This document shows positions 1 through 45,161 of a stretch of 45,161 nucleotides of DNA, piece after piece. Location of the stretch: positions 1 to 45,161 of the forward strand of contig JAHWKN010000003.1 of assembly GCA_019347875.1 (NCBI GenBank), in the 5' to 3' direction. Position numbers and translations under genes: made by a program. Under the pieces are notes generated by a model. It had not been told where the DNA came from and did not search any database. It worked only from the letters and a program-made list of their open reading frames with translations. Position 1 is the stretch's first letter, and each line of letters opens with the position of its first letter. Source of the stretch: Candidatus Parcubacteria bacterium. GTDB taxonomy: Bacteria; Patescibacteriota; Saccharimonadia; UBA4664; JAHWKN01.

Positions 1-215
1 AAGTAACCGGCCGAGGACTGTTTGAGGACGACCACAGGGAGGACGAGTTCCGCAGGCCTACAGCTTAACGGTAGCTGGAGGTGTTTCTAGCTGATGAGCC
101 GGCTTGGCAGTTTTTGGGTTACTTTTTGCTGCCAAAAAGTAACGAGAGAGGCGGTAGATAGGAGGATTAGGAGGGGGAAGGGTAGGACCGCTGGGGAGAG
201 GAGGATAGGCGGAGG
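1..215 (+). repeat. Structured intergenic repeat, half-unit H1 (truncated by window start)
   Basis: Core CCGAGGACTGTTTGAG-[tip]-CGAGTTCCGCAGG at 11-56; perfect 11-bp hairpin GTTACTTTTTG/CAAAAAGTAAC at 118-143; purine-rich tail. Homologous to 9070-9653 and 44758-45161. Confidence 0.9.
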
Positions 216-248
216 CCACTTTTAGGCTTCCAGGCTGGGAAGAAAGAT

Positions 249-1634
249 TTAGCGCTTAATCTCTGCCGAGATGATATCAAACCCTTGACCCCCTCTCGCC
301 GGCGGGCGCAGCGCCACCACAAACCGGTGGTCGTTAGTCGAGTAAGCCGGCCCGGCGGCCGCGCTGATCTCGGTCATGTTGGCCCCATCAAACTCCGCCA
401 AATGCAGCCGTCCCTGGCGGTTCAGCAGCACATGGAACCCGTCGTACCAGGTTAGATCGGTCAGGTTAGAGGTGGCGGTCGCCGCGATGACGTCTTTTTC
501 GGTGTCGTAGGTGCCGAACGTGTCACCGGAGTAGAAGGCCAGGAACCGGCCGTCTTCGCTAAACTTAATGTGCTGGGCAGACTTTGACACCACCTTGACG
601 GTCGGGGTAGCCGAGAAGATATCGATGTAGACGCTGGCGGTAGTGGCTTTATGCGGCAAGACGGCTAAGTAATCCTTACCCCGGACGTTAACGTAGGCCA
701 TCTCGTAACTGTCACTTTCGGCCAGCGACTCGATCAAGCGCTTGGGGTCCCGGCCCGACCGGTCCATACTCCAAACGGTTTTGCCCAGCGGTGTGGTCTG
801 AACGTACAAAATGCGGTCGCCGGCAAAGGTGAAGGCACTAACCTTATCGGCCAGCACCGCAGAAACGGTCCTAGCCTCCGCGTCCAGCCGGCGCAGCCCC
901 TCCGGACTCATCCAGTACAGCTCCCGTGAGTTGTTGGGGCTAAAGGCCAGACCGCTAAAATCGAACCGGAACAGCTCCGTCAGGTTAAGAGCTGTGGCGC
1001 CGCCGTTGGTGCCGACCAGCGTATAGACAGGGGCGGCCCCGACTAAAGACTTAACCAACAAACGGGAACCGTCATCGGCCCAGGTGACGCTCTCGATCAC
1101 CTCCGCCGGTCTCCCCAGGGCGGGATCGGCGGGCCGGGGAGTGTAGCGCTTAGTGCCTTCGCGGCGGTCGAAGTTGAGCGTCCAAACGCCGGGATCGCTG
1201 CCGGTAGTAACGTAGGCGAAGTGGCGGCGGTCGGGGGTAGCGCTCAGCTGGCTGGCCGCGCGGCCGCCGATTAAGGTGTTTGTCTTGATTTCGGTCGGCA
1301 GTAGCAGGCTATAGGGGACGAAGGTGACCTCCGAGGGGTTGACAACCAGGCGTTTTTGCCAGGTTCGAAAGCCGTCTTTACGCACCTCGATCCGGTAAGA
1401 GCCGGCCTCCAGAGTGGCGCGGTAAGGAGTCTTGCGCCTGATTGGGGCGCCGTCAAACAAAATCGTCGCGCCTTGGGGGGTCGAGTTTAGTACCAGTAGC
1501 CCTTTCAGGCTAATCCGGCCGGTCTTGACATCGTAGCTGTAGCCTTTGGCGATCGCCACCAACACAACGGTCGCTACCACCACCAAGATGGCCACCAGCA
1601 GGTAAGATAGAACTGTCAGTAAACGTTTCACCAT
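249..1634 (-). CDS. Membrane-anchored PEGA-domain protein with C-terminal beta-propeller (TolB-like)
   Basis: N-terminal TM helix; PEGA signature (LNSTPQGATILFDG...TP...LEAGSYRIEVRKDGFRTW); repeated W/FS-xDG-type blades. Confidence 0.8.
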   Translation of the reverse strand: MVKRLLTVLSYLLVAILVVVATVVLVAIAKGYSYDVKTGRISLKGLLVLNSTPQGATILFDGAPIRRKTPYRATLEAGSYRIEVRKDGFRTWQKRLVVNPSEVTFVPYSLLLPTEIKTNTLIGGRAASQLSATPDRRHFAYVTTGSDPGVWTLNFDRREGTKRYTPRPADPALGRPAEVIESVTWADDGSRLLVKSLVGAAPVYTLVGTNGGATALNLTELFRFDFSGLAFSPNNSRELYWMSPEGLRRLDAEARTVSAVLADKVSAFTFAGDRILYVQTTPLGKTVWSMDRSGRDPKRLIESLAESDSYEMAYVNVRGKDYLAVLPHKATTASVYIDIFSATPTVKVVSKSAQHIKFSEDGRFLAFYSGDTFGTYDTEKDVIAATATSNLTDLTWYDGFHVLLNRQGRLHLAEFDGANMTEISAAAGPAYSTNDHRFVVALRPPARGGQGFDIISAEIKR

Positions 1635-1742
1635 TAGCTTTATTGTACCTCAAATCCGACCCAAGCAAACCGTAATCGTGTACCGGGGAGCGCACCGACG
1701 GTAGCGGTAGCGCCGCGGCTACTTACTGGTTATACTTGTGGT

Positions 1743-2750
1743 ATGTTTTCAAAACGCATCGCCATCGATCTAGGCACCGCTAACGTTTTAGTGTACCTGC
1801 CTAAGCGTGGAATCGTGGTTAATGAACCGAGCGTGGTGGCCATTAGCGTGGAGGACAACCGGATCGTTGCCATTGGGGCCGATGCCAAAGAAATGCTGGG
1901 ACGCACACCCGACTCGATTACGGCCTCAAAGCCGCTGCGCGACGGGGTAATCGCCGACTACCGCATCACCCAAGCCATGATCCGCCACTACATCGCCAAG
2001 GTTTCGGGGGGCTGGCGCTTGAGCAGGCCTGACGTCATGGTCTGCGTGCCGGCCGGAGCGACTTCGACCGAACGGCGGGCCGTCATCGATGCCACGCTGG
2101 CGGCCGGGGCTAGGGCGGCGTACATCATTAAAGAGCCGGTGGCCGCGGCGATCGGCGCCGGCATCCCGATCGCCTCAGCCGCCGGCAACATGGTGGTCGA
2201 CATCGGCGGCGGCACCACCGAGATCGCCATCCTGTCGCTGGGCGGCGTGGTGGCCGAAAACAGTATCCGGGTGGGGGGCAACAAGATCGATTCTGCCATC
2301 GCCGAGTACATCCGCCGGCGCTACAGCCTGGCTATCGGTGACCGCACCGCTGAACAGATTAAGCAGCAGCTGGGCAGCGCGCTGGTGTTGGCCAAAGACG
2401 TGCCCATGGAGATCCGTGGACGCGACATCGTGGCCGGCCTGCCCAAGACTATCACCATTCACTCCAATGAGATCACCACCGCCATCGCCGATGAGCTGGA
2501 GAAGATCATCCAGGCCATCAGGGCGGTGCTGGAGCAAACGCCGCCGGAGCTATCGAGCGACATTATCGACCGCGGCATGATCCTCACCGGCGGCGGCGCT
2601 TTGCTGAAAAACCTTGATAAAATGCTAACCAACGTCACCGGCGTACCCTGCGTAGTGGCTGAAGACGCCTTGCTGTGCGTCGCCCGCGGCACCGGCATCG
2701 CCCTGGATAACCTGGATGAGTACAAACGCAGCCTGGCGGGAGTTAAGTAG
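1743..2750 (+). CDS. mreB: Rod shape-determining protein MreB
   Basis: IAIDLGTAN, EPSVVA, PLRDGVIAD, VDIGGGTTE and LTGGGALL actin-like motifs. TATACT 6 nt before the ATG. Confidence 0.97.
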   Translation: MFSKRIAIDLGTANVLVYLPKRGIVVNEPSVVAISVEDNRIVAIGADAKEMLGRTPDSITASKPLRDGVIADYRITQAMIRHYIAKVSGGWRLSRPDVMVCVPAGATSTERRAVIDATLAAGARAAYIIKEPVAAAIGAGIPIASAAGNMVVDIGGGTTEIAILSLGGVVAENSIRVGGNKIDSAIAEYIRRRYSLAIGDRTAEQIKQQLGSALVLAKDVPMEIRGRDIVAGLPKTITIHSNEITTAIADELEKIIQAIRAVLEQTPPELSSDIIDRGMILTGGGALLKNLDKMLTNVTGVPCVVAEDALLCVARGTGIALDNLDEYKRSLAGVK

Positions 2751-2755
2751 CGGTA

Positions 2756-4129
2756 GTGAGCAGACAGGAGTCTTCCGCACGCCACGCCGCCGCCGGGCTC
2801 CCCATTAGCCGTTTCTTAAGCGGCGGCGTTCAAGCCTTGACCGCCCTGATGCCCTTTCACGCCTTTTTAGCGGTCTACCTCGGCTCCGTCTTTGGCCGGC
2901 AGGAGGTGTTCCAGGCTTGGAAGGAACTCTTAATCCTAATGATGGCGGCGGCTGTGGCTGTGCCGCGTCACTACCCCCGGCTGCTGGAAATCGCCAAGCG
3001 GCCGCTTAACTTGCTGGTGATTGCCTACGGCGCGCTTAGTCTACTGGTCAGCCTGGCTAACGGGAACGTCACAACCGCTAGTTTCTGGTTCGGAGTCAAA
3101 ACCAACCTGGAGTTTTTGATCTTGTTTTTGCTGGCCCAAACGGTGGCCTCCCAGTGGCTGGAACGGCGGCTGGCGGCCATCATCATCGCCACCACCACCG
3201 TTGTGGCCGGGTTCGGGTTTTTACAGGTAGTAGCCCTGCCGCCGGACTGGCTAATTAACTTCGGATATGGGCCCGGTACCATTGAGCCGTTCCGGCTGGT
3301 CGATCCGGCCGTTAACGCCGTCCGCATCCTGTCGACGCTCGGCGGCCCCAACCAGCTGGGTAGTTTTTTGATCCTGCCGATTGCCGCCATGATCTGGTTA
3401 CTAATCAAGAACCGCCGGTGGATCCTACTGGTGCCGCTGGCACTTAGTGTCTTTACGCTGATTCATACTTACGCCCGCGCCGCTTGGGCTGGAGCGGTAG
3501 TGGCGGTAGCTATCGTCATCCTGGCCAGCCTGCCGCGCAAACTGGCGCTGGGAGTAGCTGCCGCCGGGCTGGTGATTGGAGTGATGGGCGGACAGTGGGC
3601 TGTCGGACAGATCAATCAAAGAAGCCAGCTGCAGTTCTATCTGCTGCACGGCCAGGTGCTGGACGGCGTTGTCCGGGGATCGGATGACGGGCGGCTGGTG
3701 GCGCTGGAACGGGGCTTAAACGAGGCCCTATCACGCCCGCTGGGCCAGGGCTTGGGCGCCGCCGGCCCGGCCTCTTTCCGGTCCGGTGACGCCCTGGTGA
3801 CCGAAAACTACTACTTGCAGCTGGCGATCGAAACGGGCCTTGCCGGTCTGCTGCTGTTTGTCGCCCTGTCGGTCCTGCTGGCGGTTGAGCTGTACCGACG
3901 TCGCGACTCGGTTCTGGCCGTCCCGCTACTGGCGGCCCTAGCCGGGATCAGCCTTATCAACCTGGTGCTGCACGGTTGGGCCGACAGCTCAACCGCCCTG
4001 GTGTTCTGGGCGGCGGCCGGAGTGGTTATTAGAAATCCACGGACAAGGGCCGCTAAAGGGCCCGGCCAAAGCCAGCGGCAAAACCTCGTAAACGAAGCTA
4101 ATAATCGTGTCGCAGCAAACCAAGTTTAA
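2756..4129 (+). CDS. O-antigen ligase (Wzy_C-like) family membrane protein
   Basis: About 10-12 TM segments; R..STLGGPNQLG, TYARAAW, PLGQGLG and ENYYLQLAIETGL motifs. Start codon uncertain. Confidence 0.8.
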   Translation: MSRQESSARHAAAGLPISRFLSGGVQALTALMPFHAFLAVYLGSVFGRQEVFQAWKELLILMMAAAVAVPRHYPRLLEIAKRPLNLLVIAYGALSLLVSLANGNVTTASFWFGVKTNLEFLILFLLAQTVASQWLERRLAAIIIATTTVVAGFGFLQVVALPPDWLINFGYGPGTIEPFRLVDPAVNAVRILSTLGGPNQLGSFLILPIAAMIWLLIKNRRWILLVPLALSVFTLIHTYARAAWAGAVVAVAIVILASLPRKLALGVAAAGLVIGVMGGQWAVGQINQRSQLQFYLLHGQVLDGVVRGSDDGRLVALERGLNEALSRPLGQGLGAAGPASFRSGDALVTENYYLQLAIETGLAGLLLFVALSVLLAVELYRRRDSVLAVPLLAALAGISLINLVLHGWADSSTALVFWAAAGVVIRNPRTRAAKGPGQSQRQNLVNEANNRVAANQV

Positions 4130-4994
4130 AAAGTACCGACTACTGGGGGTGGAGGTAGACGCCGCTACCACCGCGCAGGCTATCGATTACATAGCCGCTG
4201 TGGCAGCCAACCCCCAGTCGCCGGCCTGCTACGTCACCAAACCGTACGTCGAGTTTCTAGACCAGGCCTATGCAGATCGCGAGATTCGCCAGCTGCTGAA
4301 CCAATCCGAACTGAGCATGGCCGACGGCGTGGCGCTGAGCTGGGCGGCCTACTACCTTTACGGCGGGGCGCACAACGTCGGGCGTCTGTTTTACACTTTA
4401 GCTCAAATTGTGTTGCAGCCTGATGCGCTACGTAAGATTTTGCCTGAGCGGGCCGCCGGCACCAACTTTACCTGGCCGCTGCTTGAGCGCTGCCAGTCAC
4501 AACGTCTATCTGTTTTTCTGATCGGCTCGCCCAAACATAACGCAATTACCTATACCGCCGCCGCCATCAAGCGGCGTCTGCCGGATCTGCAAATCGTCGG
4601 TACGGCGGCCGGTGAAGTTGCCGGCCAGCAACACGCCCAGCTACAGACGGCGCTCAGGACCGGGCATCCGGAAAGGGAGTTGGCCGAGACGCTGATGCTC
4701 GCTAAGCCGGACGTCATCCTGGTCGGCATGGGTTTCCCCCTGCAAGAGCAGCTGATGGCGCGGCTGGTACAACATCTGCCGCACGGGGTGCTGATCGGCG
4801 AGGGGGGAACCTTCGATTACCGCTCCTTCGGCGGGCAGCGGCCAAAAGCCCCGCGACTGATGCAGGCAACAGGCCTGGAGTGGCTGTGGCGGTTGATGCT
4901 TGAGCCCCGGCGCCTGCGCCGGCAGCTGGCCATCCCGCGCTTTATCTGGCGGGTGTGGCGGGAAGGTAAAAAGGGTCTTGGTGCTAACACATAG
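4107..4994 (+). CDS. WecB/TagA/CpsF family glycosyltransferase
   Basis: ADGVAL, ERAAG, PDVILVGMGFPLQE, GEGGTFD and GLEWLWRL motifs. Confidence 0.92.
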   Translation: MSQQTKFKKYRLLGVEVDAATTAQAIDYIAAVAANPQSPACYVTKPYVEFLDQAYADREIRQLLNQSELSMADGVALSWAAYYLYGGAHNVGRLFYTLAQIVLQPDALRKILPERAAGTNFTWPLLERCQSQRLSVFLIGSPKHNAITYTAAAIKRRLPDLQIVGTAAGEVAGQQHAQLQTALRTGHPERELAETLMLAKPDVILVGMGFPLQEQLMARLVQHLPHGVLIGEGGTFDYRSFGGQRPKAPRLMQATGLEWLWRLMLEPRRLRRQLAIPRFIWRVWREGKKGLGANT

Positions 4995-5119
4995 GGCCCA
5001 CCGGCCGCATTCCTCATGCGCTACTCAGCACCGCCTGCCCGCCGGCAACACAAAGACTATTGATTATGCTTGGGCCGAGTAGTAATATAAGCATAAGATT
5101 TATAAGCCGAGGGTAAAAA

Positions 5120-6712
5120 GTGCAGTGTCAACGCTGCGGTAAAAGCGACAAGGTCACCATCGGGGAGCGAAACTACTGTACGCACTGCGGCACGGTCATG
5201 GATCAGGCCGCACCCGTCAACCCGCCGGCCGCCGTCACCACCGGCTACACCGCTGCGCCCAGCGCAGGCCCGCGGACCCGTATGAACGACATCGCCCTAC
5301 CTAAGCCCGCACCAGCACCGGCAGCGGCTCCGGCCGGCTCAGCCACAGCTCCCGTTAGCCCGACAGCTCCGGTCGGTCCGGCTAAGGCTCCGGTCGGTTC
5401 GACTACGGCTCCGGTCAGTTCAACTCCGGTCGGTTCGACTTCGGCTCCGGCCAGTTCGGCCCTCGCTAATCAAAACAACAGCGTTGGACCCAATCCCGCC
5501 CAGAGATTCCACGCCGCTCCCACGCCCGGATCGCCAAAGGTGCTTGATTTAAGCCGGGCGCCGGTTACCGGCTTAGCCGTACCGGCGCAACCGTCCACAG
5601 CCGCCAACACACCAGCCAAACCGCCGGTACCACCATCTGAAACGGCCGTGAGGGTGGCTGCCGGTGCTACTAACCGGCCGGCTGCGGCGAGCCCCGCCCC
5701 GTCCGCACCAGTAGCGCCCCCTCCCGCGATGGCATACCCGGTACCGGCCAAACCGGTGGTTACGCCTCCTGCCGCCGCGGCCCCGGCCAGCCCAGCCTCA
5801 ACCGCGGTTGCCGCGACAGACCGCAAAGAAGCCCGTTTAGCTCGCGCCGCCACAATTGGTAAGAGTGAAATGGTCCAGAAGTTCGTTAAACCTACCCAAG
5901 TAACTGAGGCGAAAACCGTCTCCGCCACGCCTCAACCGCGGCCGACCGCTCAGCCTGCAGCGCCCCCGGCCGCTCTGGCCCCCCGGGTGCCGATGCCGCC
6001 TGCTCCCCAGGCCGTTCCCGCGCCGGTAGCGGCCCGCCCTGCGCCCCCAAGCGCCCCGACATCGCCGCCACCTCGCCCTGCGCCCCCAAGCATTACGACC
6101 GCGTTGCCGGCAACCCGCCTCGCGCCCGCTCCGGCAACCCCGCCTACTCCACCCCGGCTGCCCAATGAAGTAGCCACCCAGATCGCCGCCATGCAGGGGC
6201 TGATCCCGCCGGTTAAACCTGCCCAGCCCGCCGCCGCACCGGTTAACCCAAGCGCCGGTCCCAGCCCGGCCGGCCTGATGGCCGCCATTGCCGCCATCGC
6301 CATTATTGGCGGAGTGATTTGGCAAAACAACTATCCCAACATCGCCCTACAGTCGGCCGCCCAAAAAGCCGGCATTCAGGCCAACCTGCCCAGCTACGTC
6401 CCCTCCAGCTACCGCCTCGACCAGCAGATCACCTACGGGCCCGGGCAGCTGTCGCTGCGGTTTAGCGCGCCCGGCGACTCCGAACCGCTGACCATTACAC
6501 AGCGTAAAACCAACTGGAACTCCACAGCCCTGCTGGAGTACTACATCGCTCCCAAAACCAAGCACTACATCAGTGTGCAAAGCCAGGGACTGACGATCTA
6601 CCTGTACAACAACCACGATGCCAGCTGGGTCAATAAGGGCATGCAGTACGTCATCGAGGGCAACACCCGGCTCAACCGCGACCAAATCATCAAGATTGCC
6701 GAAAGCCTGTAA
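5120..6712 (+). CDS. Zn-ribbon / Pro-Ala-rich / TM / DUF4367-like protein
   Basis: CxxC..CxxC N-terminus; ~360-aa low-complexity P/A linker; one TM; C-terminal LPSYVPSSY...ASW...QYVIEG...LNRDQIIKIAESL domain. Confidence 0.7.
   Translation: MQCQRCGKSDKVTIGERNYCTHCGTVMDQAAPVNPPAAVTTGYTAAPSAGPRTRMNDIALPKPAPAPAAAPAGSATAPVSPTAPVGPAKAPVGSTTAPVSSTPVGSTSAPASSALANQNNSVGPNPAQRFHAAPTPGSPKVLDLSRAPVTGLAVPAQPSTAANTPAKPPVPPSETAVRVAAGATNRPAAASPAPSAPVAPPPAMAYPVPAKPVVTPPAAAAPASPASTAVAATDRKEARLARAATIGKSEMVQKFVKPTQVTEAKTVSATPQPRPTAQPAAPPAALAPRVPMPPAPQAVPAPVAARPAPPSAPTSPPPRPAPPSITTALPATRLAPAPATPPTPPRLPNEVATQIAAMQGLIPPVKPAQPAAAPVNPSAGPSPAGLMAAIAAIAIIGGVIWQNNYPNIALQSAAQKAGIQANLPSYVPSSYRLDQQITYGPGQLSLRFSAPGDSEPLTITQRKTNWNSTALLEYYIAPKTKHYISVQSQGLTIYLYNNHDASWVNKGMQYVIEGNTRLNRDQIIKIAESL
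5326..5460 (+). repeat. Intragenic 18-21 bp tandem repeats (APV[G/S]ST-like peptide)
   Basis: About six GCTCCGGYC(G/A)GTTC-like units in frame. Confidence 0.65.
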
Positions 6713-6723
6713 CCCGCGCCATT

Positions 6724-6793
6724 AGACTTGTGACGTTTGACCGGTGAGATTTGACTTACAAGTTAAGGGTTAATTGTCAAACGTCAAATGTTA
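6724..6793. repeat. 7-bp-periodic inverted array (TGAC)x5-loop-(GTYA)x5
   Basis: AGAC/TGAC/TGAC/TGAG/TGAC at 6724, 6731, 6738, 6745, 6752; GTTA/GTTA/GTCA/GTCA/GTTA at 6762, 6769, 6776, 6783, 6790. Confidence 0.8.
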
Positions 6794-6802
6794 CCCCATA
6801 CT
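6774..6802 (+). promoter_or_regulatory. Sigma70-like promoter for a leaderless gene
   Basis: TTGTCA-17 bp-CATACT, 6 nt before ATG 6809. Confidence 0.6.
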
Positions 6803-6808
6803 GGTGGT

Positions 6809-7144
6809 ATGGACGACAGAGGCTGGGACAAGATCATCGATGCCATCGACGCCAAGTTCGGTATCTCCAGCCACGGCCGCCGCAAAGAGCCGTTGGCCGA
6901 TAAACCGGAACTAGAGCAGGCGGTGTCATACATTTGCTTTGCAAAGGGCGGACGCGAGTACAAGTTGGAACGCGTAGCCGCTCCCGCCATCATCGACCGC
7001 AAAAGCCACTACAGTAAAACCGCCGGCTCGGGAGTGCGGTTCGAAAACATCTACGACCCGGCGGAGCTGTCTTATAAAACCAACTTTTACTTAAAAGAGG
7101 CGGGGGAGTGGACCCCGATCGATCCGTCCGAGCTGTCTCTATAG
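6809..7144 (+). CDS. Hypothetical protein
   Basis: Clean ORF with genome-typical codon use. Start placed at ATG 6809 from promoter spacing (ORF track gives 6788). Confidence 0.75.
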   Translation: MDDRGWDKIIDAIDAKFGISSHGRRKEPLADKPELEQAVSYICFAKGGREYKLERVAAPAIIDRKSHYSKTAGSGVRFENIYDPAELSYKTNFYLKEAGEWTPIDPSELSL

Positions 7145-7163
7145 GTGTGCTAAGCTAGCTGGT

Positions 7164-8603
7164 ATGAAACAACCGGTACGAGTCCGCTTTGCGCCCAGCC
7201 CGACAGGATCACTGCATCTGGGGGGTATTCGCTCAGCCTTGTTCAACTGGCTGTACAGCCGCAAATCCGGCGGACGTCTTGTTCTCCGCATAGAAGATAC
7301 CGACCGTGAGCGCTACGTGCCAGAAGCGGTCAATCAGATCCAAGAAAGTTTGGCTTGGCTGGGGCTAGAACCCGATGAGGGCGGAAAGGCCGGCGGCCAG
7401 TTCGGTCCTTATGCTCAATCCGAACGTTTGCCCTTGTATAAAACCGCGGCTGAAAAACTGGTAGCGGATGGGTGGCTGTACCCCTGCTGGTGCAGCTCCG
7501 AGCGCCTCACTCAACTGCGCCAAGCGGCCCAGGCCAACCACACCGCCTTTAAATACGACCGCTACTGCCTAAAACACCCCCAAGACAAAGGCGGACCCCA
7601 TGTACTGCGCTTTAAAGTACCCGATGAACCGGCCACAGTCCGGTGGGATGACGCGGTTAAGGGGATGCTAGAGTTTCAAACCAAAGAGCAGGACGACTTC
7701 GTGGCGGTCAAAAGCGACGGCTACCCCACCTACAACTTCGCCAACGTGGTGGACGACCACGCCATGCAGATCAGCCACGTTTTACGGGCGGAGGAGTTTA
7801 TACCCAGCACCCCGAAGCATATTTTACTGTACCAAGCTTATGGCTGGGAAACGCCGGTCTTTGCGCACCTGCCGCAGGTCCTAGGAAGTGATAAGAGCAA
7901 ACTAAGCAAGCGCCACGGCGCCAAATCGGTACTGGAGTATCGCGATGAGGGTTACTTGCCCGAGGCGGTGATCAACTTTTTAGCCGGGCTGGGCTGGAAC
8001 GCCGGTGAGGGTTCGACCAAGGAGATTTATACCCGCGAGGAGCTGACAAACGCGTTTAGTCTGGAGCGCGTCCAATCCAGCCCGGCGGTGTTCGACCCCG
8101 AGCGGCTCAACTGGCTAAACGGCGTCTACATCCGCTCGCTGCCGCTGGACCGGCTGGCTGAGGCCTGTGCAGGTTTTTGGCCTGCGGTAGCCGCTAAAGC
8201 CAAGGCCGACCATAAAAAAGCGGTGCTGGCACTGGTACAGGAGCGCTTAAAGTACCTAGCCGAGCTGCCGGAGCTGACCCGGTTCTTCTTTACCGATCCA
8301 GCCAGCCTGCCCTTCGATCAGCTAAAGACCGACCCGGCCGCCGCCAAAACCTACCTCCAGGCCAGCCTGGAGGGGCTGGAGGCCGCTAACTTTACCCATG
8401 CGGAGCTGGAAGCGACCCTGCGCGGGCTGGCCGAGCGGCTGGAGGTTAAACCGGGAGCGTTGTTTGGCGTCGTGCGCGTTGCCATCACCGGCCAGACGGC
8501 CGCTCCCGGTTTATTTGAGACCATGCTGGTGTTAGGACGCGAAGCGGTGCTTAGGAGACTGAAAACCGCCCGGGATAGGCTGGCAGAGACGGCAAAAAGT
8601 TGA
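7164..8603 (+). CDS. gltX: Glutamate--tRNA ligase
   Basis: RFAPSPTG.LHLGG (HIGH), LRIEDTD and KLSKR (KMSKS) motifs; anticodon-binding C-terminus. Confidence 0.97.
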   Translation: MKQPVRVRFAPSPTGSLHLGGIRSALFNWLYSRKSGGRLVLRIEDTDRERYVPEAVNQIQESLAWLGLEPDEGGKAGGQFGPYAQSERLPLYKTAAEKLVADGWLYPCWCSSERLTQLRQAAQANHTAFKYDRYCLKHPQDKGGPHVLRFKVPDEPATVRWDDAVKGMLEFQTKEQDDFVAVKSDGYPTYNFANVVDDHAMQISHVLRAEEFIPSTPKHILLYQAYGWETPVFAHLPQVLGSDKSKLSKRHGAKSVLEYRDEGYLPEAVINFLAGLGWNAGEGSTKEIYTREELTNAFSLERVQSSPAVFDPERLNWLNGVYIRSLPLDRLAEACAGFWPAVAAKAKADHKKAVLALVQERLKYLAELPELTRFFFTDPASLPFDQLKTDPAAAKTYLQASLEGLEAANFTHAELEATLRGLAERLEVKPGALFGVVRVAITGQTAAPGLFETMLVLGREAVLRRLKTARDRLAETAKS

Positions 8604-8673
8604 ATTACAGGCTAAATAGAGCCTGCTTACTGCCGCCTGCTTAGTTTTAACCAATGCCGCCCCCCTGATTTGT

Positions 8674-8702
8674 TTGACAGCTTAGGTTAAAAGCCCTATA
8701 GT
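8674..8702 (+). promoter_or_regulatory. Near-consensus sigma70 promoter
   Basis: TTGACA-17 bp-TATAGT; GAGGT RBS before ATG 8728. Confidence 0.75.
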
Positions 8703-8727
8703 GCAAGCACTTAAGTATGAGGTATGA

Positions 8728-8931
8728 ATGAGCGTCCAATTTTACGACGTCAAGTCGCGTCAAGCCGTCGAAGTTCCTGAAAGCGATGTCACAAAGGTCA
8801 AGTACGAGCGCACCACCAGCACCGGGAAGAACCAGGTTCGCTACGCGCTGCGGGGCAACTACGACGGACGCAAGGTGACCAAGTTCGTCAACCAGGCTAC
8901 CTGGGAGGCCACCGACGCCGCAGAAGAGTAG
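8728..8931 (+). CDS. Small beta-rich protein, CC1/DUF5679-like candidate DNA-binding protein
   Basis: 67 aa with own promoter, RBS and terminator; FYDVKSRQAVE...RYALRG..GRKVTKFV pattern. Confidence 0.75.
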   Translation: MSVQFYDVKSRQAVEVPESDVTKVKYERTTSTGKNQVRYALRGNYDGRKVTKFVNQATWEATDAAEE

Positions 8932-8951
8932 AAACGCTGCTTGCGTATCAA

Positions 8952-8980
8952 AAAAGAGAGCCCACCTAGGGCTCTCTTTT
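8952..8980. terminator. Bidirectional intrinsic terminator
   Basis: AAAAGAGAGCCC-ACCTA-GGGCTCTCTTTT. Confidence 0.88.
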
Positions 8981-8997
8981 GATTAGCCTGTGCGCTA

Positions 8998-9018
8998 CTC
9001 TCGTTACTTTTTGACAGC
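8998..9018 (-). repeat. Fragment of the repeat family's terminal hairpin
   Basis: CTCTCGTTACTTTTTGACAGC is 20/21 identical to the reverse complement of 128-148. Confidence 0.7.
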
Positions 9019-9069
9019 TTTTCGGACTCGCTCAGAGTCTTCGACGGTTCATCACCTCCCACCCCTCTT

Positions 9070-9306
9070 CGCAGTGGTCTCACATATACTCCTCCTAATC
9101 TCCCCGTAACCCGCTCTTTCGTCACTTTTGCTCCGTCAAAAGTAACCAAAACCGGCCGAGTAGGTCACTAACTCCAAGCCATCCAGCCCGCAAAAGGCCG
9201 GGCCTGCGGAACTCGCTCCGATTGCATCGGGGCTCAAACAGTCCTCGGCCTAATTCGGCCTTTTCCGGTCTGGCTGTTTGGGGTTAGCTCCAATACTCGG
9301 GGTTGG
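9070..9306 (-). repeat. Structured repeat half-unit H2
   Basis: Reverse-complement core CCTGCGGAACTCG-tip-CTCAAACAGTCCTCGG at 9203-9248; nearly identical to 44830-44985 except at the tip. Confidence 0.92.
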
Positions 9307-9394
9307 TAGGAGGGATTGGAGGATTAGAGATTGAAGACCAGGATAAAACATTGTCCTAAAATCCTAGTTTCCCTTAATCTTAGGCCTGTGAATC

Positions 9395-9653
9395 CTCGAG
9401 CTTTGGCAAAACCGGCAGTGAAGAGCGACAGTAGCTTTATCTATGTATTTTAACTACCGCTCGAGGACTTCCGGCAGCTGCCGGATGAGGACGACCACAG
9501 GGAGGACGAGTTCCGCAGGGCCCCAAGCTAATGGCGTGATGAGCAGACCGCGTTTTGACACCAGCTCGGCAGTTTTGGCTACCTTTTGCTGACAAAAGGT
9601 AGAAGAGGAGGATCTAGGGGGAGGCTAGGAGGGTAGGCGGTAGGCCCGCTGCG
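9395..9653 (+). repeat. Structured repeat half-unit H3 (inverted partner of H2)
   Basis: Core at 9462-9519 with the same tip as H1; 9565-9608 is the exact 44-bp reverse complement of 44804-44847. Confidence 0.9.
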
Positions 9654-9737
9654 ACGAGGGTTGAGGGGGCGGGGTAACCTTGAGACTTTAGGCCGAGGCG
9701 GGTTTAACCATAAGCGTAAAAGTGATATAGTCGTCAC

Positions 9738-10991
9738 ATGGACCCAAACACCAACGCCAGCCCCCGTCCAGGGGCGGTCGTCAAGCCGCAATCCGGCACC
9801 ACTCCACCCCCCATCAAACCCATTCAATTCGGCCCCTCCGCTCAGCCTAATCCGATCTTGCCTGCTGGCGCGCCCATACCCGGGCAGCAGCCAGGTGCCA
9901 CCCGTCGCCAGCGCCTACTAGCTTGGATTAAAGCCCACCCCCGCCGCAGCGCCGCTATAGCTGCCATCAGCCTGCTGGTTGTATCCGCCGCTGGTTATGC
10001 CACATTCAAGTATCTAACCAAGCAGCCCCCGGCTCCTCCCGCCGAGACTACCGCGCCCGCGCCTCCGCCCGCGCCTCCCAAACCGGCCACCAAGCCCTCT
10101 CCGCTGACCGGCGTAGAGCTGGAACCGGCGCTGGCCGAGCGGCCGGTTAGCGCCGTTATCATCGAAAACCACCCTAATGCGCGTCCGCAGTCGGGCCTCG
10201 GCCAGGCCGGTGTGGTGTATGAGGCGTTGGCCGAAGGGGGCATTACCCGCTTTATGGCGCTTTATTTGGAGCAGCGGGCCCCGGCTCTGGGACCTATCCG
10301 CAGCGTCAGGACCTATTTTGTCGACTGGGCGCTGGAGTTCGACGCTCCGGTAGCCCACGTGGGCGGTAACGCCGACGCGCTCGACCTGGTCGCGCCGCTG
10401 GGCTTAAAAAGTCTCACCCAGTTCGCCCATCCCGGTTCATACTACCGCAGCCGTGACCGCTTCGCCCCCCACAACGCCTACACCTCGAGCGACCTGCTAG
10501 ACCAGCTGCTAGCCAAACTGGGCTTCAATCAGCCGGCCAAGTTCAAGCCGTCGCCGCGCAAGCCCGACTCACCTCCGGCGGCCGGGACGGCCGCCACCGC
10601 CCCCACCATCGGTATCAACTACTCCTACCGCGGCTTCCAGGTCGAGTACCGCTACGACGCGGCCACCAACTCCTACGCCCGCTTCATGGCCGGGGCGCCG
10701 CACGTCGACCGTAACGACGGCAAGCAGATCATGGCCAAAAACGTTGTGGTTCAGTACATGCCCACCAGATACGGAGTCACCCGCATCGGCGAAGCCACCG
10801 TCATTATGGGCACACCCGGCAGCGGCCAGGCGGTGGTGTTTCGCGATGGGGGAGCCGTCACCGGCACCTGGAGTAAAGCCTCACACCGGGAGCGCACGGT
10901 CCTGAAAGACACCACCGGCGCCGAGATACCTCTAAACGCCGGCAACACCTGGTACTCGATTGTACCGGTCGGGCGGTCGGTCTCGTACTAG
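9738..10991 (+). CDS. DUF3048 (YerB-like) membrane-anchored protein
   Basis: SPLTG, RP.AVIIEN, ARPQSGL, VYEALAEGGITRF, GPIRSVR and APHN motifs. Confidence 0.88.
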   Translation: MDPNTNASPRPGAVVKPQSGTTPPPIKPIQFGPSAQPNPILPAGAPIPGQQPGATRRQRLLAWIKAHPRRSAAIAAISLLVVSAAGYATFKYLTKQPPAPPAETTAPAPPPAPPKPATKPSPLTGVELEPALAERPVSAVIIENHPNARPQSGLGQAGVVYEALAEGGITRFMALYLEQRAPALGPIRSVRTYFVDWALEFDAPVAHVGGNADALDLVAPLGLKSLTQFAHPGSYYRSRDRFAPHNAYTSSDLLDQLLAKLGFNQPAKFKPSPRKPDSPPAAGTAATAPTIGINYSYRGFQVEYRYDAATNSYARFMAGAPHVDRNDGKQIMAKNVVVQYMPTRYGVTRIGEATVIMGTPGSGQAVVFRDGGAVTGTWSKASHRERTVLKDTTGAEIPLNAGNTWYSIVPVGRSVSY

Positions 10992-11058
10992 TCCGGCAAG
11001 CTACGACTTTACCGGTTTAACCATGCAGCTTATGTTATACTAAAACTAGGTTTTTAAA

Positions 11059-11691
11059 ATGAAAACCAAAACCAAAAAGAAAATCAAGCGGGCGGCCCAC
11101 GTCGTCACCAAGAAGAAGATCCTCAAAAAGAAGGCCTCCAGGCGGCTGGCGCGGGGGGTGTTTATCTTGATAGCCAGCGTCTGTACCGGATCGCTGGCCT
11201 TTGCCATAGCTACCACCCAGCCGCCACCGGTGACCGCCACCGTCGGCACCACCATCAGGCAGGTGCCGCCGATACTTAACGTTCCGGCAGAACCGCCGCC
11301 GGCCCAGGTCGGCCAGGCCTCCTGGTACGCTCTCGGCCTGCGCTACCCCGACGCCTTAACCTGCGCCTCCACCAAGTTCCCCCGCGGCACCTACCTACAG
11401 GTTAAGAACCTGCGCAACGGCAGAACCGTCACCTGCCTGGTCAACGATTACGGCCCCGAGGCCTGGACCAACCGGGTGATCGACCTGTCGCGCGGCAGCT
11501 TTACCGCCATCGACAGCCTCTCCAGCGGCGTCACCCGGGTGGAGGTGCGGGTCGTGCCGCCGCCCCCGGCCAGCCTCAATCTGCTCTTGCCGCAGGTGTT
11601 TAGTCAGGTTACCGGTTACCGGCGCTGCATCCAAACGCAACCGATCAGCTGGTGCGACGCCAACCGGCAGTCATCTCAGAAGTTAAAGTAA
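11059..11691 (+). CDS. RlpA-family (DPBB) lytic transglycosylase-like protein
   Basis: GQASWY, LTCAS...PRGTYLQVKNLRNGRTV..VNDYGP....RVIDLS..SF; Lys-rich N-terminus and a TM helix. Confidence 0.85.
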   Translation: MKTKTKKKIKRAAHVVTKKKILKKKASRRLARGVFILIASVCTGSLAFAIATTQPPPVTATVGTTIRQVPPILNVPAEPPPAQVGQASWYALGLRYPDALTCASTKFPRGTYLQVKNLRNGRTVTCLVNDYGPEAWTNRVIDLSRGSFTAIDSLSSGVTRVEVRVVPPPPASLNLLLPQVFSQVTGYRRCIQTQPISWCDANRQSSQKLK

Positions 11692-11714
11692 ACCAACTCT
11701 TCGCTGCCGAGCGG

Positions 11715-12098
11715 CTAGAGTGTGCCGCCGGAATCTATTAAATGAACCTTCACCGACAGGTCGGGGAAGTGCTCGGCAACCTTCCGCTTGGCGGCTTCCA
11801 GCTGATCTCGATGCATACTAACCTCAGCCTGCTTTTGATCAAACTTACCTGAGCCGCCGTAAGCGCCGCAGTCGATGTGATCCATAATGTGAACCGATTT
11901 GATCTGATGCAAGCGTAAGGCGATATCGATCTGCTTAAGTACTGCGGTCTGAGTGCCGTCATCCAGGATAGCCTTAGAGGCCCCCGCCATGGCCACCAGA
12001 CCGCTTTGGCCGTTTAAGTTCTGTTTAATCCAGTCGGCGACTTGAGCGCGAGACCGCCAGTCGATACAGCTAATGGTTAAATTATCGACGGTATACAT
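11715..12098 (-). CDS. Small beta-class carbonic anhydrase-like protein
   Basis: CxDxR (CIDWR) and HxxC (HIDCGAYG) zinc-ligand motifs. Confidence 0.78.
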   Translation of the reverse strand: MYTVDNLTISCIDWRSRAQVADWIKQNLNGQSGLVAMAGASKAILDDGTQTAVLKQIDIALRLHQIKSVHIMDHIDCGAYGGSGKFDQKQAEVSMHRDQLEAAKRKVAEHFPDLSVKVHLIDSGGTL

Positions 12099-12137
12099 GC
12101 TTAACTGCTCCTAATGAGGGTTTATATAAATCAATTG

Positions 12138-12572
12138 CTACATGCGATTATGGCGCCGCTTGATTTCCGTCACCTTCAGCCGCGCCAGGTTGCGCTCGAT
12201 TAAAGCGGTGGCGTCGGCCAGCGCGACGTGGTCCTCGGCGGTCTGCTGCAGCTCCTGGGCGCGCTCCAGCGCCTCTTTGGCCCGCAGCTCGTCGATGTCC
12301 TCGGCGTGCTCGGCGGTGTCGGCCAGCAGGCGCAGCCGCTTGCCGTCCACCTCGACAAACCCGCCGCCGGTGGCAAAGTGCTCGATCCGGCTGTCCGGAT
12401 CATCGGCGCGGCGGCGGATACCGATCACCCCCGGCACCGCCAGCGTCACTAGCGGCATGTGATGCGGCAGGATGCCGATCTGCCCGTTGGGGGTCGGCAG
12501 CAGCACCTCGTAGGCCTCCTCGGTAAACTTGACCCCCTCGGGCGTCACCAGTTCAAAAGTCAGCACTCTCAA
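12138..12572 (-). CDS. atpC: ATP synthase F1 epsilon
   Basis: FELVTPE, GQIGILPHH.PL and GGFVEV motifs; operon position. Confidence 0.95.
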   Translation of the reverse strand: MRVLTFELVTPEGVKFTEEAYEVLLPTPNGQIGILPHHMPLVTLAVPGVIGIRRRADDPDSRIEHFATGGGFVEVDGKRLRLLADTAEHAEDIDELRAKEALERAQELQQTAEDHVALADATALIERNLARLKVTEIKRRHNRM

Positions 12573-12584
12573 GCTCCTCCCGAG

Positions 12585-14053
<1,469 letters not shown>

Positions 14054-14055
14054 CA

Positions 14056-14949
14056 TCACGAAATGGCCTCGGCACCGGCCGTGATCTCGGCCAGCTCTTG
14101 GGTAATCCCGGCCTGGCGCGCCCCGTTGTACGTCAAGGTCAGGTCTTCGATCAGCTCGCTGGCGTTGTCGGAGGCGTTTTTCATCGCCATCATGCGCATC
14201 GACTGCTCCGAAGCTACCGCCTCCAAAGTGGCCTGAAACAGCTGGGCCTCAATCATCCGGGGGACCACCGCCTTCATCACGGACTCAGGGGAAGGCTCAA
14301 AGGTCGCCTCTTCCAGCCCCATAACACCCCGTTTCAGCTCGTGCTCCAGACCCGGCTGCAAGGGCAGCAGCGCCGGCAGTAACGGCTCAAAAATAGCTTC
14401 TTGGCGGATGGTGGAGATAAAGTTGGTGTAAATGACCTCCACGGCGTCAACCAGGCGGTCGGCAAACAAGCGAATGGCGGTGTGGGAGATCGGCCGGATG
14501 TCGGCCGCGGTGGGTTCGCTGGGCCAGTCGGGGTAGGTACCGACTAGGTCAACGCCGTCCAGCCGGGCGGCCAGACGGGCACCCTGGGCACCAATCACTA
14601 TGGCGCTGGTGGCGGTGCCGCGCGCCTGGTCGGCCTGGATGTTTTCGATAAACAGCCGGGCCAAGTTAGCGTTATAGGCTCCGGCCAGACCCCGATCGCT
14701 GGTAATGAGGATGATCAGCCGCCTGGCCACCGCCTCCCGGCGCTCAAACAGGGGATAGTTGGCGGCCGGGGTCAGCTGGTTAAGGCGCGCCAGCACCTCT
14801 TTGGCGCTGTTGGTGTAAGTGCGCGACCTGAGCGCCGCCTCCTGCGCGCGGCGCATTTTAGAGGCCGCCACCATCTCCATCGCCTTGGTGATCTGGCGGG
14901 TGTTGTTAACCGAGCGCATGCGGCGTTTAATTAACTGAATCTGGGCCAT
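14056..14949 (-). CDS. atpG: ATP synthase F1 gamma
   Basis: ITKAMEMVAASK, SDRGLAG, RMMAMKNASDNA and RQAGITQELAEI motifs. Start set at MAQIQ. Confidence 0.96.
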   Translation of the reverse strand: MAQIQLIKRRMRSVNNTRQITKAMEMVAASKMRRAQEAALRSRTYTNSAKEVLARLNQLTPAANYPLFERREAVARRLIILITSDRGLAGAYNANLARLFIENIQADQARGTATSAIVIGAQGARLAARLDGVDLVGTYPDWPSEPTAADIRPISHTAIRLFADRLVDAVEVIYTNFISTIRQEAIFEPLLPALLPLQPGLEHELKRGVMGLEEATFEPSPESVMKAVVPRMIEAQLFQATLEAVASEQSMRMMAMKNASDNASELIEDLTLTYNGARQAGITQELAEITAGAEAIS

Positions 14950-14962
14950 TATAACTTTCTCC

Positions 14963-16495
<1,533 letters not shown>

Positions 16496-16498
16496 CCG

Positions 16499-16882
16499 TT
16501 ACACCTCCAACCTTGATAATTGCTTTTTAACCGACAGGTCGATCTCTAGCTCCGGCGTGCGGGCCACCAACCCGCCCAGCAAACTCTCGTCCCGGGCGGT
16601 GTTTAGGCGCACGGTCTTGGCCCCGGTAGCGTCTTCGAGCAGGCGCTTCACCTGGTTCATGACCGCCTCGCCCAGGGGCCGGGCGGTCACCACCTCGGCC
16701 TCCAAGTAGCCCTTCTGGGCCAACAGCTCGTGCTGTATGTCGTTTAGCAGCAGGTCGGTCTCGGCCGCCAGACCGCAGCGCCGGACTTCGTCCGCCAACG
16801 CCTGGATCAACCGAGGCAGCGGATGACGGCCCAACAAAGCCACAAACGTCCGCGCTAGTTGCCGGCGGGAACCGCGCCTCAC
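16499..16882 (-). CDS. atpH: ATP synthase F1 delta (short form)
   Basis: C-terminal AEVVTARPL...DESLLGG...IDLSV..QL; position between atpF and atpA. Confidence 0.88.
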   Translation of the reverse strand: MRRGSRRQLARTFVALLGRHPLPRLIQALADEVRRCGLAAETDLLLNDIQHELLAQKGYLEAEVVTARPLGEAVMNQVKRLLEDATGAKTVRLNTARDESLLGGLVARTPELEIDLSVKKQLSRLEV

Positions 16883-17436
16883 GATCTTTCCGCCCGCTGC
16901 AGCGCTTTTTGCACCAGCGCGGCGTCTTTGCGCTCATCGAGCTTTTCGTCGATCAGCACCGCTGTCGCGGCCACCACCAGTCCGGCCAGCTCCTTCCTTA
17001 AGCCGGCTTTGGCCTCGGCCACCTCCTGGGCGACGCGCTGGTGGGCGGTCTCCAGCAACTGCTCGGTCTGGGTGCGGGCCCGCGACTCGGCCTGCGCCAG
17101 CAGCTTGGCGGCCTCTTCGCGGCTGCGCGCCAGCATGGCGTCGGCCTCCCGCCGCGCCTCGGCCAAGAGGGCGGCTTGGCGGGCGGCCGTTTGGCGGCTG
17201 GTTTCCTCGATCTGACGCGCCGTCGCCTCGCTTTCTTCGATGCGGCGGCGGCGGTCTTCCAGCACCCCCAGGATAGGCTGGTAGGCCACCTTTTTCAGCA
17301 GCCAAAACAGCAAGGCAAAGTTCACCAGCTGGAACACCAGCGCCCGCCAATCCAGACCGATAGAGCCAAGACCGCCGGCGGTGTTCTCGGCAGCCGCCTC
17401 CGTTGCCGCCAGTAATATGTGGTTTAAAACTGCCAT
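16879..17436 (-). CDS. atpF: ATP synthase Fo subunit b
   Basis: QLVNFALLFWLLKK.AY.PI...LEDRR followed by a coiled coil. Confidence 0.95.
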   Translation of the reverse strand: MAVLNHILLAATEAAAENTAGGLGSIGLDWRALVFQLVNFALLFWLLKKVAYQPILGVLEDRRRRIEESEATARQIEETSRQTAARQAALLAEARREADAMLARSREEAAKLLAQAESRARTQTEQLLETAHQRVAQEVAEAKAGLRKELAGLVVAATAVLIDEKLDERKDAALVQKALQRAERS

Positions 17437-17451
17437 TTTTACGGTTACACC

Positions 17452-17517
17452 AGACCATTGACCTGTGACAACCTGACTAAGAAAGTCAAAGTGTCAGCCG
17501 TCAAACGTTAACTGTTA
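17452..17517. repeat. 7/8-bp-periodic inverted array (TGAC)n-loop-(GTYA)n between atpE and atpF
   Basis: AGAC/TGAC at 17452, 17459, 17466, 17474; GTCA/GTTA at 17485, 17493, 17500, 17507, 17514. 17500-17517 matches 6776-6793 at 16/18. Confidence 0.78.
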
Positions 17518-17742
17518 AACAAACTTAATGCTAAGTGCCACCACCAACGAGTAGATGGCGATAGCCTCGGCAAACGCCACCACCAAGATCAGGACCGTTT
17601 GCAGCTTGCCGGCGGCCTCCGGGTTGCGGCCGATGGCGTCCATGGCGCGTGCCCCCATCCAGCCAATGGCCAGCGCGGGAATGGTGCCGCCGATGGCGAT
17701 GGTCAGCCCGGCCATCAGGTTTTTCATTGCTTCTGCTTCCAC
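17515..17742 (-). CDS. atpE: ATP synthase Fo subunit c
   Basis: Two TM helices, RNPE loop and the conserved Glu (FAEAIAIY). Confidence 0.97.
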   Translation of the reverse strand: MEAEAMKNLMAGLTIAIGGTIPALAIGWMGARAMDAIGRNPEAAGKLQTVLILVVAFAEAIAIYSLVVALSIKFV

Positions 17743-17764
17743 TCAAACTCCTTTCGTTAGGTTA

Positions 17765-18571
17765 CTAAGTGTTACTGACAAGGGGATGTTTTGCCTTGGG
17801 TCCAAGCGAACCGAGCTGTCCGCCCGACTGATCGCCGGCGTGCTCCTCGCCGTGGCTGGACGAGGCGATTTCTAAGAATACCAGACTAAGCATGGTAAAC
17901 ACCAGCGCCTGGATCAAACCAACAAACAGCTCCAGCGCAAAGAAAGGCAGCGGACCGAGTAGCGGCACCAGGGCCGATATCACTATCAGCAGCACCTCGC
18001 CGGCAAAGATGTTGCCAAACAGCCGGAACGAAAACGAGATCATCTTCGAAAACTCCGAGATGATCTCCAGTAAACCGACAAAGCTCAGCACCGGGTTGCG
18101 GCTAAAGTATTTGCGTAAATGAGTCACAATCCCCAGCTCGCGCACAGCGTAAACCTGCGTCATGACCACCGAGATGATGGCCAGAGCCAGAGTGGTGTTC
18201 AGGTCGGCGTTGGCCCCGCGCAGCAGCGGCACCTCGCCCTCAGCCGTCGTAACCGTAATGGAGCCGACACCGGGCAGCAGCCCCAGCCAGTTGCTGATCA
18301 AAATAAAGATAAACAGCGTCATCAGCAGCGGGAAAAACCGCAGCGCCCGCCGGCGGTCGTGTGTCACCCCCTCGATCAGGTCGATGAGCAGCTCGCTGAG
18401 CGCCTCGATGCCCTGGGCCAGCCGGCTACTCGGGTTGTGTTTGACGCGGCGGGCGCCCAGCGCGAAGACGACGGCGATCAGCACGCTGCCGATGACGCCG
18501 GCCAGCAGCGAGTTGTTGACCGGCCAGGAGCCGATGTGAAACAGTGTTTCGGCTTTGAGGGAGATATGCAC
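17765..18571 (-). CDS. atpB: ATP synthase Fo subunit a
   Basis: NWLGLLPG, ADLNTTLALA, SFRLFGNIFAGE and IQALVF motifs. Confidence 0.97.
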   Translation of the reverse strand: MHISLKAETLFHIGSWPVNNSLLAGVIGSVLIAVVFALGARRVKHNPSSRLAQGIEALSELLIDLIEGVTHDRRRALRFFPLLMTLFIFILISNWLGLLPGVGSITVTTAEGEVPLLRGANADLNTTLALAIISVVMTQVYAVRELGIVTHLRKYFSRNPVLSFVGLLEIISEFSKMISFSFRLFGNIFAGEVLLIVISALVPLLGPLPFFALELFVGLIQALVFTMLSLVFLEIASSSHGEEHAGDQSGGQLGSLGPKAKHPLVSNT

Positions 18572-18691
18572 TAGCAGGCGCCCCGCGGTGATCCGGGGAT
18601 GCAGCGTCTAGTCTCTAATTTCGAATGGCTGATATTCAACGGTTTGCGATCTTGCCAATTAGTTGATGATTGATACTGGAGAACTGCGTCG

Positions 18692-18937
18692 TCATTGGTC
18701 CTGGCGGTTAACCCGCCGGATCATGCGGGCGATCATCGTGATCGAGGCGGTCAAAGCCAGTGCGATGCCGATGAACGTAAACAGGGGAGTGGTGCCGTTG
18801 GCCTTGTCGAGCTTAATACCCCCCAGCATCAAAACCAGCAGGGGCAGCGCCAGCTTCAGACCGATCTCGCCGGATATCGCCCAGACACTCAGGTTCTTGA
18901 CCGGACCGCTCGGCTGGTCGTCGGTTTTGGCCGCCAT
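18692..18937 (-). CDS. AtpZ/AtpI family protein
   Basis: Two-TM protein with GGIKLDK..GTTP.F...G; first gene of the atp operon. GGGAG RBS before ATG 18937. Confidence 0.82.
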   Translation of the reverse strand: MAAKTDDQPSGPVKNLSVWAISGEIGLKLALPLLVLMLGGIKLDKANGTTPLFTFIGIALALTASITMIARMIRRVNRQDQ

Positions 18938-19014
18938 GTTGCACTCCCGTTGCTGAAGTATTGTACGGGTTTGGCCTATCTGGCGCAACCGGGCGGCTGG
19001 CCAAGATTAGGCGA

Positions 19015-19494
19015 TTAACGCGGAGCCGAGGTGCCGACGCTGCCCTGCAGCGCGTAAGCCGGCTGGCCGGGCTGGGCCACGGTGGCGGCAGCGGCCTTTT
19101 GCAGCTGGCCGGGCGCCGGCTGAAAGCTGGCGGAGGTGGCGGTATCCTGAAAACCGCGGTAGAGGTTGCTGGCGGCAGCGGCCCGGCGGGCCCGCGGGGC
19201 CAGCTGAGGGTCGGCGGCGGCCTCCAGCGGCACGCTTAGCGTGACCGTGCTGGGTACGTGCGTTACTAGCTCCGGTTTAGGCACCAGGTAGCCGGCCGCC
19301 CAGACGGTAGCAACAAACAGCAGCGCGGCGAACGCCAGTTCGGCGAAAGTAAACCCGAAGAGCGACGGTTTGTGGCGGCTATAGGCGGAGGCCGCTGGCA
19401 GCTCCAACGCCGGTGTTAAAGTCTCGCCAAAATCAATGGCCTCTTGGTTTTCGGAATGGAATGTTTTGGTTTTATTCACGCTTAAGCCCACCAA
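19015..19494 (-). CDS. Hypothetical single-TM protein
   Basis: ORF with one hydrophobic helix; TTGCTA-17-TATAAG promoter-like sequence upstream. Start uncertain. Confidence 0.5.
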   Translation of the reverse strand: MVGLSVNKTKTFHSENQEAIDFGETLTPALELPAASAYSRHKPSLFGFTFAELAFAALLFVATVWAAGYLVPKPELVTHVPSTVTLSVPLEAAADPQLAPRARRAAAASNLYRGFQDTATSASFQPAPGQLQKAAAATVAQPGQPAYALQGSVGTSAPR

Positions 19495-19616
19495 TTAAAT
19501 TGATGCTTACTTATAGCACGAACAACCCGTTATAGCAATGTACGCTTTTCTAACTAAGCGAAAGGCCCGCAGCGCCGTCTCGGCCGGCCGCGGGCTTTCG
19601 ATGCTATGCGGCGGGG

Positions 19617-20222
19617 TTAGCCGCAGGTGTTGGGCCAGGGGCTGCAGCCGCGCTGGGCGTACAACAGCGCCGCCCGCTGATCCTGCTCGGCGGGGGAGGC
19701 GTTCGAGGGCAAACCGCTGCCGCCGACGCTGCGCCAGGTCTGCAGATCAAACTGGTAGGCGCCGTAGTAACCGTTACCGGTGTTGGTGGCGTAGTTACCG
19801 CCTGACTCCAGCTGGCGGATGCGGGCAAACAGTCCGCCGCTGCCGGCCGCGTAGTTGGCCGGCGTGCTCGAACGGCGGGTTACCGCTACCGGCGCGCTGT
19901 AGGCGGGCGCGGCCGCTACCGGCGCCGGTTCGGGCGGCAGGGGACGGTCTTCGGTCGGGCCTTCCGGCACAATCAAAGACGACCCCGCATGAATCACATC
20001 GGGATCGGTTAACTCTTTATTGACGTTCCACAGCGGCCGCCACGACTCCAGCTCGTACTGCTCGGCGATCAGCGTCAGGCTCTCGCCGGGCTTGACCTCG
20101 TGGCGTTTTTCTTGTTTTTCAGCTTGTTTTTCGGCCGGCTCAGCCGGTTCGGCGGCGAACGCCGGAGCGCCCACCAGTACCGCGGCGGCAACTAAAACCA
20201 ATGTTAATACTTGTTTACGCAT
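19617..20222 (-). CDS. Secreted LysM + Rpf-type transglycosylase (resuscitation-promoting factor-like)
   Basis: Signal peptide; LysM (HEVKPGESLTLIA...I.AG..L.VP); Rpf core ESGGNYATNTGNGYYGAYQF...TW...ASPAEQD...PWP.C. Confidence 0.92.
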   Translation of the reverse strand: MRKQVLTLVLVAAAVLVGAPAFAAEPAEPAEKQAEKQEKRHEVKPGESLTLIAEQYELESWRPLWNVNKELTDPDVIHAGSSLIVPEGPTEDRPLPPEPAPVAAAPAYSAPVAVTRRSSTPANYAAGSGGLFARIRQLESGGNYATNTGNGYYGAYQFDLQTWRSVGGSGLPSNASPAEQDQRAALLYAQRGCSPWPNTCG

Positions 20223-20239
20223 TGAACTCCTCTTATTAA

Positions 20240-20365
20240 TAGGCGGCTGTCGGGAGCTCCCCCTTTGGATCTACCCACAACACACAAGGTGTAAGGTTAC
20301 TAAACCACCCACGCCGATGCAATGCATGTAACCACCAAGAAACACCACCTTTATGGCAGCTCGTT
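20240..20365 (-). ncRNA. Candidate structured cis-regulatory leader of the LysM-Rpf gene
   Basis: Minus-strand nested stems GCTG/CAGC, AAGGTG/CACCTT, GGTTAC/GTAACC, ATGC/GCAT and GGG/CCC, ending just before the AAGAGGAG RBS. Confidence 0.6.
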
Positions 20366-20434
20366 TTGTTAATTTTGTTATTTTGAGCGATAATGTTGGC
20401 GTAAAAAATACCGGACGAAAGTTCCGTTATAATT

Positions 20435-20998
20435 TTGAAAAGCAGGATGGAATTAACGCGAAGGAACAGTTACTTGGACAACGCTGAAAAAGAAGAGCTG
20501 CTAGACCTAGTCGATAGCCAAGATCAGGTAATTGGAACGATAACCAGGAGTAAGTTTCAGGCAGTCATCGCTAATCCGCCGGGATATATTCGAGCATCCG
20601 AAGCTTTCATTATGAACCGGCAGGGACAGCTTTGGGTACCTCGCCGAACCGCCGATAAAACCATCGCCCCTAACGGCCTGGATTTTAGCTGCGCCGAACA
20701 CGTCCAGTCGGGAGAAACGTATCTGGAGGCGATGATGCGCGGATTCGCCGAAGAGCTGAATATGCTGATTCAAGCTGAGGACCTTGAGCTTAAACAGATA
20801 CTTAAACCAGAACCAAAGCAACCGATGTTTCGGGCCATATATGTCCACCGATCTGATAACGTCCCAAGTTACAACCCCGAGGATTTTACAGAGTATAGGT
20901 GGCTTCACCCTCAAGAGGCGGTCGAGCTGATCAAGGCCGGCGAGGCAGCCAAGCCAAACCTCGCCCCTGCTATTGAAGAGGTATTTCTGAATCTATAA
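20435..20998 (+). CDS. NUDIX hydrolase (IDI-like subfamily)
   Basis: ELLDLVD..D.VIG, RRTADK..P..LD.SCAEHVQSGETY.EAMMRGFAEEL (degenerate Nudix box). Start may be ATG 20447. Confidence 0.85.
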   Translation: MKSRMELTRRNSYLDNAEKEELLDLVDSQDQVIGTITRSKFQAVIANPPGYIRASEAFIMNRQGQLWVPRRTADKTIAPNGLDFSCAEHVQSGETYLEAMMRGFAEELNMLIQAEDLELKQILKPEPKQPMFRAIYVHRSDNVPSYNPEDFTEYRWLHPQEAVELIKAGEAAKPNLAPAIEEVFLNL

Positions 20999-21078
20999 GA
21001 ATACGCGGGAAACGCCGTGCGGTCATCTGATTAGTAGTATACTGAGCCTACACTTTGACAAAGGTAGGTGAATGAGCT

Positions 21079-21825
21079 TTGCTGATCACTCCCGAAGAGC
21101 TGCTTAAGGCCGTCCATGTGTTCGATCTGAGGCCGGCCGAGCCCCCTCCCGACGTTCCTAGCATTGCGGCCGCCGACCCATCCATTACGCCCCCTGAGCT
21201 GGCGAAAGTAATGCTGTCGCTGTGGCGCTGCTTCTGCGACCCGCTGCGTGGCTTTTTATACATTAGCGTGCCGATCACATCGGGGCGCCGCGAAGTCCGG
21301 CTGCTAAACCGGCTGAACTGCACCCGCACTGAACTGCGAACGCGGCACAAAAGGTACCGCTACGAGCTGATTATTCGGCCGAACGAAGCGGATGCCAAAC
21401 GGTTTGGCCGCAGCATTAAGCCCCTGTTGCGGGCCTGGCCGGCGATAAACCCAGCCGCTATCAGCGTCGCCGACTGGGGGCAAGAAGACTACATGGACCT
21501 TTGGCTGCCGGCGATTGTGTGCTACGTCACCGCCATGGTCGTGACTCCGGGATGGGCGTTTAGCGGCGGCAGCCGCTTGGAGGTCAATCTGGCTCTTCAG
21601 CTTGGCGCGCCCATATTCGACCACCTGGCACGCCTGCTATCGGTGAAAGACCTGGAGCTGCAAGACGCGTGGGCGCGGCAGACGCTGCGGCGGGAAGGGT
21701 GGAGCAACGCTCAAATCGACGACTACTTGCCGCCGATAACGTTCCAACAGCGCCCCTTTGTCAGCTTGATGGAGCGCCCCGAAGCCGGCTGGCCGTACCA
21801 TCCAGATCCCGCTGCATTCGTTTGA
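21079..21825 (+). CDS. Hypothetical protein with DUF4406/nucleoside deoxyribosyltransferase-like motifs
   Basis: YISVPITSG, INPA, W..EDYM, PGWAFSGGSRLEV..A..LG.PI pattern. Confidence 0.55.
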   Translation: MLITPEELLKAVHVFDLRPAEPPPDVPSIAAADPSITPPELAKVMLSLWRCFCDPLRGFLYISVPITSGRREVRLLNRLNCTRTELRTRHKRYRYELIIRPNEADAKRFGRSIKPLLRAWPAINPAAISVADWGQEDYMDLWLPAIVCYVTAMVVTPGWAFSGGSRLEVNLALQLGAPIFDHLARLLSVKDLELQDAWARQTLRREGWSNAQIDDYLPPITFQQRPFVSLMERPEAGWPYHPDPAAFV

Positions 21826-21920
21826 CCACGCGCCTCTTTGCTGAGCACCTGCCAGCAAGGAGGCGCTCAGTTTTTTGATATAAAGCATACGAGCAAGCTC
21901 GTGAGTTATAATCTGTTCCA

Positions 21921-23528
21921 ATGAACGAACGTGATGCGTCCGAACCAAAAAGCGGCGTTGCGGCTACCGATTACGAGGCGCTACATGCCGAGGCGCTGGC
22001 GCTAAACCACCAGACGTTTCTGGCGCGCGCTGAAACCGAGCCCAGTCACGAGTTTGCCGAAGACCTGCGATTTGCCGCTGAGGTGGCGTCACAAATAAGC
22101 GACAGCGGCGGCCTGGCGTTGGTAGTGGGCGGTTACGCGCGCGATGAAGCCATGGCGCGCGAAACCGGCCGGCCCCAAACCTCGAAAGACATCGACATGG
22201 AGGTCTACGGCCTCGAGTTTGAGGTTCTGGCCGCCAAGCTGCGAGACTTGGGGCAACTCGATCTGGTCGGGGCCAGTTTCGGTATCGCCAAGCTCAAAAA
22301 CCCGGCCACCGGCAGCGTGATGGACTTTTCGATTCCCCGCACCGATTCTAAGGTCGGAGCTGGTCATAAGGGCTTCCAGGTGAGCGGCGACCCGACTATG
22401 AGCATACGGGAGGCGGCCAGGCGGCGCGACCTGACCATAAACGCCTTAGCGCTCAACCCCTTAACCGGCGAAATGATCGATGAGTACGGCGGGCTGCAAG
22501 ACATTAAAGACGGCGTGTTGCGGGCAACCGACCCGGAGCTGTTCGGCGACGACCCGTTGAGGGCGCTGCGCGTCGTGCAGTTTGCCGGACGCTTTAACTT
22601 TGCGGTTGAACCGTCAACCGCCGAACTGTGCCGCGGCCTGGATCTGTCCGAACTGTCGCGCGAGCGGATCGGCGAAGAGTGGCTTAAGCTGATAACCAAG
22701 TCCGAACGGCCCAGCGTTGGCCTGGAGGTGGCCAAGAATTTGGGGATATTAGACAAGCTTCACCCCGAGCTGGCCGGACTGGACCAAATTGAACAAGAAC
22801 CGGAGTGGCACCCCGAGGGCAACGTCTGGAACCACACCAAAAACGCCGCCGATGCCGCCGCCCGCGTGGTGCGGGAGGAGGGCCTGGAAGGCGACGAGGC
22901 TTTGGTGGTGCTGTTTGGCGCCCTTTGTCACGATTTAGGGAAAGCAACCACCACCGAGCTGCGGGAAAAGAGGGGAGTCATGCGCATCACGGCCCACGGC
23001 CACGAAGCGGCCGGCGTCGAGCCTACCAAACAGTTTTTAGAGGGCATCAAGCTTGGCCGCGATGTCATCAACAAGGTCTTGCCGATTGTGCGCGAACACC
23101 TCTACCACGTGCACAACCCCGAACCCAGTGACAAGCAGCTGCAAAAGTTCGCCCAGCGGCTGCAACCGGCCAACATCCGCCTGTGGGACTTGGTTTCCCG
23201 CTGCGACTCGAACGGCCGGGGAGGCGAGTTCGTGCCGCAAACCGCGTCTTACAAACTGTACGAACGTTCACTCGAGCTAAAAGTGGCCGAACGCCCGGCC
23301 GCTCCAATCGTCAACGGGCGCGACTTGATTGCCGAGCTAGACATGGCCCCGGGCAGAGAGTTTACGCCGATTCTAAACTACCTTTACGACGCGCAGCTAG
23401 GCGGAGAGTTCACTACCGCCGAAGAGGGGATCGCCTACTACCGGCAACATAAGGAATCAATTGACAGCTTCGTGCAGGAACAGCTTGATCAAACATCCAA
23501 ACCAAAAGGCAAAACCAGGCGCCGGTAA
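21921..23528 (+). CDS. cca: CCA tRNA nucleotidyltransferase with HD domain
   Basis: VGGYARD, DIDME, RRRDLTINAL, DDPLRALR and ERIGEEW motifs; HD motif (CHDLGK). Confidence 0.9.
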   Translation: MNERDASEPKSGVAATDYEALHAEALALNHQTFLARAETEPSHEFAEDLRFAAEVASQISDSGGLALVVGGYARDEAMARETGRPQTSKDIDMEVYGLEFEVLAAKLRDLGQLDLVGASFGIAKLKNPATGSVMDFSIPRTDSKVGAGHKGFQVSGDPTMSIREAARRRDLTINALALNPLTGEMIDEYGGLQDIKDGVLRATDPELFGDDPLRALRVVQFAGRFNFAVEPSTAELCRGLDLSELSRERIGEEWLKLITKSERPSVGLEVAKNLGILDKLHPELAGLDQIEQEPEWHPEGNVWNHTKNAADAAARVVREEGLEGDEALVVLFGALCHDLGKATTTELREKRGVMRITAHGHEAAGVEPTKQFLEGIKLGRDVINKVLPIVREHLYHVHNPEPSDKQLQKFAQRLQPANIRLWDLVSRCDSNGRGGEFVPQTASYKLYERSLELKVAERPAAPIVNGRDLIAELDMAPGREFTPILNYLYDAQLGGEFTTAEEGIAYYRQHKESIDSFVQEQLDQTSKPKGKTRRR

Positions 23529-23587
23529 AGTAAAGACGCCCCTTGGGGCGCCCTCACTTGCTGAAGCGAAGAGCCGGCCGGGGCGTT

Positions 23588-24064
23588 CTATGGGTGTACC
23601 GCGGGACGCTGTGTCATCTGTCCTCTGTCCCAGCCTAAATCGTAAAAGCGCTTGAACTTAATGGCAGGCTCATACGCCCGTTGCCCGGGCTTTATACCGG
23701 GGCAGTGCCGGGAGTTGCTCATGCCATATTGCCAGACATTTAGGGCCGTTCTAAACTCGCTCTCAGCCGCCATCAAAGGACAGGCTTGCAGGTGATCCCC
23801 GTTGATACCGCACCAGGGGCAGGGAAGAACAGACCAAATCCGTTCCAGCTGCTCCGAGCCGAGAGCAGCTAACTCTGCAAAAAGCCGATCATCCGGGAGA
23901 AGCGGCAAGGCAGGCCTCCCTACAATCTCGCAGATAAGGGCAGCGTTCTCTGCCGCCCCCTGAATGACGTCACCTGGCCATAGATCCACTCTAAGGCCGA
24001 GGATATCGATCAGATCCAAGATCCGAGCGTCGCTGGTTACATCAAGATTTGGAGTAATTTGCAT
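23588..24064 (-). CDS. Hypothetical protein with CxxC-x5-H-x3-C motif
   Basis: ORF with GGAAGG RBS; CPWCGINGDHLQAC possible zinc knuckle. Confidence 0.5.
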   Translation of the reverse strand: MQITPNLDVTSDARILDLIDILGLRVDLWPGDVIQGAAENAALICEIVGRPALPLLPDDRLFAELAALGSEQLERIWSVLPCPWCGINGDHLQACPLMAAESEFRTALNVWQYGMSNSRHCPGIKPGQRAYEPAIKFKRFYDLGWDRGQMTQRPAVHP

Positions 24065-24229
24065 AACCTTCCTCTCTCGAGGGCCGAGTAATCGGTACTA
24101 GGCGTCAAAGAGCTCAAGAGATCTTCTCCTGAATTGTGTAAAATTAAACCACTAAGGTAGCTGGCGGTCAAACACGCGATACCAGGTAAGAGTAGAGGCG
24201 CCCGATGGAGAGTCATACTTACGCCTATA

Positions 24230-26740
24230 TCAGAGTTACCAATTACAGATGAAGTAAGAGAATATTTGCATACATCCTATCCTAAAAGTACGCCTACTTG
24301 TCAGTAGAGCTATCTACCTTATTCTCTGCTTGAACACGTTGATGTATGTAAACAAATTGCTTTGCTAGAATTTGTTTAAATTCATCAGTGTTTTCATTTC
24401 CAACTTTACCTATACCGTTGCGCTCGTCATGCTCAAGGTCGGGATACTCATCAACTTCAATCAGTGTAGGGTCTTCTGTAATTGCTACTTGGTATAGTGA
24501 TTCAGGGTCTACAACTTTATTCACGTAATTGTAGGTTTCTCGGTTAAAGTTGCCACGATGACTACCATTGCCACCAGTCCAAACACCTAGCTGAGGTGTT
24601 AGAAAAGCAAGGATCTTCTCTAGTGAATCAAGCTTCTTGACTAAATAAGCATTCGTTTCTTCTTTAGAACCAAATTCAGCCCAGTAGCTATAAAGAAAAT
24701 GAGAAATATTTCCAGTCTTGTGCAGTATGCCCCTCTGAGCTTCCGTTCTTATTTTCGCTAACGCCGTTTGCTTGAATTGGTCAAGTTCTTTAGGTGATAG
24801 TATTGGCTCGCGCTTAGTTGGTTCAGAACCAAGTATCGCCTCGCGGATAATATAAGTTAACAGAATGATATTGTTGCACTCGTTAACCATCAGCTGATAG
24901 CCAACAAGTTTATCGCTAGCTTCATTCAATACATTCCGCATCAAATCAACAAAAGAATCCATAGGCGTATTTTCAAACATAGATACTTTTGTGTCCGAAA
25001 TACTATCAAACACTTGCATTAGTGTTCTTGCGAACTCAATAGGATTTCGTGCTGACTTGCGATAAGTTTCAAGCTTTCTAATTACGAGTTTCTGACGTTT
25101 TTCGCTGAATAGCCTTTCTAGCTCTTCGGCAATTTCAGGTGCAGTATCTTTGGCAATGGCTTCCAGTATAGCGGAGTCTGCGACATCCTGAGGGCTTAAG
25201 TCGTACATGAAGTACCTATTAAAATAGTCTTCTGATGAAACACGCTTTTCTTTCGTTAATTCTCTGCGTGAATAGCCGCTAGTGTGGCGCTTATATGCTT
25301 TCTTAATATCCGGGAATAGCTCTATAATTATCTCTTTGATATCGTAGTTATTTGCTCCCACTATCTTATCTATCAGGTCTCTCTTCTTTTTATCATCCGA
25401 ATCACTCTGAAGCCATATGTGGAATAGGGTACCAGTGAGTAGGGCTTTATTATCGCGTAGCCTAAGGTAAATGTTGGACTGCAGTAGGCGGACTCCTTCA
25501 ACAACCAAGAAGTCTGTTATATTCACCTCATTGGCCACGAGCGGAACGGTAAAATTTAATGAATTGAGGTAACGCTTGACCATTCGTGGCGTTTTTATAC
25601 GAGGGGCTAAGTACTCATCAAAAATACCTCTAAATCTGTTTACTTCGTCTTGGCTAATTTCTATCTTGTTTATATCTACCACCCCCTGGATACCCTGAAG
25701 TAACATATCGCTTAGTGACTCGCGTTCAATTAGTGGTAGATGAAGGGGTATTTGTATAATTTTTTCTATAAATTCCTGGCCGGCATTGCCGTCTTCCTGG
25801 CTCTGAGGAAAGCGCTTCGAGAGTGCCTCAGCAACCGCCTTATCGTCAAAAGCAACTATGTACGTAACACCTTTGAAATCAGCAATTACCTTTATAAGTT
25901 TAAAGAGTCGGAAGATTTCTTCTTCATCAAGCCGGTCAACGTCATCAACCATAATAACAATGCGCTTACCAGATTCCTCAATCTTATCTTCAATTCTTGC
26001 TTTAATCTTTTCATTTGTTGCACCGCCTAAAATATTGGCAGTTGTAGTGATGCCTTCTTCAAGCCGTCTATCGACTACACCCGCATAACCGCCATATCTA
26101 CTCATTAGCTCAACGGTTGATTCTTTAGCACTAAGAGCATTACCTTTAGTAAATTTGCGCCTAATACGTCTAAAAGTTTTAAGTTGCCCTGTATCCGGAG
26201 GTAGAGACTCATCAATCTTCACTGAGATATCAGTAAGCATTCCTCTAACTATTGCTCGTTCATCATCGAAACTCCAAGGATTGAATCTAATAACTATCGC
26301 ATCATCGCCCAGACTCTCTTCGAGCATATTAAGTGTTGATGTCTTACCATACCCCCAAGGTGAATACAGACCAATAACGTAGCTGTCTTCAATTTTTGAA
26401 CGCAGTATTACCGATGCAATTCGAGATGCGTAACTAGCACGAGAGAATAAGTCATTCTTTTTGCCATTCAAGGCTCTATCAGAAGAGTATAAGTCTTTCA
26501 TCAAAGCTCATTATATTGTCTTTTAGCAGTACTTCATAATCGACAGCTAGTGGGGCATGGGAGGCTACCCCTCCATGACTGATTAGTAAGCAAAAATATA
26601 TATAAAGTAGGGTCAATTACTTGCCATGCTAATATTCATGCATATTAATACTTGTACTCCCCAAAAGGATTTTTAGTGTCAAAGGATAAAAAAATTTACA
26701 TCCCGAAAATCAGTGACTTTTACAGATCGATAACAATCAA
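24230..26740. other. AT-rich islet at the 3' side of tRNA-Glu
   Basis: Abrupt drop in GC (about 40% by eye versus about 60% or more in the flanks); contains one long gene. Confidence 0.8.
24294..26504 (-). CDS. KAP family P-loop NTPase
   Basis: IGLYSPWGYGKTS Walker A, RFNPW, IVIMVDDVDRL Walker B, FIEKIIQIPLHLP, TPRMVKRYLN and YFNRYF motifs. Confidence 0.92.
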   Translation of the reverse strand: MMKDLYSSDRALNGKKNDLFSRASYASRIASVILRSKIEDSYVIGLYSPWGYGKTSTLNMLEESLGDDAIVIRFNPWSFDDERAIVRGMLTDISVKIDESLPPDTGQLKTFRRIRRKFTKGNALSAKESTVELMSRYGGYAGVVDRRLEEGITTTANILGGATNEKIKARIEDKIEESGKRIVIMVDDVDRLDEEEIFRLFKLIKVIADFKGVTYIVAFDDKAVAEALSKRFPQSQEDGNAGQEFIEKIIQIPLHLPLIERESLSDMLLQGIQGVVDINKIEISQDEVNRFRGIFDEYLAPRIKTPRMVKRYLNSLNFTVPLVANEVNITDFLVVEGVRLLQSNIYLRLRDNKALLTGTLFHIWLQSDSDDKKKRDLIDKIVGANNYDIKEIIIELFPDIKKAYKRHTSGYSRRELTKEKRVSSEDYFNRYFMYDLSPQDVADSAILEAIAKDTAPEIAEELERLFSEKRQKLVIRKLETYRKSARNPIEFARTLMQVFDSISDTKVSMFENTPMDSFVDLMRNVLNEASDKLVGYQLMVNECNNIILLTYIIREAILGSEPTKREPILSPKELDQFKQTALAKIRTEAQRGILHKTGNISHFLYSYWAEFGSKEETNAYLVKKLDSLEKILAFLTPQLGVWTGGNGSHRGNFNRETYNYVNKVVDPESLYQVAITEDPTLIEVDEYPDLEHDERNGIGKVGNENTDEFKQILAKQFVYIHQRVQAENKVDSSTDK

Positions 26741-26758
26741 AAAGGCTCCGAAGAGCCT
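26739..26758 (-). terminator. Intrinsic terminator of tRNA-Glu
   Basis: Minus strand AGGCTC-TTCG-GAGCCT followed by TTTT. Confidence 0.8.
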
Positions 26759-26770
26759 CTGAATCGAATT

Positions 26771-26845
26771 TGGTGACCCCACGGGGATTCGAACCCCGGT
26801 TACCAGGATGAGAACCTGGCGTCCTGACCACTAGACGATGGGGCC
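26771..26845 (-). tRNA. tRNA-Glu (anticodon CTC)
   Basis: GGCCCCATCGTCTAGTGGTCAGGACGCCAGGTT-CTC-ATCCTGGTAACCGGGGTTCGAATCCCCGTGGGGTCACCA; cloverleaf with encoded CCA. Confidence 0.97.
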
Positions 26846-26950
26846 GCATCGAAATTACAAGCAACTTGGCTTGTAATTTCGTGTTCGGAACCTGATTACG
26901 ATAACATTTTGTGGGCTGTCAGTCTAGGACTAACAACCACACATCCTGCC

Positions 26951-27370
26951 TTACCTGTGAAACAAAAAGTACGGACGGCGGAGGTAGGCTACTAGCTTTT
27001 TTTGTTTGCGATCGAGCTTTATCAGGTGGGTGTGCTGGTGGGGGATGCTTTTGGTGGTGTTGGCGGCGGTGCGGGCGTAGATGTCGTAGCCTTTGGCTTC
27101 GTATTCACTCATGGTCTCGAAATAGGCCAGTTTGGCGGCGGGGGAGAGGGCGCTCAAGGTGTCGGTGTGCTGGCGGGGGACGATCATTAGGTGATCGGTA
27201 ACGTCGCTGCGGTCCCAGATAGCGTAGGGGAACAGGTTGCGCATAATGTAGACGTGTTCGCGCTCTGCTACCAGCTGATCGGTGAGATCCTGGCAAAACT
27301 CGCACTCAACCTGGCGGCGCAAGCTCAGATACTCCTGATACTGCATGGCGGCCTTACGCGACCTGTACAT
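26951..27370 (-). CDS. HIT family hydrolase
   Basis: CEFC, NLFPY, HLMIVPRQH and HQHTHL (HxHxH) motifs; GAGGAG RBS before ATG 27370. Confidence 0.88.
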   Translation of the reverse strand: MYRSRKAAMQYQEYLSLRRQVECEFCQDLTDQLVAEREHVYIMRNLFPYAIWDRSDVTDHLMIVPRQHTDTLSALSPAAKLAYFETMSEYEAKGYDIYARTAANTTKSIPHQHTHLIKLDRKQKKLVAYLRRPYFLFHR

Positions 27371-27439
27371 TATGTACGACTCCTCGCTGTCTTTACTTAT
27401 TGCCATTATGACACAAAGCGGTAATGGTAAACTACTGGT

Positions 27440-28399
27440 ATGGATCTGGTACAACTGTGGTTTTTTGGCTTGCTGCTTTACAGCCTCTGGCTGGGGCTGT
27501 CGCTGCGGGTGGCGTGGTTCGGGTTTGAGCTGGTTTTAAGCTTTATGCATTATCTGCTGCCGGTAAACGCCGTTATTCTGGCCGTCAGTCTGCTGCTGGC
27601 CCAGACTGCGTCTAACTACTGGGCGGTGGCGGTGTTCGCCCTGGCTAACCTGCCGTGGCTAGCGCACGTCGCCGGGTGGGCCTGGTCAAAACCGCCAGCC
27701 GGACAGGCGTCTTTTAACATCAAAGCCCGCATCGGCTTTATGAACGTACTTAAAAGCAACCGCCGCTACCACGACATCGGCCGGCGCATCAAACAGCTGG
27801 GGCTCGACGTGGTCGGCCTGGCCGAGATGAGTGTAGGTGCTTTCGAGGCGGTCAAAAGCGCCAGCGAGCTTGAGCATGGCTACGTCACCAGCGGCTGGAA
27901 CGCCGACAGCGGCGAAGAGCTGGCGATCTTGAGTCGCTGGCCGATTACCGAGGCTGGTGCACCCGGCAGCGAGCCGGGGCGGCCGCTGGCCGCCGCCGTG
28001 GCCACGCCCAATGGCCCGCTGCGGGTGATGGTGCTGCATCCGTATCCGCCGCTGGCGCCTTCTGCACTTAAGCGGCGCAACCAAGCGTTCGTCCGCGCGG
28101 CCGCCGCCGCCCGCGCCACGCCGGAGCCGGTCGTCATCATGGGCGACTTCAACACCGTGCCCTGGGCGCCGGCCTTACGCATGATGCAACAACAGCTGCC
28201 CGGACACTACCAGGCCGGTCGGGGCGGGGGAGTTTACCGCACCTGGGGCTGGGGACCGCTGCGGCTGCCGATCGACTACCTCTGGCTGCCGCTCGGCGCA
28301 AGCAGCAGCGGACTACGGCCCGACCGCTTTCTGGGCTCCGACCATCGGCTGATTTGGGCAGAAACCGGCGTAGACCCAGCCAGCAAGATTGAAAATTAG
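27440..28399 (+). CDS. Membrane-anchored endonuclease/exonuclease/phosphatase family protein
   Basis: Three N-terminal TMs; FMNV, DVVGLAE, ILSRWPI, MGDFN, IDY and GSDH motifs. Confidence 0.88.
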   Translation: MDLVQLWFFGLLLYSLWLGLSLRVAWFGFELVLSFMHYLLPVNAVILAVSLLLAQTASNYWAVAVFALANLPWLAHVAGWAWSKPPAGQASFNIKARIGFMNVLKSNRRYHDIGRRIKQLGLDVVGLAEMSVGAFEAVKSASELEHGYVTSGWNADSGEELAILSRWPITEAGAPGSEPGRPLAAAVATPNGPLRVMVLHPYPPLAPSALKRRNQAFVRAAAAARATPEPVVIMGDFNTVPWAPALRMMQQQLPGHYQAGRGGGVYRTWGWGPLRLPIDYLWLPLGASSSGLRPDRFLGSDHRLIWAETGVDPASKIEN

Positions 28400-28435
28400 C
28401 CTCTGATCGGTCATAATTAAGGAAACATAAGGGTT

Positions 28436-30274
28436 TTGGTGGAAGAACAACGCAGGTTTGCTATTTTGGCCGCCGTCCAAGCCGGTGTGGGCGGCTTAAC
28501 CGCGCTCGGCGTAGCCGCCCTGTACCTGCTCGCTCCCGCCACTTTGCAAAACAGCGGTTTCGCCCAGGTAATGGCGGCGCTGGGGCTCGTCACCGCCTTG
28601 TACTACCTGAGCGGGCACCAGTTCCTGAAGCGCCGCTACCTGCGCGCCTCTTTACTGGTGCTGTCGGGGCTGTCGGGGGTCAATCTGCTGATAGTGCTCG
28701 CCTCCACGGGGGGACTGGACTCGCCGTTTTACGGGTTTTGGCTGCTGGTGATCGCGGCCTCCGGGCTGTTCGGCGCCACCCCGCCCGCTGTGGCGCTAGG
28801 CGCCACCGGTCTGGGAGCCGGGCTGGCCTGGTGGGGGCAGGGGCTGTCTCTGCAGTACCTGAGCGCCCACGCCGGCCAGGCACTCGTCACCATCGCGGCC
28901 TGGGGGCTGGCCCAGTGGATCAACCTGGGGGCGCGCCGGACCAAGCAGGACAAGCAGGCGGTCAGCGCCCTGTCCGGGGAGCTGGGCGCCGAAAGGCTGA
29001 GAGCCCAGGTCTTAATGAGCAGTATCGCCGACGGCGTCATCGTCATCGACCGCAGCAATCAGATCCAGCTGCTTAACCGGGCCGCCCAGGAGATGACCGG
29101 CTGGGACGCCGAATCGGTCCAAAACGTCGATTACCACCTGGTACTGCCGCTGACGGCGGCGGACGGCAAACCGCTGGCGCCCGCGGACGATCCTTTTCAG
29201 CAGTCCTGGGCGGCCAACGCCAGTATCGTCCGCAACGACCTGGTCATGACCACCAGTGGCGGCAACCAGCGTACCCTGTCGATCTCGGTGTCGCCGATTT
29301 ACAACGGCGATCAAAGCATCGCCGGCGCCATCGCGGTGTTTCGCGACATCAGCAAAGACAAAGAGGTGGAACGCCAGCGCAGCGAGTTTGTCTCGACCGC
29401 CTCGCACGAGATGCGCACCCCCGTGGCGGCCATCGAGGGGTACATCTCGCTGGCGCTCAACCCGAAGGTGGCGACGGTGGATGACCGTGCCAAGGAGTAT
29501 TTGAACAAAGCCCATCAAAACACCCAGCATCTGGGCGAGCTGTTTCGCGACCTGTTGTCGGTCACCAAGGTAGAACAGGGCCAGCTGGCGCGCAACCTGG
29601 CCCCCGTCAATCTGGGCCAGCTGGTCGAGGACGTGGTGCGCGACATGCAGTTTAGCGCCGAGAAAAAGAAGCTGACCTTAACCTTCGCCCCGGCCGGAGC
29701 CGGCCTCGGCGGCGACAAGACCGTCATGCCGCTGTACTACGTCCGGGCCGACCAGGAGCGTATCCGGGAGGTGCTGATGAACTTAGTCGATAACGCCCTT
29801 AAATACACCCCCGAAGGCGGAGTAACGGTCGGGATTGTCGGTGATGAGCGTACCGTCAACGTCAGCGTCCGCGACACCGGCCCGGGTATCAGCCCCGAGA
29901 ACATTCCGCACTTGTTTCAAAAGTTTTACCGGGTGGATAGCTCGGCTACCCGCACCATCGGCGGCACCGGGTTGGGGCTGTACCTGTGCCGGGCGGTCAT
30001 CGAGCTGCACGGCGGCCGCATCTGGGCCGAAAGCACCCCCGGCCAAGGCTCTACCTTTTACTTTAACCTGCCGCGCCTTCCGGCCAGCCAAGCTGAACCG
30101 ACTCCCGCCGCCACCGTCGCCCCCGCTCAGCCGGTAGCGACACCGGCCGTCAACCCGGCTGCACCGGTCCCCGCGGCCGCACCGGCGCCGGCTCAGCCCA
30201 CCGCCGGCCCGGCCCAACCGGCCGCGGCCGCCGCCTATATAGCGCCGGCCATCCCGCCGGGTGGCGGAAAGTAG
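28436..30274 (+). CDS. PAS-domain sensor histidine kinase
   Basis: N-terminal TMs, PAS, ASHEMRTP H-box, NLVDNALKY, DTGPGI and GTGLGL motifs; Pro/Ala tail. Confidence 0.95.
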   Translation: MVEEQRRFAILAAVQAGVGGLTALGVAALYLLAPATLQNSGFAQVMAALGLVTALYYLSGHQFLKRRYLRASLLVLSGLSGVNLLIVLASTGGLDSPFYGFWLLVIAASGLFGATPPAVALGATGLGAGLAWWGQGLSLQYLSAHAGQALVTIAAWGLAQWINLGARRTKQDKQAVSALSGELGAERLRAQVLMSSIADGVIVIDRSNQIQLLNRAAQEMTGWDAESVQNVDYHLVLPLTAADGKPLAPADDPFQQSWAANASIVRNDLVMTTSGGNQRTLSISVSPIYNGDQSIAGAIAVFRDISKDKEVERQRSEFVSTASHEMRTPVAAIEGYISLALNPKVATVDDRAKEYLNKAHQNTQHLGELFRDLLSVTKVEQGQLARNLAPVNLGQLVEDVVRDMQFSAEKKKLTLTFAPAGAGLGGDKTVMPLYYVRADQERIREVLMNLVDNALKYTPEGGVTVGIVGDERTVNVSVRDTGPGISPENIPHLFQKFYRVDSSATRTIGGTGLGLYLCRAVIELHGGRIWAESTPGQGSTFYFNLPRLPASQAEPTPAATVAPAQPVATPAVNPAAPVPAAAPAPAQPTAGPAQPAAAAAYIAPAIPPGGGK

Positions 30275-30348
30275 CCACAAAGGCTGGCCGTTGGCAGATC
30301 AGCCGATTGTTGCTAAGATAAAACCACTAACGTTTAAAGAAAGACAGC

Positions 30349-30717
30349 ATGGCAAAAGTTCTGTTAGTCGAAGACGACATCAACCTGCGTGACATTTACT
30401 CGGCTCGTTTGGCGGCCGAACAGTACGACATACTAACCGCTTCCGACGGCGAAGAGGCGCTGGCTACGGCCGTCCGCGAGCGGCCGGACCTGATCATCCT
30501 CGACGTCATGATGCCCAAGATCAGCGGCTTTGATGTTTTAGACATACTGCGTTCAACGCCGGAGACCAAGGACACCAAAATCATCATGATGACAGCGCTC
30601 AGCCAGGACAGCGACAAACAGCGCGGCGAGAGTTTAGGCGTCAACAAGTACCTGATTAAGTCACAGGTAACGCTAGAAGACGTCGTCACCGCCGCCAAAG
30701 AGGCGCTGGCAGCCTAG
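30349..30717 (+). CDS. Single-domain response regulator
   Basis: LLVEDD, PDLIILDVMMP, TA and YLIK receiver motifs; no output domain. Confidence 0.95.
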   Translation: MAKVLLVEDDINLRDIYSARLAAEQYDILTASDGEEALATAVRERPDLIILDVMMPKISGFDVLDILRSTPETKDTKIIMMTALSQDSDKQRGESLGVNKYLIKSQVTLEDVVTAAKEALAA

Positions 30718-30726
30718 GCCGCGAAC

Positions 30727-31446
30727 ATGCCGTATCAAGTTGCGCTGTTAAACTTCGAGGGCCCGCTCGATCTGCTGCTGCAGCTGATTGAGCGCTCCGA
30801 GCTGGAGATCACCCAAATCTCGCTGGCGGACGTTACCGAACAGTACCTGGAGTACATCGAACGGCTGAACCGGCTGGACCCGGAGGAGCTGAACCGTTTT
30901 CTGGAGCTGGCCTCAAGACTGGTCTACATCAAAAGCCTGGCGCTGCTGCCGGGAACGGCCGACCGGGTCGATGAAACCGAGATCAGCGAGCTGGCCGAAC
31001 AGCTGGCCGAGTACCGGCGGTACCAAAAAGCCACCGAGTATTTAAAGCGTCTTCTGGCCGAGGGGAGGCGCAGCTGGAGCCGGCCGCCCGAGGCCGCCGC
31101 CCGGGACGCCGTGGCGGCCGGTGAGCTGCCGGCGCCGCCCAATCTAGAGCTGGAGCCGCTGCGGCGGGCGTTCGCGGCCGCCCTGGCCAAGCTGCCGCCG
31201 GCCGCCACCGACGCTACGCTTGGGCGCACGGTCAGCCTGACGGAGATGACCGAGCGTATCCGGCGCTGGGCGCGGCCGGGCCGGGCGACCGGTCTCGGTC
31301 AGCTGCTGCGCACCGCCGCCGACCGCATGGAGGTGCTGGTGCTGTTTTTGGCGCTGCTGGAGCTGGTAAAATCCGGTCACATCCGGGTGTCGCAAAGCGG
31401 CCAGTTCGATGACATCCAGCTGCTGAGCGTGGCCCACACCAGCTGA
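30727..31446 (+). CDS. scpA: Segregation and condensation protein A
   Basis: FEGPLDLLLQLI, KS.ALLP and FLALLELVK motifs. Confidence 0.95.
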   Translation: MPYQVALLNFEGPLDLLLQLIERSELEITQISLADVTEQYLEYIERLNRLDPEELNRFLELASRLVYIKSLALLPGTADRVDETEISELAEQLAEYRRYQKATEYLKRLLAEGRRSWSRPPEAAARDAVAAGELPAPPNLELEPLRRAFAAALAKLPPAATDATLGRTVSLTEMTERIRRWARPGRATGLGQLLRTAADRMEVLVLFLALLELVKSGHIRVSQSGQFDDIQLLSVAHTS

Positions 31447-31502
31447 TATTAAAAGCGGCGAGCCGAAGGACCGGCAGGCTGCCAATCGTGTACAATATGG
31501 TT

Positions 31503-32030
31503 ATGGATGAATTAGCAGCCAGCCTGGAAGCGGTCTTGTTTGCGGCCGGCGAACCGGTTACGCTCGCGCGGCTAGTGGCCGCTACCGAGGCGGACCAGAC
31601 GGCGGTCACCGGCGCCCTGGCCGGCCTAAAGACCCAGCTGCGGCACAGGGGCATCCGCTTGGTGACATCCGGCCGGCACTACAGCCTGGCCACCGCGCCG
31701 CAGGCCGCAGCCGCGGTCGGGCGCTACCTGGGCGGCGGCGCCCGGGCCGAGCTGTCCAAGCCGGCGCTGGAGACGCTGGCAATCGTCGCTTACCGCCAGC
31801 CGCTGACCAGAACCCAAATCGAGCAGATCCGGGGGGTGTCGTCCGACCAAACCATCAAGAACCTGCTGCTGCGGGGGCTGATCATCGAATCAGGGCGAGC
31901 GGACAGCCCCGGCAAGCCGCTGCTGTACGCCACCAGCGTCAAGTTTCTGGAGCACTTCGGGCTGTCCAGCCCCGCTGAGCTGCCGCCGCTCGACCAGCCG
32001 GCAGCCGGGAGGCGGTCATCGCCCGCTTGA
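31503..32030 (+). CDS. scpB: Segregation and condensation protein B
   Basis: LEAVLFAAGEP, LSKPALETLAIVAYRQP.TR..IEQIRGV and PGKPLLY motifs. Start from TACAAT 6 nt upstream. Confidence 0.95.
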   Translation: MDELAASLEAVLFAAGEPVTLARLVAATEADQTAVTGALAGLKTQLRHRGIRLVTSGRHYSLATAPQAAAAVGRYLGGGARAELSKPALETLAIVAYRQPLTRTQIEQIRGVSSDQTIKNLLLRGLIIESGRADSPGKPLLYATSVKFLEHFGLSSPAELPPLDQPAAGRRSSPA

Positions 32031-32686
32031 ACCAAGTTATCGCCGCCTCCAGCGGGCTGTCCCGGCGGGCGGCCGACCAGGCGGTCACCGACGGCCGGGT
32101 ACAGGTCAACGGCCGGCCGGCCGTCGTGGGACAGCCGGTAACGCCCGCCGACCGGATCGAGCTGGATGGCCGAAAGCTGGCCGCTGCCGCCAAAACCTAT
32201 CTGGTACTAAACAAACCGACCGGCTACATCTGCAGCCGCCGCGCCCAAGGACCGGCCCCGACGGTGTACGCTTTGCTGCCCGAACGGTTGCACTCACTTA
32301 AACCGGTCGGCCGGCTCGACAAAGACTCATCCGGCTTACTGGTGCTGACCAACGACGGCCCCCTAGCTCAGGCTCTGACTCATCCCTCAAACGTCAAGCA
32401 AAAGCGCTACCAGATCAGACTGGATCACCCGTTCAAGGCAACCGATAAAACCAACATCGAGGCCGGCGTTGAGCTAGATGACGGAATCAGTAAGCTCCAA
32501 CTGCAAGGCCAAGGTGACAGATGGACCATCACCATGCACGAAGGCCGTAACCGCCAGATCAGACGCACGTTTGCCGCCCTCGGCTACCGAGTAACGCAGC
32601 TGCAGCGGATCCAGTTCGGCAAGCTTGCACTACGGGACCTGCCGCCGGGACGGTACCGCTTAGCGGGCCGGCAGGAGCTGGTATGA
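32027..32686 (+). CDS. rluB: rRNA pseudouridine synthase (RsuA/RluB family)
   Basis: S4 domain SRRAAD...GRV.VNG; NKP.G, VGRLDKDSSGL and EGRNRQIRR motifs; follows scpAB. Confidence 0.88.
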   Translation: MNQVIAASSGLSRRAADQAVTDGRVQVNGRPAVVGQPVTPADRIELDGRKLAAAAKTYLVLNKPTGYICSRRAQGPAPTVYALLPERLHSLKPVGRLDKDSSGLLVLTNDGPLAQALTHPSNVKQKRYQIRLDHPFKATDKTNIEAGVELDDGISKLQLQGQGDRWTITMHEGRNRQIRRTFAALGYRVTQLQRIQFGKLALRDLPPGRYRLAGRQELV

Positions 32687-33591
32687 GTCTGGTTGCCGTC
32701 ATCATCTTAACGCTTGGCTACCTGGCCCACCTGCCGTTAGGCCAGCCGCTGCGGCAGGCTCTGCAAAACACCGTCATTGGCGAACCCTCCGGCACCCGCT
32801 TGAGCACTCCGTCGCCGCACCAACGGATAGCCGAGCCCATTAAAAGCGGCGCCGAAGAGCTGCGGCTAGGCGCCCGGGCGGCTTACGCGGTCGACCTAGA
32901 CACCGCCACGCCGCTGTACCAGCAAAACAGCGCCCAGCCCTTGCCGATCGCCTCGATCGCCAAAATCGTCACCGCCATGGTCATTATAAAATCCCATGAT
33001 CTCGAAGAGGTGGTGACGGTACCGACTTTACCGGCCTACCGGCCCGAGGACGCCAAGCTGGGACTGACCGCGGGCCAGCGCTTTAAGGTGAAAGACCTGC
33101 TGGCGGCCACGCTCATCCCGTCGGCCAGCGACGCGGCCGACGCCCTGGCCAGCGCCGATGCCGGCAGCAACGCGGCTTTCGCCGCCAAAATGAACCGCCT
33201 CAGCGAGCGGTGGGGGATTAAAGGGACCCGCTTTACCAATCCCAGCGGTCTGGGGGCCGAGGAAAACCTGGCCAGCGCTGAGGCTTTGGCCAGATTGGCC
33301 AAAATCGCTTTGGCCAATCAAACCTTCGCCCAGCTGGCGGCCGCCCCCACCGCCACCATCACCGACCAGGCCGGCCAAACCTATCCGCTCACCAGCACCA
33401 ACCGCCTGTTGGGCGACCCCCGCATCACCGGCCTCAAAACCGGCTACACACCGGCCGCCGGCCAGTCGTTCCTGGCGCTATCGACCGTTAACGGCCACCG
33501 CGTGCTGACGGTGGTCCTAAACAGCCCCGACCGCTTCGCCGAAACCGCCGCGCTAATCAACTGGATCGAGCGCAACTACCACTGGCGGTAG
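32683..33591 (+). CDS. D-alanyl-D-alanine carboxypeptidase (peptidase S11)
   Basis: ASIAK (SxxK), SAS at the SxN position, F.NPSGL and KTGYT motifs. Confidence 0.88.
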   Translation: MSLVAVIILTLGYLAHLPLGQPLRQALQNTVIGEPSGTRLSTPSPHQRIAEPIKSGAEELRLGARAAYAVDLDTATPLYQQNSAQPLPIASIAKIVTAMVIIKSHDLEEVVTVPTLPAYRPEDAKLGLTAGQRFKVKDLLAATLIPSASDAADALASADAGSNAAFAAKMNRLSERWGIKGTRFTNPSGLGAEENLASAEALARLAKIALANQTFAQLAAAPTATITDQAGQTYPLTSTNRLLGDPRITGLKTGYTPAAGQSFLALSTVNGHRVLTVVLNSPDRFAETAALINWIERNYHWR

Positions 33592-33684
33592 GACAAGAGG
33601 CCTAATCCCGCCGGCGGAAGTTCGCCTACACTCAATAAACATGGTATAGTTTTCCCACGTTCAGGCTCACGAGAGGGGAGAAAC

Positions 33685-34620
33685 GTGTTCCTTGCAATAG
33701 CGGTAACGATTGCTGTATTGACGATGGCGGCATTCGTCTGGAGAGGCAGACGAGCCAAGCTGGCCGAGGCCGAAAAGCAGGCCAGGGCCAGGGAACAAGC
33801 GATGTCCGAGGAAGAAATCCGGCAGGCGCAAGAGCAGGCTAGGCTAGAGGAACAAACCCGCCAACTACGACAGCTGATCGAGGAGGTTGAAGCGGGAGTC
33901 TCTAGAGCTTCATGGAGGCTCGCTTCCAACTATGACTGGGTATTGATTGCTCAGCAAAGCCAGGACCAGAACCTGGTATCAAGTGTCCACGAGGCTCGGC
34001 GAACAGCGCAAATTTTGACGGAATACTCCTCGAAACGCAACTGGATACAGGAACTCTTTAGCGCCTGGAGCGCAGCCCCCGACTCACTGGATCGCGTGAA
34101 AGGCTGGGTTGAGTTCGTCCGCATCTTTCATGAGATGTATGAAGAAAACCGCTCCCGCCTGGCTCAAGAATTGGACTACGATGACGAGGCGGCAAGGAGC
34201 CACTTTAAAGGCTTTATCGTCAAACGTTATAGCGAACTGCAGCGGCAAGCTCAAACGGACGCGTCGGCTTTCGGGCGGTTACGTGAATTGATCTTGAGGA
34301 CTCAGCGGGGACGGTTTACAGGAGACCTGGCTGGGCCGTTCCGCCCCTTAGAGTTCCCGCCCGACTGGAACGACCTGGTCGCCCGTCACGTGCAGAACCC
34401 TCATTTCGACGATTTTTTGGGGCTACGGCAACCGTGTGACCTGGCCATCGGCCAGTTCAGATTGATGGCCGCTGAAGCCCTCGATCACAACGATCTCACC
34501 CAAGCTCAGATCGTGCTGGCTTACTGCAACTACGGAGAGCAAGTGAGGGTCGAGGTCGGCGACTACCTGGCGGGTCAGGTCGCCAAACTGGTGGCGGCAC
34601 TCACCAACGCGCCCCGCTAA
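33685..34620 (+). CDS. Hypothetical protein, N-terminal TM plus coiled coil
   Basis: 311-aa ORF with GAGGGG RBS; slightly lower GC than neighbours. Confidence 0.65.
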   Translation: MFLAIAVTIAVLTMAAFVWRGRRAKLAEAEKQARAREQAMSEEEIRQAQEQARLEEQTRQLRQLIEEVEAGVSRASWRLASNYDWVLIAQQSQDQNLVSSVHEARRTAQILTEYSSKRNWIQELFSAWSAAPDSLDRVKGWVEFVRIFHEMYEENRSRLAQELDYDDEAARSHFKGFIVKRYSELQRQAQTDASAFGRLRELILRTQRGRFTGDLAGPFRPLEFPPDWNDLVARHVQNPHFDDFLGLRQPCDLAIGQFRLMAAEALDHNDLTQAQIVLAYCNYGEQVRVEVGDYLAGQVAKLVAALTNAPR

Positions 34621-34622
34621 CG

Positions 34623-34665
34623 GGGCCCGAAGGAGATGGATCTTTGATCCGCGGCCTTCGGGCCC
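34623..34665 (+). terminator. GC-rich hairpin after ORF 33685-34620 (terminator-like, weak U-tract)
   Basis: GGGCCCGAAGG...CCTTCGGGCCC 11-bp stem. Confidence 0.55.
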
Positions 34666-34675
34666 TCCTTCGTGT

Positions 34676-34691
34676 ATGCATCTTGATGCAT
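34676..34691. promoter_or_regulatory. Putative antitoxin operator palindrome
   Basis: ATGCATC-TT-GATGCAT just upstream of an extended -10-like TGtTAATGT (34695-34703). Confidence 0.6.
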
Positions 34692-34730
34692 TGATGTTAA
34701 TGTGCTTAACTAATGGCAACAGGAGGTGAC

Positions 34731-34949
34731 ATGCGTACAACCGTTACTATTAACGACAAAGTTTACCAGGCGCTCAAGCTGCGAGCCGTTCAGAGTAACC
34801 AAACCGTCTCGGCTTTAGTAGAAGACGCTATCAAGTATCAGCTGCTGGAAGATATGGAGGACATCGAAGACGCCAAACGACGGGAGCAGGAGCCGACCGA
34901 GTCGTTTGACGAGCTAGTCAAGCAGTTTAGGGCCGAAGGTCTGCTGTAG
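34731..34949 (+). CDS. Ribbon-helix-helix antitoxin (RelB/CopG-like)
   Basis: MRTTVTINDKVYQALK..A....TVSALVEDAI RHH fold; acidic C-terminus; AGGAGG RBS. Confidence 0.88.
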   Translation: MRTTVTINDKVYQALKLRAVQSNQTVSALVEDAIKYQLLEDMEDIEDAKRREQEPTESFDELVKQFRAEGLL

Positions 34950-34953
34950 CTGA

Positions 34954-35220
34954 ATGCAGTATGAGATAAGGTACCGCCGCTCGGTTAAGAAAGAACTCGA
35001 GAAACTCGATCACGCCAGTCGATTGGCGATCGTTAAGAAGATCATCAATCTGGCGGCACAGCCTCTCCCGGCTGGCTCGCGTAAACTGCGGGGAGTGGAT
35101 GATTTATACCGCATCAGGCACGGTGATTACCGGGTGATTTACCAGGTTCAAGATAAAGCATTGATAATCGTGATTATTAAGATTGGCCACCGTAAAGCAG
35201 TTTACCGAGGATTGCAGTAA
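34954..35220 (+). CDS. relE: RelE/ParE family toxin
   Basis: Y.I....VKKELEKL, P.PAGSRKLRG, YRIRHGDYRVIY and IGHRKAVY motifs. Confidence 0.92.
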   Translation: MQYEIRYRRSVKKELEKLDHASRLAIVKKIINLAAQPLPAGSRKLRGVDDLYRIRHGDYRVIYQVQDKALIIVIIKIGHRKAVYRGLQ

Positions 35221-35224
35221 GTTT

Positions 35225-36550
35225 ATGACCAACATTCCCATCGTCGCCATTATCGGCCGGGCCAACGTCGGCAAATCGAGTTTGTTTAACCGCCTGGTCG
35301 GTTCACGCCAAGCCGTGGTTGATGATGCCGCCGGTACCACCCGCGACCGCGTGCAGGCTGTGGCGCGGTGGGGCAAGCACGCGTTTTGGCTGGTCGACAC
35401 GGCCGGGCTGGGGCCGGCCGGAGGTCGCGACGAGCTGGAGACCGGCATTAGCGAGCAGATCAAGCAGGCGGCCGAGAGCGCCGACGCCATCATCCTGGTG
35501 GCCGATGCCGCCGTTATGATCACCAGCGAGGACCGCCAGGCGGCCAAGCTGGCGTTAAAGACCGGCAAGCCGGTCATTTTAGCGCTTAGTAAGATCGATA
35601 CCGTAGCGCGCGGGGCGGCCGATGATTTTATTAATTTAGGCATTAAAGACATCATCGAGGTCTCGGCCCTGCACGGCCGGGGAACCGGCGACCTGCTCGA
35701 CCAGGTGGTGCGGCACCTGCCGCCGGCCGAGGCGCCCGACCAATCGGACCGGCTGCGCCTGGCGTTGCTGGGCCGGCCCAACGTCGGTAAATCCAGCCTC
35801 TTAAACGCGCTGGCTGGCAAGCAGCAGGCGCTGGTGTCGGGCGTACCCGGCACCACCCGCGACGTCAACGCCATCACCGTCAAGTACCACGGCCGCGAAC
35901 TGGAGATCTCCGACACCGCCGGGCTGCGGCGGCGGGGCAAAATCGACCGGGGGGTAGAAAAGTTCAGCACGCTGCGCACGCTCGGCGCCGTTGCCTCCAG
36001 CGACATCGGCGTACTGTTAATCGACGCCGGCGAGCCGTCGGCCGCGCAGGACCAGCACATCGCCGGGCTGGTGGCCAACTCGGGCAAGGGGCTGATTTTA
36101 GTGGTGAACAAGTGGGACGCGGTCGACAAAGACGACAAGACCCAGGCCCGCTACCTGCGCCGCCTGCAAGCCAACTTTGCCTTTGTGCCCTGGGCACCGG
36201 TGGTGTTTACCTCGGCCGCGACCGGCCTGAACGTCACCAGGCTGTTTGAGCTGGCTACTCAGATCGACCAGCGCCGCCAGACCAAGATCCCGACGCCGGC
36301 GCTCAACAAGCTGATCGAGTCGCTGGTACTGAAGCAGCCGCCGGCCGGGCTGAAGAACCGCCGGCCCAAGATCAACTACGCGGCCCAAACCGGCACCAAC
36401 CCGCCGGCCTTCGCCTTGTTTGCCTCGCACCCCGAGTTCATTCACTTCTCCTACCGCCGCTACCTGGAAAATGGGCTGCGCCGGGCCTATGACTTTGCCG
36501 GCACCCCGGTTAAACTGGAGTATAGGGACAAGAGGAAAACTAAAGCATGA
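35225..36550 (+). CDS. der: Ribosome biogenesis GTPase Der (EngA)
   Basis: Two G domains (GRANVGKSS, GRPNVGKSS, DTAG x2) and a KH-like C-terminus. Confidence 0.97.
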   Translation: MTNIPIVAIIGRANVGKSSLFNRLVGSRQAVVDDAAGTTRDRVQAVARWGKHAFWLVDTAGLGPAGGRDELETGISEQIKQAAESADAIILVADAAVMITSEDRQAAKLALKTGKPVILALSKIDTVARGAADDFINLGIKDIIEVSALHGRGTGDLLDQVVRHLPPAEAPDQSDRLRLALLGRPNVGKSSLLNALAGKQQALVSGVPGTTRDVNAITVKYHGRELEISDTAGLRRRGKIDRGVEKFSTLRTLGAVASSDIGVLLIDAGEPSAAQDQHIAGLVANSGKGLILVVNKWDAVDKDDKTQARYLRRLQANFAFVPWAPVVFTSAATGLNVTRLFELATQIDQRRQTKIPTPALNKLIESLVLKQPPAGLKNRRPKINYAAQTGTNPPAFALFASHPEFIHFSYRRYLENGLRRAYDFAGTPVKLEYRDKRKTKA

Positions 36551-36578
36551 CCAGCGCCCAAAGGAGCCGGAAGCAACC

Positions 36579-37172
36579 ATGAAGCTGATAGCGGGTCTTG
36601 GCAACATCGGCGAGCGCTACGCCGGCACCCGCCATAATCTGGGATTTATGGTGATCGACCGGCTGATCGGAGAACGCGGTTTACCCGCCTGCACCCTCAA
36701 CGCCAAGTTCAAGGCCCGCATTACCGAAGGTAATGTGTCGGGGGAGAAGGTGCTGTTAGTCAAACCTGCCTCCATGATGAACTTGAGTGGTGAAAGCATT
36801 GGCAGTTTGGCTAAGTTCTACCGGCTGCCTTTGGAGGATCTGTGGATCATCCACGATGATGTCGACCTGCCGTTTGGCAGCCTGCGCATCAGGGGGGGAG
36901 GGGGTAGCGGCGGACACAACGGCATCAGCTCGATCATAGCGGCGCTGGGCCCAGAGTTCATCAGGTTCCGGCTGGGTGTGGCCACCCCCGAGCGCCCCGC
37001 CCAAATGGATACCGCCGACTTCGTCTTAAGCAACTTCACCAAACCCGAAAGCCAGCAGCTGCCGGTCATCCTCAGGCGGGCCGCGGCCATCCTCGAGGCC
37101 GCTATCGAGAAACCGGTCGGGGACAGTACCTATAACTTACTGAACGGAAGTAACACCGGGGGCCAAAAATAA
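36579..37172 (+). CDS. pth: Peptidyl-tRNA hydrolase
   Basis: MKLIAGLGN.G..Y.GTRHNLGF, MNLSG, HDDVDL and GGHNGI motifs. Confidence 0.97.
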   Translation: MKLIAGLGNIGERYAGTRHNLGFMVIDRLIGERGLPACTLNAKFKARITEGNVSGEKVLLVKPASMMNLSGESIGSLAKFYRLPLEDLWIIHDDVDLPFGSLRIRGGGGSGGHNGISSIIAALGPEFIRFRLGVATPERPAQMDTADFVLSNFTKPESQQLPVILRRAAAILEAAIEKPVGDSTYNLLNGSNTGGQK

Positions 37173-37219
37173 AAGCCCGAGGGGCAGGTGGTTACCACGC
37201 TCGGGCTTTTATTTGGCCC
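37160..37219. terminator. Bidirectional intrinsic terminator
   Basis: Perfect 15-bp stem AAATAAAAGCCCGAG (37167-37181) / CTCGGGCTTTTATTT (37200-37214). Confidence 0.88.
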
Positions 37220-37395
37220 TTTAATGCCGTCCGCAAAGGGCGGATTTTACGGTCTCATTAACATAGTAGACCGGGGATTAAAGGGGCTAAACTGCCTGTA
37301 CAAGACCTAAAGGAGGGTGCATTTAGGGTTGTGCCAGGCAGATTAGCTGTTAATTGCCGTATAGGGCTTGTGCCAGGTACGTTTATTAGGTATGA
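37167..37395 (-). ncRNA. Candidate ~225-nt structured sRNA between pth and dprA
   Basis: Bounded by a minus-strand TTGACA-17-TAGTAT promoter and the terminator; long hairpin at 37292-37341 and three-way junction at 37217-37285; no substantial ORF. Confidence 0.5.
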
Positions 37396-37400
37396 TTGCC

Positions 37401-37429
37401 ATACTAACACAGTGCGTTATGATTGTCAA
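37401..37429 (-). promoter_or_regulatory. Sigma70 promoter divergent from dprA
   Basis: TTGACA-17 bp-TAGTAT with extended TG; overlaps plus-strand promoter-like sites ending in TATGAT (37391, 37418). Confidence 0.7.
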
Positions 37430-37437
37430 TACTTTTT

Positions 37438-38286
37438 ATGCAAATCTCTAGGCTTTCTCACAACCGGCCGGGCTACCCGGAACAGCTGCGCGAAATCAGC
37501 TCGCCGCCGCAAGGGCTGTTCGTGTTGGGGAATCTGCCAAAAGGGCCCTGCATCGCCATCGTCGGCACCCGCCGGCCAACCGAGTACGGCCGCCAGATGG
37601 CCTACCGGCTGGCCGGCGAGCTGGCCTCGGCCGGCGTGGTGATCGTCAGCGGGCTGGCCGTCGGCATAGACGCGGTGGCCCACCAGGCGGCGGTAGAGGC
37701 CGGAGGAGTAACGGTGGCGGTGCTGGCCTGCGGCCTAAACCAAATATACCCGGCCACCAACCGCTCGCTGGCGGTCAAAATTCTGCAGCGCGGCGCCATC
37801 ATCAGCGAGTATCCGGAAGGCACGCCGCCCCTGCGGCACCACTTTGTCGCCCGCAACCGTCTCATCTCGGGCCTCAGCTGCGCCGTCGTCATCCCGGAGG
37901 CCGACGCCTCCAGCGGCTCGCTGATTACCGCCAACTTCGCGCTGGAGCAAAACCGCAGCGTCATGGCGGTACCCGGCAACGTCACCAGCTTGCGCAGCGC
38001 CGGGCCAAACAACCTGATCAAGTCGGGCGCCACTCCCGTCACCGACACCAGCGACATTTTGGCCGCCCTGGATCTGGAAGCGCCGCAACTGGCCAAATCG
38101 GCCGTTACCGCCAAAAGCCGCGAGGAAGCGCAGATTCTGGAGCTGCTGTCGCGCGGGGTCAACACCAGCCAGGAGCTGATCACGCAAAGCCAAATGAGCG
38201 CCGGCCAGTTCGCCAACGTCATCACCCTGATGGAGATCACCGGCAAGGTTAGAAACCTGGGGGCCGGCAGCTGGATCGCCCGCTAA
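37438..38286 (+). CDS. dprA: DNA-processing protein DprA
   Basis: YPEQLREI, AIVGTR, IVSGLAVGID..AH, F.ARNRLISGL, SGSLITA and VPG motifs. Confidence 0.96.
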   Translation: MQISRLSHNRPGYPEQLREISSPPQGLFVLGNLPKGPCIAIVGTRRPTEYGRQMAYRLAGELASAGVVIVSGLAVGIDAVAHQAAVEAGGVTVAVLACGLNQIYPATNRSLAVKILQRGAIISEYPEGTPPLRHHFVARNRLISGLSCAVVIPEADASSGSLITANFALEQNRSVMAVPGNVTSLRSAGPNNLIKSGATPVTDTSDILAALDLEAPQLAKSAVTAKSREEAQILELLSRGVNTSQELITQSQMSAGQFANVITLMEITGKVRNLGAGSWIAR

Positions 38287-38336
38287 CCAGAGAGTACTTT
38301 AGCCTCGGTCATGCTTACGTTTGCTATACTAGACCC

Positions 38337-38870
38337 ATGAATAAAGCCAACAACTACGCCTTTATCGACAGCCAAAACCTTAACCTGTCCATTCGTGAGC
38401 TGGGCTGGCACGTCGATTGGCGCAAGTTCCGCACCTATCTGAAAGAAAAGTACGGCGTCAGCAAGGCCTACCTGTTTGTGGGCTTCGTAGAAGAAAACCA
38501 GGCCATGTACGACTCGCTGGCCCAAGCCGGTTTTGAGCTGGTGTTCAAGCCGATTATGACCAACAAAGACGGCCAGGTGAAGGGCAACATCGACGCCGAG
38601 CTGGTGCTACAGGCCATGATCGACTACGACACCTACGACCAGGCCGTGATCGTGACCGGCGACGGCGACTTCTACTGCCTGGTAAAGTATCTGCTGGAGC
38701 AAAACAAGCTGCTGAAGCTGATCATCCCGAACCGCTACAAGTACTCGTCTCTTTTAAAGGAGAAGACCGTCATTTCGGCCTCTCACATGATCTTTATGAA
38801 CGACCTGCGCAAACGGCTGCAGTACAAAAGAACCGCCCCGCGCGAAAGCGAGAAGCGGTCGGAGGAATAA
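38337..38870 (+). CDS. NYN (LabA/DUF88, PIN-like) domain nuclease
   Basis: AFIDSQNL, KGNIDAEL and IVTGDGDF catalytic acidic motifs; TGcTATACT 6 nt before the ATG. Confidence 0.92.
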   Translation: MNKANNYAFIDSQNLNLSIRELGWHVDWRKFRTYLKEKYGVSKAYLFVGFVEENQAMYDSLAQAGFELVFKPIMTNKDGQVKGNIDAELVLQAMIDYDTYDQAVIVTGDGDFYCLVKYLLEQNKLLKLIIPNRYKYSSLLKEKTVISASHMIFMNDLRKRLQYKRTAPRESEKRSEE

Positions 38871-38930
38871 GACCCGGGGGGTCTACTTAATGACCAGCCA
38901 TTAAGCGTGCCCTGCCCGTGGTGATCCTGC
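38826..38930 (-). ncRNA. Candidate ~105-nt antisense RNA overlapping the NYN gene 3' end
   Basis: Own promoter at 38936-38964; hairpins CTTAATG/CATTAAG and AGACCC/GGGTCT; terminator GACCGCTTC/GGGGCGGTT-CTTTT whose G-U pairs form only on the minus strand. Confidence 0.65.
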
Positions 38931-38935
38931 TTAAA

Positions 38936-38964
38936 ATTTTAGCAACCTACCGGGTTGGCGTCAA
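38936..38964 (-). promoter_or_regulatory. Sigma70 promoter antisense to the NYN gene
   Basis: TTGACG-17 bp-TAAAAT with extended TG. Confidence 0.75.
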
Positions 38965-38988
38965 CCAGGCGGTTGCTATAATTTAGGC

Positions 38989-39522
38989 ATGACTAAACGA
39001 AAATCGGCCTTGCTGGTGATCGACGTTCAAAACTACTTTGTTAATGATAAGAACTCGGTAGTACCGCACAGGATCGCCGACCACATTAAGGCCGGTAACT
39101 ACGACCACGTTTTGTTCAGCCAATTCGTCAACCGGCCCGGCTCTAACTTTGAGCGCATATTAGACTGGCACAAATGCACCGGTCCGCCGGACACCGACAT
39201 CCACGCCGCCCTGGTTGAGTTTACCAGCGAGCAGACGGTGTTTGCCAAGTCAACCAAGTCGGCCTTTAAGTCGGCTGGGCTGGTTGATTTTCTTAAAGAA
39301 CACTCTATTAATCGGATCGATCTGTGCGGCCTGGACATCGACGACTGCGTGCTGGCCTCGGCGTTTGAGGCGTTTGATCTTGGCTACGACTTTAAGGTGC
39401 TGGAGGAGCTGTGCGCGATCAGCCACGAGACCGGCGAGGTCCACGCCGCCGCGCTGCAGATCATCCGCAAAAACTTAAGTAGCGCGGATAGCGTGAGGCC
39501 GGGGGCTGACAGGCCGAACTGA
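38989..39522 (+). CDS. Isochorismatase-like cysteine hydrolase
   Basis: ALLVIDVQNYF, K...SAF and CGLDIDDCV motifs (D-K-C triad). Confidence 0.9.
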   Translation: MTKRKSALLVIDVQNYFVNDKNSVVPHRIADHIKAGNYDHVLFSQFVNRPGSNFERILDWHKCTGPPDTDIHAALVEFTSEQTVFAKSTKSAFKSAGLVDFLKEHSINRIDLCGLDIDDCVLASAFEAFDLGYDFKVLEELCAISHETGEVHAAALQIIRKNLSSADSVRPGADRPN

Positions 39523-39841
39523 CTATAGCATCATCACCATCACAGCGGCTTATTGAAGGGTAGGGGCGCGGTCAAGACAGCCCATCGCCGCCGGAGTGGT
39601 TAAACGCCGGTCAGAACACAATGCGCTATGATTGTCATTTTACTAACTATCGATTACCAGCCTCTGCTGCAACTTTTAGTCTGAACGAAAAGCCCACTTC
39701 ACGCATAGACACTAATATTTTGTTTAGTCTGCTTTATCGCACCACCAAGCGAATGACATACGCCCCACGACGACAGACGGAACTGTGAGCTAGCAAAAAT
39801 CGTATTGCATTCGCACCGCCATGCTTTAGCATAAGAGCGGT

Positions 39842-42160
39842 ATGAGTAAGAACGTCGTCATTGTGGAGTCGCCGGCTAAGGCCAAAACCATCGAGAAGTT
39901 TTTAGGTAAGGACTTCAAGGTGGTGGCCAGCTTCGGGCATGTACGTGACCTGCCGAAAAAGGGGGTGTCGGTTGATATCGAGCACGGCTTTACCCCCACT
40001 TACGAGATTTCGCCCGATAAGAAAAAGCACGTGGCCGAGCTGAAAAGGCTGGCCAAGACCGCCGATACCGTCTGGCTGGCCAGCGATGAAGACCGCGAGG
40101 GGGAGGCCATCGCCTGGCACCTGGTCGAGGCGCTCAAGTTAAAAGACGCCAACACCAAGCGCATCGTGTTTCACGAAATCACCAAGCCGGCCATCGAGCG
40201 GGCGGTGAAGAACCCGCGGGGGGTCGACAAGAACCTGGTCGACGCCCAGCAGGCCCGGCGGGTACTCGACCGCTTAGTCGGCTACGGGCTGTCGCCGGTA
40301 CTGTGGAAGAAGGTCCGCACCGGGCTGTCGGCCGGCCGGGTCCAGTCGGTCGCGGTGCGGCTGATCGTAGAGCGCGAGCGCGAGATCGAAAACTTTTCCG
40401 CCACCGCCAAGTTTAAGCTGACCGCCGAGTTTACGCTGGCAGGCGGGAAGGTTCTAAAAGCCGAACTGCCAAAGAAGTTTGACAGCGAGCCGGAGGCCCG
40501 ACGGTTCTTAGAGAGCCTGAAGGGGGCCGCGTACCAGGTAGCCGATCTGGTGACCAAGCCGGCCAAAAAGTCACCGCCACCGCCCTTTACCACCTCAACG
40601 CTGCAGCAGGAGGCCAGCCGCAAACTGGGCTTTTCGGTCAAACAAACCATGGTGGTGGCCCAAAAGCTGTACGAAGCCGGGCACATCAGCTACATGCGGA
40701 CCGACTCGGTCAACCTGTCGGACACCGCAGTGGCGGCCGCCGCCAAACAAATCACCCGGTTCTACGGAGCGGAGTTTGCCCAAACCCGCCGCTACGCCAC
40801 CAAGTCGGCCGGCGCCCAAGAGGCCCACGAGGCGATCCGCCCGACCGATTTCAGCCGGATGACGGCCGGCGCCGACTCCGGGCAGCAACGGCTGTACCAG
40901 CTGATCTGGCAGCGCACCATCGCCTCGCAAATGGCCGATGCCCGGCTGGAGAAAACCGAGGCGGCGATAGCCATCTCCACCCGTCCGGAAACGCTGGTGG
41001 CCAGCGGTGAGGTGGTGCGGTTTGAAGGCTTTTTAAAGGTTTATACGGAGTCGAGCGACCGCGACGACAGAGACAGCGACAGCTCCAAGATCCTGCCGCC
41101 GCTGGCGGCAGGGCAAAAGCTGGATCCAATTGCACTGCGAGCGACGCAAGTTTACGACCGGCCCAAGCCGCGCTACACCGAGGCTAGTCTGGTGAAAAAG
41201 CTGGAAGAGATGGGCATCGGCCGGCCCTCAACCTACGCCCCGACCATCTCAACCATTCAGGACCGCGGATACGTCGAGAAGGGGGACCTGGAGGGGCACG
41301 AGCGGCCCGTTAGCCTACTAACGCTTAAGGACGACCAGCTAACCAGCGAGCAGACCACCGAGATAACCGGCGCCGAACGGGCCAAACTGTTCCCGACCGC
41401 CATCGGCGGGGTTGTAACCGACTTTTTAGTCAAACACTTTCCCGACATCGTCGACTACCAATTTACCGCCAAGGTGGAAGCCGAGTTCGACGAGATCGCC
41501 CGCGGGCAACAGCCCTGGAACTCTATGATCTCCGACTTTTACGGCCCTTTCCGGCAAACCGTCGCGGCGTCTGAAAACGTTTCCCGGCAGGAGGCCTCCC
41601 AGGCCCGCGAGCTGGGCAGCGACCCCGCCACCGGCAAACCGGTGATCGCCCGGATGGGCCGCTACGGTCCGATGCTGCAGATCGGCCAGGCGGAGGACGA
41701 AGAGAAGCCCCGTTTTGCCCCGCTGCCGGCCGGCCGCAAAATCACTGACGTCACCCTGGCAGAGGCGCTGGAGCTGTTTAAGCTGCCGCGCTCACTCGGT
41801 ACGACGCCCGAAGGTGAGGAGATTACCGCCAACTTCGGCCGCTTCGGGCCCTACATTAAGTTTGGCGGTCTGTACGCCTCGATCACGCCGGACGATCCGT
41901 TTTCGATCACCCGCGAGCGGGCACTGGAGCTGGTGGCCGCCAAAAAAACCGCCGACGCCCAAAAGTACATCCGCACCTTTGACGGCTCACCGGTCAAGGT
42001 GGTCAACGGCCGCTTCGGTCCCTTCATCACCAACGGCACCAAAAACGCTAAAATTCCGGCCGGCCAGGATCCCGCCCGGCTGACCCAATCCGAGTGCGAA
42101 GCGCTGCTGGCCGCCGCCCCGACAAAGAAAAAGCGTAAACGGATAGTTAAAAAAGCCTAA
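39842..42160 (+). CDS. topA: DNA topoisomerase I
   Basis: IVESPAKAKTI, ASDEDREGEAI, SAGRVQS, ISYMRTDS (catalytic Tyr) and GIGRPSTY motifs; C-terminal GR(Y/F)GP repeats instead of Zn ribbons. Confidence 0.98.
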   Translation: MSKNVVIVESPAKAKTIEKFLGKDFKVVASFGHVRDLPKKGVSVDIEHGFTPTYEISPDKKKHVAELKRLAKTADTVWLASDEDREGEAIAWHLVEALKLKDANTKRIVFHEITKPAIERAVKNPRGVDKNLVDAQQARRVLDRLVGYGLSPVLWKKVRTGLSAGRVQSVAVRLIVEREREIENFSATAKFKLTAEFTLAGGKVLKAELPKKFDSEPEARRFLESLKGAAYQVADLVTKPAKKSPPPPFTTSTLQQEASRKLGFSVKQTMVVAQKLYEAGHISYMRTDSVNLSDTAVAAAAKQITRFYGAEFAQTRRYATKSAGAQEAHEAIRPTDFSRMTAGADSGQQRLYQLIWQRTIASQMADARLEKTEAAIAISTRPETLVASGEVVRFEGFLKVYTESSDRDDRDSDSSKILPPLAAGQKLDPIALRATQVYDRPKPRYTEASLVKKLEEMGIGRPSTYAPTISTIQDRGYVEKGDLEGHERPVSLLTLKDDQLTSEQTTEITGAERAKLFPTAIGGVVTDFLVKHFPDIVDYQFTAKVEAEFDEIARGQQPWNSMISDFYGPFRQTVAASENVSRQEASQARELGSDPATGKPVIARMGRYGPMLQIGQAEDEEKPRFAPLPAGRKITDVTLAEALELFKLPRSLGTTPEGEEITANFGRFGPYIKFGGLYASITPDDPFSITRERALELVAAKKTADAQKYIRTFDGSPVKVVNGRFGPFITNGTKNAKIPAGQDPARLTQSECEALLAAAPTKKKRKRIVKKA

Positions 42161-42198
42161 TTTTGGCCACCGCCGGGACGGCGCCGGTCGCGACACGT

Positions 42199-42246
42199 TT
42201 GTAATATTAACCAATGCGTGATATAATAGTTAGTAATATTGACTAA
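42199..42246 (+). promoter_or_regulatory. Strong promoter with overlapping direct repeats upstream of the PBP gene
   Basis: TTGTAA-17-TATAAT with extended TG; GTAATATTRACYAA at 42201-42214 and 42233-42246. Confidence 0.65.
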
Positions 42247-42323
42247 AGTTGACGGCGGGGGAGGGCGGTTTTTGTCCGCTTTCGTCCTCAACACGTCCAG
42301 CCAAGCCAACCTATAATAAAGCT

Positions 42324-44696
42324 ATGCCTAAACCAGACAAGACCGACAAGCGAGAGTTTTACGAAGCCATCCCCGCGCCGGCGCGGTTAAACGACAACGA
42401 CGTCGGGCTGGACGATATCGGCCACGCCCTTGAAACGGCGGCGGCAAGGCTGCGCGCCGAGTGGCTCCGCATCAAGCCGCTGGCCCAAGCCGCCGTTTAT
42501 GACGGCGGCCAGTACGCCCTGGCGTTCGGGCGGGTCATGACCAGCCAAAGCGCCCGCCGTACCTACACCGCCGGGCTGACCCTGAGTTTGATCGCCGGGG
42601 CGGCGGTGGCGCTGCTGGTGGCTTCCAGTACCTACGCCATTTATGCCGGCGACCTGGCCAGCCCCGCGGCGCTGATGAACAAGAAGAACACCGGTACCAC
42701 CATTTTGGACCGCCACGGAGAGGTGCTGTACCGGGTGTACGGCGCCAGCAACCGCCAGCCGGTGAAGATGTCCGAGGTACCCGAAAACCTCATCCAAGCC
42801 ACCCTGGCCGCCGAAGACCCCAACTTTTACCAGCACGACGGGCTGTCGTGGCGGGGCACCTTGCGGGCGCTCTACCACGACGTCAAGACCGGCCGCAAGG
42901 CCCAGGGCGGCTCAACCATCACCCAGCAGTTGGTTAAAAACGCCCTGCTTGATCCAACCGACCGCTCCTTTGAGCGTAAGGCCCGCGAGGCCGTCTTGGC
43001 GGTTGAGCTGGAACGCCGCTACGACAAAGACCAGATCATGGAGATGTACCTAAACGGCATTTACTACGGCCAGGGGGCGCACGGGATCGGCTCGGCCGCC
43101 AAGACTTACTTTAACAAGCCGGTCAAGGACTTGAGTCTGGGCCAAAGCGCCCTGCTGGCGGGGTTGGTGCTGGCGCCCAGCCAGTGGGATCCGACCATCA
43201 ACCCCGAGGCTGCCCAGGGCCGGCGCAACTTTATATTGGAACGCATGCAGGAGCTGGAGTACATCACAGCGGCCGAGGCGGCGGCCGCCAAAGCCGAGCC
43301 GATCGAAGCCTCGGCCCGGCAAATCGAGATCAAGGCGCCCCACTTTGTGTTTTATGTCCTTAACCAGCTGCGGGCGACTTACGGCAGCGAGCTGGTTGAG
43401 CGCGGCGGCATCACCGTCCGCACCACGCTTGATCTGGGTAAGCAGCGAATCGGCGAAGACACCGTTAAGGCCCAACTCGCCAGCCTGCGCGGCCGCAACG
43501 CCACCAACGGAGCCTTGGTGTCGGTCGACCCGGCCACCGGTGACATATTAAGCATGGTCGGCAGCGTCGACTACTTTGCACCAGGCTACGGCAAGGTCAA
43601 CCTGGCGACGGCTTTGCGGCAGCCGGGATCGGCCATGAAGCCGATGGTTTACCTGTCGGCGTTCGAAAAGGGGTGGAACGGGGCCACCGTGGTGGAGGAT
43701 AAGCCCATCGCCATCCCGGATGGTGCCGGCAACGTTTACCGGCCGCAAAACTACGACCTCAAGTTCCACGGCCGCCAAACCCTGCGCAGCGCCTTAGCCA
43801 ACTCTTACAACATCCCGGCGGTCGAGGTGCTGCGCTTCGTCGGCGTACCGCCGGCCCTGGAGATGTCCCACCGGCTGGGCATTACCACGCTTAACGACCC
43901 CAGCCGCTACGGACTCAGCCTGGTGTTGGGCGGGGGAGAGGTGCGCATGATTGATATGGCGGCCGCTTACGGCACCCTGGCCAATCAAGGCACCCGGGTA
44001 ACTCCCGTGGCGATCAAGCAGGTCCAAAACCGCCTGGGCAAAGACATCACCAAGCCGGCCCAGCCCAAACCTAAAAAACCGGCTGTAGATCCCCGCCTGG
44101 TCTACATGCTCACCAGTATCTTAAGCGACAACGAGGCCCGCCGGCCGATGTTCGGCACCAACTCGCCGCTGAAGCTGTCACGGCCGGCGGCGGTCAAGAC
44201 CGGTACCACCAACGACTACAAAGACAACTGGACCGCCGGGTACACGCCGGATGTCGCCACGGTGGTGTGGGTCGGCAACAACGATGGCTCCCCAATGGTG
44301 AACGTCGACGGCGTGACCGGGGCGGCCCCGATCTGGAATCAGTACATGGAAGCGGTGCTGCGGGGAACGCCCGTAACCGACTTCGTCAAGCCGCCCGGCT
44401 TGGAGTCGGTCAGGGTATGTAAGTTTGACGGCGGCATCGCCAACCCGTGGGACGCCAGCGTGGAAGAGTTCTTCTTAGCCGAAGCCAAGCCGACCAAACG
44501 CTGCGGCACCAGCGCGCCGCGTCCCCGGGCGATACCGAGGCGGGAAGAGCCAGAAGAGGACGAGCGCAAACCCGACAAGGAAGAACGCCGCGGTCGCGAG
44601 GAGGAGAATGTAGGGGGCGGTGATTCAGAGGTACTGGTACCACCGACCGAGCCCAAACAGCCGGACCAGCCAGCCGACCCGTCGGACAGTGATTAA
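42324..44696 (+). CDS. Class A penicillin-binding protein (transglycosylase/transpeptidase)
   Basis: EDPNFYQHDG, GGSTITQQLVKN, RK..E and YLN.IYYG motifs; SAMK (SxxK), SYN and KTG. Start placed 6 nt after TATAAT at 42312. Confidence 0.95.
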   Translation: MPKPDKTDKREFYEAIPAPARLNDNDVGLDDIGHALETAAARLRAEWLRIKPLAQAAVYDGGQYALAFGRVMTSQSARRTYTAGLTLSLIAGAAVALLVASSTYAIYAGDLASPAALMNKKNTGTTILDRHGEVLYRVYGASNRQPVKMSEVPENLIQATLAAEDPNFYQHDGLSWRGTLRALYHDVKTGRKAQGGSTITQQLVKNALLDPTDRSFERKAREAVLAVELERRYDKDQIMEMYLNGIYYGQGAHGIGSAAKTYFNKPVKDLSLGQSALLAGLVLAPSQWDPTINPEAAQGRRNFILERMQELEYITAAEAAAAKAEPIEASARQIEIKAPHFVFYVLNQLRATYGSELVERGGITVRTTLDLGKQRIGEDTVKAQLASLRGRNATNGALVSVDPATGDILSMVGSVDYFAPGYGKVNLATALRQPGSAMKPMVYLSAFEKGWNGATVVEDKPIAIPDGAGNVYRPQNYDLKFHGRQTLRSALANSYNIPAVEVLRFVGVPPALEMSHRLGITTLNDPSRYGLSLVLGGGEVRMIDMAAAYGTLANQGTRVTPVAIKQVQNRLGKDITKPAQPKPKKPAVDPRLVYMLTSILSDNEARRPMFGTNSPLKLSRPAAVKTGTTNDYKDNWTAGYTPDVATVVWVGNNDGSPMVNVDGVTGAAPIWNQYMEAVLRGTPVTDFVKPPGLESVRVCKFDGGIANPWDASVEEFFLAEAKPTKRCGTSAPRPRAIPRREEPEEDERKPDKEERRGREEENVGGGDSEVLVPPTEPKQPDQPADPSDSD

Positions 44697-44757
44697 AGCG
44701 ATACGAAAATACACATACTCATCTCGTCCGCCACGCCGCGTAGCGACGCCACCCCTA

Positions 44758-44990
44758 CCGCAGCGGCCCTACCGTCTATCCTCCTAACCTCTCCCTAAAC
44801 CTCCCTCTTCTACCTTTTGTCAGCAAAAGGTAGCCAAAACTGCCGAGTAGGTCGCTAACTCCAAGCCAGCCAGCCCGTAAAAGGCCGGGCCTGCGGAACT
44901 CGTCCCTAGCGGTCCTCAAACAGTCCTCGGCCTTAATCGGCCTTTTCCGGTCTGGCTGTTTGGGGTTAGCTCCGATACTCGGGGATGTTG
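44758..44990 (-). repeat. Structured repeat half-unit H4
   Basis: Terminal hairpin CTACCTTTTG/CAAAAGGTAG; core at 44890-44930; nested stems as in H2. Confidence 0.92.
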
Positions 44991-45034
44991 GGGCAGTCCC
45001 TGGTTTTAAAATCAAAAAAGATGGTTCTGCTTTC

Positions 45035-45161
45035 TCCTGCCAACCCCGAGCATTGGAGTGAGCCCCAAACAGCCGTACCGTCAGCGGCGGATAAAGCCGA
45101 GGACTGTTTGAGCCCCGATGCAATCGGAGCGAGTTCCGCAGGCCCGCCGGTGGCGGTTCGG
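45035..45161 (+). repeat. Structured repeat half-unit H5 (inverted partner of H4, truncated by window end)
   Basis: GCCGAGGACTGTTTGAG-CCCCGATGCAATCGGAG-CGAGTTCCGCAGGCC; tip identical to the reverse complement of the H2 tip. Confidence 0.9.

Follow-up and report, generated by a model that had tools for sequence, protein, structure and literature searches.

The window examined here, a stretch of 45,161 nucleotides that constitutes the entire contig C33 of a Candidatus Parcubacteria assembly (GCA_019347875.1, contig JAHWKN010000003.1), carries five arms (H1-H5) of a structured repeat, and raises the question of what such an element is: whether its fold is kept at the level of RNA or of DNA, how widely it is distributed, and what moves it. 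The initial annotation had read the repeats as units of ~250 bp arranged in inverted pairs, and had proposed a non-autonomous REPIN/MITE-like element that is selected for its fold and is unexpected in a CPR-type genome.

Architecture of the element

Each arm is a long imperfect palindrome of one plan, in which a rod of ~170 nt is followed by TTTTGG, a small hairpin and a purine-rich tail; two such arms, inverted and placed head-to-head, make up the full element of ~0.6 kb. The outer small hairpin is formed by TTTTGG and YTTTTG/CAAAAR. The core, GAGGACTGTTTGAG-tip-CGAGTTCCGCAG, sits close to the tip of the rod, where near-invariant unpaired bases form a bubble with GAGGACTGTTTGAG on one side, CGAGTTCCGCAG on the opposite side and the tip hairpin as a cap. 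The most conserved part of the element is located ~100-150 nt from its centre and is not terminal. When the copies of the same genome are aligned, their similarity extends to ...CTGCGAAGAGGGGTGGGAGGCGATG and, in about half of them, to GGGTTAACTTTGAGG; the length of an arm is therefore ~300 nt, and the first estimate of ~250 bp was too short. Three subfamilies of the 5′-arm are present among these copies, and pairs mostly combine two different arm types. A coding role is disfavored because close copies differ by one-nucleotide indels.

The five half-units of the window (Table 1) were recovered by nhmmer and by a repeat search, which linked them at 86-95% identity, in the places where they had originally been seen. 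The earlier description of their parts was largely accurate: the TTTTGG with its hairpin and the purine tail occur in the four uncut arms, and both pairs are inverted with their tails pointing outward. The statement that all of the arms share the core needs to be qualified, as an exact core was found in four of the five by a pattern search of the window, and H3 possesses only a variant, in which the 3′ half is intact and the 5′ half reads GAGGACT-(16 nt)-TGAG, being split by a 16-nt hairpin. Positions 9058-9665 represent one cargo-less copy of the element, positions 44739-45161 a second copy, and positions 1-217 half of a third. Neither a cargo gene nor a promoter-like site is present in the central spacer of the first pair.

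Table 1. Arms, spacers and modules of the repeat in the window.
Feature	Position	Strand	nhmmer match	Core	TTTTGG and hairpin	Remarks
Arm H1	1..217	+	5-201 (+), hmm 56-246	13-56 (+)	111-143	5′ end truncated at contig start; purine-rich tail toward contig interior
Stray hairpin-module half, GCTGTCAAAAAGTAAC-like	8993..9018					Adjoins H2 tail on outer side
Arm H2	9058..9310	-	9308-9063 (-)	9203-9246 (-)	9121-9153	Full length; subfamily A; rod present; tail end ~9058
Central spacer H2/H3	9311..9390					Left side purine-rich, right side pyrimidine-rich
Arm H3	9391..9665	+	9483-9660 (+)	9463-9519 (variant)	9573-9602	Subfamily C; purine tail; covariance-model match 9421-9561, 38.2 bits
Arm H4	44739..44990	-	44989-44754 (-)	44890-44928 (-)	44810-44839 (hairpin module)	Subfamily A; tail side faces PBP1A gene
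Central spacer H4/H5	44991..45034					Spacer of second pair
Arm H5	45035..45161	+	45039-45158 (+)	45099-45142 (+)		A-like variant; 3′ part truncated at contig end

Copy number and distribution

The family has multiplied unusually in this tiny genome. The assembly of 0.79 Mb contains 69 non-overlapping arms that together occupy 12,741 bp, and in one DNA run the summed depth over the element reached ~400-580, as against ~12 over the flanks. The family breaks up assemblies of small genomes; in the present one, 49 of the 80 contig ends fall within an arm, whose tail is directed inward in 45 of the 49 cases. No cargo was found between the arms in this genome, and the copies show features of the MITE type, namely small size, absence of coding sequence, multiple copies and inverted ends. 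It is the copy number that is unusual here, and not, as had been supposed, the occurrence of such an element in a CPR-type genome: a covariance model detected the family in 18 of 60 relatives from its order or class, with 1-12 copies in each. Across the copies surveyed, 39 of 52 neighboring pairs are arranged head-to-head.

Judged by sequence, the core is common to many phyla and is not limited to this genome or this phylum, which is a new observation. The same core, amid stems that are unrelated and yet pair, was found both in genome collections (at least 97 stretches) and in metagenomes (at least 120 stretches), and its 26 nt are kept across Patescibacteria, Proteobacteria, Negativicutes, Spirochaetes and Myxococcota, while the surroundings have changed. 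With the strict core pattern, no match was obtained among 40 relatives or among 400 genomes of the phylum; these zeros are underestimates, because the cores of the relatives end in ...CGCAG followed by a non-G base. Viral contigs gave no match to the strict core pattern, and BLAST searches of the PLSDB plasmids with an arm of this genome and with one from Phascolarctobacterium were likewise negative. No recurrent neighbor gene family was found within 3-3.5 kb of the element; the neighbors that recur by eye resemble housekeeping genes (RecG, UvrD-like helicases, ABC ATPases and IF-2).

The family is missing from the RNA-family library. A scan of the whole window with Rfam 15 at the gathering cut-off returned tRNA only, an E-value scan of positions 8900-9750 returned nothing close to the threshold, and a gathering scan of 18 loci from other phyla returned no family at the cores. 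Literature searches by sequence words yielded only unrelated primer matches in the texts available, and those on MITEs, REPINs, Patescibacteria, Saccharibacteria and insertion cassettes yielded, within the same limits, no description of the family.

Fold of the arms

The stem sequence differs between copies while pairing is retained, as had been claimed from the arms of the window, and this is borne out by significant covariation in an alignment of 60 sequences, which scored 0.238 as compared with 0.119 ± 0.010 for shuffled alignments, with none of 500 shuffles as high. In the same alignment, 74.6% of the cells are paired, as against 34-51% after the partner column is slid, and a flank forms a far more stable duplex with its own partner than with the partner of another locus (-47.3 vs. 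-25.6 kcal/mol, n = 59). Folded as single-stranded DNA, both strands of H2 are far more stable than dinucleotide shuffles (z = -6.8 and -6.2; 0 of 200 as good); H3 alone, folded as RNA, does not differ significantly from them (z = -1.5; 15 of 200 as good). The leader-tail duplex within an arm is slightly better than its shuffled counterparts (-50.0 vs. -43.5 kcal/mol). Covariation in a DNA palindrome can also come from template-switch correction, without selection for the fold.

In our interpretation the arms fold as DNA, into a hairpin or cruciform, and not as RNA, because G-U pairs are distributed symmetrically between the strands and because C-GNA-G tips are favored over GNRA. The numbers of G-U pairs on one strand and the other are 74 and 78 in 25 of 26 aligned copies of this genome, and 162 and 186 in 60 cross-phylum flanks; these counts, of the rod only and of the flank only, show no asymmetry. 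Strict helices contain 21 G-U and 16 A-C pairs. Among 99 tips, 32 are triloops, many of them C-GNA-G, five are GNRA and none is UNCG. The REPIN/MITE-like character that was initially proposed stands insofar as the pairs are dispersed, non-coding, inverted, present in many copies and not accompanied by a mobilizing gene; the proposed selection for the fold cannot be taken as selection for an RNA fold. The constraint looks to be at the DNA level, or to act on both strands. The flank duplex is nevertheless more stable on the core-bearing strand at 43 loci, as against 16 (-42.4 vs. -39.7 kcal/mol; Wilcoxon p = 3e-4), and this slight difference would be compatible with a form specific to one strand, whether of RNA or of DNA. 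A strand bias obtained from the minimum free energy of whole sequences, which favored the core-bearing strand at 47 of 59 loci, was discarded, as it is confounded by the constant core and tails.

Signs of movement and search for mobilizing enzymes

In a Kaiserbacteria RecG, a minimal copy of the element accounts for an in-frame insert of 42 aa and lies antisense to the mRNA of the gene. At one locus in the genus of genome G044, the same two genes are ~730 bp apart when the element is present and 86-93 bp apart when it is not. The genus is cultivable, and the element occurs in each of the 10 genomes searched from it. The ends fade into divergent or AT-rich sequence, with no consistent direct repeat either among the copies of the window's genome or in the comparison of filled and empty sites, and neither an exact end nor a target-site duplication was found by inspection of 16 copies of G044 and an automated end search. 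The recG insert shows a weak, 9-nt hint of a target-site duplication.

There is no mobilizing gene in the vicinity, as the initial annotation had stated for the window, and a profile search of the whole assembly (84.8% complete) detected no Y1_Tnp, RVT_1, TnpB zinc ribbon, IS110 or rve domain, nor DDE_Tnp_1, DDE_3, Transposase_mut or Resolvase. The only recombinase of this genome is one Xer-type tyrosine recombinase (Phage_int_SAM_1 and Phage_integrase). Among the relatives, none of Y1, IS110 and TnpB tracks the element: of the 18 genomes that carry it, 3 have Y1, 1 has IS110 and none has TnpB above the cut-off, and Y1 is also found in 11 of the 42 that lack it. Y1_Tnp occurs in 12 of 30 core-bearing genomes. 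Neither an autonomous copy nor a related IS with the same ends was found among 217 loci or in the assembly, and no contig from the one DNA run of the source sample bridged an empty site. Since an enzyme, an end or duplication, an autonomous copy and an empty site were not found, it is the copy number that speaks for mobility in this genome.

These repeats are, in our estimation with a probability of roughly 55%, giant REPIN/MITE-like, non-autonomous palindromic DNA elements whose mobilizer would not be among the known hairpin-dependent transposases. Each arm would be able to extrude as a hairpin from either strand, with a short, very stable tip hairpin capping the bulged core, and it would be as DNA that the element moves, or once moved. 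Recognition would depend on the invariant bulged core, through a protein acting in trans on DNA in hairpin, cruciform or single-stranded form; this protein would differ from the hairpin-dependent transposases already known. A pair that is empty at its center would then represent the MITE-like state of a module also able to carry cargo.

Alternative explanations

The invariant bases are unpaired, the helices flanking them covary, and the order of the modules on one strand (rod, TTTTGG, hairpin, tail) is fixed, all of which would suit structured non-coding RNA genes, with arms transcribed outward from the center and a core that acts as an RNA motif (e.g., a kink-turn-like bulge with tandem G·A pairs) in binding a protein or making a tertiary contact. 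To judge from their sequence and from a known type of motif, the 5′ GA and the 3′ GA beside the tip helix could form tandem sheared pairs, and the slightly greater stability of the core-bearing duplex (43 loci vs. 16) points in the same direction. RNA genes are nonetheless quite improbable, as the supposed RNA strand shows no excess of G-U pairs, the GNRA and UNCG tips expected of RNA are scarce or missing (5 and 0 of 99), a sigma-70 scan detected no promoter-like site in the center and a terminator-like site was likewise not detected, the recG copy is antisense to the mRNA, and no Rfam family matches. We give practically no credence to an assembly artefact or contaminating sequence. The majority of copies do lie at contig ends; however, 10 arms are contig-internal with unique flanks, independent contigs of the DNA run cover arms at the high summed depth given above, and other taxa show the same architecture in genomes of isolates and in complete genomes.

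The cargo found in other lineages speaks for the favored reading of a module able to carry genes, and also bears on a further alternative, that of a fixed platform for recombination or docking, in which the inverted cores would be sites of a host recombinase, or the arms would provide portable homology, so that cassettes are swapped at the center; the pairs of the window would be unoccupied platforms. Twelve of the 39 head-to-head pairs contain 0.87-2.1 kb between the heads, with one ORF each, and these ORFs have no mutual BLASTP match at E 1e-3. Nine of the cargo ORFs were scanned, and one matches Abi_alpha/PDC-S47 and another PDC-S29, which are candidate defense families. The same NUDIX+TMP-TENI gene occurs on three contigs with three different cargo ORFs alongside, and at the related cargo-bearing metagenome loci inspected (L193, L242, L244 and L247), a conserved segment of ~50 nt adjoins one arm and the cargo is read in the direction away from it. 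The Xer-type enzyme, as the sole recombinase of the window's genome, would be the only candidate here. Such a platform is still rather unlikely, because it leaves unexplained both the 69 arms at dispersed housekeeping loci of a 0.79-Mb genome and the copy inside recG. Moreover, when a circle integrates at a single site, the sites that flank it are direct and not inverted; on reading through the arms no dif-like sequence stood out, and the contigs of the one DNA run show no joint of inversion or exchange. A further reading, which we hold to be unlikely as well, is a transposase-less palindromic module common to several phyla, in which a host enzyme, universal or not yet recognized, would act on the invariant bulged DNA core and the center would dock and express single-gene defense cassettes; the genome of the window would represent a burst of its empty form. 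Such an enzyme might be a Xer-type recombinase, or a replication or repair protein acting on extruded hairpins.

Comparison with known systems

REPINs and BIMEs are doublets of REP sequences moved by RAYT, a Y1 HUH transposase. The element favored here, a non-autonomous palindromic DNA element, resembles them in that it is non-coding, consists of two inverted hairpin units around a spacer without an internal transposase, lies between genes, often beside terminators, and occurs in many copies per genome; as in BIMEs, differing unit types are mixed within one pair. A REP unit, however, measures 20-40 bp according to the available text of PMC3733652, whereas the arm of ~300 nt is built of three modules, of which only the outer small hairpin is REP-sized. 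REPIN-RAYT systems are lineage-bound and vertically inherited, as described in the available part of 10.1101/2022.05.22.493013, whereas the present core is common to several phyla. Furthermore, a RAYT/Y1 gene is absent from the assembly (84.8% complete).

The length of ~0.6 kb, the long inverted ends, the lack of coding capacity and the many copies are shared with MITEs. The bacterial MITEs and mobile insertion cassettes (MICs) include the Correia and ERIC elements and the Rickettsia palindromic elements (RPEs); the one in-frame gene insertion (recG) is reminiscent of RPEs, and the passenger genes unrelated to transposition that lie within the same inverted ends, in other lineages only, are reminiscent of MICs. 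The family differs from MITEs in that no parent IS and no short transposase-binding terminal repeat was identified; nor was a target-site duplication, apart from the weak hint at the recG insert. Moreover, the named MITEs are, to our knowledge, restricted to a genus or family, whereas this family spans phyla.

Integron attC sites, which are 57-141 bp long, are arrayed in one orientation and depend on IntI, and the pdif modules of Acinetobacter are, like the elements described here, bracketed by inverted sites. The present arms resemble attC in being putative folded DNA sites in which the structure and a few unpaired bases are kept while the sequence varies, and resemble both systems in that single-gene cargo, often defense-like, adjoins the sites. 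By contrast with attC, the arms measure ~300 nt and lie scattered in inverted orientation; neither an array nor an integron integrase was observed. The hairpins of IS200/IS605 are not inverted copies of one another. A dependence on ends that are structured and non-coding, or on single strands that fold, would be shared with the ends of IS200/IS605 and their palindrome-associated derivatives, with the bridge RNA of IS110 and with the omega RNA of TnpB; however, the assembly lacks the genes for Y1, IS110 and TnpB, none of which goes together with the element in relatives, and the Rfam models for IS605-orfB, HEARO and related RNAs gave no match. As a rule, a family of small dispersed palindromic repeats is confined to one genus and linked to a known transposase, a pattern from which the present family departs. 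A protein partner, if found, would define a new way to move or recombine DNA, and might also explain the exchange of single defense genes.

Minor features

Several likenesses that came to mind during inspection of the arms were dropped for want of a match, namely the CUGAUGA box of the hammerhead, the substrate of the hairpin ribozyme, the Rep-binding GAGC repeats of AAV and the type I-E CRISPR repeat. The stray half of a hairpin module outside H2 is 88% complementary to the H1 segment at positions 128-153 and may be the leftover of an older copy.

The REPIN/MITE-like interpretation proposed in the initial annotation holds in outline: the element is a kind of non-autonomous palindromic repeat, but it stands apart from REPIN-RAYT, lacks a parent IS and matches none of the Rfam families. 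The interpretation also requires amendment in that the family is widespread, relatives included, the constraint upon it looks DNA-level, and cargo is carried between the arms in other lineages.

Architecture and Copy Number

All five half-units (hereafter arms, H1–H5) were recovered where they had been placed, by sequence inspection, repeat search and nhmmer. In a genome-wide alignment of 26 full-length copies, read 5′ to 3′ on the GAGGACTGTTTGAG-bearing strand, the arm is composed of four parts: a rod of ~150–170 nt that forms a long, imperfectly paired hairpin; TTTTGG followed by a small 10-bp hairpin (YTTTTG...CAAAAR type); a tail of ~90 nt, rich in purines, which ends near CTGCGAAGAGGGGTGGGAGGCGATG and in roughly half the copies runs on into GGGTTAACTTTGAGG; and, on the head side, a leader rich in pyrimidines. 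The core is located near the rod tip and reads GCC-GAGGACTGTTTGAG-tip hairpin-CGAGTTCCGCAGG-C. Three 5′-arm subfamilies have the core and the 3′ modules in common, and a handful of tip variants are shuffled among them. The pair at 9058–9665 joins an A arm (minus strand) and a C arm (plus strand) head-to-head across a spacer of 80 nt. Unlike the other subfamily-C copies of the genome, in which the core is canonical, H3 (subfamily C, core 9463–9519) has GTT in the 5′ core half replaced by a 16-nt perfect hairpin, TCCGGCAGCTGCCGGA. As single-stranded DNA, H2 folds far better than its shuffles on both strands (z = -6.8 and -6.2); the fold of H3 alone is not significantly better than shuffles (RNA z = -1.5).

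With up to two mismatches permitted per core half, neighbouring copies are head-to-head in 16/21 cases in genome loci and in 39/52 over all 217 loci (8 direct, 5 tail-to-tail), and the inverted pair with outward tails, as first described, is therefore the unit. The pairs seen in the window's own genome mostly combine two arm types, and in the Phascolarctobacterium pair the two arms clearly differ, one being without the canonical core.

The window makes up all of contig C33 of the own assembly (788,579 bp, 40 contigs, G+C 0.56–0.63, completeness 84.8%); 400 other genomes of the phylum span 0.4–2.1 Mb, and these figures agree with the CPR-type genome supposed in the initial annotation. Iterated nhmmer searches of this assembly gave 78 matches, or 69 arms spanning 12,741 assembled bases once overlapping reverse-strand self-matches were removed. 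This genome has 35 matches to the strict core pattern, vs 0 for the pattern read backwards. Ten arms are internal to contigs, and 49 of the 80 contig ends lie inside an arm, with the tail directed into the contig in 45 of the 49; thus, the assembler broke within head-to-head pairs. Read depth agrees with several dozen copies, word depth in one DNA run being ~12 on unique flanks vs ~400–580 summed over arm segments. Contig C31 carries two partial arms in direct tandem at 4–261 (4–115 and 118–261), and hence a copy that has been inserted into a second one or fused with it. Just one internal arm (contig C7, 8300–8660) is apparently solo; it is preceded by an inverted tail fragment (CTTCCGCAG...CCTACCGTAATCCC) and resembles a pair from which one rod has been deleted.

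The pairs of the window are set between housekeeping genes. The hairpin just left of the first pair is perfect and GC-rich, has an A-run and a T-run at its flanks, and resembles a bidirectional terminator; a Phascolarctobacterium copy (L072, ~3860–3900) likewise adjoins such a hairpin. Elsewhere in the window, tandem copies of ~36–39 nt (CTCCGGTCGGTTCGACTACGG...) occupy 5328–5457 within an ORF (5120–6712) whose C-terminus matches DUF4367.

Features of the window and of contig C15 of the same assembly
Feature	Position	Strand	Remark
PEGA-domain gene	249–1634	minus	adjoins H1
Glutamyl-tRNA synthetase gene	7164–8603		upstream of 9058–9665 pair
Terminator-like hairpin	8941–8989		just left of 9058–9665 pair
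Promoter-like site	9704–9731		ahead of DUF3048 gene
DUF3048 gene	9738–10991		right of 9058–9665 pair
tRNA gene	26774–26845	minus	Rfam, 64 bits; sole Rfam match in window
Class A PBP gene	42249–44696		left of second pair
Tyrosine recombinase, Xer-type domains	C15:3–917	minus	cut by contig end; only recombinase gene found in assembly

Distribution

The pattern GAGGACTGTTTRAG-N8-30-GAGTTCCGCAGG is present in at least 97 stretches of the species-genome collection. By record title, carriers among the matches listed comprise Saccharibacteria, Kaiserbacteria, Gracilibacteria, Peribacteria, Uhrbacteria and Nomurabacteria together with Uliginosibacterium, Niveibacterium, Neiella, Methylotenera, Myxococcota, Spirochaetes, Leptospirales, Nitrospiraceae, Omnitrophota, Lachnospiraceae and Phascolarctobacterium. 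A slightly looser core pattern is found in at least 120 metagenome stretches; viral contigs gave no match to the strict core pattern, and PLSDB plasmids no BLAST match to an own or a Phascolarctobacterium arm. The module of TTTTGG and hairpin is seen also in Proteobacteria, Negativicutes and Saccharibacteria. In the Phascolarctobacterium genus of genome G044, a ~600-bp pair is present in 10/10 genomes, and most copies have a one-base core deletion; G044 itself has roughly 40 element matches within 51 BLAST matches in total.

A covariance model (R1) was built from a core-anchored alignment of 60 sequences (A1) and found 1–12 matches each in 18/60 same-order or same-class relatives. The strict core pattern returned 0/40 relatives and 0/400 genomes of the phylum, which is an undercount because the relatives' cores vary in the base after ...CGCAG, this base pairing with the one ahead of GAGGAC. 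The element family is thus old and common, and the own genome stands out by copy number, with 38 R1 matches in 0.79 Mb vs at most 12 in relatives. Downstream of one arm (L265, contig C57 of genome G034), a sequence on the opposite strand resembles, by eye, the 5′ end of a 23S rRNA gene.

Pairing and the Nature of the Fold

No sequence relationship between taxa extends beyond the core, but within any one locus the left and right flanks are complementary: across 59 non-redundant loci, the flank duplex energy is -47.3 kcal/mol with the own partner vs -25.6 kcal/mol with that of another locus. In the 16 pairs of the proximal stem and tip helix of A1, 74.6% of cells are paired, vs 34–51% with partners slid by 1–3 columns, and the covariation score is 0.238 vs 0.119 ± 0.010 for shuffles, none of 500 being as high. 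Pair 39–101, for example, is GC in 13, CG in 9, UA in 8 and AU in 6 sequences. The claim that stem sequence changes while pairing persists is therefore upheld in this larger alignment.

The fold most likely belongs to the DNA, or to both strands, although flank duplexes have a slightly higher stability when formed by the core-bearing strand (43 loci vs 16, Wilcoxon p = 3e-4). G-U pairs are equally frequent on the two strands, both in the rods of 25/26 aligned own copies (74 vs 78) and in the flanks of 60 loci (162 vs 186); the 99 distinct tips include only 5 GNRA and 0 UNCG loops; and a scan of the pair centre found no sigma-70-like promoter and no terminator-like site. An RNA reading of the fold is accordingly unlikely. 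A strand preference drawn from whole-sequence fold comparison was discarded, being confounded by the constant core and tails. In strict helices, G-U (21) and A-C (16) are about equal. Triloops make up 32 of the tips, many being of the form GC-GNA-GC (GCGAAGC, GCGCAGC), which we take to be DNA mini-hairpins of exceptional stability. Rfam 15 holds no family for the element, either in the window or at 18 loci of other phyla.

A Kaiserbacteria RecG is interrupted in frame, between the DEQH and SMTATPIPRTL regions, by 42 aa encoded by a minimal copy, which consists of a 23-bp perfect stem, core and tip without the 3′ module. Outside the insert, this protein is 52% identical to a Paceibacterota RecG; the core-bearing strand is antisense to the gene.

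Mobility

In Phascolarctobacterium, two flanking genes are ~730 bp apart with the pair between them in G044 and G475, and 86–93 bp apart in G472 and G471, one of which possibly retains a tail remnant. Taken with the copy numbers and the in-frame copy in recG, this spacing difference supports DNA-level gain and loss. The collection searched contains no same-genus or same-family relative of the window's genome, and neither exact ends nor a target duplication could be defined from own copies, filled/empty comparison, G044 copies or an end search.

As the initial annotation had noted for the window, no mobilising enzyme lies nearby: no copy with a transposase between its arms was seen, and no gene is recurrent beside the element. 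The own assembly, 84.8% complete, has no match to Y1_Tnp, RVT_1, TnpB zinc ribbon, IS110 DEDD, rve, DDE_Tnp_1, DDE_3, Transposase_mut or Resolvase. Y1_Tnp is present in 12/30 core-bearing genomes and, among the 60 relatives, in 3/18 element-positive and 11/42 element-negative genomes; IS110 occurs in 1/18 element-positive relatives and TnpB above cut-off in 0/18. Several of these carrier genomes are 97–100% complete.

Cargo in Other Lineages

In 12 head-to-head pairs, the heads are separated by 0.87–2.1 kb, and seven of these pairs lie on related metagenome contigs with arms alike; in the own genome, none of the copies has cargo. Each interior holds one ORF of 147–375 aa, and these ORFs have no mutual BLASTP match at E 1e-3. 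When nine were scanned against families, one proved to be Abi_alpha (E 1.4e-35), also matching PDC-S47, one matched PDC-S29 (E 2.4e-17), two had only sub-threshold HEPN matches and five had no family. Three loci (L237, L242 and L244) have the same flanking NUDIX+TMP-TENI gene and three different cargo ORFs. Because the arms bracket unrelated single ORFs, they also behave as ends, or homology arms, of single-gene cassettes.

Among the related loci inspected, the cargo of L193, L242, L244 and L247 reads away from a conserved ~50 nt segment beside one arm. A GC-rich palindrome, GGTGGGCA-N6-TGCCCACC, lies ahead of each head in L244 (1476–1497 and 2177–2198), and the same type is found in L237, L242, L247, L233, L167 and L193, which are cargo-bearing and proteobacterial-type; since it precedes each head, the cargo is bracketed by GC-rich hairpins too. 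Two cargo ORFs without mutual similarity (BLASTP) or a Pfam family above cut-off, L094 5000–5980 (minus, 327 aa) and L193 373–1284 (plus, 304 aa), have zinc-ribbon-like CxxC...CxxC ends.

Follow-up and report, generated by a model that had tools for sequence, protein, structure and literature searches.

Sequence comparison points to a widespread two-part module of an NYN nuclease gene and a convergent small-RNA gene

A predicted nuclease gene of the NYN family and a small-RNA gene that converges on its 3' end appear, from comparison of homologous loci, to form a self-contained two-part module that is widespread among bacteria. An initial annotation had proposed such a module for a single locus in the window (the whole stretch of DNA analysed here, 45,161 nt long, which is contig C33 of a 789-kb genome with 59% G+C, 85% complete and in 40 contigs). 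Comparison bears the proposal out: a homologous convergent small-RNA gene is present at 78 of the 80 best public-genome NYN loci, and the genes around these loci are unrelated. We give about an even chance to the reading in which the RNA acts as an antisense repressor of the nuclease, in a pair resembling a type I toxin–antitoxin system.

The NYN protein of the window matches the PF01936 profile over residues 9–130 with 58.8 bits (cut-off 24.2), and this is the only PF01936 match in the whole genome, i.e. the gene is single-copy. Many toxin–antitoxin families differ from the module in this respect, an observation that weighs against the antisense-repressor reading. Four aspartates (D11, D86, D109 and D111), which by the pattern of PIN-like folds would form the active (metal) site, are unchanged in all 16 aligned NYN homologues, and the product is predicted to be a nuclease of PIN-like fold. 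The only solved structure related to it by sequence is 2QIP, of unknown function; PADLOC returns a weak match to its generic NYN model (E 4e-8), and NCBIfam returns no match above its cut-offs. The nearest NYN genes in public records are labelled as Saccharibacteria and other Patescibacteria. Both immediate neighbours lie on the plus strand, with dprA (37423..38286) upstream and an isochorismatase-family gene (38989..39522) downstream, in agreement with the earlier remark that no protein antitoxin is adjacent; on a larger scale, the cassette sits between dprA and topA. RNase III is encoded in the same genome, and there is no CRISPR array or cas gene near the module.

The minus-strand TTGACG-17-TGcTAAAAT sequence pointing into the NYN gene, on which the initial annotation was built, is recovered by a promoter scan at 38964..38936, with 10 of 12 consensus matches plus the TG ahead of the -10 box. 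Promoter-like sites are in excess in the scanned stretch (seven, compared with 1.2 ± 1.1 in shuffles), and the extended -10 word is native to this genome as a promoter signal: no other TGNTANNNT words are as frequent in its 59% G+C sequence as TGCTAAAAT and TGCTATAAT, and TGYTAWAAT is found at 44 sites. At 32 of the 44, an ORF of at least 60 aa starts no more than 36 nt downstream, mostly at 6–9 nt, which implies that many genes of this genome are leaderless. The same layout is seen ahead of the NYN gene, where an extended -10 (TGCTATACT), absent from the list of the two-hexamer promoter scan, precedes the start codon by only 6 nt and implies a leaderless NYN mRNA. Eight of the TGYTAWAAT sites, including the small-RNA promoter, have no ORF within 120 nt. 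Reading such ORF-less sites as RNA genes in general was tried and dropped: one of them drives tRNA-Met, and the others have no Rfam match. The small-RNA promoter ends 10 nt before the AUCAC tail of the predicted transcript (the range in the family is 4–11 nt).

The RNA predicted to start here overlaps the NYN CDS by 45 nt. Folding of 38929..38822 gives -43.7 kcal/mol on the minus strand (z -3.3) and -39.3 kcal/mol on the plus strand (z -2.4). The terminator stem contains three G-U pairs on the minus strand, which become A-C on the plus strand, confirming the earlier argument that these pairs are available to one strand only. The terminator hairpin is followed by the U-rich stretch UCUUUUG, and the whole terminator falls inside the final 45 nt of the NYN CDS (CDS end at 38870). 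The initial annotation had described an RNA of ~105 nt with two hairpins and a terminator over the last ~45 nt of the CDS; the RNA itself (at ~103 nt), its first hairpin, the terminator and the overlap stand, and the second local hairpin (around 38871–38885) gives way to a better reading of that segment as the 3' arm of stem P1. The locus has no direct repeats and a single convergent RNA copy. Over the window, Rfam finds no family at gathering score except a tRNA, and a search with Rfam 15 at the antisense element in nine carrier loci returned nothing at E up to 1.

Table 1. Features of the NYN–RNA locus in the window
Feature	Position	Strand	Basis
Promoter-like extended -10 (TGCTATACT), 6 nt before the NYN start codon	38322..38330	+	read from sequence
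NYN gene (PF01936, LabA-like), 177 aa	38337..38870	+	Pfam profile
Predicted small RNA, about 103 nt	38826..38928	-	start placed about 7–8 nt past the -10 box; end at the U-run
Terminator hairpin 38860..38831 (three G-U pairs) and U-run 38829..38826	38826..38860	-	terminator scan, folding
Stem P1 around hairpin P2 (38906..38885)	38872..38918	-	fold shared with the L114 RNA
Single-stranded 5' tail AUCACCA	38919..38925	-	conserved in family
Small-RNA promoter: -35 TTGACG 38964..38959, 17-nt spacer, TG 38944..38943, -10 TAAAAT 38941..38936	38936..38964	-	
Imperfect palindrome, 14-nt arms 38934–38947 and 38971–38984, 93% complementary	38934..38984	.	repeat search

Taken by itself, the window sequence could not exclude a chance mirror promoter next to a chance terminator. 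Within the palindrome, the RNA promoter stands back to back with that of the leaderless gene downstream (promoter at 38955..38982), and their -35 boxes overlap; the former makes up one half of the palindrome, and the latter, the real promoter of the next gene, makes up the other. Base composition alone predicts about seven TGYTAWAAT sites in the genome, a figure to be set beside the eight without an ORF, and terminator-like sites are common (seven found, 4.2 expected). These observations favour a reading in which the element is not an RNA gene at all, and would be, as a family, a C-terminal protein tail or a DNA recombination site or, in the window, the product of chance. It is the homologous loci that speak against it.

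NYN homologues are found in 158 of 401 genomes of the class (E up to 1e-20), and a scan of species-representative genomes yielded 555 NYN relatives. In metagenomes, six loci with enough flanking sequence carry the same motif at and after the NYN stop codon, together with a consensus promoter facing the gene (at locus L018 the element is cut by the contig end, and L014 ends one base past the stop). Thirteen antisense-strand elements, with the window left out, were aligned to give the covariance model R1; in this alignment RNAalifold identifies 13 pairs, nine of them compensated. R1 also recognises the RNA at loci outside its own alignment, namely L027, L030, a second copy in L028 and a second copy upstream of NYN in L014/L015. 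Two unlike RNA copies stand in tandem in L028, L077 and L132, each of them antisense. Among the 80 best public-genome loci, R1 gives an antisense match at the NYN 3' end in 62, of which 60 lie within 150 nt of the stop codon and two have an earlier in-frame stop. The other 18 comprise 14 loci with a divergent variant recognised by rule (an AUCAC-like tail, a promoter with at least 8 of 12 matches and a U-run), two recognised by eye, one cut by a contig end and one on a contig that is too short. All three NYN loci from the viral collection carry the element.

The members of this family share more than position. Nearly all begin with AUCAC(C/G)A, and this 5' tail, a UUYCGU loop and the internal loops are conserved across phyla as unpaired parts. 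In 56 of 64 loci (6% of shuffles) the tail is preceded by a sigma-70-type promoter that has at least 9 of 12 consensus matches and ends 4–11 nt ahead of it, and one with at least 10 of 12 matches is found in 47 of 64 (0.7% of shuffles); from tail to U-run the median length is 57 nt. The stems covary: when the alignment is fitted to the model, pairing holds in 93.9% of cells and both sides have changed in 11 of 13 pairs, a result reached by 0 of 500 shuffles; sliding the partners lowers the paired share to 55–71%. MAFFT-based alignments that were not fitted to the model give compensated changes in 9 of 13 pairs and, for 26 members of two other variants, in 7 of 9. The strands also differ: the family pairs include 65 G-U compared with 15 A-C combinations, and five or more of the first 8 nt past the stem are U in 48 of 65 antisense-strand matches, as against 0 of 65 when the sense strand is read. 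The initial annotation had proposed looking in the 3' flanks of homologues for the promoter, the ATCACCA 5' segment and covariation, and there the promoter and the segment are conserved, as are the stems, which covary.

These results bear directly on the non-RNA readings. In a few loci the NYN frame does run through the whole element, giving similar basic peptides, as a protein tail would. Across the family, however, the position of the NYN stop codon varies (at least five model positions, two frames) and the nucleotides stay conserved, which argues that the RNA, and not a protein tail, is under conservation; the covarying stems, the G-U pairs and U-run that suit one strand only, and a consensus promoter at a fixed short distance in most loci all point the same way, and the window's own variant has a homologue. 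An integron attC-like site, considered by eye, was set aside in favour of an RNA gene on the grounds of the conserved promoter and the strand asymmetry. Small ORFs within the RNA were likewise rejected: some variants contain AUG-led mini-frames, the frame is not kept, and other variants lack them. We therefore regard the non-RNA readings as largely refuted and, taken together, as very improbable, and read the conserved element, from its pattern of sequence change, as an RNA gene on the strand antisense to NYN. A point against the antisense-repressor reading is that, in one variant group, the overlap of the modelled RNA with the CDS amounts to just 3–13 nt.

We also looked for pairing of the AUCAC tail with the NYN mRNA. 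Target sites number 21 in 84 loci, compared with 11.3 for shuffled tails, and 13 of the 21 fall on codons of the conserved AVIV motif. A general tail target within the NYN mRNA was rejected, as too few loci have sites, and this too weighs against the antisense-repressor reading.

The window RNA is a divergent long variant, in which the tail is followed by P1 enclosing P2 and then by a separate terminator. R1, which was built without it, aligns the window copy at the right place, with a score no better than noise (10.7 bits, E 4.1, rank 3 of 5), and a filtered whole-genome R1 search of the window's genome gives no match. The exact pattern of this variant was found in the window itself only when 401 genomes of the phylum were searched, and a DNA search in 40 relatives, none closer than the same order, returned matches to the CDS and never to the flank. 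The same long variant is present in the same position beside an NYN gene at locus L114, from a Patescibacteria single-cell genome. When the L114 RNA is searched against the 789-kb genome, the only significant match is C33:38925..38876 (80% over 51 nt; E 4.6e-5 with blastn and 1e-4 with nhmmer). The two RNAs fold alike, with both-side changes in three P2 pairs. The window RNA thus probably belongs to the family, on the strength of one clear homologue together with its position and architecture.

The linkage between RNA and nuclease can be followed from either side. Starting from the RNA, a search of 151 whole genomes of the class with R1 returned 15 matches, spread over 14 of them: ten matches lie at an NYN 3' end in convergent orientation and one is joined to NYN across a contig break (L062/L013). 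In one genome (G112) the RNA is kept beside a 78-aa internally deleted NYN remnant, and in another (G140) beside a 350-aa ORF that retains about the last 11 NYN codons. Two further matches (L064 and L066, in G075 and as a second copy in G027) are orphan RNA genes away from NYN with their promoters intact. Starting from the nuclease, the RNA is present at 9 of 30 NYN loci of the class sample; one of the nine, L028, comes from an unpublished genome (G244) and contributes one row each to alignments A2 and A5. Nineteen Saccharibacteria NYN loci lack the RNA, and an antisense promoter with at least 10 of 12 matches within -150 to +300 of the stop codon is found at none of the 19. The four RNA-less proteins included in the 16-protein alignment (L025, L034, L044 and L049) keep the four invariant aspartates. 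The suggestion that the nuclease is a toxin is weakened by these 19 loci: together with the intact aspartates of the four, they indicate that the nuclease is not lethal everywhere in the absence of its RNA. In a tree of 114 NYN proteins (quick maximum-likelihood, with SH-aLRT support only), the 19 genes without the RNA, each of which comes from the Saccharibacteria class sample, fall into a few groups, mostly long-branched, and the RNA variant types track the NYN clades.

In the same tree the phyla are intermixed. Carriers of the module belong to Patescibacteria, Bacteroidota, Planctomycetota, Chloroflexota and Pseudomonadota, and include one cultured isolate, Emticicia sp. BO119 (L119). The flanking ORFs are for the most part unique (121 of 142 are singletons), and no third conserved gene was found among ORFs of at least 70 aa or among upstream ORFs of 35–110 aa. 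Judging from these sequences, NYN and RNA appear to move together between phyla, as a pair, among unrelated genes. The window offers a local example: dprA is followed by topA at 50–1250 nt in 9 of 24 relatives and NYN is there in none of them, suggesting that the cassette and the isochorismatase gene are an insertion into a variable spot.

A single nuclease gene that comes and goes at varied sites and is horizontally transferred is what one sees in homing cassettes, and we considered whether the module could be a selfish, free-standing cassette of the homing-endonuclease type. NYN would then cut DNA at empty sites and spread by repair, with the RNA keeping expression low; the RNA mechanism would be the same as under antisense repression and only the job of the nuclease would differ. 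Insertion sites that vary by genome amid singleton neighbours, the intermixed phyla and the empty dprA–topA intervals all suit this idea, as does the orientation of the cassette, which usually follows its neighbours (57 of 70 upstream and 57 of 72 downstream are on the NYN strand). Decay and replacement of NYN, as at the remnant loci described above, also fit, and so do the 27 longer NYN homologues, which read as NYN joined in frame to host domains of unrelated kinds (NUDIX in 11). Against this, none of these 27 longer proteins is an intein-borne form, no target duplication was identified around the cassette, and 50,697 phage records give no match (plasmids carry only NYN genes that are 27–29% identical). 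The bacterial NYN enzyme described in the available text of PMC11346440 cuts RNA, not DNA, and the comparison set includes nothing closer than the same order that could show presence and absence at one site. On balance we find the homing explanation doubtful.

The reading that we favour, antisense repression, would work as follows. The 3' end of the NYN mRNA, to which the RNA is fully complementary, would be its pairing site, in the window taking in the stop codon and the final 45 nt. Cleavage of the duplex would follow, possibly by the RNase III that the genome encodes, or the NYN mRNA would otherwise lose its protective 3' hairpin and its stop codon; in the presence of the RNA, little nuclease would be made. 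The NYN mRNA is apparently leaderless, and this leaves post-transcriptional control no site other than the 3' end. Loci that have kept the RNA but lost NYN agree with the role of an antidote. Tight control is plausible given that a bacterial NYN enzyme is, in the available text of PMC11346440, a non-specific single-stranded RNase.

The same features can be put to a different use. If the RNA acted on the NYN protein rather than on its mRNA, as an inhibitor, a decoy substrate or a cofactor in the manner of type III systems, the overlap would be no more than compact sharing of a terminator. Conservation of the AUCAC(C/G)A tail, the UUYCGU loop and the internal loops as unpaired parts across phyla would be expected of a protein ligand; the RNA variants follow the NYN clades, the orphan RNA genes have kept their promoters, and the 5' tail is single-stranded, as are the RNAs cut by the bacterial NYN enzyme in the available text of PMC11346440. 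A ligand acting in trans would have no need of the convergent 3' overlap, however, which is kept at nearly every locus, and both the tandem repeat array and the same-strand layout of known type III systems are absent. The conserved unpaired positions, moreover, could equally serve loop–loop contact with the complementary mRNA hairpin. We consider action on the protein alone rather unlikely. Antisense repression in its pure cis form, for its part, leaves the cross-phylum conservation of tail and loops unexplained, which suggests a second partner, be it protein or RNA; the near-invariance of the tail makes a variable guide, one of the roles floated in the initial annotation, unlikely. A bolder synthesis, to which we lend only slight credence, would have the module represent a new class of mobile RNA-gated nuclease modules in more than a dozen phyla. 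In it, the RNA would be an antisense brake on the mRNA and would also engage, via its invariant tail and loops, a specific protein partner as inhibitor, targeting cofactor or immunity factor, and the orphan RNAs would protect against incoming cassettes.

Bacterial NYN/LabA-like proteins are a very large family. To our knowledge, type I-like pairs with enzyme toxins are few, and almost no regulatory RNAs are known in ultra-small organisms of the Patescibacteria type. A 2017 survey of PIN-like nucleases, in its available text, lists NYN groups as 'Function unknown' and notes that functional studies are lacking (PMC5499597). A literature search of openly accessible full texts turned up no report of an antisense RNA partnering an NYN gene; with no Rfam entry and no publication found, we regard the NYN-associated antisense RNA family as undescribed. 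One NYN clade thereby gains a constant and testable partner, an RNA of roughly 50–100 nt with a strong promoter, and the cultured carrier Emticicia sp. BO119 makes the module practical to study. If the RNA restrains the nuclease, RNA-controlled nuclease modules would gain a new family of very wide distribution, and a small RNA family would be added where almost no regulatory RNAs are known. Should the combined brake and protein-partner reading be true, type I and type III logic would meet in one RNA, and the functionally blank bacterial NYN/LabA family would have its first defined partner.

The closest parallels in layout are the type I pairs that overlap at their 3' ends, i.e. txpA/RatA and bsrG/SR4 of Bacillus subtilis and RNA I/RNA II of the pAD1 par locus, the last of which share a bidirectional terminator. 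RNase III cuts the RNA duplexes of txpA/RatA, bsrG/SR4 and par-type pairs. As in these systems, the NYN locus is predicted to have a convergent RNA with its own promoter over the mRNA 3' end, a shared terminator hairpin and no protein antitoxin. It differs in the product, which in these pairs is the small hydrophobic toxin peptide usual for type I and here a 177-aa nuclease domain of soluble type. Further differences are the near-invariance of the RNA's 5' tail, the cross-phylum conservation of its loops, and the existence of NYN genes that do without it.

Exceptions to the small-peptide rule are known, as SymE/SymR and RalR/RalA of E. coli are type I pairs with nuclease toxins. They resemble our module in joining a nuclease to an antisense or partly complementary small RNA, control being putative in our case. 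SymR, however, overlaps the 5' end of its mRNA, RalA acts in trans with Hfq, and the folds of both toxins are unrelated to NYN; the phylogenetic spread of the NYN–RNA module is also far wider. In IS10, where the small antisense RNA-OUT limits the expression of the mobile gene's own RNA-IN, a gene for a cutting enzyme is likewise accompanied by a small antisense RNA, but RNA-OUT covers the 5' end and the start codon whereas the NYN RNA covers the 3' end; mobility of the NYN cassette is deduced from its distribution only.

The endoribonucleases of type III systems (ToxIN, CptIN and TenpIN) are neutralised by a structured RNA whose gene is tightly linked to that of the enzyme. Tight linkage of a structured RNA to a nuclease gene, here a predicted one, is common to these systems and ours. 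Type III RNAs, which the toxin processes, are nevertheless tandem repeats encoded upstream of its gene and in the same direction, unlike the NYN RNA, which is a single convergent copy with its own promoter.

Finally, the available text of Chi and White (2024, PMC11346440) describes the CRISPR-associated NYN protein of Bacteroides fragilis as a non-specific, Mn-dependent single-stranded RNase. In the terms of that text, it too is a bacterial NYN-domain protein linked to a small RNA; the B. fragilis enzyme, however, trims crRNA in a type III CRISPR locus (PMC11346440), whereas the RNA described here is predicted to be antisense to the nuclease gene itself.

A single imperfect palindrome in the window houses two promoters placed back to back, with overlapping −35 boxes (TTGGCG on the forward strand, TTGACG on the reverse); the forward-strand promoter is predicted to serve the leaderless gene of the isochorismatase family, and the reverse-strand promoter is predicted to produce the small RNA antisense to the 3′ end of the NYN nuclease gene. 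Across the whole genome, strong promoters mostly have extended −10 boxes (TGYTAWAAT) located 6–9 nt upstream of the start codon. Since this spacing implies leaderless mRNAs, such transcripts appear to be the translation templates for much of the genome.

Among the compared loci, the small RNA gene is retained at several where NYN is replaced, reduced or contains in-frame stops. In L058 (genome G140) an unrelated 350-aa ORF carries approximately the last 11 NYN codons as its C-terminal end, and the RNA gene is still present. NYN has shrunk to a 78-aa head-to-tail remnant in L052 (G112), the locus whose small RNA gave the top score of the class search. L111, L145 and L120 all retain the RNA and have in-frame stops within the conserved NYN domain; these genes may be pseudogenes or may be read with an alternative genetic code. 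Three further loci have a tandem pair of unlike small RNA copies beside a single NYN gene; at L015, the additional copy is weaker and lies upstream of NYN.

The dprA–topA interval is a small variable spot among same-order relatives (L153–L175), with a spacing of ~50 to 1250 nt. In the window, the dprA–NYN–RNA–isochorismatase block is enclosed by a 26-nt direct repeat containing a TATGAT −10-like box, one copy immediately upstream of dprA and the other ~200 nt upstream of topA. The copies are 22/26 identical and are the only two occurrences in the whole genome; the repeat may be a duplicated promoter, a remnant of an insertion that split dprA from topA.

Coordinates of promoter, repeat, NYN and small RNA features
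Feature	Sequence	Positions	Strand
Palindrome with two promoters	window	38934-38984	both
Extended −10 layout, examples	window	38974-38988; 38322-38336	
26-nt direct repeat	window	37405-37430; 39614-39639	
ORF with NYN 3′ end	L058	1501-2573	
NYN remnant	L052	1398-1634	
Tandem small RNA copies	L028	1970-2139	antisense
Tandem small RNA copies	L077	1285-1464	antisense
Tandem small RNA copies	L132	1664-1833	antisense
Second small RNA copy	L015	212-271	

Finally, 11 longer NYN homologues (P0010, P0012–P0014 and P0021–P0027) are NUDIX–NYN fusions, and in others the fusion partners are methyltransferase or epimerase domains. These fused proteins look like the product of read-through joining a host gene and an inserted NYN cassette.
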